Assembly: GCA_964016885.1 (NCBI GenBank)
Contig: OZ024749.1
Span: forward strand, 6,076,001-6,140,000
Origin: Eledone cirrhosa
Lineage: Eukaryota
Length of the DNA stretch: 64,000 nucleotides
Direction: 5' to 3'
Positions 1 to 64,000 of this stretch are shown here, piece after piece (positions within the stretch are counted from its first letter, which is position 1; each line of letters begins with the position of its first letter). The notes beneath the pieces were generated by a model, which was not told the DNA's origin, searched no databases, and saw only the letters and a program-made list of their open reading frames with translations. Made by a program: the position numbers and the translations under genes.

Positions 1-293
1 ACAATCCAATCACCCCACCACCATCACTACAACATGACATGTAATAAGAAGACTACATGATGCAGGGTGGTTTTATCGTAACATCTTTCAAACGTTATAA
101 AAGTACAGCTTCACCTCAGCTGTCATGAGGTGAAGACACCATCCAGCTAATTAGTAAAGAGATAACGAGTGTATTTCATTAATAGAGGTTAATTATAGGC
201 ACATATATAAATGTATGGTTAAGCTGTGCACTTTGCAAGCAGGTGTTTTTAAATTCTTGTGAGTGAGATTTGGCAAAAAGAAACTGCAGAAGT

Positions 294-358
<65 letters not shown>

Positions 359-446
359 ATAATAATAAATTTGAAGACTAAAATCCAAAGAGGCCTTGAT
401 AAGAATAAATATATATCAAATATATAAGAACCGTAGAGCAAATATT

Positions 447-586
447 TATTAAAATAAGATATTAAAGTTTAAGCAAAGAATTGCTGCTTTCACCCTTAAC
501 GGGATCTTCTGAAACAGTTTCAGAAGATCCCGTTAAGGGTGAAAGCAGCAATTATTTGCTTAAACTTTAATCTGTTATTTTAATAA
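447..586. mobile_element. Fold-back (palindromic) hammerhead element, family A, between (TA)n tracts; one-sided tail about 356-446
   Basis: Near-perfect inverted repeat centred at about 515/516; each arm carries a hammerhead-like fold; (TA)n at 296-355 and 591-617. Confidence 0.8.
516..566 (+). ncRNA. Type I hammerhead-like motif with U4A core variant
   Basis: agttt-CAGAAGA-tccc gttaa gggt-GAAA-gca..tgc-TT-aaact: stems I, II and III all pair; mirror copy on minus strand at 466-515. Confidence 0.6.
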
Positions 587-617
587 CTAAATATATATAT
601 ATATATATATATATATA

Positions 618-730
618 GTGCAAATTTGGACGGCAACAAAACAGAGAAGCAGACAAATAAAGGTTTGTTAGGTTCACGCTCTTGAGAGTGGGGGGGGACG
701 TTTCGGGCATAAGCCCTTCTCCAGGAGGAA
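618..730 (-). mobile_element. PLE pLTR-like fragment with degenerate minimal hammerhead (family B)
   Basis: Minus strand CTGGAGA-a-gggc ttat gccc-GAAA-cg-TC; homologous to 3283-3405. Confidence 0.6.
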
Positions 731-1495
731 ATAGGTTAGGAAGAGAGTTCCGAGGGTGTGTGGAGGAGGGGTGGAAATAAATTTAGAAATAAGGGGGAAG
801 GAGAACAAATAAAAATAAAAATAAATGTAAAAATAAATATAAGAATAAACAATAAAATGAACAAGTGGTGGAAGGGTCTGAGGTGTGTAAGGGTGGTGAC
901 GGGTGGAGTTAGGAGAGGGGGGTGCGGGGTCAAAGCGGGGAAGGCTGAAGGTGCTGTTTGTGTATGTGTGTAGGCGTACGTATGTGTGTGTGCATGTGTA
1001 TGTGAGAATTGGAGGAAGAACGAGGTTCCATGTTCAGGAAAAGGTGTGTGCGTTGGGTGGGGTGTAAGTCGGTGTGTGCGCATGCATGTGGAAGGAGAGG
1101 GGTCAGGGGGTGGGGAAGGGGCGTGTGGATTCCGGAGGTTGAGTGTGTATATGTGGGGATACGCACATGTGTGTTTGTGTTTATACGTGGTGTGGATGTA
1201 GGCGGCGTAGTGCGAAAAAAAAGGTGAGTGAATTTGTGGGTAAGTTCCTGAGGTATTTCCATCGAGAGTGCGAAGAGATGCTGGATATTTATCATGTTAT
1301 GGAGAGGATGCATATATATATATATACATACTTTGTATATCTTGCTCTACATATATTCATAAACATTCCTATTAGGATGTCATAACTTTCTATAAATTGT
1401 ACGTATTCTTATATAGGGTTTATTGTAATAAATCTTGAATATTTGAGCTGCATAACTTCTCCACACACAATTATTTTTGAAAACGAATTACTTTA

Positions 1496-1548
<53 letters not shown>

Positions 1549-1553
<5 letters not shown>

Positions 1554-1844
1554 AAGTTAAATAAAAATCAAATGTTTAAAATTTAGCTTCGTTTGTTACT
1601 GCTATATATATTTCAGTGACAGCCATCTTTGGCTGTGACCTCTTCAGGCAGTTTGAAGAGGTCACAGCCACAGATGGCTGTCACTGAAATATATATAGCA
1701 GTAATAAACGAAGCTAAATTTTAAACATTTGACTTTTTATTTCACTTTATTTTACGTTACTCCGGTGTAACCAAACCAACCTGCGCACTTCGTTGAGTGC
1801 TCCAGCCTGCATACTGAGGTGTTGGTGTACAACCAACATATACT

Positions 1845-1848
<4 letters not shown>
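1549..1848. mobile_element. Fold-back hammerhead element, family C (IR 1549-1753 plus tail 1754-1848)
   Basis: About 100-bp inverted arms; (TA)n on both sides; second copy at 57397-57802 in opposite orientation. Confidence 0.85.
1598..1652 (-). ncRNA. Type I minimal hammerhead ribozyme
   Basis: actgc-CTGAAGA-ggtcacagcc aaaga tggctgtcact-GAAA-tatata-TA-gcagt; 5-bp stem I, palindromic short stem III. Confidence 0.8.
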
Positions 1849-1898
<50 letters not shown>

Positions 1899-1900
<2 letters not shown>

Positions 1901-2099
1901 GTTATTCCAGGTTGAATTGGAGGTAACCACAGTAAGTAAGGTACTCAATACATAGTAGAGTATAAAAGTTTTAATATAGATGAGATTCTACTGGACTAGA
2001 ACTGTTTCATTCTTTAGAAATCTTCAGAAATCCGAGTTTCCTGATGATTTCTAAAGAATGAAACAGTTCTAGTCCTGTAGAATATCATCTATATTAAAA

Positions 2100-2102
<3 letters not shown>
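1899..2102. mobile_element. Fold-back hammerhead element, family D (tail about 1899-1965, IR about 1966-2102)
   Basis: Inverted arms around 2031-2036; (TA)n flanks; other copies at 63118-63290 and a fragment at 3105-3145. Confidence 0.85.
2038..2082 (+). ncRNA. Type I hammerhead ribozyme
   Basis: ttc-CTGATGA-t ttc taaa gaa t-GAAA-cag ttctagtc ctg-TA-gaa; GUA cleavage triplet. Confidence 0.75.
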
Positions 2103-2154
<52 letters not shown>

Positions 2155-2429
2155 AGAAAAAATGAAACGGAATTTCATTTCCCACTCTTAGTACGGCTGT
2201 TACTTAAATGTAAGTATGTATACGTACATACATATATGTATACAGACGTACAGTAGTATGTATATATATATGTATGTACGTATACATACATGCACACATA
2301 TATATATATGTACGTATGGATTCACCAAACATTTATTATAATGTTCGGTGTGTTTGTAAACAAACATCCCGTATTAAGCCGTAGTGTCTAGCAACCATCG
2401 TTGCTCGTTTGTTCAACACTGACAAAGGA

Positions 2430-2472
2430 ACGTTGTACTAGTTTCAAGCTTGTTAGCTATCATCAGCAACGT
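2430..2472 (-). ncRNA. Type I minimal hammerhead ribozyme (family E)
   Basis: acgttg-CTGATGA-t agct aaca agct t-GAAA-ctag-TA-caacgt; 6-bp stem I, palindromic ACTAGT stem III; host repeat 2151-2660 recurs at 6031-6140 and 29765-29990. Confidence 0.85.
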
Positions 2473-3233
2473 ATACCTTCCTGCCAGATAGTTGAACGTC
2501 CGAAAGTATATACTTTCCTTATGCATATTAACGGCTGAGCAGCCTAAATTGCATATTGAGTGGGTTAATCGGCCGGGTGCACCGAAAACGATAAAAGGAA
2601 AAAATGAAACGAAATTTCATTTCCCACTCTTAGTACGGCTGTTACTTAAATATAAGTATGCAGAAGTAGAATCAGCTGGATCCATACAAGGACCACGTCT
2701 CAGGCTACCTGCCAGAGAAACAATTGTAACACGCAATAAATTAAGTCCAGATGCATCACTGATTTTTCGTTTTCTTTATAATATATATATATATATATAT
2801 ATATAAATATCATTGATTTGTTTCTGGGAATCCAAAATCAACACTCCAAGTTGCGCAATAAGCAAGTCAGTAATGTATACTAAGATCAAACATAGGCATC
2901 CCTTTTTCAGCAGGCGTTTCTTTCAGTATAACCAACATCTCGGCCTGATGACTCCACTGTCATGTACTGTAGTATCAGCTATGGCAGTAGATTCATGAGT
3001 TCTTTCTCAAGAAAGGATTCACATCTGGGTTTTTGGCGGGCAAATTCAAAAGTGTGAACAAAGGAATCTATTCACAGCCTCCAAAGTAAGCTTATATAAC
3101 ATCTTTAATATAGAAATGGCTTCTACAGGACTAGAACTGTTTCATATGTGCGTGCATGAGTGTTTATATACATTTGTATATACTTATATATATATATGTG
3201 TGTGTGTCTGTATGTATGTATATATAAATATAT

Positions 3234-3282
<49 letters not shown>

Positions 3283-3370
3283 GGAAAAATTTGAACAGGA
3301 ACAAAACAGAGAGGCAGTACAACGAATGTTTATTAATTTCACACTCTGGAGAGTGGGGTGGTGGTGGGGA

Positions 3371-3402
3371 ACGACGTTTCGGGCATAAGCCCTTCCTCAG
3401 GT
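3371..3402 (-). ncRNA. Minimal hammerhead motif (family B)
   Basis: ac-CTGAGGA-a gggc ttat gccc-GAAA-cg-TC-gt, the GAAACGTC form typical of PLE minimal hammerheads; stem I only 2 bp. Confidence 0.65.
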
Positions 3403-3833
3403 GAGAAGTGTGTGGGAACAGAGTATATATATAAAATTAGAATTGGTGCTCTGAAATAGCGATATATATATGAATGTATATATAGTGTATTTTGCAATAC
3501 ACTGTCTGCTTAATTAAAAGCATTTTGAAGACCTTACGCTATTGTTTTAGAGTAGTGACAGTCTCACTTACTTTAAATTTTCAGCAAACAGGGGGAGATA
3601 AAGCTGACAGAGCTCTGTTTTGTACTATTTGATACTTATCAAAGCTAAGTACTCCACCTGTCTGCTGAAAATCATGAATGTTTGATTCTTATAGAATTCT
3701 AGTAATAATCAGGAACTGATTATACAGAGCAGTTGCCGGTCAAGCAGAAATTGAAAATTAGAATTGGTGCTCTGAAATTTCTGCTTGACTGGCAACCAGG
3801 TATGTCAACATTTATAAAACATATTTTGTATTG

Positions 3834-3888
3834 TATCTGATGAAAGTGCACCAAAATTGCCTTGGTTGCCCTTGAAATATATATAATA
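3834..3888 (+). ncRNA. Minimal hammerhead motif (family F)
   Basis: tat-CTGATGA-aag tgca ccaa..ttgg ttgc cctt-GAAA-tatata-TA-ata. Confidence 0.6.
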
Positions 3889-4026
3889 AAATAATTATGG
3901 TTTTATAAATATAGTTTCCATTTATTAATAAATTGAATATTTACTCCAGTAAACTGTTGAGTGCTTTATATCAGTTATGAAACTTTTAAGCTTGTTGAAT
4001 TCCAACAAATTAAATATAACTTCTGC

Positions 4027-4061
4027 ATATATATACATATATATATGTGTGTGTGTGTGTT

Positions 4062-4148
<87 letters not shown>

Positions 4149-4219
4149 ATATATATATGTATATATATATATATATGTGTGTGTGTATGTGTGTGCGTGT
4201 TCATATATATATGTGTGTG

Positions 4220-4271
<52 letters not shown>

Positions 4272-4290
4272 TATATACATATATATATAT

Positions 4291-4373
<83 letters not shown>
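4027..4373. repeat. (TA)n/(TG)n compound microsatellite (one of many in the window)
   Basis: Direct reading; source of the YIYI ORFs. Confidence 0.95.
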
Positions 4374-4378
<5 letters not shown>

Positions 4379-4836
4379 TGGAATTTCGTTTTTCTAAAGA
4401 AATATGGTATGTTTATAAATAAACATTTAGAAAGCCGTAACTATCCAACAACAGGGTAACAGAGATAAAAACGATGATGATGATGATACATATTTGTGTG
4501 TGTGTGTTTCTGATTATATGTATATATTTATATGTAGTCTCTCTCTATATATATAAATATATATCAACATAATGATGATATCAGCAAATTATTTCTATTG
4601 ATATCATCAGTTTAATTGCCATAGTCTTCCTCACTGAATATTTCATATAACACTCAACATTTACTTTCCAAATCTCGTGACATTTAGCCATTCTTTTTTT
4701 ACACTAGATATCTTGTTTCTCCGCTTGTTTTAAGCATCAATATAGATAGTTGTTGCAGTACCATTTGAAACTAAACAAAACACTGCAGGCAACATTACAC
4801 AGTTGTATTAGGTATTTATATATACATATATTTATA

Positions 4837-4890
<54 letters not shown>

Positions 4891-4917
4891 AAAGAATAGA
4901 GGTGTAACACACGTTTA

Positions 4918-5089
<172 letters not shown>

Positions 5090-5558
5090 TTTGTGTGCGA
5101 GTGTATAATTTAACACTTGGTAATTAAGCATACATTTTCATGAAATACTTAACTTTCATTATGTTAGTAGGTGAATTTCAATTCCTTTGAAAGTGCTTGC
5201 TTTCTTGATTTTGCTTACTTTCAGTGCTTATAATAACTGAAAAAAGACATTATGGTATAGCACAAAAGATGCATACACTATGATAACAGGACCAACAAAT
5301 GCAGGCTCCACAGATTCCAAAAATGTCTATTTTTGAAGAATCCATAAGACACTACTGTATGCCTAAATACCAAAAGTGAATTCTTCAAACCCTGTCCATC
5401 TCCATGTAAATGTTTTAATTGAGCCCATATGTCTAAAGTACAGATCATTGCTGAAGTCATGTCTATTACAACAATTTAGACTATGAACCAATCTTCTGTG
5501 AAACATATGTGATGCATGGTATACAATAAAACATTTTAAAGTGAAACTTCAACATATC

Positions 5559-5622
<64 letters not shown>

Positions 5623-5679
5623 AGTGAAATGACAGGAGACCAAATATGATGAATTTCCTTATTTTTTTTATTACTGTGA

Positions 5680-5737
5680 ACACTATGCACATTTCGGTGG
5701 TCAGGTTGCGTAAGAACCCGGGGACATCATCAGGTGT
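5680..5737 (-). ncRNA. Type I minimal hammerhead ribozyme (family G)
   Basis: acac-CTGATGA-..cgggtt cttacgc aacctg..-GAAA-tgtgca-TA-gtgt followed by AATAAA; between (TA)n tracts. Confidence 0.7.
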
Positions 5738-5859
5738 AAATTGCGTAATAGATGTATACTAATGGAATGATGGTAAACTTTACGGAAACAAGCAAAGGAA
5801 AATTTTAAATGTATATATATATATATATATATATATGTAAGCAGGAGCATTTTAAGCTA

Positions 5860-5897
<38 letters not shown>

Positions 5898-5948
5898 TAA
5901 GCAGGAGCATTTTAAGCTACTTTATATATATATATATATATATACATA

Positions 5949-6020
<72 letters not shown>

Positions 6021-6153
6021 TATATATATAAACGGAAAATATGAAACAAAATTTCATTTCTCACTCTTAGTACGACTGTTACTTAAATATAAGTATGTAT
6101 ACGTACATACATATATGTATACAGACGTACAGTAGTATGTATATATATATATA

Positions 6154-6491
6154 AATTCTCAGACCGGGTGATGTGTTGTTTCCTTGAGCAAGACACTTTA
6201 TTTCACATTGCTCCACTTTACTCAGCTGTAAAAATGAGATGGTAGGGACTAGGGTCCATATCATTCCACTGCAAAGTAGACGTGTAGGCGTCACGGAAAA
6301 AAAGCACCCAGCACTCAGTGTAAATGAGGTTGGTGTTAGGGAGGGCATCCAGCTGCAGAAACGAAGCCAGAATCAGTTCCCGTATGGGCAAGACATGGTC
6401 AGCTAACTGGACACTGCCCACAACAGGACAACCCATGCTAACGTGGAAGAACGGACATAAAACCTTGATGATGATGATGATGATGATGATG
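6154..6491 (+). mobile_element. tRNA-derived SINE, 5'-truncated, (GAT)n tail
   Basis: Matches body of 11812-12097 (ccttgagcaagacactttatttcac ... ggtgttagg(a)agggcatccagctg); inserted after (TA)n. Confidence 0.85.
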
Positions 6492-7044
6492 AAATCAAGC
6501 ATTGGAAGGTATTTAGTAAAATAAATACCTTTCTAATGCTGAAACAATCTAAGGTTCAAAATTCTAACAAAAGTGTCATCTGGTGACAGGAGGCAGGATT
6601 TGAACAAGATGTGGGGTAACAATATCAAATGATACATATATATAAATATAGTAAAATAAAAAATATATAATATTTATTTATACATAGTATATATTATGTT
6701 ATATTTATTATATATCAATTAACAATTTTATTTATATATTATTTACAATTTGTGTATAGGCAGGTCTCTCTGGAAATAGGGTTGGGGTGCTGAGAGTATT
6801 ACATAGCCGAATAGAGCTTGAGAACCTCTGATGTAGAGGTTGGTTCCTATGGCTGGATACCCACCCTAATGCCAACCACTTTACAGTATGTTATTTGAAC
6901 ATTTTTACCATGCCTGCAGCATTTCCTCTCACATAGTAGACTGGGTGCATTTTTCATAACACCAGCACTTCCACATTACAAGTTGGACTTGCTGCTTTTT
7001 TGTGGCACCAACACTTATACCCTACAGTGCTGAGTGAGTGCTTT

Positions 7045-8070
7045 TATCATGGTACCAGCACCACCACCTTATAGAATGGACTGGGTGTATTTTATTATGG
7101 TACCAGCACTACCATCTTATATAATGGGCTGGGTGTATGTTATCATGGTACCAGCACTACCACCTTATAGAATGGGCCGGGTGTATTTTATCATGGTACC
7201 AGCACTACCATCTTATAGAATGGGCCGGGTGTATTTTATCATGGTACCAGCACTACCATCTTATAGAATGGGCCGGGTGTATTTTATCATGGTACCAGCA
7301 CTACCACCTTATAGAATGGAGTGGGTGTATTTTATCATGGTACCAGCACTACCATCTTATATAATGGACTAGGTACATTTTATCATGGTACCAGCACTAC
7401 CACCTTATAGAATGGACTAGGTACATTTTATCATGGTACCAGCACTACCATCTTATATAATGGACTGGGTGTATTTTATCATGGTACCAGCACTACCACC
7501 TTATAGAATGGACTGGGTGTATTTTATCATGGTACCAGCACTACCACCTTATAGAATGGAGTGGGTGTATTTTATCATGGTACCAGCACTACCATCTTAT
7601 ATAATGGACTAGGTACATTTTATCATGGTACCAGCACTACCACCTTATAGAATGGACTAGGTACATTTTATCATGGTACCAGCACTACCACCTTATAGAA
7701 TGGACTAGGTACATTTTATCATGGTACCAGCACTACCACCTTATAGAATGGACTAGGTACATTTTATCATGGTACCAGCACTACCATCTTATATAATGGA
7801 CTGGGTGTATTTTATCATGGTACCAACACTACCATCTTATATAATGGACTGGGTACATTGTATCATGGTACCAGCACTACCATCTTATATAATGGACTAG
7901 GTACATTTTATCATGGTACCAGCACTACCATCTTATATAATGGACTGGGTGTATTTTATCATGGTACCAGCACTACCACCTTATATAATGGACTGGGTAC
8001 ATTGTATCATGGTACCAGCACTACCACCTTATATAATGGACTGGGTACATTGTATCATGGTACCAGCACT
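7045..8070. repeat. 48-bp minisatellite, about 21 copies
   Basis: Unit tttatcatggtaccagcactaccaccttatagaatggactgggtgtat; gives the 16-aa periodic ORFs. Confidence 0.95.
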
Positions 8071-8354
8071 AAATAAACAGTTTAATATCATAGAATCAAG
8101 TGTAAATTCAAAAGAATTTAATATAATTTTGATAAAAGAAATATAGTCTACACTGAATCTTCCTTTAGATTGTCTTAAGGATACACGTGTCTGTGAAAGG
8201 CTTAGCCACTTGAACATTACTTTCCCAATTGGAGTGTTGACTTGATGAAAGAGCTAGTACACACATCCATCATTGGAGGTCAAATACACAAGATGGCTAA
8301 AATCCTCAGATTTGTGCTATAGTATGCTAGAGGTTCATTTACAATACACTAGTA

Positions 8355-8640
8355 TTTTATCCTACACTACACTATAGCTCCTTAGTTCTATTCTACAGTA
8401 CACTATAGGCTTGTTCTACACTATACTATAATTTCTATAGCTCTATTCTACAGTATACTATAGGCTTGTTCTACACTATACTATAGTTTCTATAGCTCTA
8501 TTCTACACTATACTATATGCTTGTTCTACAATATACTATATGTTTGTTCTACTCTACACTATAGCTTCTGTAGCTCTATTCTAAAGTACACTATAGGCTT
8601 CTTCTACACTATATTATTTGCTTGTTCTACACTACACTAT
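8355..8640. repeat. Degenerate short-unit tandem repeat (ctacactatactata core)
   Basis: Repeated ttgttctacactatactatag motifs. Confidence 0.75.
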
Positions 8641-9006
8641 TGCATCACCACCAAACCCTTGGTGCTGTGTCAGTAATATTAGTAAAGGGAGCACCACAGT
8701 TAATAACCATATAATTCATATCTATGATCTTACAGATAACACAATTTCTCTATCTGAAATGTTTTTTTAATCAAATTTTCTGATAGAATTTCTATTACTA
8801 TTCCATACGAAACAGTTTTTCTCAATCTAAAATTGTTCTATAATTAAAATTGATTTACAATATAATATTTTATGAAATTATTCTGTGAAAAGTAATTTCC
8901 ATAAAAGTTCATTAAGAAGTCAGTTTGATTAAAAAAAGACATTAGATTGAAGGCATGCCACACAGGCATAAAATCAATTATATATATATATACATGTATG
9001 TATATA

Positions 9007-9048
<42 letters not shown>

Positions 9049-9073
9049 TCCGGTTCATGATATCCGGTTAATT

Positions 9074-9104
<31 letters not shown>

Positions 9105-9761
9105 ACATATATATGTGTGTGTGTGTGTGCAGAAGGGCATCTAAAATAAGATTTTTATGATAAACTTCTGTGATATATTTGAACAGGCAAAATATGATGG
9201 AAACTCAATGGAAATGATGTGACAGAACCACCTACAGGACTCAAACCCCACATCTGTTGCAGACAGGACAACTACCTGAAACACTACAATAAGATAAACT
9301 GAAATGTTATTGTTGTTTTTAAAATGTACAAGTACAGTTCTAATTTTGGCCCACTTTCTAACATTCTGCTCTATTTATTGACATTTTTCTGATACGTTTT
9401 AAGAAATTTATCTTCATGGAATTGTCTTGGATATTTAATATCCTGTGGCACATGAAACCTCATTAACAAGACATTATTGAAAAGCAAAAACAACACTATG
9501 ATTGCATCACATTAAAAATCAAAATCTTTAGAGTAATACTACAACTTTTCCCAATGATCTGTCCAGTAATAAATAAGTAGGTATAGATGTATATTCCTGT
9601 AACTCCTGACAGAATTGTAGAGGCACTATATTGACATATGGTGTTTCTTGACCATTTTAATCCAGGCGGAGCCCATCCCCCTCCAGGCCTGAATACAACA
9701 GATTTCTTCCAGAGAAAAATAGAAAGTGAGAGAGAAAGAAAATGGGAAAGAAATATAGAGT

Positions 9762-9925
9762 AAGAATTGACTCCAGTATTAGACTGGTACTTTTTTATCG
9801 ACCTCGAAAGGATGAAAGACAAAGTTGACCTATGTGGGATTTGAACTCCAAGAGCAGAGTACCAGAATGAATATCATAAAGCATTCTATAAGACGTTTTA
9901 ACGACTCTGCCAATTCGCCACCTAT
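9762..9925 (-). mobile_element. SINE family 2 (tRNA-like head, MetaSINE-like central domain)
   Basis: Reverse complement of 56281-56470 (gagttcaaatcc ... gtcgataaaa..gtaccag). Confidence 0.75.
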
Positions 9926-10415
9926 AATAAATATAGTATGAACTTTTAAATTACCAAACCGATTTTTAGATATTTTCTGCCAAATGTTTGAAGGTTATAA
10001 ATATATTTTGAAAAGTACAAAACAATTATGATTACATCACATTAAAAGGTAAAATCCTTACTCTAACACTGCAAATTTTCACAAGGACCTGTCCACTAGT
10101 AAACATACTATAAACATTTGAAGTAACAAACCTTAATCATTACAGGATGTTACGTGGTAAGTGATTTATAACTGAAATACAACTAAGAAACAGAACAAAA
10201 ATTTAAAAAAAATGGAAAATAACTGGCCTTTTAGACATAGAATAATATAATATGTAGAGAATGCACAGGACATTAGTTTTACTTTTGTAATACATAACAC
10301 ATATTTATACATATATAATATAAGATCAAAAGATGGTTAAAAGAGTTCCAAGTATTTTATTATGCACATTTCAAAAACAAATATCATCATGGGATGATAT
10401 CTGCATGTTCATCAG

Positions 10416-10529
10416 ATAAAATAGGGATACATGATATGAAGCTTAAAAAACACTTGTGAATAGTGTTGACTTAAAACTTCACTATTCACAAGTGTTTTTT
10501 AAGCTTCATATCATGTATCCCTATTTTAT
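10416..10529. repeat. Perfect 50-bp inverted repeat with 14-nt loop
   Basis: ataaaatagggatac...gaatagtg / cactattc...gtatccctattttat; short tail then (TA)n. Confidence 0.9.
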
Positions 10530-10556
10530 TGTGCTACAATAAAATTCACCTCCTAC

Positions 10557-10617
<61 letters not shown>

Positions 10618-10857
10618 TACACACACACAAACAAACACACATATATACATATAGTTATGTAATAAACAACATAAATCCTGGTGTCTAGACACCAGGATTT
10701 TTTCATTCTGATGATTGAAAGCAAAATTTTGTTGCTTTTAAGAAACAACTGGTAAATGAAATAATCGCCTTATGTTGTTTATTACATAACTATTAAGCTC
10801 TGTTACCTACATAGAGCACTCTTTTTTCCTGGACCTTTCCGACGGAATTACTTCATT

Positions 10858-10899
<42 letters not shown>

Positions 10900-10929
10900 T
10901 ATTAATAAATTTATATATCCATGTTGAAA

Positions 10930-11310
10930 CAAATGAGATCGTGTAGGTGTCACGACAAAAAAAAAAATCACACAGTCCATGCTGTAAATGTGGCCGTGTA
11001 GGCAACACGGTAAAAACCTCCCAGCCCCACACTGTAAATGTGGTTGGTGTTAGGAAGGGCATCCAACTGTAGAAAACCCGCCAGACAGTCCACGCTGTAA
11101 TGTGGCCGTGTAGGCAACACGGTAAAAACCTCCCAGCCCCACACTGTAAATGTGGTTGGTGTTAGGAAGGGCATCCAGCTGTAGAAAACCCGCCAGACAG
11201 TCCTATGCGAGCAAGACAACCACTCTTGCCTCAAGTGGGAAAACCCCCGTCCAAACCCATGCAAGCATGGAACACGGACGTTAAACAATGATGATGATGA
11301 TGATGATGAT
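10930..11310 (+). mobile_element. RTE 3'UTR-derived or SINE-like element with internal duplication, (GAT)n tail
   Basis: Matches 57120-57381, which follows an RTE ORF end. Confidence 0.8.
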
Positions 11311-11431
11311 ATACAGATATATATGTATATACATATATATATTGATAAATATATATATATACATATATATCAATGCATACATATGTACGTATATATTGAT
11401 ACATACATACATACATACATATATATATATT

Positions 11432-11650
11432 AGAATGGAAAACGAAAAATCAGTGATGCATCGGAACTCAATATATTGTGTTACAATTGTTTCCCCGGCA
11501 AACAGCTTGAGGTGAGATCCGTGTGTGGATCTACCTGACTCTAGACTCCCAGGTTCCTGAGACACGTCTATTGATTCTATAATACTCTGCTCCATAGGAG
11601 CATAGAGTGCTCAACCGGCAAACCGCTTATGGAAGCATCTTAGCTACCAT
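11432..11650 (-). mobile_element. pLTR-like repeat with degenerate long-stem-II hammerhead
   Basis: Minus strand gtgt-CTCAGGA...GAAA-caattg-TA-acac; homologous to 2670-2780; (TA)n flanks. Confidence 0.5.
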
Positions 11651-11714
11651 TAGACATATATATATATATATATATATATAGTATATATATACATATATAT
11701 ATTTATCACTAAAA

Positions 11715-11746
<32 letters not shown>

Positions 11747-11811
11747 GTATATATATTTATATATATATATTTATATATATATAAAGATATATGTATATAT
11801 ATATATATATA

Positions 11812-12097
11812 GGAGGCACATGGCTTAGTGGTTAGAGCATTGGCCTGGCAATCAAAAGGTTGTGAGTTCAATTCTCTGACCAGGTGATGTGTTGTTTCCT
11901 TGAGCAAGAATCTTTATTTCACAATGCTCAAGTTTACTCGGCTGTAGAAATGCCACGGCAAAAAAGCACCCAGCACTCACTGTAAATGAGGTTGGTGTTA
12001 GGAAGGGCATCCAGCTGTAGAAATCAAGTCAGAATCAGTTCCCGTCCCACCCTTGCAAGCAGGGAAAAGCAGACGTAAAATGAAATGATGATGATGA
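11812..12097 (+). mobile_element. tRNA-derived SINE family 1
   Basis: A box TGGCTTAGTGG, B box GAGTTCAATTC, RTE-like 3' tail, (GAT)n end. Confidence 0.9.
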
Positions 12098-12898
12098 TAT
12101 ATATATATATACAATATAATATAATATATTTTGGTTTTATTTTTAGATCTGAACTATATTATATTTATGGTTTGCCATAATCTTATTTGAAAAGGTTAAA
12201 ATACCATATTCCTCATTTTGAAATCTTTTTATTGATTTCTTGTAAATGCTCCAACTTGTGGAACTGTTGTGTCTTCAAGAAATTTAAATAAACATAATTT
12301 ATACATGTTGATTTGTCTTAGAAATTTCACTTTTTATAAATGTGTGTCGGGCAGAGGAAATGGAGGCCAGTATGTTGGATGTGGTGGTGATGGTGGTGGG
12401 GTGATTGTAATTGCGGGGTGGGGTGGGGGTGGGGGGTGGGTACATGGTTTGTCTGTGGAACAGAGGGAATGGGGACCAGCATGTTGAAGGTGGGAGTTGT
12501 GGTGGCGGGTGACTGTAACTGGGGTGGGGGGCAGTGGTTTGTTTGTGGGGTGGGGAGAGGGCAGTGGTTTGTGTGTGTGTCTGTGCATGAGCGTTGCTGT
12601 GTGTGCTTGTACATTTCAGTGTGGAATGTTTAGATGTGTGTATGCGTGTGTGTGTGGGGGGGGGGATGACATTTCTTTGTGTGGGCAGTTGTCTGTTTGT
12701 GTGTGTGAGTGTGTGGAATGTTGAGATGTGTGTGTAGGGGGAGGGGGTCAGTTGTTTGTGTGTAAAGGAACCAAATAAATATATATTTTAAAAAAAAAGA
12801 CTCCAGTTGCATTTTTGATTTCATCTTTTTTCCTTATACTTTCACTCGTGTAGGACACCTCGGGTTCTTTTTCATTTTGTAAAAAAACCTCACTTTCT

Positions 12899-12942
<44 letters not shown>

Positions 12943-12965
12943 TAGAGAGAGAGAGAAAGATGAGA

Positions 12966-13830
12966 AAACAGAACCCGGATTCCCTCAGGGAAATGGCCTT
13001 GCTCAGTATGTAGGAAAGGTGTAGGTAGGAACTCCATCCTCTTCCCCAAATGCATTCAATGCGTACACAAGAGATGTAGTGGGATCTCAAGAAGCTTAAC
13101 TAGGAATGTAGGCTTCACATGTAGCAGCTGCACTGGGACAGCAAGCAGCAAATGGCCACAGGAAAAAAGCACCACCAAACTCTGGGAGGGCTTGTAGAAA
13201 CAGTAGACATCTTCTGCTACTTAGGTGACCGAATTAGCAGCAGAGGTGGGTGTTCGGAAAGAACAATAACTAGGGTAACAACGGGATGGAAAAAAGTTGA
13301 GGGAGCTACTGCCACTGCTAGCTGCAAAAGGCTTTTCCCTCAAAATGAAAGGCAGACTGTATGATGCATGTATACGAACAACAATGTTACATGGTAGTGA
13401 GACCTGGGCGCTGCCTGTAGAAGACTTGCGCAGATTAGAAAGAAATGAAGCCTGCATGCTCCAATCGATGTGTAATAGTAACATACGCGAACGGCAAAGC
13501 ATAAATGAATTGAGAGAGAGACTGAGCATAAGAGGAATCAAATGCTGTGTGCAGGAGAGGCGGTTGCGTTGGTGTGGACATGTGATGCGTATGAAGGACG
13601 ACAGCTGCATAAAAAGGTGCAGAGCACTAGAAGTCAATGGAAGCCGCGGAGTGGGGAGACCCGAGAAGACCTGGGATGAGGTGATAAAAGCCGACCTTAC
13701 CCAATTACACCTCTCAAGGGCGATGACACATGACCGTGACCTCTGGTGCCACGCAGTAATACAATAGACCCGACTTCCCACAGGAAAAGGCCGAAGCTGA
13801 AGCATATAGGCAATATGCCCCCACACCCAC
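12966..13830 (+). mobile_element. RTE-clade LINE, 3' fragment (frameshifted RT C-terminus)
   Basis: GKWPCSVCRKGVG, FCYLGD, KGRLYDACIRTTMLHGSETW, RRLRWCGHVMR, RGVGRPEKTW motifs. Confidence 0.9.
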
Positions 13831-14323
13831 CCTATGCAGACTTTCCCCTGGATGGGACACCAATCTTTTATGTGCTTAACTTCAGAAGCATAATGACTAA
13901 AGTTTTACTAAAATTTGACAAAAGCCACTAAACGACGCCATTTCATACCTCACAACAACAGTAACAACAGTAACAACATGATAAACTTGTAAACAAAGTA
14001 CATAGGAAAGAGTTATACCTCAATTTATAATTGGTATTTATCGACCCTGTGAGGATGAAAGGCAAAGTTAACCTTGGCCGGATTTGGAATCAGAACGTAA
14101 AGGACCAGAACTCTATGTTGCAATGCATGGCGTCTGATGCTATACTGATACTGCCAATCCCTGCAGTCGAATAATCTAACCTCATCTAATTAAGATATTT
14201 CTCTGAATTAGTAGACTGGAGCAATGTAATCCCTAAAATTGACCCCAGGATCAGAAATATAATGACTAAAATTTTACTTCAAAATTACATTCTTAACCAC
14301 TAAACCATACAACTTCATACCTC

Positions 14324-15138
14324 ACAACAACAACGACAACAACAACAGCAGCAACAACAGCAGTAACAACAACAGTAACAACAACAGTAACAACCGCAAC
14401 AACAACGACAACAACAGCAACAACAGTAACAACAACAGTAACAACCACAACAACAACGACAACAACAACAGCAGTAACAACAACAGTAACAACAACAGTA
14501 ACAACCGCAACAACAACGACAACAACAGCAACAACAGTAACAACAACAGTAACAACCGCAACAACAACGACAACAACAGCAACAACAGTAACAACAACAG
14601 TAACAACCACAACAACAACGACAACAACAACAGCAGTAACAACAACAGTAACAACAACAGTAACAACCGCAACAACAACGACAACAACAGCAACAACAGT
14701 AACAACAACAGTAACAACCACAACAACAACGACAACAACAACAGCAGTAACAACAACAGTAACAACAACAGTAACAACAACAGTAACAACCGCAACAACA
14801 ACGACAACAACAGCAACAACAGTAACAACAACAGTAACAACCACAACAACAACGACAACAACAACAGCAGTAACAACAACAGTAACAACAACAGTAACAA
14901 CCGCAACAACAACGACAACAACAGCAACAACAGTAACAACAACAGTAACAACCACAACAACAACGACAACAACAACAGCAGTAACAACAACAGTAACAAC
15001 AACAGTAACAACCGCAACAACAACGACAACAACAACAGCAACAACAGTAACAACAACAGCAGTAACAACAACAGTAACAACAACAACAACAACAACAACA
15101 GCAGTAACAACATCAACAACAACAACATCAGTAACAAC
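14324..15138. repeat. (AAC)n-based compound satellite with higher-order variants
   Basis: aacaacagt/aaccgc/aacgac units; flanks duplicated at about 13890-14030. Confidence 0.95.
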
Positions 15139-15584
15139 ATGATAAACTTGTAAACGAAATACATAGGGAAGAGTTATACATCAATTTATAATCAGTATTT
15201 TCGGCAGCCTAATAATCTAACCTAATCTAATCAAGATATTGTGAATAATTTAGTTATCTTATTGCTTTGATTAACTTATTTGCATAAATTAGCCTAACAA
15301 ATTAGCTTGCTTTAATGCGATACCATTATTTACCATTTTCTCACAGAATTTGGAACCGTCAACGTATTTTATTTTTATTTATTTTTCTCACATCAGTTTT
15401 GGAAATTGCTAAAAAATATTTTCAAATGTATTTCTGTATTTTAAAAAAATTGATTTTCTTTTATTTTCTTTGATATAATTTTTTTAATAAATTCTTATTT
15501 CCAGATTTAAAAATTAAATAACGAAATAAAATAATCATAATAAATTTTGAGAACTCTCACTCAATCACTCTGCAGATATATTCA

Positions 15585-17805
<2,221 letters not shown>

Positions 17806-18429
17806 ATCTCCCTCTTTCTCTCAGTTACTCCATTGCCCCTTTCTTTTCATGTCCTCCCTCCCCTTCTCTCTACAAACATACCTTTTCACAGCCCCGCGTC
17901 TGAAATCTGATCGTTATCCTTTCACATTCACACAAAGTCTAATCTCTACATATAAACATATTAAATATTAAAACTTTAATTAATTTTCCTCCAGGATATT
18001 AAAAGTAAACAACATTAGTTTATTATAACTACATGAACGAAGTAACATTTTTTTTATATTGTATTTATTTTGTTGGTGTTGTTGTTGTTTCATAAATGTC
18101 TCCCTCGTCCCCACATTTTTAATTACTGTGAATATAGCGTTGCCTATTTCACTTTTACTAATATCTCTTTTACTAATATATTCAAAGCAACCCAGTTAAA
18201 GTAATAATGTTTTATATTATACAAGTGAGCCCGCAACATCAAAATTAATGGCTATTTATGTATATCATTGGCGTAATCATCATCATCATCATCATCATCA
18301 TCAACATTTCATATGAACTTTCCTAGCGAGAGAATTCGTTGATAGGTCAACACAGACCAAGTCAACACTTAGTTTGTGTTCCTGACCTCTCATGTGGGTG
18401 TGCACTGATAATTACAAAACATCATATAT

Positions 18430-19640
18430 ATGTGTTTCCACAGCATGGGTGTACACATTCATTAATGTTTCCACATCTGTATTTCCACAGCATGGGTGTA
18501 CACATTTAATCAAATGTTTCCACATCTGTGTTTCCACAGCATGGGTGTACACATTTATTCAAATGTTTCCACATTTGTGTTTCCACAGCATGGCTGTACG
18601 CATTTAATCAAATGTTTCCACATCTGTGTTTCCACAGCATGGGTCTACATATTAATCAAATGTTTCCACATCTGTGTTTCCACAGCATGAGTGTACACAT
18701 TTAATCAAATGTTTCCACATCTGTGTTTCCACAGCATGAGTGTACACATTTAATCAAATGTTTCCACATCTGTGTTTCCACAGCATGGGTGTACACATTT
18801 ATTCACATGTTTCCACATGTGTGTTTCCACAGCATGGCTGTACGCATTTAATCAAATGTTTCCACATCTGTGTTTCCACATCTGTGTTTCCACAGCATGA
18901 GTGTATACATTTAATCAAATGTTTCCACATCTGTGTTTCCACAGCATGAGTGTACACATTTAATCAAATGTTTCCACATCTGTGTTTCCACAGCATGGGT
19001 GTACACATTTATTCAAATGTTTCCACATTTGTGTTTCCACAGCATGGCTGTACGCATTTAATCAAATGTTTCCACATCTGTGTTTCCACAGCATGGGTCT
19101 GCATATTAATCAAATGTTTCCACATCTGTGTTTCCACAGCATGAGTGTACACATTTAATCAAATGTTTCCACATCTGTGTTTCCACAGCATGGGTGTAAT
19201 CATTTATTCAAATGTTTCCACATTTGTGTTTCCACAGCATGGTTGTACGCATTTAATCAAATGTTTCCACATCTGTGTTTCCACAGCATGGGTCTACATA
19301 TTAATCAAATGTTTCCACATCTGTGTTTCCACAGCATGGGTCTACACATTTAATCAAACGTTTCCACATCTGTGTTTCTACAGCATGGGTGTACACATTC
19401 ATTAATGTTTCCACACCTGTGTTTCCACAGCTTGAGTGTACACATTCATTAATGTTTCCACATCTGTGTTTCCACAGCATGAGTGTACACATTTAATGAA
19501 ATGTTTCCACATCTGTGTTTCCACAGCATGAGTGTACACATTTAATCAAATGTTTCTTCATTTCTTTGTTTCCACAGCATGGATGTACAAAGATAATAAG
19601 ACGTTTTTTTCATGTCTTTGTTCCACAGCATGGACAAACA
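18430..19640. repeat. 49-bp minisatellite with about 195-bp 4-mer higher-order repeat
   Basis: Unit tgtttccacatctgtgtttccacagcatgggtgtacacatttaatcaaa; variant order recurs (ORF starts 18950 and 19145). Confidence 0.92.
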
Positions 19641-19649
19641 AAGATAACA

Positions 19650-20312
19650 AAGTTTCTGATTTAGGCGCAAGGCCAACAATTTTGTGGACGGGGAAAGTCG
19701 ATTAAATATCCCGTAAATTACTGGTACTTTATTTTAGCAACTCTGCAAAGATGAAAGGCAAAGTTAACCTTAGCAGGATTTGAACTCAGAATATCAAGGG
19801 CTGTAACTATATGACACAAAGCATGTCTGATGCCCTCCCGATACTGTTCATCACACCACCCTCAAATGGATTCGCATTGGGCACAAGGTCAGTAATTTAG
19901 TGGGGTGGAGAAAGTCAACTAAATCGACCATAGTATTTAACTGGTACTATATTTTATCGATCAGTGACGGATGAAAGGAAAAATTGACATCCATGGGATT
20001 TGAACTCAGAACGTAAAAAAAACTTGAGTCCTACTACAAAGCATCTGCCTGACCTAACTCTTCTGCCAAACCTCCACTCTCCTCTACAGTTAATAGCTGT
20101 TTATACTATAGGCACAAGACCAACAACCTTGGGGGAAGGGAGGAAATCAATTAAATCGACACCAGTGCATTACTGGTACTTTATTTTATTGACCTTGTAA
20201 GGATGAAAGGCAAAGTTAACCTGGATGGGATTTGAACTCAGAACGTAAAGGGCCACAACTCTATGCTGCAAAGCATGGTGTCTGACACTCTACCAATACT
20301 ACCAATCCACCG
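19650..20312 (-). mobile_element. Three tandem copies of SINE family 2
   Basis: Three repeats of ctggtact..attttat..gatgaaagg..aaag..ggatttgaactcagaa. Confidence 0.8.
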
Positions 20313-20716
20313 ATCTGTTTGTATCGACAGAGAACTTTATTATTCAAATATATTAGTTACATCTGCTCTAACTCCATCTTAGATTTTTTTACTGTAAAAT
20401 AGTTTTCTGGTGTATATTGAACCGTTAATTAATGACCTCATCATCTCATGTGACATGTTATGATGACCATTTAATGCTGGCCTCTACCCATGAGAAAATG
20501 GCACCCAGTACACTCTGTAAAGCCTTTGGTATTAGTCATTTGTAGAAACCAAAGTCAAATAAGGAATCTATGAGCAAGATATGGTTTTCCAACAATGACA
20601 ACCCATCCATGCCAATATGGAAGACAGATGTATGGTGGTGATGATGATAATTGAGCTTCATTTGTAGGGAGAAAGGTACATGTATTTTGATGAACAACCA
20701 ATACATGTGAAACCCT

Positions 20717-21450
20717 TTAACACTTTAGCATTTAAAATGGCCATATCCAGCCAGAATTCTCTCACTTTTCTCTGTTCAAACTGGCCGAAACTGACCACTC
20801 ATACCACTCATGTTAAGGTATTGTTCCCAAAATAAATATCAAAATCTCGTAAATTCGATATTCATCATCATCATCATCATCGTTTAACATCCATCTTCCA
20901 CGCTAGCATGGGTTAGACGGGAGTTGTCCCAATTTGAGGCAAGGTTAGGTCGGGTGACCGTGTCTCGCTCGTATTGGACTATCTGGCAGGTTTTCTACAG
21001 ATGGATGCACTTCCTAACACCAACCACATTTACAGTGTGGACTGGTAACTTTTTACCGTGTTACCTACACAGCCACATTACAGCGTGGACTGTGTGTTTT
21101 TTTGTCGAGACACCTACACAGCCACATTACAGCGTGGACTGTGTGTTTTTTTGTCGAGACACCTACACAATCTTGATCTCGATTTCATTATCTCATTTAT
21201 TTGGACTGGATGTTGTGGTACCAACTTTACAGAGAAAGGTTGGTGTTGGTGGGAGTGGGAGGGGATGGAGTAAGGGTAGTGGATTGGGATGTATATTTGG
21301 TTAACAGGTGCCTACTGACTAGGTTTCGCTTTGTACATAGGCAAGGCGAGTCTTCTGTATTAATGCGTAGCACCTTGTGAGATAATTATGTTAGAGTTAC
21401 CATAAAAATACAATAGTATATATAGAGTAATGTAAACACTAAAGGGTTAA
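20717..21450. mobile_element. TTAA-flanked piggyBac-like MITE interrupted by an RTE 3' end (about 20863-21378, minus)
   Basis: Ends ttaacactttagcatttaa / taaacactaaagggttaa; uninterrupted relative at 53376-53560. Confidence 0.7.
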
Positions 21451-21708
21451 TGGCAATCCCAGTGGTTTTCTGTGTATGGAAAGAATAGCAAAATGTATTT
21501 CTATTTCTTATAAAACAAACGGAGGTTATATAATTTATCTTAAATGCTCTAATATACTATGTCTTGTGCATGAATATTAATTAATTAATTAATTTCATTG
21601 CCAATAAATGCAAGTTATACAAATTAGAGTGAGCACTGTGTTTAATAATATAATGGTGATTTGCTGTGAGCTTTATTTATAAGCAGAGAGAGGTAAGGGT
21701 AAGGTAAA

Positions 21709-21755
21709 TTGTCTTTTGATGAACTGCCCATAAGCTGTGAAACATGTCATGACAA
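21709..21755 (+). ncRNA. Degenerate hammerhead-like motif
   Basis: ttgtc..-TTGATGA-..-GAAA-catg-TC-..gacaa; C3 lost. Confidence 0.4.
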
Positions 21756-22376
21756 TCTCTGATGTCTTTCTGAGTAGAAAGAATAAAGCATCTTTTCACA
21801 GTGAGGCTTATAAACTGAAGTTATACTTATATAAACTGTAGTTATACTTTAAAAATATATATATGATGTGTTGTGCATAAATATTCAATATTTAAAAGTA
21901 GTTAATTTTTGTGTGGTTGCCAAATGTTTTAATATTTACAGATAGTTATTGCTGTTTTGTAGCTAAATATTTAATATTTAAAAATTGTTGTTGTATGTTA
22001 TGGCTAAATATTTTAATAATGAAATGTAGTTAAGTATGAGTTAAATGTTTTTCCGAGTACAAAGAGAATAACATTTGTTTATATTTTCACAGCAAGGATC
22101 ATAGATTTATAAATTGTAGTAATATTTAGATAAATGTTATCTTCAATTTTTAACATATAAAGGCTGTGTTATGCTTACATATTTAATATTTAATAGAAGT
22201 TAACTCTAAGTTAAACATATTAAGTATTTAAATAAAAGACTAGCAGCTCAAAATGGTGTACAAAAGCAAGAGAGATTATTATCTTGTCTACAACAAAGCT
22301 GAACAGAAGATACAAGGAAGGTAGCCATGATTGTTTAGTTGCATAGTTTGTCTAGCAAACACTTTCTATCTTCACA

Positions 22377-23136
22377 TCTCTCTCTCTCTCTCATGTCTCT
22401 CTCTCACAGTCTACTGTCTCTCTACTCTCTCATCTCTCTCTCACACTGTCTACTGTCTCTCTACTCTCTCTCTCTCTCTCACTGTCTACTGTCTCTCTAC
22501 TCTCTCATGTCTCTCTCACACTGTCTACTGTCTCTCTACTCTCTCTCTCTCTCACTGTCTCTCTACTCTCTCTCATGTCTCTCTCACACTCTACTGTCTC
22601 TACTCTCTCTCTCTCACTGTCTCTCTACTCTCTCTCTCTCTCTCATGTCTCTCTCTCACTGTCTACTGTCTCTCTCATGTCTCTCTCTCACTGTCTACTG
22701 TCTCTCTCTCACTGTCTACTGTCTCTCTCTCTCATGTCTCTCTCTCACTGTCTACTGTCTCTCTCACACTGTCTCTCTACTCTCTCTCTCACACAATGTC
22801 TACTCTCTCTCTACTCTCTCTCTCTCATGTCTCTCTCTCACTGTCTACTGTCTCTCTATTCTCTCTCCCTCACACTGTCTACTGTCTCTCTCTCTCATGT
22901 CTCTCACACTGTCTACTCTCTCTCTCATGTCTCTCACACACTGTCTACTCTCTCTCTACTCTCTCTCTCTACTCTCTCTCTCTCATGTCTCTCTCACACT
23001 GTCTACTCTCTCTCTACTCTCTCTCTCTCATGTCTCTCTCTCACTGTCTACTGTCTCTCTACTCTCTCATGTCTCTCTCACACTGTCTACTGTCTCTCTA
23101 CTCTCTCTCTCTCATGTCTCACACTATCACCCTCTT

Positions 23137-23169
<33 letters not shown>

Positions 23170-26028
23170 GTCTCACACTATCACCCTCTTTATTCTCTCT
23201 CTCTCTCTCTATCTCTCATGTCTCACACTATCACCCTCTTTATTCTCTCTCTCTCTCTCTATCTCTCATGTCTCACACTATCACCCTCTTTAGTATCTCT
23301 CTCTCTCTCATGTCTCACACTATCACCCTCTTTATTATCTCTCTCTCTCTCATGTCTGACACTATCACCCTCTTTATTCTCTCTCTCTCATGTCTCACAC
23401 TACCACCCTCTTTATTCTCTCTCTCTCTCTCTCTCATGTCTCACACTATCACCCTCTTTATTATCTCTCTCTCTCTCATGTCTGACACTATCACCCTCTT
23501 TATTCTCTCTCTCTCATGTCTCACACTATCACCCTCTTTATTCTCCTCTCTCTCTCTCTCATGTCTCACACTATCACCCTCTTTATTCTCTCTCTCTCTC
23601 TCTCTCATGTCTCACACTATCACCCTCTTTATTCTCTCTCTCTCTCTCTCATGTCTCACACTATCACCCTCTTTATTCTCTCTCTCTCTCTCATGTCTCA
23701 CACTATCACCCTCTTTATTCTCTCTCTCTCTCTCATGTCTCACACTATCACCCTCTTTATTCTCTCTCTCTCTCTCTCATGTCTCACACTATTACCCTCT
23801 TTATTCTCTCTCTCTCTCTCTCTCATGTCTCACACTATCACCATCTTTATTCTCTCTCTCTCTCTCTCTCTCATGTCTCACACTATCACCATCTTTATTC
23901 TCTCTCTCTCTCTCATGTCTCACACTATCACCCTCTTTTTTCTCTCTCTCTCTCTCATGTCTCACACTATCACCTCTTTTTTCTCTCTCTCTCTCTCATG
24001 TCTCACACTATCACCCTCTTTTTTCTCTCTCTCTCTCTCATGTCTCACACTATCACCCTCTTTTTTCTCTCTCTCTCTCTCTCTCTCTCATGTCTCAGAC
24101 TATCACCATCTTTATTCTCTCTCTCTCTCTCATGTCTCACACTATCACCCTCTTTTTTCTCTCTCTCTCTCTCATGTCTCACACTATCACCCTCTTTATT
24201 CTCTCTCTCTCTCTCTCATGTCTCACACTATTACCCTCTTTATTCTCTCTCTCTCTCTCTCTCATTTCTCACACTATCACCATCTTTATTCGCTCTCTCT
24301 CTCTCTCTCTCATGTCTCACACTATCACCATCTTATTCTCTCTCTCTCTCTCATGTCTCACACTATCACCCTCTTTTTTCTCTCTCTCTCTCTCATGTCT
24401 CACACTATCACCCTCTTTATTCTCTCTCTCTCTCTCTCATGTCTCACACTATTACCCTCTTTATCTCTCTCTCTCTCTCTCTCATGTCTCACACTATCAC
24501 CATCTTTATTCTCTCTCTCTCTCTCTCGTCTCACACTATCACCCTCTTTATTCTCTCTCTCTCTCTCATGTCTCACACTATCACCCTCTTTATTCTCTCT
24601 CTCTCTCATGTCTCACACTATCACCATCTTTATTCTCTCTCTCTCTCTCTCTCTCATGTCTCACACTATCACCCTCTTTATTCTCTCTCTCATGTCTCAC
24701 ACTATCACACCTCTTATTCTCTCTCTCTCTCATGTCTCACACTATCACCATCTTTATTCTCTCTCTCTCTCTCTCTCATGTCTCACACTATCACCCTCTT
24801 TATTCTCTCTCTCATGTCTCACACTATCACCCTCTTTATTCTCTCTCACTCTCTCATGTCTCACACTATCACCCTCTTTATTCTCACTCTCTCTCTCTCT
24901 CTCTCATGTCTCACACTATCACACCTCTTTATTCTCTCTCTCTCATGTCTCACACTATCACCCTCTTTTTTCTCTCTCTCTCTCTCATGTCTCACACTAT
25001 CACCCTCTTTATTCTCTCTCTCTCTCATGTCTCACACTATCACCCTCTTTATTCTCTCTCACTCTCTCTCATGTCTCACACTATCACCCTCTTTATTCTC
25101 TCTCTCTCTCATGTCTCACACTATCACCCTCTTTATTCTCTCTCACTCTCATGTCTCACACTATCACCCTCTTTATTCTCTCTCTCTCTCATGTCTCACA
25201 CTATCACCCTCTTTATTCTCTCTCACTCTCTCTCATGTCTCACACTATCACCCTCTTTATTCTCTCTCTCTCTCATGTCTCACACTATCACCCTCTTTAT
25301 TCTCTCTCTCTCTCATGTCTCACACTATCACCCTCTTTTCTCTCTCTCTCTCTCTCTCATGTCTCACACTATCACCCTCTTTATTCTCTCTCTCTCTCAT
25401 GTCTCACACTATCACCCTCTTTATTCTCTCTCTCTCACTCTCATGTCTCACACTATCACCCTCTTTATTCTCTCTCTCTCTCATGTCTCACACTATCACC
25501 CTCTTTATTCTCTCTCTCTCTCATGTCTCACACTATCACCCTCTTTATTCTCTCTCACTCTCATGTCTCACACTATCACCCTCTTTATTCTCTCTCACTC
25601 TCATGTCTCACACTATCACCCTCTTTATTCTCTCTCTCTCTCATGTCTCACACTATCACCCTCTTTATTCTCTCTCTCTCTCTCATGTCTCACACTATCA
25701 CCCTCTTTTTTCTCTCTCTCTCTCTCTCATGTCTCACACTATCACCCTCTTTATTCTCTCTCTCTCTCATGTCTCACACTATCACCCTCTTTATTCTCTC
25801 TCTCTCTCTCTCTCATGTCTCACACTATCACCCTCTTTATTCTCTCTTCACTCTCATGTCTCACACTATCACCCTCTTTATTCTCTCTCTCTCTCATGTC
25901 TCACACTATCACCCTCTTTATTCTCTCTCTCATGTCTCACACTATCACCCTCTTTATTCTCTCTCTCTCTCATGTCTCACACTATCACCCTCTTTATCTC
26001 TCTCTTCATTTCACACTATCACCCTCTT

Positions 26029-26069
<41 letters not shown>

Positions 26070-26243
26070 GTCTCACACTATCACCCTCTTTATTTTCTCT
26101 CTCTCTCTCATGTCTCACACTATCACCCTCTTTATTCTCTCTCTCTCTCTCTCTCTCTCATGTCTCACACTATCACCCTCTTTATTCTCTCTCTCTCTCT
26201 CTCATGTCTCTCTCTCTCTCATGTCTCACACTATCACCCTCTT

Positions 26244-26280
<37 letters not shown>

Positions 26281-26299
26281 CTCACACTATCACCCTCTT

Positions 26300-26336
<37 letters not shown>

Positions 26337-27517
26337 GTCTCACACTATCACCCTCTTTATTCTCACTCTCTCTCTCTCTCTCTCATGTCTCACACTATCA
26401 CCCTCTTTATTCTCTCTCTCTCATGTCTCACACTATCACCCTCTTTTTTCTCTCTCTCTCTCTCATGTCTCACACTATCACCCTCTTTATTCTCTCTCTC
26501 TCTCATGTCTCACACTATCACCCTCTTTATTCTCTCTCACTCTCTCTCATGTCTCACACTATCACCCTCTTTATTCTCTCTCTCTCTCATGTCTCACACT
26601 ATCACCCTCTTTATTCTCTCTCACTCTCATGTCTCACACTATCACCCTCTTTATTCTCTCTCACTCTCATGTCTCACACTATCACCCTCTTTATTCTCTC
26701 TCTCTCTCATGTCTCACACTATCACCCTCTTTATTCTCTCTCACTCTCTCTCATGTCTCACACTATCACCCTCTTTATTCTCTCTCTCTCTCATGTCTCA
26801 CACTATCACCCTCTTTATTCTCTCTCTCTCTCATGTCTCACACTATCACCCTCTTTTCTCTCTCTCTCTCTCTCTCATGTCTCACACTATCACCCTCTTT
26901 ATTCTCTCTCTCTCTCATGTCTCACACTATCACCCTCTTTATTCTCTCTCTCTCACTCTCATGTCTCACACTATCACCCTCTTTATTCTCTCTCTCTCTC
27001 ATGTCTCACACTATCACCCTCTTTATTCTCTCTCTCTCTCATGTCTCACACTATCACCCTCTTTATTCTCTCTCACTCTCATGTCTCACACTATCACCCT
27101 CTTTATTCTCTCTCACTCTCATGTCTCACACTATCACCCTCTTTATTCTCTCTCTCTCTCATGTCTCACACTATCACCCTCTTTATTCTCTCTCTCTCTC
27201 TCATGTCTCACACTATCACCCTCTTTTTTCTCTCTCTCTCTCTCTCTCTCATGTCTCACACTATCACCCTCTTTATTCTCTCTCTCTCTCATGTCTCACA
27301 CTATCACCCTCTTTATTCTCTCTCTCTCTCTCTCTCTCATGTCTCACACTATCACCCTCTTTATTCTCTCTCACTCTCATGTCTCACACTATCACCCTCT
27401 TTATTCTCTCTCTCTCTCATGTCTCACACTATCACCCTCTTTATTCTCTCTCTCATGTCTCACACTATCACCCTCTTTATTCTCTCTCTCTCTCATTTTT
27501 CACACTATCACCCTCTT

Positions 27518-27558
<41 letters not shown>

Positions 27559-27678
27559 GTCTCACACTATCACCCTCTTTATTTTCTCTCTCTCTCTCAT
27601 GTCTCACACTATCACCCTCTTTATTCTCTCTCTCTCTCATGTCTCACACTATCACCCTCTTTATTCTCTCTCTCTCTC
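22377..27678. repeat. 5.3-kb CT-rich satellite (about 40-bp unit catgtctcacactatcaccctctttatt(ct)n from about 23113)
   Basis: Direct reading; explains the 1394-1783 aa S/L/H ORFs. Confidence 0.97.
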
Positions 27679-27766
27679 AGCCATCCCTGATACTATCTAA
27701 TTATTTACTATTTCACAGACACCCACTCTCATATTTCCTCTTTATCTCACCCTCATAAACAGACAT

Positions 27767-27780
27767 GTCTCCATGGTAAC
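27767..27780. promoter_or_regulatory. Candidate RFX X-box
   Basis: GTCTCCATGGTAAC fits GTHNYYATRRNAAC; no transcription start identified. Confidence 0.25.
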
Positions 27781-28170
27781 AACACTAATCCAGCTGCCTC
27801 CCTGTCATCACTTCTTTGTCTTTATCTTTGTTCTTAGTTTTCCTGTACCTTATTAAGGATTATTTAACCTAATCTATTATGTTCATGCCATCTGATTACA
27901 TCACTGGTTGTATTCCATGGTAGTCTGATGACATAATACATTACCCCAGTAATACGTATTATACAACAATTAAAGACGTTCCTGGAATCTGGTCTTCATA
28001 TATTTTTCATTAAGCTATTTACTGCTGTTCCTGTACCACCCACATGATACCACATCTATGATGGCAGATATTACATGACATTGAGTGGTATTTGACAGAT
28101 TCCACATGATCTGATGATAAGAATGACAGGATCACAAACCCAGCTACTTATTAGTGAAACCATACCATGT

Positions 28171-28208
<38 letters not shown>

Positions 28209-28211
28209 TAT

Positions 28212-28505
28212 ATCATCATCATCATTTCATTTTACGTCTGCTTTTTCCCTGCTTGCAAGGGTGGGACGGGAACTGATTCTGGCTTGATTTCTACAGCTGG
28301 ATCCCCTTCCTAACACCAACCTCATTTACAGTGAGTGCTGGGTGCTTTTTCGCCGTGGCACCTCCACGACCACTTTGCAGTGGAATGATAGGGACCCCAG
28401 ACCCTATCATCTCATTTCTACAGCTGAGTAAACTGGAGTAATGTGAAATAAAGTGTCTTGCTCAAGGAAACAACACATCACCCGGTCTGAGAATTGAACT
28501 CACAA

Positions 28506-28562
<57 letters not shown>

Positions 28563-28903
28563 CATCATCATCATCATTTTACGTCCGCTTTTCCCTGCTT
28601 GCAAGGGTGGGACGGGAACTGATTCTGGCTTGATTTCTACAGCTGGATGCCCTTCCTAACCCCAACCTCATTTACAGTGAGTGCTGGGTGCTTTTTTTCC
28701 GTGGCGTCTACATGTCCACTTTACAGTGTGGGCTGGGTACTTTTTTGCCGTGGCACCTCCTCGACCACTTTGCAGTGGTAAACTGGAGCAATGTGAAAGA
28801 AAGTGTCTTGCTCAAGGACACAACACATCACCCGGTCTGAGAATTGAACACACAACCTTTCGATTGCAAGGCCAATGCTCTAACCACTAAGTCATGTGCC
28901 TCC
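28212..28903 (-). mobile_element. Two SINE family 1 copies (28212-28508 truncated; 28561-28903 with head) separated by (TA)n
   Basis: Reverse complement of 11812-12097. Confidence 0.88.
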
Positions 28904-28936
<33 letters not shown>

Positions 28937-28939
28937 CAT

Positions 28940-29220
28940 TGAAAGGGGCGGGGCTGTGTGGATGGGGTGGGGATGGTGGGACGGGGGTGTATTTTGTTAA
29001 AGATGCCTACTGACTGTGGTAGGTTTTACTTTGTATTTAGGTAAGGCGAGTCTTCTCTATTACTGAGTACCGCCAAAGATCTTGGTCCAGTGACATTGTC
29101 TTGGAGAGGTGTAAGTGTGTGAGGTCGGAATTTATCAAGTCGTCCCAGGTTTTTCTGGGTCTGCCTACTCTGTGGCTACCGTCTATCTTTATTGCTCTGC
29201 CCTTTTTTATACAGCTGTCG
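28940..29220 (-). mobile_element. RTE LINE 3' fragment
   Basis: DSCIKK..GRPRKTWDDLINSDLTHLHL..EKTRLT; matches 56760-57080. Confidence 0.85.
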
Positions 29221-30000
29221 TATATATATATATATAGATATATATATATATATACATACATATATATATATATATATATACATGGTGGCTGCCAACTCGT
29301 TTTCGAGTACGGCCACTACTTTATATCCATGTAGAAGAACTCCTACCGATGCGCCGAACGAGTGTGACTTTTTAGCCCAGCCAGCGACTTGAAAACTCTG
29401 GTACAAACACTACACTTGTGACAATCATTGACACATAGTGCTGGGCCCATGGTACCATGTGACGACTAGTGCAGAGAGATCTCCAGATATAAAACAATGC
29501 CTGTGCCGTGAAGCTTTTATAGTGAGCAAAGGCACTGCACAAAGCCAGTCCCACTCTCTTAACCAAGAAGATATTTACCAAAAAGAAGAACATGTCAACA
29601 TCATTGGATATATATACATACATATATATCTACATACATACATACATATATATACATTCATACATATACATACATACCTACTAACCCATGCTAGCATGGA
29701 AGAACGGACGTAAAACGGTGATGATGATGATGATATATATATATATATTTATATATATATATAAATGGAAAAAATGAAATTTCATTTCTCACTCTTAGTA
29801 CGGCTGATACTTTGTCAGTGTTGAACAAATAGGGCAGCGATGGTTGCCGAACACTGTACGGTTTAATTCGGGCTGTTTGTTTACAAACAAACCGAGCATT
29901 ATAATAAATGTTAGGTAAGCCCATACGTACATATATATATGTGTGCATGTATGTATGTATATACATGCTACTGTACGTATACATACTTACATATATATAT

Positions 30001-30428
30001 ATAAATCAAGAAAGAAGAGTGACACGGTTTGCTATACAAAAACGGTTTTTAATCACATTGCTGACAATTGTTTCTCTGAACAATTCATCAGAGCTAGCTC
30101 TGATGAATTGACTGGTTACAACTACGTATTGGTGAACGAATGACGCAAAAGCAGGCAAGTAGCCATCTCTAGACCTACCAGTTCAGAGAAACAATTGTCA
30201 GCAATGTGATTAAAAACCTTTTTTGTATAGCAAACTGTGTCACTTTTCTTTCTTGATTTATCATTTCTCCAAGTGTTAACAACAGAAATCACCGCGTACT
30301 CGCAGCATCACTATGGAAACGCCTTGTTGAGTCAAACTTAGCCAAGCATTGATATCATTCACTACTCGGAGTACCCTAACTGCACTACACATAAGTGGAC
30401 TACCTATAGCAATAATTTGTTATCCCGT
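30001..30428. mobile_element. Fold-back hammerhead element, family H (IR 30001-30261, tail to about 30428)
   Basis: Perfect apex aattcatcagagctagctctgatgaatt; hammerheads on both strands; (TA)n flanks. Confidence 0.85.
30097..30202 (+). ncRNA. Hammerhead ribozyme with long stem-loop II
   Basis: gct-CTGATGA-attgactggt..(about 60 nt)..accagttcaga-GAAA-caattg-TC-agc; GUC triplet. Confidence 0.7.
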
Positions 30429-30858
30429 ATATATATATACAAGTCTGTAGGAACAAGACATGGTTGTCTGACCTGGCTAGTCTGATAACATGACAATTAA
30501 TCCATGCAAGCATAAGAGATTGCTATTTCAGCAGTGACAATGGCTGAATGAATACGCACGAGTGTTTATTCTACCCCATTTTTTTTTCCACTTTTTCCCC
30601 CTTTCCTTCCTCTCATTACTCTTTACTTTCTATTTATTTTCTATTTCTAACTATATTTATCTTCTTTTTCTAACTATATTCCACCCTTGCAAGCAGGGAA
30701 GAGTGGACGTAAAACGATGATGAATGAACTTCTGATGAAGGACTAGTATCCAAATGTTAAGACTCTCCTGCTGCTATTCCAAACTTTAAACTTACATGTA
30801 CTGTGCCATCTTTCTGTTATTTCTGTTTACTTTTTATATATATATATATATATATGCA

Positions 30859-31009
30859 CCATATTTCCCGGCATCGAAGATGCTACTTTTTTCCTAAAAT
30901 AAGTCTCAAAAATCTACCATGCGTCCTGGAGGCCAAAGGTTGTTTATTATTTTTTTTCAAATTGTGGGTGTCCTTGAGGACGAAGCTTCTTCGGTGCCAG
31001 GAAATACGG
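30859..31009. mobile_element. Tc1/mariner/pogo-type MITE
   Basis: TIRs ccatatttcccggcatcgaaga / tcttcggtgccaggaaatacgg in TA context. Confidence 0.75.
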
Positions 31010-31013
31010 TATA

Positions 31014-31081
<68 letters not shown>

Positions 31082-31085
<4 letters not shown>

Positions 31086-31477
31086 CGTTTCTGAATTTGT
31101 TTAACAAGATTCTTTATCTGAAATCGTGTGTTGAAACCGATATTGTTATACTTTGGGAGGGTCATGTTGCCAATAAGAAACACACGCACCAGTTGCTTTC
31201 ACTTCAATTTATTATATATTTATAAATTTATAAATTTACAAATTTACAAAGTTATAAATTTCTGGTTGGTTGGTTGGTTCCACAACCAGATAGTTGTTTA
31301 TATATAGTCATAGTCCTTTCATCACACACTCTGTGACCTCTTCAGTGACTGGGGATTCCTTTCTTCGTTTCTGTGCCTTTCCTTTCTTCTATCCTACGCC
31401 ATATAATAAATTGAAGTGAAAGCAATGGTGCGTGTGTTTCTTATTGGCAACATGACCCTCCCAAAGTATAACAATAT
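31082..31477. mobile_element. Fold-back pLTR element, family I (tail 31082-31139; arms about 31140-31216 and 31402-31477)
   Basis: Inverted arms; hammerhead in loop; copies at 44350-44620 and 59972-60199. Confidence 0.85.
31306..31350 (-). ncRNA. Minimal hammerhead motif (family I)
   Basis: agtca-CTGAAGA-g gtcac agagtgt gtgat-GAAA-ggac-TA-tgact; 5-bp stem I. Confidence 0.7.
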
Positions 31478-31491
31478 ATAAATATATATAT

Positions 31492-33180
31492 ATATTGTTA
31501 TATTTGTGGAGGGTCATATTGTTGTAATATTATTGCCAGAAATAATAACAGAACACACTCACTCTTTTTGTATTCTATCTTTGTTTATTAGTGTGTGTTT
31601 ATATGTGTTTGTTGTTATTGTACTTGTGTATATATTTATTTATTTATATTTCTCTTAAGTCAGTATTGTTTGTTTGGGTGTTGTTATTCCATTCATTTTT
31701 TCTGTTTTGCTTGCTTCTCTGATTTGCCTACCTGTTAGGTCATTTCTATGTTTAGATATCATTTTAATTTCTATGTTGTCTATATTACCGTCATGTCTTT
31801 GTCTGGCGTGTTCGTATAGTACTGAACCGTTTTTTGTCCTTTTAGTTCCCCCTAGTGTTGGTCTACCCTTTCTCCTATGCTTCGAGCTGTCTCACCTATG
31901 TATGTTGTTGTCATGTTTCTGCAGGTACTCTCTGTACATCTTATGCTATAGACTACATTTCTAGTTTTATAGTTTGTCTGGGGGTTTACTTTACATATAA
32001 CACATTTCTCATTAGTACAGTGGGTTTTCTTAAAGGGGTATATTTTGTTGATCAGGGATTTTATGGTAGTTCCTGGATTTTCTACCACTTTAATCTTTAA
32101 GTGTGTCTTTCTTAGGGCCTTTCTACATTGGTTAGCTAATTTCCCTCCAGGGGTAGCATCCACGAACATGACACTCTGGTATCTCTGGTTGTCATACCAT
32201 GAGGTGGCTTTCCCTATCTTATGTCTAGCCCTATCTAAGCTATTCCATGATTTGCTCCTGTATAATGGGCAAATTCCTTTCATGTTCGGTTTTATGACGT
32301 TTTTATAATTCTCCGTGGCTCCTTCGAATACTCTGACTCTGTCTCTTTGGTTGTAGCCAGAGAACTGCATGTGGTTGATGAAGTGTTGGATGTGTCTTTC
32401 CCTTTCTGTTGGGTAGCACATGCGGGACACATTCTTCATCACTCGTAACAGGTCTGCGATCACAATATTAAACTTAGCACTACTGGACATTGCTGAGTTT
32501 TTGAGTATCAGGTATTTGGAGGCCTTGGGTTTAGCATAGTGTGAGTGGAGAATTTGGGCCATCTCATCTATAGTGTTAATCCAGAGTTCCGTGTCTAATA
32601 CAGGTACTCTATGGTTAGGGTGTTTGGAAGGGTAGTCGATAGTTACAGTTATACTCTGGTGTATGGAATTAGCTATCTGTTGGATGCTTTCCATTGTGCT
32701 ACATTCTAAATCATACTTGTTAGTACTCTCTTGTGGGGGTGTTCTTATTACTATATTAATGTCGTCTACGTAATGAGAGTACCTGATGAGGTCTATGGAG
32801 CTCTCTTCAAGGAGATCTTTGAGTCTCCTTTCCCACCATACCATAAATAGATTGGCATCATCACCAGCTATGCTGACGCCAATGGCTGCTCCCTCATTTT
32901 GTAGATCTTTTCACTGAATTTGAATATATGGCCCTTTAGGGTAGTTTTAATACTAGCCCCTATTGCTAGTTGGTAAGTAAGTGATAAACATTGATGGCCA
33001 AATGAATTAACTATGGAGATATAAAAGATACAGAAGCGAAACCCAACCAGACAGTGAGTGTGTTCTGTTATTATTTCTGGCAATACTTTTACAATAATAT
33101 GACCCTGCCCAAATATAACAATATTTGTTTTGACACACAATTTCATATCAAAATCCTCACAAAACAAATTCATCGCCGTT
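31492..33180 (-). mobile_element. Penelope-like retroelement, 5'-truncated, with inverted terminal repeats (31492-31563 and 33053-33123) and tail to 33180
   Basis: RT + GIY-YIG remnant between inverted termini; (TA)n on both sides. Confidence 0.9.
31670..32972 (-). pseudogene. PLE reverse transcriptase (C-terminal half) + GIY-YIG endonuclease, frameshifted with in-frame stop
   Basis: GAAIGVSIAG..ANLFM, YSHYVDD, PVLD, C..C.IC linker, NVVYSIRC..C...YIGET.R; homology continues past the stop at 31852 (SVLYEH..H, RQIREA). Confidence 0.9.
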
Positions 33181-33627
33181 ATATATATATATATATATAT
33201 AGTAGAAGTAGTAGTAGTAAAATTAAATGCAAATACCAAAATACAGATAGAACTCAATAAGAGTGGTATGTATATGTATATATATATATATATATATATA
33301 CACCTGTAGAACAAATATTTATTATTAGCACAGGTTAGAAGCTTAAGCACACAATTTCTGCTTTCACCCTTGTACAGGATCAAAATGTTTTTACTTAAAT
33401 ATTTAATCTGTGCTAATATTTATATTTATATATATATAAACGAGTAAACAAGGAAAAAAGCAGAATAGGAGAATGATGATATATATTAGTTTGAAAATTA
33501 ATATAGTATGAAATGGGGCGTAACATTCGAATTGGCTTTGCTCATCCACACATGTCTGTCTACTAACCTTGAAATTATAAAGACCAACCAGATGTGAGAA
33601 AAACCACAGACCCTCCATCTCAACTCA

Positions 33628-33665
33628 CCTTTTGAAAAGCAGAAGAACTGCGAAACCGGTAAAGG
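33628..33665 (+). ncRNA. Minimal hammerhead with U3-A8 covariant core (family J)
   Basis: cctt-TTGAAAA-gcag aagaa ctgc-GAAA-ccgg-TA-aagg then AATAAA; downstream sequence repeated at 12772-12837. Confidence 0.7.
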
Positions 33666-34214
33666 AACCAAATAAATATATATATTTTAAAAAAAATAAG
33701 ACTTCAGTTGCATTTTCGATTTCATCCCTTTTTCTTTATATATATATATATATACAAACATATATATATATAAATATGTAAGGTCACCAGTTGGTGCGAC
33801 TGGTAACATGTATTCCAGTACAACCTATGTCATGGTCAGGTCATTGGCGACTAAACTGGCAACCCCACCAAGGTTTCTTGGTGAGGAGGGTGACTTTGGA
33901 CATCCTGCAGGACTAAAAACAAAACCTGAGTTCTTCCGATGATTTGATTAGGCATACATTGTATTTAAAATTGAGTGACACAACTTCATGTGATTAGCAA
34001 TTTTTAGACACCCTAATCAATGAAACAATTGTTAACACTGTAAATAAAACCATTTTTGTACTGTTGACCATGTTATTCTTCACTCTTTCACTATATATAT
34101 ATATATATATACATAATAGTAGAACACTAGAGGGTTATATATGTAGTAGTAGAGCACTCAGTCCACAGGGTGAGTTTGATAGAAGTAGTTCCGCAACAGT
34201 TAGTTCACCATTAC

Positions 34215-34253
34215 CGAGAACAATTGTTTCACCTTATGCAGATCATCAGGTCA
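34215..34253 (-). ncRNA. Degenerate minimal hammerhead motif
   Basis: CTGATGA-tctgcataaggt-GAAA-caattg-TT; weak stem I. Confidence 0.5.
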
Positions 34254-35750
34254 GTTTAAATGAGGTCGTACGTACTTCCATATCATCATCATCGTTTTTA
34301 TGTCCGCTTTTCCATCCTTGCATATATATCACATATGTATTCGGGTGTGTGTGTGTGTGTGCACACATGCATGTGTGTGTATGTTTGCTAGTGAAGAGAA
34401 TGAAGAGTAAGTAGAAGTAGATATACCTCCATGAAAATCACATCTGTGTGACAAAATACTGACAGAAACCATGGTATTTTTTTTCTTTTCCTCTTCCTCT
34501 CTCTCTCTCAAACTCTTCCTTCCTCTCTCTCCCTTCCTATATATTTCTCTCTCCTTTGCCCCCCCCCCCCTACATACATTCTTCTTCTCTATCTCATCTC
34601 CTTTCTCCTTGTCTCTCCATCATATAAACCAGCTTTTACAAGAGTCACGTTGCCAATTAAAACACATACACCAGTTAGGTTTTAATTCAATTATTTTTTT
34701 TTATATTAACCAGGTAATTAATCCTTTAATTAGTTGGTTAATTCACTAACTAATTAATTATCAAATTCCTTTGATCACAGTCTGTGTCATTATTGATGAC
34801 AATACAGTTATCAGTGGGATAAAGTTGAAGTAAATGGAGATAAAAAGGAGACACAATGGGCAAAAGCCATTGATAAGGTTACAGACTGTGATGAAAGGAA
34901 TTTGATAATTAATTAATTTGTTAATTAACCGCCTGATTGATAGACTAATTACTTGATTCATAATAAAACCGAAGAGAAACTCCACTGGTGTGTATGTTTT
35001 AATACTTGTAATATCAAACCATTTGGAACCATCCCTGTCTTCACAATACAAAAATGTTTCTTTTAAAATGTTCATCATAATTTATGTAAGAACCTTCGTT
35101 AAGTTATGTTCCAAACAATTGATAAATAACAAGAAATTTAGTTATATTTCTAAATCCCTGTAAAAATCTTGATTATTTTTAAATTAATTTGAAATCAACC
35201 ATTTTCCTTAAATGCAAAGATGTATATTTTAAAGTATTCATATCTATCTAAAATCCCTCCATCATAATCTTATGTAAGAACCTTCATTAAGTTATAATCC
35301 AAACAACAGAAAAATTATTCAGAAAATTAATTATATCATCAAATTAAATCTCTTCAAAATGTTTGATAATTTTCAAACTGTTGTTTCAAATTGAAAATCC
35401 TAGGTAGAGCCTTTCATTAGAAATATGGAAATGAAATATTTCGTTGGCAGCATGACCCCTCAGAAATCATGGAAGAGAAATACAAAAACGAAAACTAGAT
35501 TAAACAAGATTCTCACTGTTACAGTTAACATTTACAAAACTGTGGACCATTCACCTTCAGAATTTTTTTCTATCTTTCAGTAAATGTTTTTGTTTTTTTT
35601 TACTTTCTTTTGTTGTGTTGTTAAATTCTAGTGAAAGTATACATATTCAATAAAAATATTCAAGAAACAGCAAAAAAAAAAAAAAAAAAAGAATAATAAT
35701 AACAATAATAATAATAATAATAATAACAATAATAATAATAACAATAATAA

Positions 35751-38700
35751 CACCACCCACCCCATCATCTGTGTACACTAAACACAACAGCATTTTCACC
35801 TTCACCGCCACCGCTCACTACGGCCATCATTACCACCACTATCCCATCACCGCCGCCACCACCCCTTGACTCCTTCACTGCTGCTGCCACCGCTACAGCA
35901 CCATCACTACAGTAATACGGTCGCATCACCGCCACCACTGCCTCGGTATCGACATCACCACCACCACTGTCTCAGTATCGCCAACGCCGCCAGTCTCCCA
36001 CTTCTCCCTGCTGGCTGCTACTTCCACATTATAGAATTCCTACTACTAACAAAGAGGAAGGCATCAAAATATATAGATAGACTCAAAAGAAAAAAGAAAA
36101 AACAAACAACAAAACCAAAGCAGCACAGCAACAACAGCAAAAAACGAGAAAAACAAACAGAGAAAAACAAAAACAAAAAAAGAAACCCCTAAAACGTAAA
36201 GAAAATAAGAATGAAGAGAGAAGCAGGCGGACGGACAGAGAAGAGGGGGGAAAAAGTAAAACTTAAAAAACAAAAACTAAGTCAGACATGCGAATACTAC
36301 ATTACAATGAAACTTATGCTTATTCATTTTTGGGGCCCTTTCTGCCCGTGTGTTTGTTTGTTTATGTGTGTTCGTATACAGCGTGGTGATAATGCCACAC
36401 AAGGGCCAAGTGGGATGGCGGATCCACAGATGGCTATGTAAACATACATTCGCCAATCCTCGATAAGAGTGTTTAAATATCGAACATAAACAGTTCGAAT
36501 AACGGTGAAATGGAGACTAGAACGTCATGTGACAGACTCTCACCCAACAGGTGCCCCCTGGCTCAGCAGCAGGAACCTGACTGTCAACCAAATACTGCTG
36601 ATGTTGGAGGAAGAAGAAGAAGGAAAGGGGCCAGAACCAACTGGACGAAAGAATTGAATAGAACTGTTATGCAATGCTACCTGAAAAGTAACCCCAAGGA
36701 GAGGGGCTACAGGAGACGGATGCATAACATCTGGAACGAGATTGGTTTATTTAAATTAGATGAACAAAAATTGGCCGGGCAGGCTCGGGTAATAAGAACT
36801 AATGGGTGGATAAGCGAGCTGGAACTGGAGGAACTGAGCAGAGAGAATGGCTTGGAGATGGCGGGTGTAGTATGCCAGACAAGCGAGCCGGCGGGAAATG
36901 AAGGTGAGGAGGTCCTGAGAACGGAGGAACCACCCGAAGCAGACAATGATCTGAATACTGAGATAAATAATACCTGGAACAGAGATACGGCCACTGAGGA
37001 GATGAATGCTGACGGGCTAGGACAAGATTCGGTTGACATCCTAAATTTAGTGGTAGATGAGTTGAACAATGATAGTGGGAGACCTATGAACCTAAGATTT
37101 GTAGACAGGAAAAAGTTAAAAGAAACAACAGCTAAGGTAAACAAAGTCATCCCATACCTTGAGGCGAGGAGTCTTCACCAGTGCAACAATATCCTCAAAG
37201 CAACAGCAAATACGGTGAGGAAACTACTTGGTATAAAAGCGAGAGGAAACAACAGACAAGAAAGAGCAGAGCCATGGTGGAAGAAGCGACTGAGTGGGCA
37301 AATCGGGGAAATGAGAAATGACATAGGAAAGCTTGAGTCACTACTGAATGGGACACTAAAAAACATAGGCACTAAAAATAGACTGGAAATAAAATACAAA
37401 ACTAGGAGTAAAAAGCTAAATATTATCATAGAGGAATTGAAGCAACGCATTGTAGCAAAGAGTGCCAAAATCAGGCGATACGAGAACAGAGTCAGTCAGT
37501 ATAAACAGAACCGCATGTTCGACAACAACCAGAAGATGCTGTTTGGACAGCTTGAGGGGAAAGAAAGAGGCAACGACTTGATCCCTGGGGCGGAACAAGC
37601 TAAAACATTCTGGAGAGGAATATGGGAGCAGGATGTTAGACACAATGCCCAGGCAGGGTGGATTGAGACAGTACAGAGGGAGATCGGTGAGCAGGCACAA
37701 CAACAGACTGATTTGAGTATCACAGTTGAAACTCTTAAGGGGCAAGCCAAAAAACTAACCAACTGGAAATCACCAGGCCCAGATGGTGTGCAGGGGTATT
37801 GGATTAAACATTTAACATCCCTCCACCCGAAGCTGACGGCCATGTTCAATGACTGCTTGGTGTCGGGTGAGGTGCCAGAGTGGTTGACAAAAGGTACCAC
37901 AGTTCTGATAATGAAAGACCGAATCAAGGGTAATGATGTTACCAACTATAGACCTATCACATGTCTGCCCGTAATGTGGAAACTGTTGACGAGCATTGTG
38001 TCTGAGGAAATCTACCATCACCTCCACACAAACAACTTGTTACCGGACGAACAGAAAGGATGCCGAAAGAAGTCACGTGATACAAAGGACCAGTTGCTTA
38101 TTGATAAGATGGTAATGGGGAATTGCAGGAGGAGACACACTGATCTTGCCATGGGATGGATAGACTACAGAAAGGCATTTGACATGGTGCCTCATTCCTG
38201 GATCACCAAAAGCCTGGAGATCTTCAGGGTGGCAGATAACATCAGACAGTTGCTGGGCAGGAGTATGGGGTCCTGGGAGACAGAGTTGACATCAACTGGA
38301 GTATCCTTGGGAAGCGTGAAGATCAAGAGAGGTATCTTCCAGGGAGATAGCCTGTCCCCTCTGTTGTTTGTCCTTGCCCTGATGCCCTTGACCATTATGC
38401 TGCGAAAAGTGAGAGCAGGATACAAGTTGGGAAGGGGAGAGCTTACCATCAATCACCTCCTCTTCATGGACGATCTTAAGCTCTTCGGGAAAAGTGAGAA
38501 GGAGTTGGATGTGCTTGTTGACACTGTCCGTATTTTCAGCAGTGATATATGTATGCAGTTTGGTATTGGTAAATGTGGAGTCATTGTGATGAAGAGGGGT
38601 AGGTTGAGCAGAAGTAACGGGATCCAGATACCAACAGGTGAGATGATAAAGGAAATTGACTCTGAGGAAGGATACAAGTATTTGGGCATTCTGGAGGCTG

Positions 38701-39991
38701 ATGGCATAAAGAACAAAAAAATGAGGGAATTGTTAAGAACTGAATACATTCGGAGAGTAAGGAGCGTATTGAAGTCACATCTGAACAGCAGAAATGCCAT
38801 AAGCGCAGTAAATTCCCGAGCTGTGTCTATTATTAGGTACAGTGCGGGAATTCTGAGATGGAATGTTGCTGAACAAAAAGAAATGGATAGGAAGACTAGG
38901 AAGCTATTGACTATCTACAACATGTTCCACAAGAGGAGTGATGTCGATAGACTCTACCTAAGGAGATCTGAGGGTGGAAGAGGTCTTATCAGCATAGAGG
39001 ACTGTGTTCAGATGGAGAAAAACAACCTATACAAATACGTGACCTATAGTAAGGAGCCAATGCTCAGAACTGTACTGAAGGAGGGGACAGTAGGCCAGGG
39101 GATGTCCAAGGAGGAAATAACATCAAGGAGGAAGAGCAGCCTTAAGGGAAAATCCCTTCATAGTACCTTCTTTGAGAAAACTGAATTTAGAGATCCACAG
39201 ACATGGAACTGGTTGAGAAGAGGAGACCTCAAAAAGGCTACAGAAGGAATGCTAATGGCTGCGCAGGAGCAGGCCCTCAAAACGAAGTGGTTGAAGCACC
39301 ATATCTACAAGGAGGAGGCTAGCCCACTGTGCAGGATCTGTGGAGAGAGAGAGGAGACTGTGGCTCACATTGTGTCCGAGTGTAAACACCTAGCCCAGAC
39401 CCACTATAAGGGCTGGAGACACGATGTGATGGGCAGGGTGATCCACTGGCACCTGTGCAAAGTAAACAATCTACCACATTCTGAGAAATGGTATGAGCAT
39501 AGGCCAGAGGCGGTGATGGAGAACAGTCAGGTGAAGGTGCTGTGGTATTTTAGGATACAGACGGACAAAAAACTGGAACACAATAGACCTGACCTGGTGG
39601 TTGTGGACAAAGAAAAAAGATCGTGCCTGATTGTGGATGTGGCCTGCCCGTTCGACACGAGAGTGCAAGAGAAGGAGAGGGAGAAAATTAACCGATACCA
39701 GGACCTAAAGTGGGAGGTGAAAAGGATTTGGAACTGCCATGAAGTCAAAGTGATCCCGATTGTCATAGGCGCACTGGGGACTATCTCCAAAGGTTTCCAG
39801 GGATGGTTAAAGAAAATCGGCCCCTTCACGCTTTTTGGAACGCTTCAAAAGGCTTGCTTGCTTGGAACAGCAAGAACCCTCCGATACGTCCTGAATATCT
39901 GAGGCTGCAGGTAGTGGCTTGATATTCAATCCAACGGACTTTCCAGTTAACCAACATCAATGACTGAGATTCAAGGAATAAAAATAATAAT
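35751..39991 (+). mobile_element. R4/Dong-clade non-LTR retrotransposon, apparently full length; 5' boundary uncertain
   Basis: Single long ORF; (TAA)n tract at 35692-35750 upstream and aataaaaataataat at the 3' end. Confidence 0.8.
36510..39902 (+). CDS. Reverse transcriptase + CCHC + restriction-like endonuclease (1130 aa)
   Basis: KSPGPDG, YRPITCL, IDYRKAFD, GIFQGDSLSP, HLLFMDD, YKYLG, CRICG..ETVAHIVSEC, RHD, RPD..D..K..RY motifs; no stops. Confidence 0.97.
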   Translation: METRTSCDRLSPNRCPLAQQQEPDCQPNTADVGGRRRRKGARTNWTKELNRTVMQCYLKSNPKERGYRRRMHNIWNEIGLFKLDEQKLAGQARVIRTNGWISELELEELSRENGLEMAGVVCQTSEPAGNEGEEVLRTEEPPEADNDLNTEINNTWNRDTATEEMNADGLGQDSVDILNLVVDELNNDSGRPMNLRFVDRKKLKETTAKVNKVIPYLEARSLHQCNNILKATANTVRKLLGIKARGNNRQERAEPWWKKRLSGQIGEMRNDIGKLESLLNGTLKNIGTKNRLEIKYKTRSKKLNIIIEELKQRIVAKSAKIRRYENRVSQYKQNRMFDNNQKMLFGQLEGKERGNDLIPGAEQAKTFWRGIWEQDVRHNAQAGWIETVQREIGEQAQQQTDLSITVETLKGQAKKLTNWKSPGPDGVQGYWIKHLTSLHPKLTAMFNDCLVSGEVPEWLTKGTTVLIMKDRIKGNDVTNYRPITCLPVMWKLLTSIVSEEIYHHLHTNNLLPDEQKGCRKKSRDTKDQLLIDKMVMGNCRRRHTDLAMGWIDYRKAFDMVPHSWITKSLEIFRVADNIRQLLGRSMGSWETELTSTGVSLGSVKIKRGIFQGDSLSPLLFVLALMPLTIMLRKVRAGYKLGRGELTINHLLFMDDLKLFGKSEKELDVLVDTVRIFSSDICMQFGIGKCGVIVMKRGRLSRSNGIQIPTGEMIKEIDSEEGYKYLGILEADGIKNKKMRELLRTEYIRRVRSVLKSHLNSRNAISAVNSRAVSIIRYSAGILRWNVAEQKEMDRKTRKLLTIYNMFHKRSDVDRLYLRRSEGGRGLISIEDCVQMEKNNLYKYVTYSKEPMLRTVLKEGTVGQGMSKEEITSRRKSSLKGKSLHSTFFEKTEFRDPQTWNWLRRGDLKKATEGMLMAAQEQALKTKWLKHHIYKEEASPLCRICGEREETVAHIVSECKHLAQTHYKGWRHDVMGRVIHWHLCKVNNLPHSEKWYEHRPEAVMENSQVKVLWYFRIQTDKKLEHNRPDLVVVDKEKRSCLIVDVACPFDTRVQEKEREKINRYQDLKWEVKRIWNCHEVKVIPIVIGALGTISKGFQGWLKKIGPFTLFGTLQKACLLGTARTLRYVLNI

Positions 39992-40309
39992 GTGAATGAA
40001 TTTTAAGTGGATTAGAAAGGTTTTGTGACTTTTTGACATCTGTTTGAAAAAAGTATATTTTGTAGCAGAAATTTAACAATGTGACATGTTAAACATAAAT
40101 TGTTCAAAGACTGTTGTAAATCTATATTATACAAACTCTACAGCCTTTGTATCCGTCTGTCACAAACACAATGACTCTACGCTCTGTCAAAAACATTCTA
40201 AAAGGTTTATTTAGAATTCCTGGAACACAAATGTGACACAAAATGTGTGCAGGAGGCACAACTCTTACAAAAGAAGTAAAATGTTTTCATTCATATTAGA
40301 AATCAGTAA

Positions 40310-40995
40310 CGAGTCAATGGTGTTGTCTCTTCCTCTCCCTCGCTTCCTCCCACCTGTCTCTCTCTCTCTCCCTCCCACCTCACTCTCTCTCTCAGCATTG
40401 AGTCAATAGTATTCTCTCTCTCTCCCTCCCTCCCACCTCTCTCTCAGCATTGAGTCAATAGTGTTCTCTCTCTCTCTCCCCCTCCCACCTCTGTCTCTCT
40501 CTCTCTCCCTCCCACCTCTCTCTCCCACCTCTCTATCTCTCTCAGCATTGTGTCAATAGTGTTGTCTCTCTCTCTTTCCCTCATCTGTCTCTCTATCTCT
40601 CCCTCCCACGTCTCTCTCTCTCAGCATTGTGTCAATGGTGTTGTCTCTCTCTCTCCCTCCCTCCCACTTGTTGCTCTCTCTCTCTCTCATTCCCATCCTC
40701 TCTCTCTCTCTCTCACCCTCACTATCTCTCACTCTTAACATAACTATCCCTCTCTATTTCCCCATCTACCCCACCCCATTTCTCCCTCCCCCACCCCCTT
40801 ATCTCCCTCTCTCTCACTCCTCCTCTCCCACCCTCACTATCTCTCACTCTTAACATAACTATCCCTCTCTATTTCCCCATCTACCCCACCCCATTTCTCC
40901 CTCCCCCACCCTCACCCCCCTCTCTCTCTCCTGCTCTCCCACCTTCACTATCTCTCACTCTTAACATAACTACCCCCCCCCTTCTCTCCTTGTCT
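40310..40995. repeat. CT-rich low-complexity region with repeated ctcagcattg(a/t)gtcaat units
   Basis: Direct reading. Confidence 0.8.
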
Positions 40996-41137
40996 CTATC
41001 TATGTATTTATCTCATACAAAATCAAATATTATTCGATTTGTCTGTAATAAATTATATTCTATAATCCCATTACACCTCAGTGCTTCGAAATGTCGATAC
41101 TTTGCATACAATGTTGGCATTCAAAAAGCTGTTTTAT

Positions 41138-41977
41138 TTAACCCTTTAGCATGTAAACCAGCTGTATCCGACCAGAATTCTCTCACTTCTTTCTGTTCAG
41201 ACCGGCCATTCATACTGATGTTAAGGTATTGTTCTCAAAATAAATAATATGAAAATATCTTATGTGAGATAACTATGTGAAGTAAAGCCTTTACTGTGAA
41301 AATACAATAGTAAATATAGAGTAATCAATATCATCAGCATCATCGTTTTACGTCCGTTCTTCCACGCTGGCATGGGTTAGACGGGTTGTCCTGTCGTGGG
41401 CAGTGTCCAGTCGGCTGACCTTGTCTGATTCTGGGAACTGATTCTGGCTTGATGTCTACAGCTGGATGCCCTTCCTAACACCAACCTCATTTACAGTGAG
41501 TGCTGGGTGCTTTTTTCCGTGGCGCCTACACGTCCACTTTACAGTGTCGACTGGGTGCTTTTTTGCCGTGGCACCTCCACAACCAGTGGAGTGTGTGTAT
41601 GTGGGGGGTGGGGGGTTTCATATTGTCTATATGCTTCAGCTTCGGCTTGTTCCTGTGGGAGGGGGGGGGGGGGTCTTCTGTATTACTGCGTGACGCCAGA
41701 GGTCACAATTGTGTGCCATTGCTCTTGAGAGGTGCAATTGGGTAAGGTCGGCCTTTATCACCTCATCCCAGGTCTTCTTGGGTCTCCCTACTCCGCGGCT
41801 TCCATCAACTGCTAGTGCTCTACACCTTTTTATGCAGCTGTAATCCTTCATACGCATCACATGTCCATACCAACACAACCTCCTCTCCTGCACACAGCAT
41901 TTGATTCCTCTTATGCTCAGTCTCTCTCTCAATTCGTTTATACTTTGCCGCTCGCGTGTAAATGGTAAAAGGGTTAA
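41138..41977. mobile_element. TTAA-flanked MITE interrupted by an RTE 3' fragment (about 41330-41958, minus)
   Basis: ttaaccctttagcat ... aatggtaaaagggttaa; RTE ORF 41636-41932 (RRLCWYGHVMR, GRPKKTW). Confidence 0.75.
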
Positions 41978-42201
41978 CTTTCTAATTTAGATGGAAATTG
42001 TAGTAAGAGGTTCCTTAGCTCAATGGTTAGAGCACTCAGCTAGTATCTGAGAGATACAATATTCAATTCTTCATAGTAACTCCTGGCCACCTATTACCAT
42101 CAATAGGGTTATTTTACCTGATTTCACAAAGATATTTTTAATATCAACCAACTTTGTTTACAGTTATTTTCGGTGTCAGATATTCCTCCATTTTTATGTT
42201 T

Positions 42202-42670
42202 ATCATCATCATCATTTAACGTCCATTTTCCAAGCCAGCATGGGTTAGACGGATTGTTCAATTTGAGGCAAGTTGGGTCGGGTGACTGTGTCTTACTCCT
42301 ATAGAACTTTCTGGCTTGGCTTCTACTGCTGGATGCCCTTCCTAATGCCAACCCCTTTACAGTATGGACTGGGCGCCTTTTGTCATGACACCAACATTAC
42401 CCCTTTACAGTATGGACTGGGTCCCTTTTGTCATGACACCAACATGACAACATTTACAGTGTGGGCTGGGTGCTTTTTGTCGTGACACCTACACAACCAC
42501 TTATAGTGTGGACTGGGTGCTTTTTGTCATGACACCTATATGACCACCTTACAGTGTGAACTGGGTGCTTTTTGTCATGACTCTTACATGACCACTTTAC
42601 AGTGTGGACAGGGTGCTTTTTGCATAACACCTACATTACCACTTTACAGTGTAAGGGTGGTGTGGACAGG
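42202..42670 (-). mobile_element. RTE-3'UTR or SINE-like element with about 48-bp internal repeats
   Basis: (ATC)n end and repeated ttacagtgtggactgggtgctttttgtc. Confidence 0.75.
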
Positions 42671-43995
42671 AGTATATATATATATATAATATTATATTGT
42701 TTTATTAAGATAGTAGGATGTGGGGTGCTCTAACCAAGCCACATCTCCATATTCTAGTTACCAATAGTGAAGGCATGTGACACAATAGTTAGATTATAGT
42801 TGTACTCCTTATCAAAAGGTCAGGAGTTCAATTCTTGTATAATGCAGTATGTTGTGTCCTTCAGCAAGACATTTTATTTCATATCTGACCAAACTTGTCT
42901 CCCAATGTGAACGACCTGTCTCACCCATGCAAGCATGGAAAAATGGATGCCAAACGGTGATGATGAAGATGAAGATGATTACTCTAGTCTACTCACCTGG
43001 CAAATATGAGTTGTACCAGTAATTCAAAGGGTAAGTTTTGTCACACATCTCCCTGAGAGATTCATCATGTCACAATGTCTGACGAAACTCACCCACAGTC
43101 ATGTGCAGCCATAATTTTATAGCTGCACATGTCTGTGGAATGATATACACACACAAATATAAAGGTGTAGGCGTGGTGGTGTGGTTAAGAGTTTGTTTCT
43201 CAACTGGGCAGTTTCAGGTTCTGTCTCAATGCCATCATTTTATAGCTGCACATGTCTGTGGAATGCTCAGTCACCAACACATTAATTTGCCAAGCATTAA
43301 TTTGTGGCATTCATCAGCAGTGACAATATTGGTCTTTCTGTCTCTTGTTGCCAGTAAATATAATAAATGTGTAGGAAGATTCAATCTCCTATCAAGAGGC
43401 AGCAGCAATAGCACCAGGTGGGCTCTTTAAGATAAACACCATGGTGATAGTAATAATGAAAAATAATGTGTTGAATCTTTCATGTTTATCTAAGGTTGAT
43501 CTTTTCAGAATTGCTATCAGGGAACATAAGTACATAATTGTATTTATACAGTAAAAGGTAATCTCTTAAACAAACATAAAAAATATCTGGATATAGGAAA
43601 AATACAATCCTACGCATGGACTCATACAAAACAATGTATACATGCATGTATACACACAGGCACATACACACACACACACACATACATCCATGCACACAAA
43701 CACAGACACGCAGACACACACAAACATACATGCATGCACACAAACATACATGCATACATGCACATACATACACACAGACAGACACACACAGACTCACACA
43801 GACAGACAACACATATAAATGCATGCACACACACATACACACACACACACACACAGACACAAACATGCAGACATACAGATATACACACAGAAATATAAAG
43901 GTGTAGGCGTGGTGGTGTGGTTAAGAGTTTGTTTCTCAACTGGGCAGTTTCAGGTTCTGTCTCAATGCCTGTCATGGACAATTCCTCACACACAC

Positions 43996-44334
43996 ATCAT
44001 CATCATCATCATTTTACGTCCACTTTTCCCTGCTTGCAAGGGTGGGATGGGAACTGATTCTGGCTTGATTTCTACAGCTGGATGCCCTTCCTAACACGAA
44101 CCTCATTTACAGTGAGTGCTGGGTGCTTTTTTGCCGTGGTACCTCCACGACCACTTTACAGTGGAATGATAGGGACATCAGTCCCTATCATCTCATCTCT
44201 ACAGCTGAGTAAACTGGAGCAATGTGAAATAAAGTATCTTGCTCAAGGAAACAACACATCACCCGGTCTGAGAATTGAACTCACAACCTTTCGATTGCAA
44301 GTCCAATGCTCTAACCATTAAGCCATGTGCCTCC
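43996..44334 (-). mobile_element. SINE family 1, full length
   Basis: A/B boxes and RTE-like tail on the minus strand. Confidence 0.9.
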
Positions 44335-44349
44335 ATATATATATATATA

Positions 44350-44620
44350 TACAAAAACACAAAACAAGACACACAAAAACAAGATGGCGTAGGACAGAAC
44401 AAAGGAGAGGCACAGAACAAAGAAAAGAATCCTCAGTCACTGAAGAGGTCACAGAATGTGTGACGGAAGAACTTTGACAATATATGAACAACCGTCCGGT
44501 TGTGGAACCAACCAACCAATCGGAAATTTATAAATTTTTTAATTTATAATAAACTGGAGTGAAAGCAACTGGTGCGCGTGTTTCTTATTGGCAACATGAC
44601 CCTCCCAAAGTATAACAATA
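44350..44620 (+). mobile_element. Solo pLTR of family I with degenerate hammerhead (44436-44488)
   Basis: gtca-CTGAAGA-ggtcac..gtgac-GGAA-gaac-TT-tgac; (TA)n flanks. Confidence 0.8.
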
Positions 44621-44623
44621 TAT

Positions 44624-44710
<87 letters not shown>

Positions 44711-44896
44711 AACAAGCAAACACATACATATATATACATATAACATGGTCACAATTTTATGTCCCTTTGTCTATGCTTGCTTGGGTTGGAGCTTTTTCAG
44801 CTCAGCTCAGCTCAGCATCTCTCTCTCTCTCTCTCCCCGTTTAGCCCCCTCTATCTCTCTCTCCCCCGTTTACCCCCCTATCCCTCTTTCTCTCTA

Positions 44897-44954
<58 letters not shown>

Positions 44955-45125
44955 TAGTATTATAAGTATAGTATTATTCAATTTCTGTTAGTGTAACCAA
45001 TTAGTTTGATTGTTCAATAAGAATCAAAGACCACTTGCAGTTGTGTTTTACTCAGTTTACACATAATTGGTAAATCCTGTGGTACTCATATAGGTTCCAA
45101 GTATATAAAATCTACAAAATTATTA

Positions 45126-45412
45126 TTTAAAACATTGCAATCCAGATAAATGGGAATAACATTTATTGTATGACACTGCCACGTGTTTCATCCTATGTAT
45201 TACATATCAGTATTGGATCGCTAAAATTTGATTATTTTAATGAAATTAATTCGCATTCAAAACTTAAATAATAATATACAGTTCGATGTGAGTTAATTTG
45301 ATTAAAATAATCAAATATCAGCGATCCAAGACTTATATATATAACATATGATGAAACACGTGTGTTTTGCAATAAATGTTACACACACTTATCTGGATTG
45401 TGATGTTTTAAA
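45126..45412. mobile_element. Old fold-back or MITE with about 130-bp imperfect arms
   Basis: tttaaaacattgcaatccagataa / ttatctggattgtgatgttttaaa plus internal matching blocks. Confidence 0.7.
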
Positions 45413-45941
45413 AAATACTTTTGGAAATTTCTCTCCATCCCTCTCTCTCTCTCTCTCTCTCTCTGTATATATATGTGTGTGTGTGTGTGTTTTGAACAAT
45501 GAAAATGTGCACATGGCTGAGTGTTTAAAAAATTTGCTTCAGAATCACAAGCTCTCAGGTTTTATCCAACTGCATGTGGTGTAAAATATTTGGTAGACAG
45601 AAACTCTTTGGAAGCCTGTGAAATGTATTATAATGTGAATTCGAATAAGCAGCCTTTTCATATTGTCTCAAGCAGGTTCAACTTGAGAATTACGTGGAAG
45701 GTACATATGTCTCTGGAATACTCAGCCACTATACATGCTAATCTTATGAGGATGTCATGCAGTTTACTGAACAGATGGATGCTGATATGTCATTTTTGAT
45801 GGGATAGTCCCTCATATAAATACAGCACAAGTGTTTCAAGGTTATTTTCCTTGAAATATGCCCTGGGACCAACATATTTAGCCACCTCTTACAACACACA
45901 CACACATACACAATACAGAAATATATATATATATATAAAAT

Positions 45942-46210
45942 GGAGGCACATGGCTTAGTGGTTAGAGCATTGGCCTTGCAATCGAAAGGTTGTGAGTTCA
46001 ATTCTCAGACCAGGTGATGTGTTGTTTCCTTGAGCAAGACACTTTATTTCACATTGCTCCAGTTTACTGGCGAGTTTTCTATGGCTGGATGCTCTTCCTA
46101 ACACCAACCACGTTTACAGTGTGGACTGGGAGGTTTTTACCGTGTTACCTACACGGCCACATTACAGCGTGGACTGTGTGTTTTTTGTCGTGACACCTAC
46201 ACAACCTCAT
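45942..46210. mobile_element. SINE family 1 head (+) joined to an inverted RTE-UTR segment (-)
   Basis: Orientation switch at about 46070. Confidence 0.7.
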
Positions 46211-46232
46211 ATCTATATATATATATATATAT

Positions 46233-46440
46233 ATAGGAACCAGTAAGACCCTGACGGCTGAGCTCAAGCCGTTTCGACGGCTAATTCTGGACAGAATAAT
46301 GAGTCCAGAATTAGCCGTCGAAACGGCTTGAGCTCAGCCGTCGGGGTCTTACTGGTTCCTATTACCCACTCTACTACCCCAAGTATTGAGTACTTTGGTG
46401 CGTTATGGTCCACCTGGTTCCTTACCACATTTCCTTCGTT
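46233..46440. mobile_element. Fold-back element, family K (60-bp arms 46233-46292 and 46303-46362, tail to 46440) with the 3' half of a hammerhead
   Basis: GAAA-cggct..agccg-TC on both arms; core truncated at the apex (taatga); (TA)n flanks. Confidence 0.8.
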
Positions 46441-46465
46441 ATATATATATATATATATACATATC

Positions 46466-46590
46466 AGGCGTGTGGCTGAGTGGTTAGAGAATTGGATTCG
46501 CAATCGTAAGGTTGTGAGTTCGATTCCTGGACCAGGCGATGCGTTATGTCCTTGAGCAAGACACTTTATTTCATGCTGCTCCTTCTACCT
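46466..46590 (+). mobile_element. tRNA-derived SINE head (related family)
   Basis: TGGCTGAGTGG A box, GAGTTCGATTCC B box, ccttgagcaagacactttatttca. Confidence 0.8.
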
Positions 46591-46731
46591 GGAGTTGCGA
46601 CCGATAGATAGTATTAGCAATTGGAAAGACCAACGGAAACATTGTTCCTTTGGTCCGATTTGACGAAAGTCGATCGTTCCTTTTTATATATATACATATA
46701 TATATACATATATATATACATATATATATAC

Positions 46732-46791
<60 letters not shown>

Positions 46792-46977
46792 TTGCACTGT
46801 ATGTATATGACCACTTTAATCCCCAAATCATATCAGAAACCATCCAAGTGCTCAAATTTGTTCAATGTGTCAGATTTTATCATTATAGATTTTATAGACA
46901 ATGACCTCACCTACTCTCTCTTTCTCTCTATTTAGCTCTCCTTCACCACTACCCCTCTACAACTCCCACTACTCCTC

Positions 46978-48065
46978 TAACCACCACCACCACCACTACT
47001 GCAACCACTACACCCTTCCTTCACCACCACCACCATTACAACTACAATCTTTCTTCACCACCACCACTACACCCTTCCTTCACCTTCACCACTACCACTA
47101 CCACCACCACTACATACTTCCTTCACCACCACCACTACCGCCACCACTACACTCTTCCTTCACCACCACCACTACCACTACCACCACCACTACACCCTTC
47201 CTTCACCTTCACCACTACCACTACCACTACACTCTTCCTTCACAACCACTACCACTACCACCACCACAACATCCTTCCTTCACCACTACCACTACCACCA
47301 CTACTACACTCTTCCTTCACCACCACCACCACCACTACACCCTTCCATCACCACCACCACTACCACTACCACCACCACTACACCCTTCCTTCACCTTCAC
47401 CACTACCACTACCACCACCACTACACTCTTCCTTCACCTTCACTACCACCACTACCACCACCACTACACCCTTCCTTCACCTTCACCACTACCACCACTA
47501 CACCCTTCCTTCACCTTCACCACCACCACCACTACACCTTTCCTTCACCACCACCACCACTACCACCACCACCACCACCACCATCACCACGACCAACAAA
47601 ACACCACCACCACCACCACCACCACGACCAACAAACCACCACCACCACCACGACCAACAAAACACCACCACCACCACGACCAACAAAACACCACCACCAC
47701 CACGACCAACAAAACACCACCACCACCATGACCAACAAAACACCACCACCACCACGACCAACAAAACACCACCACCACCACGCCCAACAAACAACCACCA
47801 CGACCAACAAAACACCACCACCACCACGACCAACAAAACACCACCACCACCACGCCCAACAAACAACCACCACCACCACCACCACGACCAACAAAACACC
47901 ACCACCACCACGACCAACAAAACACCACCACCACCACGACCAACAAAGCACCACCACCACCACGACCAACAAAACACCACCGCCACCACTACCACCACCA
48001 GCACGACCAACAAAGCACCACCACCACCACGACCAACAAAACACCACCGCCACCACCACCACCAT
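46978..48065. repeat. (CAC/ACC)n-based compound satellite
   Basis: Direct reading; two subtypes switching near 47590. Confidence 0.92.
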
Positions 48066-48432
48066 CATCCGATATCAATGAAACATAGGAGTTTATTTAT
48101 TCTATCAATCACTATGCAATGTTATGTCATCTGAAATTACTTGACAGCCACAATTATTCACAACAAACAAACAACAACATTTAACAAATAAACACAAATA
48201 AAATAATCTGAAAAAACATATTAAATAAATAAAAAATTTGAAGAAAGAAACCATGAACTGAAGGAAGAGTAGAAGGAAGTTAGGAAGAAAGAAGCATAAG
48301 ACTAAACCTCCCACCCACCACCTCTCTTGTTATGTATTACAAGATGTCCGACAAACTGTGGAGGGGGTGGGGGGCTTGTAGTGATGGTGTTGTACTGAGC
48401 CGACCATGTTTGTAGTTAAAATAACCAGAGAC

Positions 48433-49100
48433 TCATCATCATCATCATCATCATCATTGTTTAATGTCCGTCTTCCACTCTAGAAAGGGTAGGGCGGGTT
48501 CACCCTCAGGGAGAGAATCAGGTCAGAGGAGCATGTTTAGCTCACCCCTGGCTGTTTTGGCCTGGTTTCTACAGCTGGATGCCCTTCCTAATGCCAACCC
48601 CATTTACAGTGTGGACTGGGCACTTTTTGTTGTGTCGCCTACATGACCACATTACAGTGAGGACTGGGCACTCTTTGTTGTGTTGCCTACACGACCACAT
48701 TACAGAGTGGATTGAGCACGTTTAGTCATGTCACCTACATGACCACATTAGTGTGAACTGAGCACTTTTTGTCGTGTCTCCTACACGACCACATTACAGT
48801 GTGGACTGGGTGCATTTTGTCGTGTCTCCTACATGACCACATTACAGAGTGAATTGAGCACTTTTTTTTGTGTCACCTACATGACCACATTACATTGTCG
48901 ACTGGGCACTTTTTGTCATGTTGCCAAAATGACCACTTTACAATGTGGACTGGGCATTTTTTGCCAGGTCACCAAAACGACCACTTTATAGTGTGGACTG
49001 GGCACTTCTTGCCATGTCTCTGACATGACCACTTTACAGTGTGGACTGGGTACTTTATGTCATGTCACCTACATGAAAACATTACAGTGTGGCTGGGCCT
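48433..49100 (-). mobile_element. RTE-3'UTR or SINE-like element with about 10 degenerate 48-bp repeats
   Basis: (ATC)n end; repeated gaccacattacagtgtggactgggcac. Confidence 0.8.
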
Positions 49101-50089
49101 ATTTTCTCTCAGGTCTTGAATAACGACCCCAACACCCTGCTTATTCATTTTTGCTAATCTATCTCTGGCAAAATTTTATTTAAGTGATTCATATTGATAC
49201 AATAGCTGGAGAATCTAATAATCATTTTATTTTAGATTAAAAATTATTATATATGACTAAAAGAAAAAAAATTTTAAAGAAATCCTGTATTTATGAACGT
49301 ACACTATACAATTGCAGATTTCCCACCCCACCATTTATTCCAACCCTCTCATAGATTCAATATTATGTGAGATAATTATGTGAGATAAAGCCTTATCTGT
49401 GACAAAACAATAGTAAATATAGAGTAATGTGAATGCTAAAGGGTTAAATGATTATTTTTTTAAGTAACCCTTTCTTTATAGCAGAATTTGAACTCAGAAT
49501 GCAATGGGTTGAAACAAATACTGCAAGGTATATTGTCTAAGACTCTAAGAATTCCACCATTCCACCACTTAACTGTTATGTTATTTATTGATATCAGAAA
49601 GACAAGCAAAGTTGATATTGGCAGAGTTTGAACAAATATCACCACACATTTTATTTTATATCTTAACAACAAAAAGGATTTTAAGGCCATTTCCCTTCCT
49701 CAAGTTGGTATTAGCCGTGTAGTCCCCATGGCCAGTTTTATACTCATCATAGGGGTCCTTATTAAGGCAATGTTTTACTACAGCCAGATGCGTTTTCTAG
49801 TGTCAGCACGTTTAATTACCTCTTACGACAAGCAGAAATACGGTGCAATTATTCTAAACTAGAAACTTGCTTTAACGATTTTACTAATATATATGCTAGT
49901 TGTTTCATCTTCACCTTTCTGATGTGTCAGCAGGCAGGTAACATTTCTCTCTGATTACCGATTACCTGTTAGAACTCTAAGCCATTTGTTATGCTCTTGA
50001 ACTTATTAAATGATTCATAGCAAAGAACTTTGATCGATCACTGACAGAATATCTAACATCATTATAGTTTGATGATGTTGATATTGTTT

Positions 50090-51025
50090 GTTGTGAATTG
50101 GCAGTATCAGTAGAGGGTCTGACATGCTTTCCAGCATAGTTACGTCCCTTTAGGGTCTGAGTTCAAATCCTGTCGAGGTTAACTTTGCCTTACATCCTTA
50201 CAAGGCCGATAAAATAAAGTACCAGTCACGTACTGGGGTTGATTTAATCTACTTTCCCCTCCCCTTCAAACAGCTTGCCTTGTGACTAAAGTAGAAGCAA
50301 TTATTTTATTGTAATAGGTGGGTTTACAACAGTGGATTGGCAGAATCGGTAGAGTGTTGGACAAGATGCTTTACAGCATAGAGTTACAACCCTTTATGGT
50401 CTGAGTTCAAATCCAGCTGATGTTAGCTTTGCTTTTCATCCTTACAGGGTCGACAAAATGAAGTACCAGTCATACACTGGGGTTGATTTCATTGAATTTC
50501 CCTTCCCCAACAATATTGTTGGCCTTGTGCCAAAGTTATAGGTGGGTTGGCAGAATTGGTAGAGCATTCAACAACATTCTCTGTGGTGTTTGTGCCAGCT
50601 CTTTACATTCTCAGTTCAAATCTCACTGATGTCAACTTTGTCTTTCATCTTCCCAAGATGATCAAAATAAAGTACCAGTCATGTACTAGGGAGGTTTTAT
50701 TGGTCATTCCCAGCATTAACTGACCATGTGCCTAAACCAGAAGCCATTATAAAATATCAGATATCATGCTTCGCAGCATAGAGTTACAGCCCTTTACGTT
50801 CTGAGTTCAAATTGCGCCTAGGTTAGCTTTGTCTTTTATCCTTACAGGGTCGATAAAATAAAGTACCAGTAATGTACTGGGATAATTGCTGGCCTTACAG
50901 GGTCGATAAAATAAAATACCAGTAATGCACTGGGATAATTGCTGGCCTTACAGGGTCGATAAAATAAAGTACCAGTAATGCACTGGGATAATTGCTGGCC
51001 TTGTGCCAAAAAGTAGAAACAATTA
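50090..51025 (+). mobile_element. Cluster of four SINE family 2 copies; last has a 53-bp internal triplication
   Basis: Repeated gagttcaaat..gtcgataaaataaagtaccag; ccttacaggg at 50840, 50893, 50946. Confidence 0.8.
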
Positions 51026-51384
51026 TTTAATTGATCAGCAAGGGATGGGAATACTGGAATTAGAGAGGGTGGCGGCGTATTTAGTCGCAATCCAGAGTCG
51101 GTAGAGCATCAGATTAAATGCCTTGCAGTATTTGTTCCGGTTGTCTGCATTCTCAGATCCAATAATCCCACCGTAGCCCACGCTTGGGTGTTCTGATGTA
51201 ATATGTCACCCAGTTTCATACAAAGCCCCTAACTTTGGGTACCTCTTGCAGAGTCCTCTCTCCTGCAAACATTTGAGCCAGGGGCTCTGGTTTGAGGTTA
51301 TCTTTCTCTCTTCCCTCCCACCCCTCCTATCACCAAATCTGGATGACTTGACAGAAGAAGCTATGGTCATTACTGTTTCTCATG

Positions 51385-51915
51385 AAGGATGAGGTGGCGG
51401 TGGTGGTGAAGGAAGCGGGGGAAGAGGAGGACGAGGAGGGTGGTTGGTGAGGTAAGATGAGAATGAGGTGGTGGTGGTGAAGGATGAGGTGGCGGTGGTG
51501 AAGGATGAGGTGGCGGTGGTGGTGAAGGATGAGGTGGTGGTGGTGGTGGTGAAGGAGGAGGATGAGGAGGAGGAGGAGGTGGTGGTGAAGGTGAATGATG
51601 AGGAGGAAGAGGGGGTGATGGTGGTAGTGAAGGAAGAGGAGGAGGAGGTAGTGGTGGTGAAAGAGGAGGAGGAGGAGGAGCTGGTGGTGGTGGTGAAAGA
51701 GGAGATGGAGGAGGAGAGGAGGAGGGGGTAGTGGAGAATTATAAGGAGGGGGAGGTAAAGAGAGGAGTATAAGGAAGAGGAGGAACAGGAGGTAGTGGAA
51801 GAGTGTAAGGGGGAGTATGAGGAGTATATGGGGGGAGGAGGTAGTGGAGGAGTGTAAGGAAGAGGAGGGGTAGTAACAGGAGGGGTATGAGGAGGAGGTA
51901 GAGTAGGAGGGGGAT
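51385..51915. repeat. (GGA/GGT)n low-complexity repeat
   Basis: Direct reading. Confidence 0.9.
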
Positions 51916-52898
51916 AAGAAGCAGTGCCCCCCTGAGTCAGTCATAAGAAACTGTTGTAAATGTGGAAACATTCAGTTGTGAAGAAGAATGTAACAATATG
52001 GGGTTGACAGTAATTCTTTTACTGTTGTTGTGAGGGTGAGGGAGGTGTTAGACATTTCTTGGGAAATGTACAAAGAAATTGGCTGTTTTTTAACAGACAT
52101 TTAACTGGAAACATGTGACAGCCTCTCACCATCAATATAAGAAGCCTTTTGTCAGCAGCCACTAATGCACAGCATTAAGTCTGTCTGGGGAGAGGGTGGA
52201 AGTTCTGGTTTAAAGTTTCATCTCTCTCTCTTCCTTCCACCCTCCCTTTCCTGGTTTATTTCCTTTGTTTTATATTATTTAGTTGGTTATTTATTCTCCT
52301 GTGGTGTACGAGCATTAATATTTCTACCCCAAGGATGTTTTTATTTAAGAAAATACATGCAGAATGGTAAACAAATCTAAATTGCATTTGATGACAGATT
52401 CAGGTGGTGCCACTTGGCAAGCCAAAGATTCTAATCTCTCAAAGTATTGGCGACTCCTCAATAGATTTGTTGTTGAATTTGTAGCACTGGAAACTTCTGG
52501 CATTCTTGGTTAGTTCCTAGATTGTCTCTTTACTCATTACCATTGTGATGGAGGTTGCCACTCACAAGAGGTGTGAGCCCCCTCAGTTGGAATGGCTATT
52601 CCAATATGTCTCCCTGACCATCCACTCTGGCAATGCTTTCTCCATTCTGTCTGCTGAGACCACAAGGTAGCCAGTACCTTGGGTCCTATACACCAAATAG
52701 CACTGCCCCACACCCTCACCCTCTCCACACACCCTCCCCACCTCCATCCCACACCCTCCAGGCATGTATCATTGGGGTAACAATTATTTGAGCACTTTTG
52801 GGGGAAATGATATCAAATATGACAACACATTTGTAATGTTTACATAGCAGGCTGACAAAAAGAAAATAAGGTCAAATTCAAGTTTCCATTCTTTAGAG

Positions 52899-53323
52899 CA
52901 GGGGTGTGCAACAGGCAACCCATGTGCCACAATCCCCTGCCTGACCAGTCAGAGTGGCCTACGATGACCATTTTTAATTTTTACCTTGTAGGCTTATTTA
53001 GAATTTTTTTCATAATCGTAATACAATTTTCTGTTAGTTTACCTATACTAAAGGGCTTCACTGATAGGGTTATGTCTGTTATAATTTCCCAGTTCTGTGT
53101 TATGGGAAGAAGTTGTGGTGAATCTTTGGAATAGTGCTTAATAAATATTAATGGCCCCAATAGTTGTTCTGATAGGGTTATGTGTATTATAATTTCCCAG
53201 TTCCATGTTATGGAAAGAAGTTGTGGTGAATCTTTGGAATAGTGCTTAATAAATATTAATGGCCCCAATAGTTGTTCCAATGTTCAAAAATGGCTCGCCA
53301 ATGGAATATGTTGCACGCTCCTG
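52899..53323. mobile_element. hAT (Charlie-like) MITE with internal 108-bp tandem duplication
   Basis: TIRs caggggtgtgcaaca / tgttgcacgctcctg; 8-bp TSD ctttagag / ccttagag. Confidence 0.8.
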
Positions 53324-53375
53324 CCTTAGAGCAACACTAGAGAGTGTGCTGGTGTATAGTACTGAAATATGGACA

Positions 53376-53560
53376 TTAACCTTTTAGCATTTACATTACT
53401 CTATATTTACTATTGTATTTTTGTGGTAAAGGCTTTACCTTACATAATTATCTCACATAATATCGAATCTATGAGATTTTGATATTATTTATTTAGAGAA
53501 CAATACCTTAACATCAGTATGAGCAGCCGGTTACAGCCGGTTTAAATGCTAAAAGTTGAA
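53376..53560. mobile_element. piggyBac-like MITE
   Basis: ttaaccttttagcattta ... taaatgctaaaagttgaa; body matches the 20717 and 41138 copies. Confidence 0.7.
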
Positions 53561-54725
53561 GTAAGATTCTAAAATATGGAAGTAAATCCATATTAGTTCT
53601 CAAGCTTTAAACAAATCGATATTTCCCAAGACTTATTAATTTAATTTCATTTGTTTCATAAGAGATTTATGAATATATATGAACATACAAAGTGTTAGGA
53701 GGGCCTTCAGTTGAGTCAAAGACACAACCACCACTCTGGTGCTGGTGCCATGATAAAATATACTTGATAGAATGAGGGACCATATGTAAGCAATCAGCAA
53801 ACCCCTGGCTAGTCTGGGAGGTCAGTAGCCCAGCTTCAGAACTGACTCGGTCAGTGAAAACCAGTCCAGCTCTTGACAGCAGGGAAAGTGGACATTAAAT
53901 CACGATGTTGATGATGATACATAAAATCTAGGAAAGGTGAGTCTCCTAAAAATATATATCTGGATCTCACAGTTTTATTTCGATTACTGGAGAGAATCCC
54001 TGAGATCAAATCCTGCTGTTGTCTTCTTGGTTGTTAGATTTCATTGCTTGCCACATTATTATTATATTAACACCTCTGTTTGGCCCTTGTGTGCCTTCTT
54101 TTAAACCCCAGAATAATTACAAATAGAATTTCTTAACAACATATTCATGATTATGTTAGGTATAACACAATATCCACCATTTGTTAGGTAACGTTTTAAA
54201 CAACACAGTTATGGTTAATGTTAGAAACAGGGCCAGTACTACACTTAAGACTAACTAGACAGTAGCCTTGGGTGTAAACCTCACAGAGATGTCTTACTAA
54301 ACATTAACAGATCACAGTTTTATATTAATTGAATTTAATATATAATTTCCTGTAATTAATATATAACCCGTTAAACATGTTTGCTGTGGAGCAGTGTTAT
54401 TGAAATATTCAAAGCAGTGGAGACAATTGTGTGGTGTTATGACCTGTAAAATGATTTGACATGGATGAATGTGTACAGTGTAGTGGAAAATGCAGGCTTA
54501 GATATTTTCTTAGTGTGGTCAGAGCATTAAAAGTCAAAATCTAGAGTCAACAGATTACCAAACTATAAGTTGAAATTTGGGATACATAACTGAGGGAAAG
54601 GAGTATATATGGTAGAGCTACCCTTGGGTGTTATATACCAAGGTGCAGACCTCTGAGAAACTGTATGATATATGCCAACTGCAAGGTAAAATTATTAACC
54701 ACACATGTACAACTTAGATATAGAC

Positions 54726-55045
54726 AAGTGGTCTCCATCCTGTTTTATACCACGGACTGACTTCATTGTGGACAATCTTTCCACGAACCAGTAGTTCCAC
54801 ATATGTGTTATTTAAGTGTATTTCGATAAAGAGAGCAATAATAAAAAGAGCAATTTATTAAAGGGAAGAAAAAGTGTATTGAGTAGATGAATAATGAATA
54901 TTTAAACAAATCTTTTTAAAATTAAAATCCAATATTCAATTTATTTATAGTATAATTTTAAACCAGTTAATTATTTCTTTGCAGCCCGGTAGCAAATGAT
55001 CCATGGGTTGGTACCGAACTGCGGCCCTGTGGTTGGGGACCTCTG
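54726..55045. mobile_element. hAT (Charlie/MER1-like) MITE
   Basis: Ends aagtggtctcca / ggttggggacctctg; TSD atatagac / ctatagac. Confidence 0.75.
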
Positions 55046-55096
55046 CTATAGACCACGCAGCAGTCACCAGCTTCACTAACATATAAAGTCACTCAC

Positions 55097-55203
55097 CTGT
55101 AAATCATCACAAAAATCTTTATACTGACGGTGTTTCAATCGTAACTCATCTTGAACGATATGTAATTTTTTTTCTAAAGTCTTCTTTTCTTCCATTTCTT
55201 CAG
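55097..55203 (-). CDS. CCDC39: Internal coding exon (107 nt, phase 1 to 0), CCDC39-like coiled-coil protein
   Basis: Acceptor tttttctttgcag, donor CAG|gtgagt; EEMEEKKTLEKKLHIVQDELRLKHRQYKDFCDDLQ aligns ungapped with the recalled CCDC39 segment [34 protein letters not shown] (from memory, needs BLAST). Confidence 0.65.
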
Positions 55204-55634
55204 CTGCAAAGAAAAACAGAAAATTATAACAATGCCATAAGCCTCCAGTTACCATAGTTCTATTGAAAGACACTGCTTATGATTTTAAATTAATTTAGAA
55301 AATAATTGAGAATTTGGAGTAGTTATTTTTCTCATTATTAAACTGACGTCTGGAATATAATTTAACAAATAAACTGTCATTTGGAATATAATTTAACAAA
55401 GTGTCTTATATAAAATTATGATTGAAAGATTTTCAAATAAATACAAATAATTTAAAACAAAGAGAATTGTGTCATAGAATCAATGGCAGTTTTAGGTCAT
55501 CAGGTATCAAAAAGAGCAAGAATTTAAATAGAGATCTAATGATATTAGAGTTTGAATAGCAAAACTTCAAAATTTGAGTCATAGGTTTAAATCCTGAACT
55601 TGTAGCCTAGCCTCATCCTAGCCTAATCCCATCC

Positions 55635-55965
55635 TCATATGTGAGGGTTGGGGGTCATGGACTTATGGACCAGCACTCTCCATCTTTTCCTGTCTCTTAC
55701 CATTGTTTTACATTCCACCAAACTCCTTTCCTGTCCATTCCTTAATATCATCTGTCCATCTCCTTTTCTGCCCTCCTCTGGCCTTGTTTCCCTGTATCCA
55801 TCCCTCAAGGATGTGGGTAGTGAAATTGTGGGCCCTGATGACATGACCAAAATACTGAAGTTACTGTTTCAACCAACTGTCGATTGGCACCAATCTCTTC
55901 CAAGTCAGATTCATTTGTTCTGTGAGCTGTCCAGCTAATTCTAAGTGCACGCCTATAGCACTTAG
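55635..55965 (-). mobile_element. RTE/BovB-type LINE 3' fragment
   Basis: LQYFGHVIR..ILEG..G..ARG..KRRWTDDIKEW and RDRKRWR motifs across frameshifts. Confidence 0.8.
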
Positions 55966-56280
55966 TTGTTTCAAGTCAGTTGCCTTTAAAGTCAATAACT
56001 CACAAACATAGTTTGGTTTAAATAAACGCTGTAAATAGGTGCACTATCAAAAATGTTGATGTGGCATTGATAACAAATTCTCAGAAGAGCTGGTCAGCAG
56101 AAACTCTTCAGAGACGATGCCTCTCTCAAGCAAGGGTTTCAGCCCTTAACCAAAACCAAACTATTAACATAGAAAGAAGGACAGACACTACAGAGAAATG
56201 AATTCTCTTCTTTGAATATGTATGTGGAAATTAACTTTTCTTCCCCTTTTTTATTATTAGTATTATTATTATTATTATTA

Positions 56281-56470
56281 GGGCGGTGAATTGGCAGCAT
56301 CGGTAGAGGGTCGGACGTCATGCTTTGATGCATAGAGTTACGGCCCTTTCCATTCTGAGTTCAAATCCTGCCGAGGTTGACTTTGCCTTTCATCCTTACG
56401 GGGTCGATAAAATAAAGTACCAGTAATGTACTGGGTAATTGCTGGCCTTGTGCCAAAACTAGAAACATTA
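56281..56470 (+). mobile_element. SINE family 2, full length, in (TTA)n
   Basis: tggcagcatcgg A-box-like, gagttcaaatcc B box, central domain, (TTA)n flanks; inverted relative at 59035-59215. Confidence 0.85.
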
Positions 56471-56710
56471 TTTTTATTATTATTATTATTTGTATAAATA
56501 TGCAACTTAACAATATTATGCATATTCACAATTGACAATGCATATAATGCTGAAACTGGTATATTAAATGCAGAAATATCCACATTGTAAATAAATTAAT
56601 GTTGGGATATTTCACTGAAATAATCTCTTCAGCATTTTCTACTGAAAAAATATTTTTCCTTTCTATTATTTGTTTTTATATATATCAACTCATGTGTTAC
56701 TTTTGTACAT

Positions 56711-56757
<47 letters not shown>

Positions 56758-56759
56758 TA

Positions 56760-57381
56760 CTCGAGAGAAGGCTACGTTGGTATGGACACGTGATGCGCAT
56801 GAAAGTCGATAGCTGTATAACAAAGTGCAGGGCAATAAAGATAGACGGTAGCCACGGAATAGGCAGACCTAGAAAAACCTGGGACGAGCTGATAAACTCC
56901 GACCTCACACACTTACACCTCTCCAAGACAATGCCACTGGGCCGAGACCTTTGGCGGTACTCAGTAACAGAGAAGACCCGCCTTACCTAAATACATAGTA
57001 AAACCTACTACAGTCAGTAGGCATCTCTAACAAAATAACCCCCGTCCCACCACCCCCACCCCATCCACACCGCCCCTTCTATGTAAAGTTATGTTGGTGC
57101 CACACCATCCAGGCCGAAACAAATGAGATTGTGTAGGTGTCACGACAAAAAAACACACAGTCCACGCTGTAATGTGGCCGTGTAGCAACACGGTAAAAAC
57201 CTCCCAGACCCACACTGTAAATGTGGTTGGTGTTAGGAAGGGCATCCAACTGTAGAAAACCTGCCAGACAGTCCTATGCGAGCAAGACAATCACTCTTGC
57301 CTCAAGTGGGAAAACCCCCGTCCAAACACATGCAAGCGTGGAACACGGACGTTAAACGTTGATGATGATGATGATGATGAT
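56760..57381 (+). mobile_element. RTE LINE 3' end with complete 3'UTR and (GAT)n tail
   Basis: ERRLRWYGHVMR..GRPRKTW..EKTRLT* (stop 56990) then UTR. Confidence 0.9.
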
Positions 57382-57396
57382 ATATATATATATATA

Positions 57397-57796
57397 TTTT
57401 GAGTATATGTTGGTTGTATACCAACACCTCAGTATGCAGATTGGAACACTCGACAAAGTGCGCAGGTTGGTTTGGTTACTCCGGAGTAATGTAAATAAAA
57501 TAAAATAAAATAAATAAGTCAAATGTTTAAAATTTGGCTTCGTTTATTACTGCTATATATATTTCGGTGACAGCCATCTTTGGCTGTGACCTCTTCAGAC
57601 AGTCCGAATTAGTGTGGTAGAGACGAGTACACATGTTGTTGAGGTGTTTAACTTTGTCAATTCTCTGATATACCCACTAACACACTAATTTGGACTGCCT
57701 GAAGAGGTCACAGCCAAAGATGGCTGTCACCAAAATATATATATAGCAGTAATAAATGAAGCCAAATTTTAAAAATTTAACTTATTTATTTTATTT

Positions 57797-57802
<6 letters not shown>
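57397..57802. mobile_element. Fold-back hammerhead element, family C, long-loop copy
   Basis: Minus hammerhead 57549-57603 with intact core; plus copy 57694-57750 with G12A; tail matches 1754-1848. Confidence 0.85.
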
Positions 57803-57851
<49 letters not shown>

Positions 57852-58045
57852 ATGTAGAAAAGTAACACATGAGTTGATATATATAAAAACAAATAATAGA
57901 AAGGAAAAATATTTTTTCAGTAGAAAATGCTGAAGAGATTCTTTCAGTGTAATATCCCAAAAATTAATTTATTTACAATGTGGATATTTCTGCATTTAAT
58001 ATACCGGTTTCAGATTCAGAGCCTAATAATATCATATATATATAT

Positions 58046-58831
58046 ACTAGCAGCTGAGCCCGGGTGCACCAGGAGCCACTTTTTATTAAGTTAATAATTT
58101 GAAAAATATTATTGAAAGTTTATTATAAAGAATCAGTTTCAGGTAAAAAAAATAGAAATATGCACTTGGGCTGGACTTGGGGCTGGAGCGACGTGAAAAG
58201 CATTGTTTATTAACAGCGAAATAGTAATGTCGATGATATGCAATTTGAAAAATACAACTTAGTGGTGGTTAACATGTATTAGAATTAAAATAAAAACACG
58301 CGTCTCTTCTTCGCAATTTAAGGTTTTTTTTTCTTTTGATGGAAAACAGTGACCGTACTGCAGAATCGATTTAATAAAACAGGACTGTATGATCGTTAAA
58401 TGTAGAAGGATGATAGTTTATAACAGCGAAATAGCAATGTCGATGATATGCAACTTTAAAAATGAATATTATGTAGGTTTGTATGATAGTTTACAGTTTT
58501 TCTTGAAACTGCTTCTCTATAATAAACTTTCAATAATATTTTTCAAATTATTGGTACTGTATGTTAACAGCGAAAGAACGTTGATGAGTTTAAAAATTTG
58601 TATGAAATTGTAAATAACTCAGCCAAGTATTAGAACAGGGGGAAATAACTCACTGAACGGGATAGTAAATAGACCGTTTGGGGGTCCTAGGGACCACATT
58701 TTTCAATTTGCTTCCTTGGCACTTTTTACATAGGTGTGTAAATGTTCATGTCCGTCCGACCACGTCTACTACCATTTAACCGTGCACATCTGAATTTCAA
58801 CCACCACCCATTTCACAAATATATATTAGAT
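58046..58831 (+). mobile_element. Non-autonomous Helitron/Helentron (HINE/DINE-like) element
   Basis: Starts actagcagctgagcccggg, ends atatatattagat; internal direct and inverted repeats. Confidence 0.55.
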
Positions 58832-59502
58832 GATATTATTAGGCTCTGAAAATAAAGTACCAGTAATGCACTGGGTAATTGCTGGCCTTGTGCCTAAAGT
58901 AGAAACAATTATTAGGCTCTGAATCTTAATTTTATTAACTCTTTCATAGAACCAAGCTCAGTTTAAGTTGGACACTCTGTATGTCTGTATCTATACTTGT
59001 GTAGAGATATGTATACTTCTCCATTTAATATATAATTGTTTCTATTTTGGGCACAAGGCCAGCATTTACCCAGTAGATTACTGATACTTTATTTTATCGA
59101 CCCCCGTAAGGATGAAAGGCAAAGTTAACCTCGGTAGGATTTGAACTCAGAACGTAAAGGGACGTAATCCTATGCTGCAAAGCATGGCGTGCAACCCTCT
59201 ACTGATACTGCCAATGGTAGAGTGAAAATTTGGCCGTATCCTACTACTTGTAGCAGCATGTGCCTGCCACCGTCTGCTTACTACCCTCTTACTGGTCAGT
59301 TGTCATGTGACAGTCAATTCATTGGAAATCTTCACTGACAACGAACACCTGGGATTTCTTGTCTTGAATTTTACTTCTGGACAGAGAAAATCTCGTGATA
59401 TTCTACTTAGACTTACGTTATTTTCCTAATGAAACTGCAGCAGGGACATTAAAGTGACTAAGTAAATATTTTTTTTCTTAACTTGTTTGCTTTTTCCATT
59501 TT

Positions 59503-59576
<74 letters not shown>

Positions 59577-59584
59577 TGTATATA

Positions 59585-59922
59585 TCAGACCCGGGTGATG
59601 TGTTGTTTCCTTGAGCAAGACACTTTATTTCACATTGCTCCAGTTTACTCAGCTGTAGAAATAAGATGATAAGGACTGGGCTCCCTATCATTCCACTGTA
59701 AATTGGTCGTGGAGGTGCCACGGCAAAAAAGCACCCATCCCACAGTGTAAAGTGGACGTCTAGGCGCCACGGAAAGAAAGAAAGCACGCAGCACTCACTG
59801 TAAATGAGGTTGGTGTTAGGAAGGGCATCCAGCTGTAGAAATCAAGCCAGAATCAGTTCCCGTCCCACCCTTGCAAGCAGGGAAAACGCGGACGTAAAAA
59901 AAATGATGATGAAATGATGATG

Positions 59923-59928
<6 letters not shown>
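59585..59928 (+). mobile_element. SINE family 1, 5'-truncated
   Basis: Matches 11812-12097. Confidence 0.85.
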
Positions 59929-59971
<43 letters not shown>

Positions 59972-59975
<4 letters not shown>

Positions 59976-60191
59976 TTTATGAATTTGTTTAGCAGGATTC
60001 TTTATCTGAAAACGTGTGTTGAAACCGATATTGTTCTACTTTGGGAGGGTCATGTTGCCAATAAGAAACACACGCACCAGTTGCTTTCACTTCAATTTAT
60101 TATAATAAATTTATAAATTTATTATAATAAATTGAAGTGAAAGCAACTGGTGCGTGTGTTTCTTATTGGCAACATGACCCTCCCAAAGTAG

Positions 60192-60199
<8 letters not shown>
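59972..60199. mobile_element. Fold-back element, family I: perfect 172-bp palindrome 60028-60199 plus tail
   Basis: Apex between 60113 and 60114; (TA)n flanks. Confidence 0.9.
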
Positions 60200-60226
<27 letters not shown>

Positions 60227-60353
60227 GGAGTTGGGACCCCGATTGCTGAGCTCCTGCCATTGCAACAGCTAGTTCCGAACACACACATATATATATACAG
60301 TCACACACACACACATATATATATACAGTCACACACACACACATATATATATA

Positions 60354-61243
60354 CAGGGTGAGGATGATAAATGTTTTCAAGATTACTGTCTATGAAAAAA
60401 TAACACAGTTGTTTAATTTTTTAAGATATATTTATCAAACTTGGGTCAGTTTGTCTTCATGACTTGTTCTTTCAATCTCACTCGATAAACCCATTGGCTT
60501 TGATGAAGGCCTCAAGGCGGCCTCGGAACCAGCTACAGGCCTTCATCACTGTCCCCCGACTTAAGCCCCTAAAGGCACTTGTGATCCTAGCCTTCAGATT
60601 GTCTTTCGTATTGCAGCTAGATCTGTTGGTGTCTCGTTCCACTGCGCCCCATGCAAAGAAGTTGAGGGGGTTGCAGTCAGGCGAGCTGGGAGGCCGGATG
60701 TCAGGTGAAGTGTGGTCGACAAAGTTCTCTGACAGCCAGGCTTGGGTCTTTCGGCTGGTATGGCAGGGCGCTGAGTCTTGCTGCTACACGTACGGCCTAC
60801 CTGCAGCTACCTGGTCGATCCAGGTCTTTACTACCTCGCTCAGAACGCGGATGTAGCCATCGGTGTTCAGCTTAAGACTTTCAGGGAAGAAGTGAGGTGG
60901 CATGACATCACCTTGACTGCTGACAACACCTAAGACCAATTTTGTCGCTGGAAACTTTGTCTGCATGACTCTGGGCACATCTTTGGATGAGACAGCGAGC
61001 CACCTGTTGTTCTAGGAGTTGATCTTCTGGTCCTTATCTGTCCTCCCGGCGCGGATTCCAAGAAACACTCCGTGTCTCTTCCACAAATTTGGAGGTTCAA
61101 AATTATTCATAATCAATTATTCTGAACATAAATAATGGAAATATAGTCACTGTTTTTATGAAGACAAGAGTGACAATGGAAGTAAAAAGAATTTGCATAA
61201 AATTAGCAGTTGAAAATTGCGAACAAATATCGTCCACACCCTG
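60354..61243 (-). mobile_element. Tc1/mariner DD37D (maT-type) transposon, internally deleted
   Basis: TIRs cagggtgaggatgata / tatcgtccacaccctg with TA TSD. Confidence 0.9.
60478..61031 (-). pseudogene. DD37D transposase catalytic domain remnant
   Basis: QQDSAPCH...PPSSPDCNPLNF: 37 residues between D2 and the D3 position (now N); two in-frame stops. Confidence 0.88.
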
Positions 61244-61903
61244 TATATATATACACATATATATGTGTGTACAAACATACACACCCTGATTCACAATCAA
61301 TAAGTTGATTTGCTTTCAAATATCTCATTTTCTATTATAATTCATAATATTATTTTTCTTGTTAATTTTTTTTCTTGTCTTGGAATTTTTAATTTTCTAT
61401 CATATCATTTCTTGTAGGAGAAGGCAAAAGAGAAGAGAGGGGAGTCCTACATGTTTACGATTCCGTGGAAATCTACCAAAGTTTACAGAAGAAAAGAACA
61501 AAGAGATGAGAAGGGAGAAGAGAGCAGAGGATATACTGAATGGTGCGGGAGAGCTGAATTTAATAAGATGAGAGGGGAAAATAGATCCCATGACTTTGAA
61601 AAGAAATATTCTATAATGTATTAATAAATCACCTGCTAATCTAATTAATGTAATATATGGTGGAGTGCTGGTTGGTAGCAGTTGGGTTAGGTATATGGCT
61701 TCCAGCCTTTACATATTCTTATTATTAGGCAGATATATCTATAGATATATATTAATCAATGTTTCTGGTTGCCATTGTTATTGTTGTTGGTTGTGTGTTG
61801 TTGGTGTTGGTTGTGTGTTGTGTGATTCTTTTTTTGTGTTCTTTTTTTTTTTATTAAATCAGCATTGATAAGGTCATTTTCTTCTAAATGATTATTAAAT
61901 TGG

Positions 61904-61970
<67 letters not shown>

Positions 61971-62002
61971 TATATATACACATGAACCCACACATACACA
62001 CA

Positions 62003-62047
<45 letters not shown>

Positions 62048-62454
62048 TAGTTATTGCTCGCACCAACCTGAGGTATCTGATTTTTAATGCGATGAAATAC
62101 CAATGATGGTTGGAAAATCACTGACGAAGGACTATTTTTATCATATATGTAACCCATGTGCAAACCACGCAGTATTCTTCTTTCTTCTCATGTTTTTTAT
62201 ATATATATATATATACATGCATATAATCGTCACAATTTAATGTTGCATTCTCCATGCTAGCATAGGTTAAACAAGTTGTTCCTTTGTAAGACAAGATCAG
62301 GTGATTGTGTCTTGCTCATACAGAAGTAATTTTGACTTGGTTTCTACGGCTGGATGCCCTTCTTAATGGCAACCTCATTTAGGGTGAGTACTGAGTGCTT
62401 ATTTTCATGTCACCTAGACAACCACTTTACAATGTGGGCTGTGTGCTTTCCAAT

Positions 62455-63090
62455 GCAGATGGGTTCTATAGAAGTGGTTGATAGCTTCTGGTACCTAGGT
62501 GATCAGAATAGCATGGGAGGGGGGGGGTCCGAGGCCATAGTATCTAGAATAAGGATGTGTTGGAAAAAATTTAGGTAGCTGCTTCCTCAGTTGACAAAGA
62601 AGGGTTTCTCCCTGCATACGAAAGGACGGTTATATGATGCCTGTGTGAGATGTGCGATGCTGCATGGTAGTGAGAGTAGGGCAGCAACTGCAGAGGATAT
62701 GCAATGGCTGGAGAGAAATGAAGCAAGCATGCTCCATTGTATGTGCAATGTCAATGTGCGTGAACGACCAAGCATAGACAAGTTGAGAAAGAAACTGAGT
62801 ATAAGAGGGATAAGTTGTGGTGTCCAGGAGAGAAGACTGAGATGATATGGACATCTGATGCACATGGAGGATGACCGCTGGGTAAAGAAGTGTCAATAAA
62901 TCCCAGTAGAAGGAAGACGCAGTAGAGGTAGACCACGAAAAACATGGGTGGAGGTGGTGAGATCTGACCTCAGATCGCTGAAACTCACGGAGGAGATAAC
63001 GAAGGACAGTGACAAGTGGAGAGATGCTGTGCTGAATAGGACCCGTCCCACCCTTGCAAGCAGGGAAAAGCAGACATAAAATGATGATGA
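62455..63090 (+). mobile_element. RTE LINE 3' fragment whose tail is shared with SINE family 1
   Basis: VDSFWYLGD, KGRLYDACVR, GRPRKTW; ends cccgtcccacccttgcaagcagggaaaagcagacataaaa(tga)n. Confidence 0.9.
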
Positions 63091-63117
63091 TACATATATA
63101 TATATATATATATATAT

Positions 63118-63290
63118 CATGTTTAATATAGAAAATGCTTCTAAAGGACTAGAACTGTTTCATTCAAAAGAAATCATCAGGAAACGCTTTCCTGATGACT
63201 TCTTTTGAATGAAACAGTGCTAGCGCTGTAGAAGCCATTTCTATATTAAACATGATGTTTACACTCTACTAATATATTGAGTACCTTACG
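63118..63290. mobile_element. Fold-back hammerhead element, family D (plus hammerhead 63186-63235)
   Basis: gctttc-CTGATGA-cttcttttgaat-GAAA-cag tgctagcg ctg-TA-gaagc and mirror copy; tail matches 1935-1961. Confidence 0.85.
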
Positions 63291-63299
63291 TACCAGTTT

Positions 63300-63515
63300 C
63301 ATGGCGTGAAGCGACTGAGAGGACAAGACTCCCCCCTCAACAGGATGCTAGTCCATCGCAGGATAAAACCCCCAGCTATTACTGGTACTCATTTTCAGCT
63401 GAGTATACTGGAACAACGTGAAATGAAGGGATTTGCTGAAAAACACATCACGCAACTCAGGAATCGAACCCACAACATTATGATCATAAGTCCAACACCC
63501 TTACTACTATGCCAT
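63300..63515 (-). mobile_element. tRNA-derived SINE, third family
   Basis: Minus strand tggcatagtagtaag..gggttcgattcc head; ggatgctagtccatcgcagg block on the plus strand. Confidence 0.65.
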
Positions 63516-63657
63516 TTTCCTCAACACACACACACATGCATATATATATATGGTGTTAGGAAGGGCATCCAGCTGTAGAATTCAAGCCAGAATCAGTTCC
63601 CGTCCCACCCTTGCAAGCAGGGAAAAGTGGATGTAAAATGAAATGATGATGATGATG

Positions 63658-63891
<234 letters not shown>

Positions 63892-63897
63892 ATTAAT

Positions 63898-64000
63898 GGA
63901 GGCACATGGCTTAGTGGTTAGAGCATTGGCCTTGCAATCGAAAGGTTGTGAGTTCAATTCTCAGACCGGGTGATGTGTTGTTTCCTTGAGCAAGACACTT
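63898..64000 (+). mobile_element. SINE family 1 head (runs off window)
   Basis: A/B boxes as at 11812. Confidence 0.88.

Follow-up and report, generated by a model that had tools for sequence, protein, structure and literature searches.

PLE remnants in (TA)n tracts of Eledone cirrhosa end at two recurrent positions within the start of their ORF

Main

Priming in PLEs has been described for Poseidon of Anolis carolinensis (PAc), where, in the portion of PMC11167929 drawn on here, two internal RT start sites define a tail, the protein nicks both strands of the target and extends from each, and it is predicted to act as a dimer. The one element assayed there showed no primer–template homology, and Figs S1–S2 of that paper bear on junction homology. 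Published descriptions of other PLEs already include an ORF that begins within the pLTR and a tail on one side (parts of PMC3846280 and PMC11167929). The sections of PMC8557442 considered here give the microsatellite bias and the inverted structures of these elements as unexplained. Minimal hammerheads and their U3–A8 core are described in the consulted part of PMC4209133, and pLTR-derived non-autonomous copies are treated in bioRxiv 10.64898/2026.07.22.740005, of which we likewise draw on a part. For O. vulgaris, 30 recently active Penelope families are given in PMC13282606, in the available part of which pLTRs are not mentioned.

Here, we describe copies of a PLE family in a 64,000-nt stretch of the Eledone cirrhosa genome (GCA_964016885.1, contig OZ024749.1, 6,076,001–6,140,000; hereafter ‘the window’, with positions counted from its first letter). 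An initial annotation of this DNA had placed the start of a PLE ORF inside the pLTR and had ascribed both ends of the insertion to annealing of internal TA-like motifs to a nicked microsatellite.

Results

The window is AT-rich and microsatellite-dense. Comparison of sequences within it resolved span 31082–33182 into two adjacent insertions rather than one, A1 (31083–31477) and B (31492–33179), with the peptides and end types lying where they had been described. A1 is a pLTR copy of non-coding size with an inverted arm. It comprises a 5′-truncated pLTR plus tail of subfamily A without RT (31083–31400, minus strand; 80.6% to the solo copy at 44384–44621) and an inverted short arm (31401–31477, plus strand; ATG at 31452, short end at +26). 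Its long, tailed end meets a (TA)n tract at 31010–31082, and a short imperfect (TA)n tract at 31478–31491 is common to the short ends of A1 and B.

Copy B begins with a 3′ pLTR arm on the ORF strand (31492–31563, minus; ATG at 31517, short end at +26), followed by a 5′-truncated PLE ORF (31694–32969, minus) that family profiles matched in three frames (best 2e-141). This ORF holds the RT from just before motif B′, the thumb, a CX4CX2C linker and a GIY-YIG-type endonuclease, and is broken by two frameshifts, near 32900 and 31850. An inverted 5′ arm (33053–33124) and its tail (33125–33179), together 33053–33179 on the plus strand, carry an ATG at 33099 and 27 codons, and the long end adjoins a (TA)n tract at 33180–33201. 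The arms of B (31492–31563 and 33053–33124) are 93% identical, whereas those of A1 (31140–31217 and 31401–31477) are 98.7% identical; from this difference, A1 probably entered later, into the TA tract beside B.

Two further copies belong to subfamily A. A2 (44352–44621, plus strand) is a solo pLTR that has the short end only and (TA)n on both sides. A3 (59974–60199) is palindromic, with the long end on the left and the short end on the right, and its arms meet at a 14-nt self-complementary AT-rich motif (60107–60120). The inversion point of A1 has a 2-nt match only, and by eye no palindrome was evident at the inversion points of A1 or B. The direct or inverted pLTRs and the 5′ truncation of the window copies are as in C-terminal EN+ PLEs.

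The arms were also considered as the terminal inverted repeats of a MITE, but their coding content, their asymmetry and their association with an RT led us to reject this. We likewise discarded an interpretation as microRNAs, the Rfam matches in the window being TA-hairpin artefacts below the gathering score. Separately, a MITE-like element of 153 nt with 27-nt imperfect terminal inverted repeats lies between TA tracts at 30858–31010, just left of A1.

Both peptides of the initial annotation were read at their places: the minus-strand ATG at 31165 encodes MTLPKYNNIGFNTRFQIKNLVKQIQKR (subfamily A) and the plus-strand ATG at 33099 encodes MTLPKYNNICFDTQFHIKILTKQIHRR(Y) (subfamily B). In A1, the first 27 codons of the ORF occupy 31085–31165 (minus), with codons 10–27 (~55 nt) forming the tail. 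Across this region the subfamilies are identical at 59/81 nt and 19/27 residues, and of their differences 4 fall at first, 4 at second and 14 at third codon positions, giving 9 synonymous and 8 non-synonymous codons; upstream of the ATG, ungapped identity is only 12/45. The third-position bias and the drop in identity upstream of the ATG are the pattern expected for coding sequence.

By BLAST, the best match of the B peptide among 30 RT relatives was weak (P0028, residues 6–26, E 0.3). A first N-terminal profile, made from the N-terminal domains of three relatives and the two window peptides, retrieved 89 proteins, many of which begin M.LP[KR]..[SN][YF].TR and none of which starts with the window peptide. 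On residues 36–190 alone, 80 of the 89 were still significant, 31 of these extending to the N-terminus. As inclusion of the window peptides had biased this profile, it was rebuilt without them from relatives’ N-termini at three stringency cut-offs, from the 12 best to 31 more diverse sequences, with 2000 shuffles per test. At each cut-off, the 31165 peptide then outranked all others of the 3176 window segments. With the profile of the 12 best N-termini it scored 21.3 bits, and the 33099 peptide came fourth in the window with 12.1 bits. Scored shuffles reached the A score in 0/1901, 0/1940 and 1/1950 cases at the three cut-offs and the B score in 0/1881, 2/1888 and 140/1909, such that with the 31 more diverse N-termini the A peptide was marginal and the B peptide not distinguishable from shuffles.

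One relative, P0031, joins this N-terminus, the RT and the endonuclease in a single chain of 1047 aa that is 42% identical to the window ORF. Protein, metagenome and viral contig searches found no copy of the window family with peptide and RT joined; a word search for the peptide in proteins of 71–2000 aa yielded 37 candidates, none of which scored, and a DNA pattern of the ORF start had 0 matches in metagenome and viral contigs. Because no joined copy was found, continuity with the RT is by homology, on which basis the window peptide is the N-terminus of a PLE protein. Full-length relatives with RT and GIY-YIG start alike, which supports the earlier proposal that the ORF starts inside the pLTR and that the tail encodes its N-terminus.

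Seven arms carry the ATG, of which four end at +26 and three run to codon 27. All four short ends stop at AACAATAT, positions +23 to +26, in both subfamilies, and all three long ends stop at the Arg-27 codon (about +81), within ~2 nt of each other. These positions hold across two subfamilies at 73% nucleotide identity. Every outer end (8/8) adjoins (TA)n, in 7 separate tracts, the background for such a run being 5.4% of window positions. Each of the three inverted copies has one short and one long end, and in all three an optional one-sided tail of ~55 nt extends the ORF start, compared with 30–40 nt reported. The location of the tail needed correction: A1 carries it on its long pLTR, which is the direct one, and B on its inverted 5′ arm, and the longer cDNA may carry either end. 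These end statistics rest on four copies in the window, which may share their ends by descent.

Beyond the window, most of 26 metagenome loci were too short or decayed, and two show an apparent end inside the ORF start, each on a single contig. L006 runs into (TA)n at codon 7–8 (by eye, not by profile match); L004 breaks off near codon 23, where it borders a non-TA repeat. Three ORF-start regions folded no better than their shuffles (z = 0.74, −0.87 and 0.70), so no RNA structure was found marking the end sites in these regions.

The short end has a real 4-nt overlap with the target repeat, ATAT at +23 to +26, in both A and B. This constitutes one homologous site, and such junctions occur at 10/82 (A) and 19/82 (B) of the ORF-part positions, a 12–23% chance. 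An alternating-AT run of equal or greater length at +15/+16 (TATA or ATATA), intact in A1, A2 and B and mutated in A3, was used by none of the four short ends; nor were the ATAT at +47 in B or the 6–7-nt runs upstream ever used as ends. In all, the pLTR plus tail contains 5 (A) or 11 (B) runs of 4 nt or more, and all four short ends use the same one. The claim that TA annealing rather than fixed termini sets the ends is not supported as an either/or, since the short (4/4) and long (3/3) ends are fixed and equal or better runs 7 nt away are unused.

The TAT microhomology postulated for the long end is not readable in the window, as no copy continues past that point. A TA-starting codon just after it is plausible from sequence comparison, given that 8 of 16 relatives have Tyr or Phe at the corresponding codon; a simple TAT overlap would, however, leave unexplained the additional A at the long end of A1. 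Base pairing may aid priming at the fixed sites without selecting them, and it is plausible, though unproven, that short TA matches help the element to attach to TA repeats.

The best named protein match of the window ORF was Octopus vulgaris CAI9736119.1 (P0001; 62%). A Pfam search assigned the window ORF to no family and found a weak RVT_1 match in only one of five relatives, a PDB sequence search gave a single weak RT match, and an RT profile found no relatives among 19 viral and 24 prokaryote-genome candidates. The predicted structure of relative P0027 (pLDDT 88.7) had telomerases as its top seven Foldseek matches and, in VIA, as its first 14 rows (rank 1: Z 15.0, rmsd 4.7, 318 aligned). 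As judged from this model and the profile match of the window ORF (2e-141), the RT is telomerase-related, as in C-terminal EN+ PLEs. The window ORF has a YxIxC...C...YIGET motif and, after a frameshift, two His residues, making it by motif a C-terminal GIY-YIG with CCHH.

Among 29 relatives scored, YxGE[TS] was present in 24 (the other five being truncated or variant), TDKS(G/S) in 24 (the other five start downstream), and the CX3-5CX2C linker, shared with the window ORF, in 25 (three truncated, one matched elsewhere). ESM Atlas neighbours, a lead only, carry PF01541 in 16–38% of members. The features of the Hydra clade did not match, with TDKS(G/S) in place of DKT and a CX4CX2C rather than CxCX5C linker; nor did those of the Naiad/Chlamys group, which has an N-terminal endonuclease and a CxC motif, the endonuclease being C-terminal here. 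In a separate observation, L007:1-6055 is a full-length relative in partial tandem, whose ORF of >1630 aa has two long low-complexity repeat inserts that recall the N-rich inserts of rotifer Penelopes.

In all 29 relatives that have both motifs, 129–134 aa separate RT motifs A and B′, an insert of ~70 aa over one Penelope and one Nematis row (about 61–63 aa, counted by eye); in Nematis, no insert lies between A and B′. As its truncation point lies just downstream of this region, the window copy itself does not contain the insert, which we assign to the window element through P0001. Among relatives P0001–P0055 it carries conserved CPxR, GRxPT and RW..W motifs. Modelled alone (pLDDT 92), it gave no Foldseek match at E 0.001; its best VIA row was to an unrelated protein (Z 5.4, rmsd 5.7, 59 aligned), and no telomerase was among the top 50. 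Its position is that of the telomerase IFD (insertion in fingers), and the insert and the TERT IFD are similar in size. In literature searched without most subscription papers or Repbase, we found neither an A–B′ insert described for C-terminal-EN PLEs nor TA microhomology proposed at PLE 3′ ends. The insert-bearing relatives are possibly an unnamed clade, and Arkhipova 2006 or Evgen’ev and Arkhipova 2005 may already describe such a lineage.

A minimal type-I hammerhead-like motif (31306–31350, minus; core at 31345, 6-bp stem II, 5-bp stem I) lies 180 nt upstream of the A1 ATG. The motif scan gave two matches in the window, against a mean of 0.06 and a maximum of 1 in 50 Markov controls. In A1, loop III is not palindromic; in A2 the core is changed (by eye), none was found in B, and Rfam returned no hammerhead match in the window. 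Elsewhere, a clean minimal hammerhead-like motif with a U3–A8 core and palindromic loop III occupies 33632–33662 (plus), within a single-copy remnant (~33440–33670) that ends in a TA tract. Three relatives have a hammerhead-like motif with a UUGAAA-type core just after the ORF stop: L003:1239 (by scan), and L006 (~2495–2550) and L009 (~2425–2455), both by eye.

The window holds other repeats. A second PLE-like family at 30001–30428 has 81-nt inverted arms, a 30-nt palindrome at 30081–30110, separated hammerhead core halves, a one-sided extension of ~167 nt and both ends in (TA)n; a 75% relative lies near 34022 (34022–34090). An unbroken frame of 1141 aa at 36477–39902 (plus; RVT_1 E 1e-22, weak zf-RVT match) is what we take to be an intact non-LTR retrotransposon with a restriction-like C-end, and a 5.3-kb TC-rich array at 22377–27678 has a 40-nt unit and extreme strand skew.

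Discussion

As first stated, the finding at this locus is a rediscovery of published PLE anatomy, with its annealing half overstated. We propose, with a probability of a little under 60%, that these copies are remnants of an EN-bearing PLE that targets (TA)n and is primed at two fixed internal sites, probably helped by brief TA pairing. A transcript from a partial tandem would continue into the start of the following ORF, on the pattern of the Anolis PLE, and the GIY-YIG domain would nick (TA)n on both strands, as in the part of PMC11167929 considered. Each nicked 3′ end would then prime reverse transcription at one or other of two positions that the protein’s grip on the ORF-start RNA holds fixed, and the tail would be the interval between them. 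Since the two arms are copies of a single RNA region, this would take two templates or two passes, in keeping with a dimer, and the two cDNAs would be linked head to head through a short match or a palindrome. Pairing of 2–4 nt between the nicked TA end and AU-rich letters probably helps priming and shifts the register by a few bases.

Two fixed internal starts could also operate with no base pairing. On this view, the TA overlap would have arisen by chance, the coding sequence being AT-rich, and the preference for (TA)n would be due solely to the endonuclease with its zinc-finger linker. A start site reported to lack homology with the cut DNA (PMC11167929), chance odds of 10/82 to 19/82 for the short-end overlap, the end of L004 against a non-TA repeat and the link between microsatellite bias and linker drawn in the sections of PMC8557442 considered all speak for this. 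Against it, both subfamilies retain the overlap, the end of L006 likewise falls in AT-rich codons and almost at that position, and the long ends vary by 1–2 nt between copies, and we regard the absence of pairing as possible, if somewhat unlikely. That the nicked (TA)n would anneal to any internal TA-like motif, with no fixed termini, as the initial annotation held, agrees with the ATAT overlap at all four short ends and with the (TA)n beside every outer end, but is very unlikely given that equal or longer runs (+15/+16, +47 in B, and those of 6–7 nt upstream) went unused and that a single one of the 5 (A) or 11 (B) available runs served all four short ends.

Ends and arms might instead form after or outside priming, by EN-mediated resolution, to which PMC8557442 (in part) ascribes the tail, or by self-priming at palindromic junctions as proposed in the part of PMC3846280 considered, with later microsatellite slippage blurring the junctions. 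A3 is indeed joined at a palindrome, but the 2-nt match at the A1 inversion point, the lack of a palindrome evident by eye in A1 or B, and later in vitro mapping that puts RT starts exactly at tail boundaries (PMC11167929, in part) make such an origin most improbable.

The finding nevertheless predicts exactly where priming should start in a family that targets (TA)n (+26 and about +81), and hence offers a direct test of the open priming question. Should this family prove to use pairing, two modes of priming would exist among PLEs, and the A–B′ insert would become a candidate link to telomerase-like primer handling. A broader and rather doubtful proposition is that of an unnamed marine-animal lineage of C-terminal-EN PLEs in which a folded insert of ~70 aa at the IFD position goes with telomerase-style pairing at two fixed sites, unlike Poseidon. 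For annotation, short palindromic copies of this kind can pass for MITEs or microRNA hairpins.

The following comparisons draw on the available parts of the papers cited. Hydra and Naiad PLEs both occur in octopus and share with the window element a (TA)n preference and a tail at either end (PMC8557442). Hydra differs in having DKT, CxCX5C and neither CCHH nor the insert, and Naiads have an N-terminal endonuclease without a canonical hammerhead (PMC8557442) and an insert of ~20 aa between RT motifs A and B, compared with ~70 aa here. By eye, the Nematis clade (rows in Figs S2 and S7 of PMC8557442) shares the short CX4-5CX2C linker, the C-terminal GIY-YIG with CCHH and a similar pre-linker motif. 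The RT motifs differ between the two (LYGLRKDHK, PTRPVC and FMVWWD), and the A–B′ spacing is 129–134 aa in relatives of the window element as against ~61–63 aa, by eye, in one Penelope and one Nematis row.

In Pen2a_Av and related Penelope families of Adineta vaga, the first 12 aa are encoded in the pLTR, and with the tail this stretch reaches 22 (PMC3846280); the tail is likewise optional at one inverted pLTR, and palindromes occur at inverted junctions. Their tail measures 31 bp, compared with ~55 nt here (9 and 27 codons), and their target duplications are clear, whereas none is readable in (TA)n in the window. Poseidon lacks the zinc-finger linker and the A–B′ insert of the window element’s relatives. 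PAc starts lie ~111–118 nt or more into the ORF rather than at +26 and about +81, its hammerhead overlaps the ATG whereas the hammerhead-like motif of A1 is 180 nt upstream, and its start site is reported as non-homologous to the target (PMC11167929), whereas the short end here overlaps by 4 nt. The two nevertheless have in common AT-rich targets and an RT followed by GIY-YIG, the pLTR has a hammerhead in PAc and a candidate one in A1, and in both the ORF starts inside the pLTR, copies end at two in-ORF sites and the tail lies between them.

Follow-up and report, generated by a model that had tools for sequence, protein, structure and literature searches.

Tailed and tail-less 3′ ends are paired in head-to-head insertions of Penelope-like elements in Eledone cirrhosa

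Introduction

The window described here, i.e. the whole 64,000-nt stretch of Eledone cirrhosa DNA that has been analysed (contig OZ024749.1, positions 6,076,001 to 6,140,000), contains a broken Penelope-like element (PLE) flanked by inverted repeats and, next to it, a short hairpin of similar build, hairpin I. This raises the question of how the hairpins are related to the PLE and how both are made. In the available text of Craig et al. (2021, PMC8557442) and Frangieh et al. (2024, PMC11167929), the formation of PLE inverted copies and tails is stated to be open. Publications already describe inverted truncated copies, tails on one side, (TA)n targeting and pLTR hammerheads, and the long element of the window, which belongs to a family that we term P, is itself ordinary. 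The present analysis adds counts of how the two end types are paired and a description of 5′ hot spots. No paper with a pairing count or run-off hot spots has been found in the literature searched, which left out most subscription papers.

The long element of the window

The long element spans 31492-33182 in (TA)n and is a 5′-truncated PLE with a reverse transcriptase (RT) together with a GIY-YIG at its C terminus (Table 1). A masked self-search of the window recovers its inverted repeat (31492-31563 / 33053-33124; 72 nt, 93%, E = 2e-21), which is followed by a one-sided tail of 58 nt (33125-33182), and both outer ends abut (TA)n. The first-pass annotation had described a PLE ORF remnant between inverted repeats with a one-sided tail, and this description is confirmed. 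The RT motifs (GAAIG...YVDD) and the GIY-YIG (VVYSIRC...YIGET) can be read in the 352-aa open piece; a Pfam search of this piece returned no match. The ORF is frameshifted upstream, is 5′-truncated, and has a premature stop after ERVDQH.

The copy is built from a long tail-less arm (31492-32966) joined head to head with a short tailed arm (32972-33182). The inner junction is located at 32966/32972 and not at 33052; the stretch 32972-33052, 81 nt of the loop, belongs to the tail arm and continues it upstream. On the tail-less side, positions 3615 to 4003 of the full-length yardstick are mostly gone, with 3732-3754 alone kept, and it is because of this deletion of ~400 nt of 3′ UTR that the repeat is just 72 nt long. 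The 1.5-kb loop, which includes the 81 nt of the other arm and has lost the ~400 nt, is therefore neither the record of one RT run nor intact. In public contigs, the sequence at 31567 runs on into 33046-33050 on the opposite strand; the window's own P junction was not bridged by contigs of three runs. The copy is 88% identical to a full-length P copy, and its two arms differ by 7%.

Table 1. Features of families P and Q in the window. Coordinates are those of the 64,000-nt stretch.
Feature	Position	Strand	Description
Q tail (hairpin I)	31080..31139	-	60 nt; in full-length copies it holds codons ~9-28 of the Q ORF; abuts (TA)n
Tail-side arm of hairpin I	31080..31402	-	The Q unit's final 323 nt (4113 to 3791, 97.8%); 5′ end in the hot spot at a YY1-like motif
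Candidate type I hammerhead-like motif	31323..31351	-	Minimal; approximate bounds; core at 31345, with stem II, GAAA, a short stem III and a stem I of 5 bp
Tail-less arm of hairpin I	31401..31477	+	77 nt; Q 3976-4053 (98.7%); 2-nt overlap with the other arm
TA spacer	31478..31491	.	14 nt between hairpin I and the P copy
Tail-less 3′ end of the P copy	31492..31567	-	Contains the ORF's ATG, as in the pLTR of full-length copies
Remnant P 3′ UTR	31568..31647	-	Lacks ~400 nt present in full-length copies; no hammerhead core or YY1-like motif
Open piece of the P ORF	31852..32910	-	352 aa, interrupted at either side; RT motifs 4-5, thumb, CX4CX2C linker, GIY-YIG
Head-to-head junction	32966..32972		Junction of the two P arms
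Tail-bearing P arm	32972..33182	+	Short, ~211 nt including the 58-nt tail; ends in (TA)n
Older single-arm Q copy	44384..44621	+	Tail-less; 83%
Second family Q hairpin	59968..60199	.	Both arms end at Q 3955; no loop

Hairpin I and the full-length families P and Q

Judged by sequence identity, hairpin I represents the 3′ end of another autonomous family, Q, which is a sister of P; it is not a product of the P element in the window. It maps at 98% DNA identity to the ends of family Q, and full-length tandem Q units are flanked by family I termini at 97-98%, with the ATG inside the arm. The Q ORF (1229 aa, in a tandem unit of 4113 nt) has 65% amino-acid identity to P over 792 aa. The termini and tail of the long element had been aligned with family I in the first-pass annotation; the alignment stands for the P tail and for roughly 30 nt at the arm end (77% over 77 nt, E = 7e-9), while the remaining arm aligns only with gaps. 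Hairpin I is 2% diverged from young Q copies versus 12% for the P copy from young P copies, and the two are likely separate insertion events, 14 nt apart in one TA tract.

Among 30 tail-selected Q loci, a sense ORF ends 434-592 nt upstream in 13, and an inverted ORF is present in 2. One ORF-bearing Q locus (L056) shares the architecture of the window's long element. The hammerhead-like motif of Q, located in the hairpin I loop, passes a motif scan with stems I-III, with a folding z-score no better than that of shuffles; an Rfam search for the hammerhead-like motifs gave no match.

Relatives of the P protein piece are numerous in the 3.0-Gb genome searched, with 115 scored among 28,710 candidates at 88-90% identity. 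Full-length P copies, like those of Q, occur in partial tandems that form pLTRs (unit of 4133 nt for P). The ATG of the 1210-aa P ORF is inside the arm, which makes the arm the end of the pLTR and the tail the ~19 codons that follow. Inverted 5′-truncated copies with a one-sided tail have been seen in both families. Two tail lengths, about 43 and 58 nt, are found in family P (L032, L039, L044, L047, L054, L061, L062, L064), which gives three 3′ ends in all. In the P pLTR, the hammerhead-like motif is represented by its core alone, which is deleted in the window copy.

Both P and Q have a single ORF with RT and C-terminal GIY-YIG, as read directly from the motifs. Pfam and PDB sequence searches with the PLE proteins gave no match; distant homologues carry PF00078 and PF01541, and the best named match is a protein labelled Octopus vulgaris (68%). 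A CCHH motif is present, with two Cys between GIY and YIG (YSIRCTEGTC...YIG...DQH...YEH), by comparison by eye with Fig. S2 of PMC8557442. The P linker reads CTNRKCIIC, 7 residues, CKTRNVVY, and matches the Nematis rows of the same figure. By this short CX2-5CXXC linker before the GIY-YIG, P can be assigned, by eye from motifs, as a putative Nematis-type element. The other clades considered were rejected: the long spacer (about 25 aa) after CXXC of Neptune is absent, Penelope/Poseidon elements have no zinc linker and P has one, and the endonuclease is C-terminal, not N-terminal as in Naiad. An Asn-rich low-complexity insert has also been observed at residues ~245-410 of P0001 (L051), in an intact ORF; comparable inserts occur in rotifer Penelope copies (PMC3846280).

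Pairing of the tailed and tail-less ends

With 17 duplicates dropped, 129 loci mapped on one natural Q unit gave 55 two-sided insertions, 48 one-sided insertions and 26 unresolved blocks, the last of which were dropped. These loci are the top-scoring, mostly young, copies. Two fixed 3′ ends are found per family, one with the tail and one without. In 52 of the 55 two-sided Q insertions, a tailed end is paired with a tail-less end; three insertions are tail/tail, and none is tail-less/tail-less. The tail played no part in the choice of the sets selected by ORF or by arm, and there 28 of 31 insertions pair the two end types (p = 2.3e-6 versus the 50% maximum under independence). In family P, all 14 cases resolved by eye, among 33 loci, are mixed. 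This near-constant pairing, together with the frequent stop of copies at one spot (see below), is likely a trace of the way in which the enzyme primes the two strands of the target.

Either arm of a mixed insertion can bear the tail: it is the longer one in 22 of 39 and the shorter one in 11, and in 6 the two arms are level. In one insertion (L290), one arm is 30 nt long and consists of tail only, without sequence in common with the other arm, and single-arm Q insertions use either end (7 tailed and 11 tail-less in the ORF-selected set). The two arms of an insertion vary in length independently of each other, and the loop corresponds to the difference between them, altered by later deletions. 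The claim that loop length reflects how far reverse transcription ran fails on these grounds, and short arms, in addition, stop at the hot spots described below. Long arms co-terminate within 30 nt in 3 of 11 cases, against a shuffled mean of 0.9 (p = 0.047), which is a weak signal.

Both Q 3′ ends read AATAT/CG, and TA is present on both flanks in 38 of 42 insertions. The 42 inner junctions comprise 24 with microhomology overlaps of 1-8 nt, 4 blunt joins, 13 with insertions and 1 with a longer overlap. Some of the junction insertions are short local fold-backs (L205, L256, L024), and loop-free palindromes have been found as well (L236, L242, L026). Over 40 insertions, the median divergence between an insertion's own arms is 0.85%, compared with 1.0% for the nearest other copy and 3.6% for a typical other copy; the partner arm is as close as the nearest other copy in 24 of the 40. 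Arm identity does not distinguish between a single RNA, a single donor locus and gene conversion at a later time.

Hot spots of the 5′ ends

In the tail- and arm-selected sets, 27 of 92 Q 5′ ends fall in Q 3770-3794, compared with 14 in the flanking 175 nt; one of the 27 (L253) is a misalignment, which brings the count to 26 of 92. The ends are spread over 3771-3792 in several sequence variants, and the 5′ end of hairpin I, at 3791, is inside this hot spot. The hot spot sits between an NRF1-like (3748) and a YY1-like (3788) motif, an arrangement that we take to be promoter-like, and 55-75 nt above the hammerhead core. A weaker cluster (9 of 92) at 3870-3894 coincides with the predicted hammerhead cleavage site, which is also a TA palindrome.

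Hot spots have also been found in other hairpin families, which are named by window coordinate. In family 46233, 18 of 25 ends are within 12 nt, at a site that the sampling pattern does not cover. The hot spots of families 1961, 46233 and 30001 are located 32-36 nt below a TATA-like box (background 4-5%); no TATA-like box was found above those of 10651, 1563 and 446. The hot spots of 1961, 46233, 30001 and 446 lie just above the hammerhead core region. Those of 1961, 30001 and 446 are near the query 5′ end, so selection may inflate these clusters. An origin of the hot spots from spliced RNA has been rejected, as there is no shared upstream exon at the junctions in five families.

Other hairpin families and neighbouring repeats

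Seven families besides I have been tested, with 25-30 loci each and ±1.5 kb of flanking sequence. Sense ORFs of the family's own were found within this distance in 8 of 30 loci of family 30001, 3 of 30 of 1563, 3 of 30 of 446 and 1 of 30 of 1961. The ORF is located between the inverted arms in extended loci L296-L298, L300, L301 and L303; nine extended 1961 loci (L304-L312) showed no ORF. The single 1961 locus with an ORF has a 3′ UTR in common with two others up to about -640. Unlinked Hydra-type ORFs occur downstream in 1-2 of 30 loci per family, so that ORF links based on a single locus are weak. Ties are likewise weak for family 10651 (inverted ORFs in 2 of 25 loci) and family 46233 (1 of 25 contiguous, two further matches being neighbours). 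Family 56550, for which the query came from the tail-less side, had no convincing PLE ORF in 25 loci.

The ORFs of 446, 1563, 1961 and 30001 barely align with P, and a profile built from P and 86 homologues recovered none of them because they belong to another clade. All four have a CxCX5C linker and no CCHH. An FDV/I-x-MG..DSA RT4 motif, together with CxxC and CxH around the E/N residues, is found in 446, 1563 and 30001, neither being seen in the single 1961 piece. From these ORF pieces, which do not include the DKT and RWK regions, the four families can be classed as putative Hydra-type PLEs. As the hairpin families belong to distinct PLEs (P/Q and Hydra-type), each family would have its own enzyme.

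The proposal that a PLE RT-endonuclease makes the hairpins is thus upheld in part. The architecture is common to all of them, and family I and families 446, 1563, 1961 and 30001 adjoin sense-oriented PLE ORFs at family-specific distances; the refuting condition given in the first-pass annotation, hairpin families that never adjoin PLE ORFs, is not borne out by these five. The part that does not hold is the attribution to the PLE of the window, as family I has its own full-length ORF and the others have Hydra-type ORFs.

Family 46233 (window 46233-46442) was sampled by a 41-nt pattern, with 6821 matches and none to the reversed control; a sequence search recovered no copy, including that of the window. 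Its members are mostly near loop-free palindromes. At window 56550-58013, the 1.06-kb loop of an inverted pair consists of later insertions (an RT fragment, SINE-like pieces and hairpin 57495-57804) in a central (TA)n. One and the same family 446 insertion is found five times at L124-L128 (G000:C1:143.3-143.7 Mb), as in a segmental array. Further hairpins are located at window 10416, 34704, 45108 and 58093.

Repeats of other kinds are also present in the window. An uninterrupted 1141-aa non-LTR retrotransposon ORF (36477-39902, plus strand) matches RVT_1 and, weakly, zf-RVT, and is presumably an R4/Dong-type element. A SINE-like repeat, which has other copies, is found at 44013-44334, with a weak tRNA match at 44268-44325. 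At 60344-61253, 26-nt inverted ends enclose short ORFs (60478-60783), presumably a Tc1/mariner transposase remnant.

Proposed mechanism and alternatives

On balance, we lean towards the reading that the 5′-truncated head-to-head insertions of P and Q arise by twin target-primed reverse transcription with two fixed sites, and that the short hairpins are its run-off products. The RT-endonuclease would nick both strands of the (TA)n target. Synthesis of one cDNA would then begin at the end of the tail, and that of the other some 60 nt further upstream, at an internal site. Two RTs (a dimer) may share one RNA, or RNA from one donor, and would therefore be unable to take the same start site. The two cDNAs would stop independently and would then be joined 3′ to 3′ by microhomology. 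In the short hairpins, priming would occur in the transcript's 5′ pLTR, and the RT would run off at the transcription start, giving Q arms of about 335 and 275 nt. In L1 twin priming, two cDNAs are primed on opposite target strands and joined by microhomology; the internal site of the second primer varies, and the 3′ end is left unduplicated. Here, unlike in L1, both starts are fixed, and the 3′ end is therefore duplicated as an inverted repeat. Several observations count against twin priming, namely the three tail/tail insertions, the weak co-termination of long arms, the families without a TATA-like box (10651, 1563, 446), and the fold-back insertions at several junctions, which self-priming predicts.

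Biochemical work on PAc, a Poseidon PLE, offers a precedent: in vitro, the enzyme cleaves both strands and extends them, the start sites being two RNA positions that delimit the tail, and a dimer has been predicted (PMC11167929). Counting against the proposal, the start sites are reported to be used without strand difference and without homology to the target (PMC11167929); both Q sites, unlike these, end in ATAT. End pairing and 5′ hot spots are not treated in the available text of that paper.

The most serious alternative, which nevertheless appears unlikely to us, is self-priming, in which a hairpin is copied from a single cDNA (or an antisense RNA) that has folded back on itself, and a staggered endonuclease cut leaves the one-sided tail. 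Self-priming has been proposed from junction palindromes in rotifer PLEs (PMC3846280), and an "EN-mediated resolution" has been put forward (PMC8557442). It accounts for the near-identical arms, the loop-free palindromes and the junction fold-backs, and the staggered cut would pair the two end types too. Insertions with the tail on the shorter arm, however, go beyond a simple fold-back of one cDNA unless an extra cut is added, and the tail-only arm of L290 and the use of both ends by single-arm copies are also difficult to reconcile with it. Both ends, moreover, match the in vitro RT start sites of a related PLE (PMC11167929). A rather improbable alternative concerns the hot spots alone, which could reflect RT stalling, or a short non-autonomous master (solo pLTR) copied in trans, in place of run-off from a full transcript. 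The hot spots just above the hammerhead core region in four families and the weaker Q cluster at the predicted cleavage site would fit, and pLTR-derived non-autonomous retrozymes have been reported (10.64898/2026.07.22.740005). However, the several variants among the Q ends argue against one master, the distance of the main Q hot spot from the core also counts against this alternative, and in 3 of 6 families the position of the TATA-like box is consistent with a start site.

The earlier reading in its literal form, i.e. non-autonomous hairpins made by the PLE of the window with the loop as a measure of the RT run, is highly improbable. The homology of the P and family I tails and arm ends speaks for it, but it is refuted for family I, which is nearly identical to the ends of its own autonomous family, and it is further opposed by the Hydra-type ORFs of other families and by the composition of the P loop. 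It could hold for families without a linked ORF, e.g. 56550. That the hairpins are DNA-transposon MITEs, or palindromes from library preparation or assembly, is almost certainly wrong. Their ends are inverted, long palindromes can arise in sequencing, and none of the contigs listed bridged the junction in the window. Yet the ends are fixed at two sites, the arms differ by mutations, as in the window P copy, and the junctions have microhomology. The first-pass annotation had named TIR/TSD signatures of DNA transposons as a sign against its reading. The symmetric fixed termini of a TIR DNA transposon were not found; the tail is one-sided, the inner ends are variable and RT/GIY-YIG coding sequence lies inside.

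If twin priming with two fixed sites is accepted, a wider reading may be considered, which we hold more tentatively and not quite as an expectation. The genome would then be a large natural record of unresolved PLE integration, in which a dimeric RT-endonuclease and two fixed sites on one RNA force the tailed and tail-less pairing. Thousands of hairpins would be strong-stop-like leader run-offs with inner ends that mark each family's transcription start, in Nematis- and Hydra-type families alike. A practical consequence of the analysis is that many short genomic hairpins resembling MITEs or structured RNAs are PLE ends. The pairing rule and the 5′ hot spots provide countable constraints that separate twin priming from self-priming.

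Comparison with known systems

P and Q resemble canonical EN+ PLEs of the Nematis type, with a single ORF for RT and C-terminal GIY-YIG and two Cys located between the GIY and the YIG (Craig et al. 2021, PMC8557442). The CX2-5CXXC linker of P has the short spacing of Nematis_C4 and Nematis_Pp (Fig. S2 of PMC8557442). Partial tandems, the inverted 5′-truncated copy, the one-sided tail and (TA)n targets are common to P/Q and published PLEs (PMC8557442). The elements described here differ in their ORF of 1210-1270 aa with an Asn-rich insert and in their tails of 58-60 nt (43 in some P copies), compared with 30-40 bp (PMC8557442).

PAc, the Poseidon of Anolis, is similar to Q in that two 3′ ends in the first ORF codons bound the tail (Frangieh et al. 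2024, PMC11167929). The target is AT-rich in both, and PAc has a hammerhead in the pLTR (PMC11167929), where Q has a candidate hammerhead-like motif. On the other hand, PAc has no zinc linker and starts at about +111-118, at sites that are not homologous to the target, whereas the Q ends are located at +26 and +86, both in AATAT (PMC11167929 for PAc). The Penelope copies of Adineta vaga share a pLTR that contains the first codons and TATA/Inr, a tail that is optional and found on one of the inverted pLTRs, Asn-rich inserts and palindromic junctions; they differ in their low copy number and have been attributed to self-priming on an antisense template (PMC3846280).

The non-LTR retrozymes (10.64898/2026.07.22.740005; PMC4209133) are, like the hairpins, short, non-coding and pLTR-related, and they bear hammerheads, of which the hairpins have candidate motifs. 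The retrozymes are head-to-tail tandem repeats, whereas the hairpins are head-to-head truncation products of coding families and are continuous with an ORF, so an identification as retrozymes has been rejected. The Hydra clade (PMC8557442) is similar to families 446, 1563, 1961 and 30001 in the CxCX5C linker, the hammerhead-like cores and the (TA)n targets. This clade has been reported mainly from cnidarians and a few molluscs (PMC8557442), whereas here several high-copy families, with 3′ UTRs of 0.7-1.3 kb, are found in one genome.
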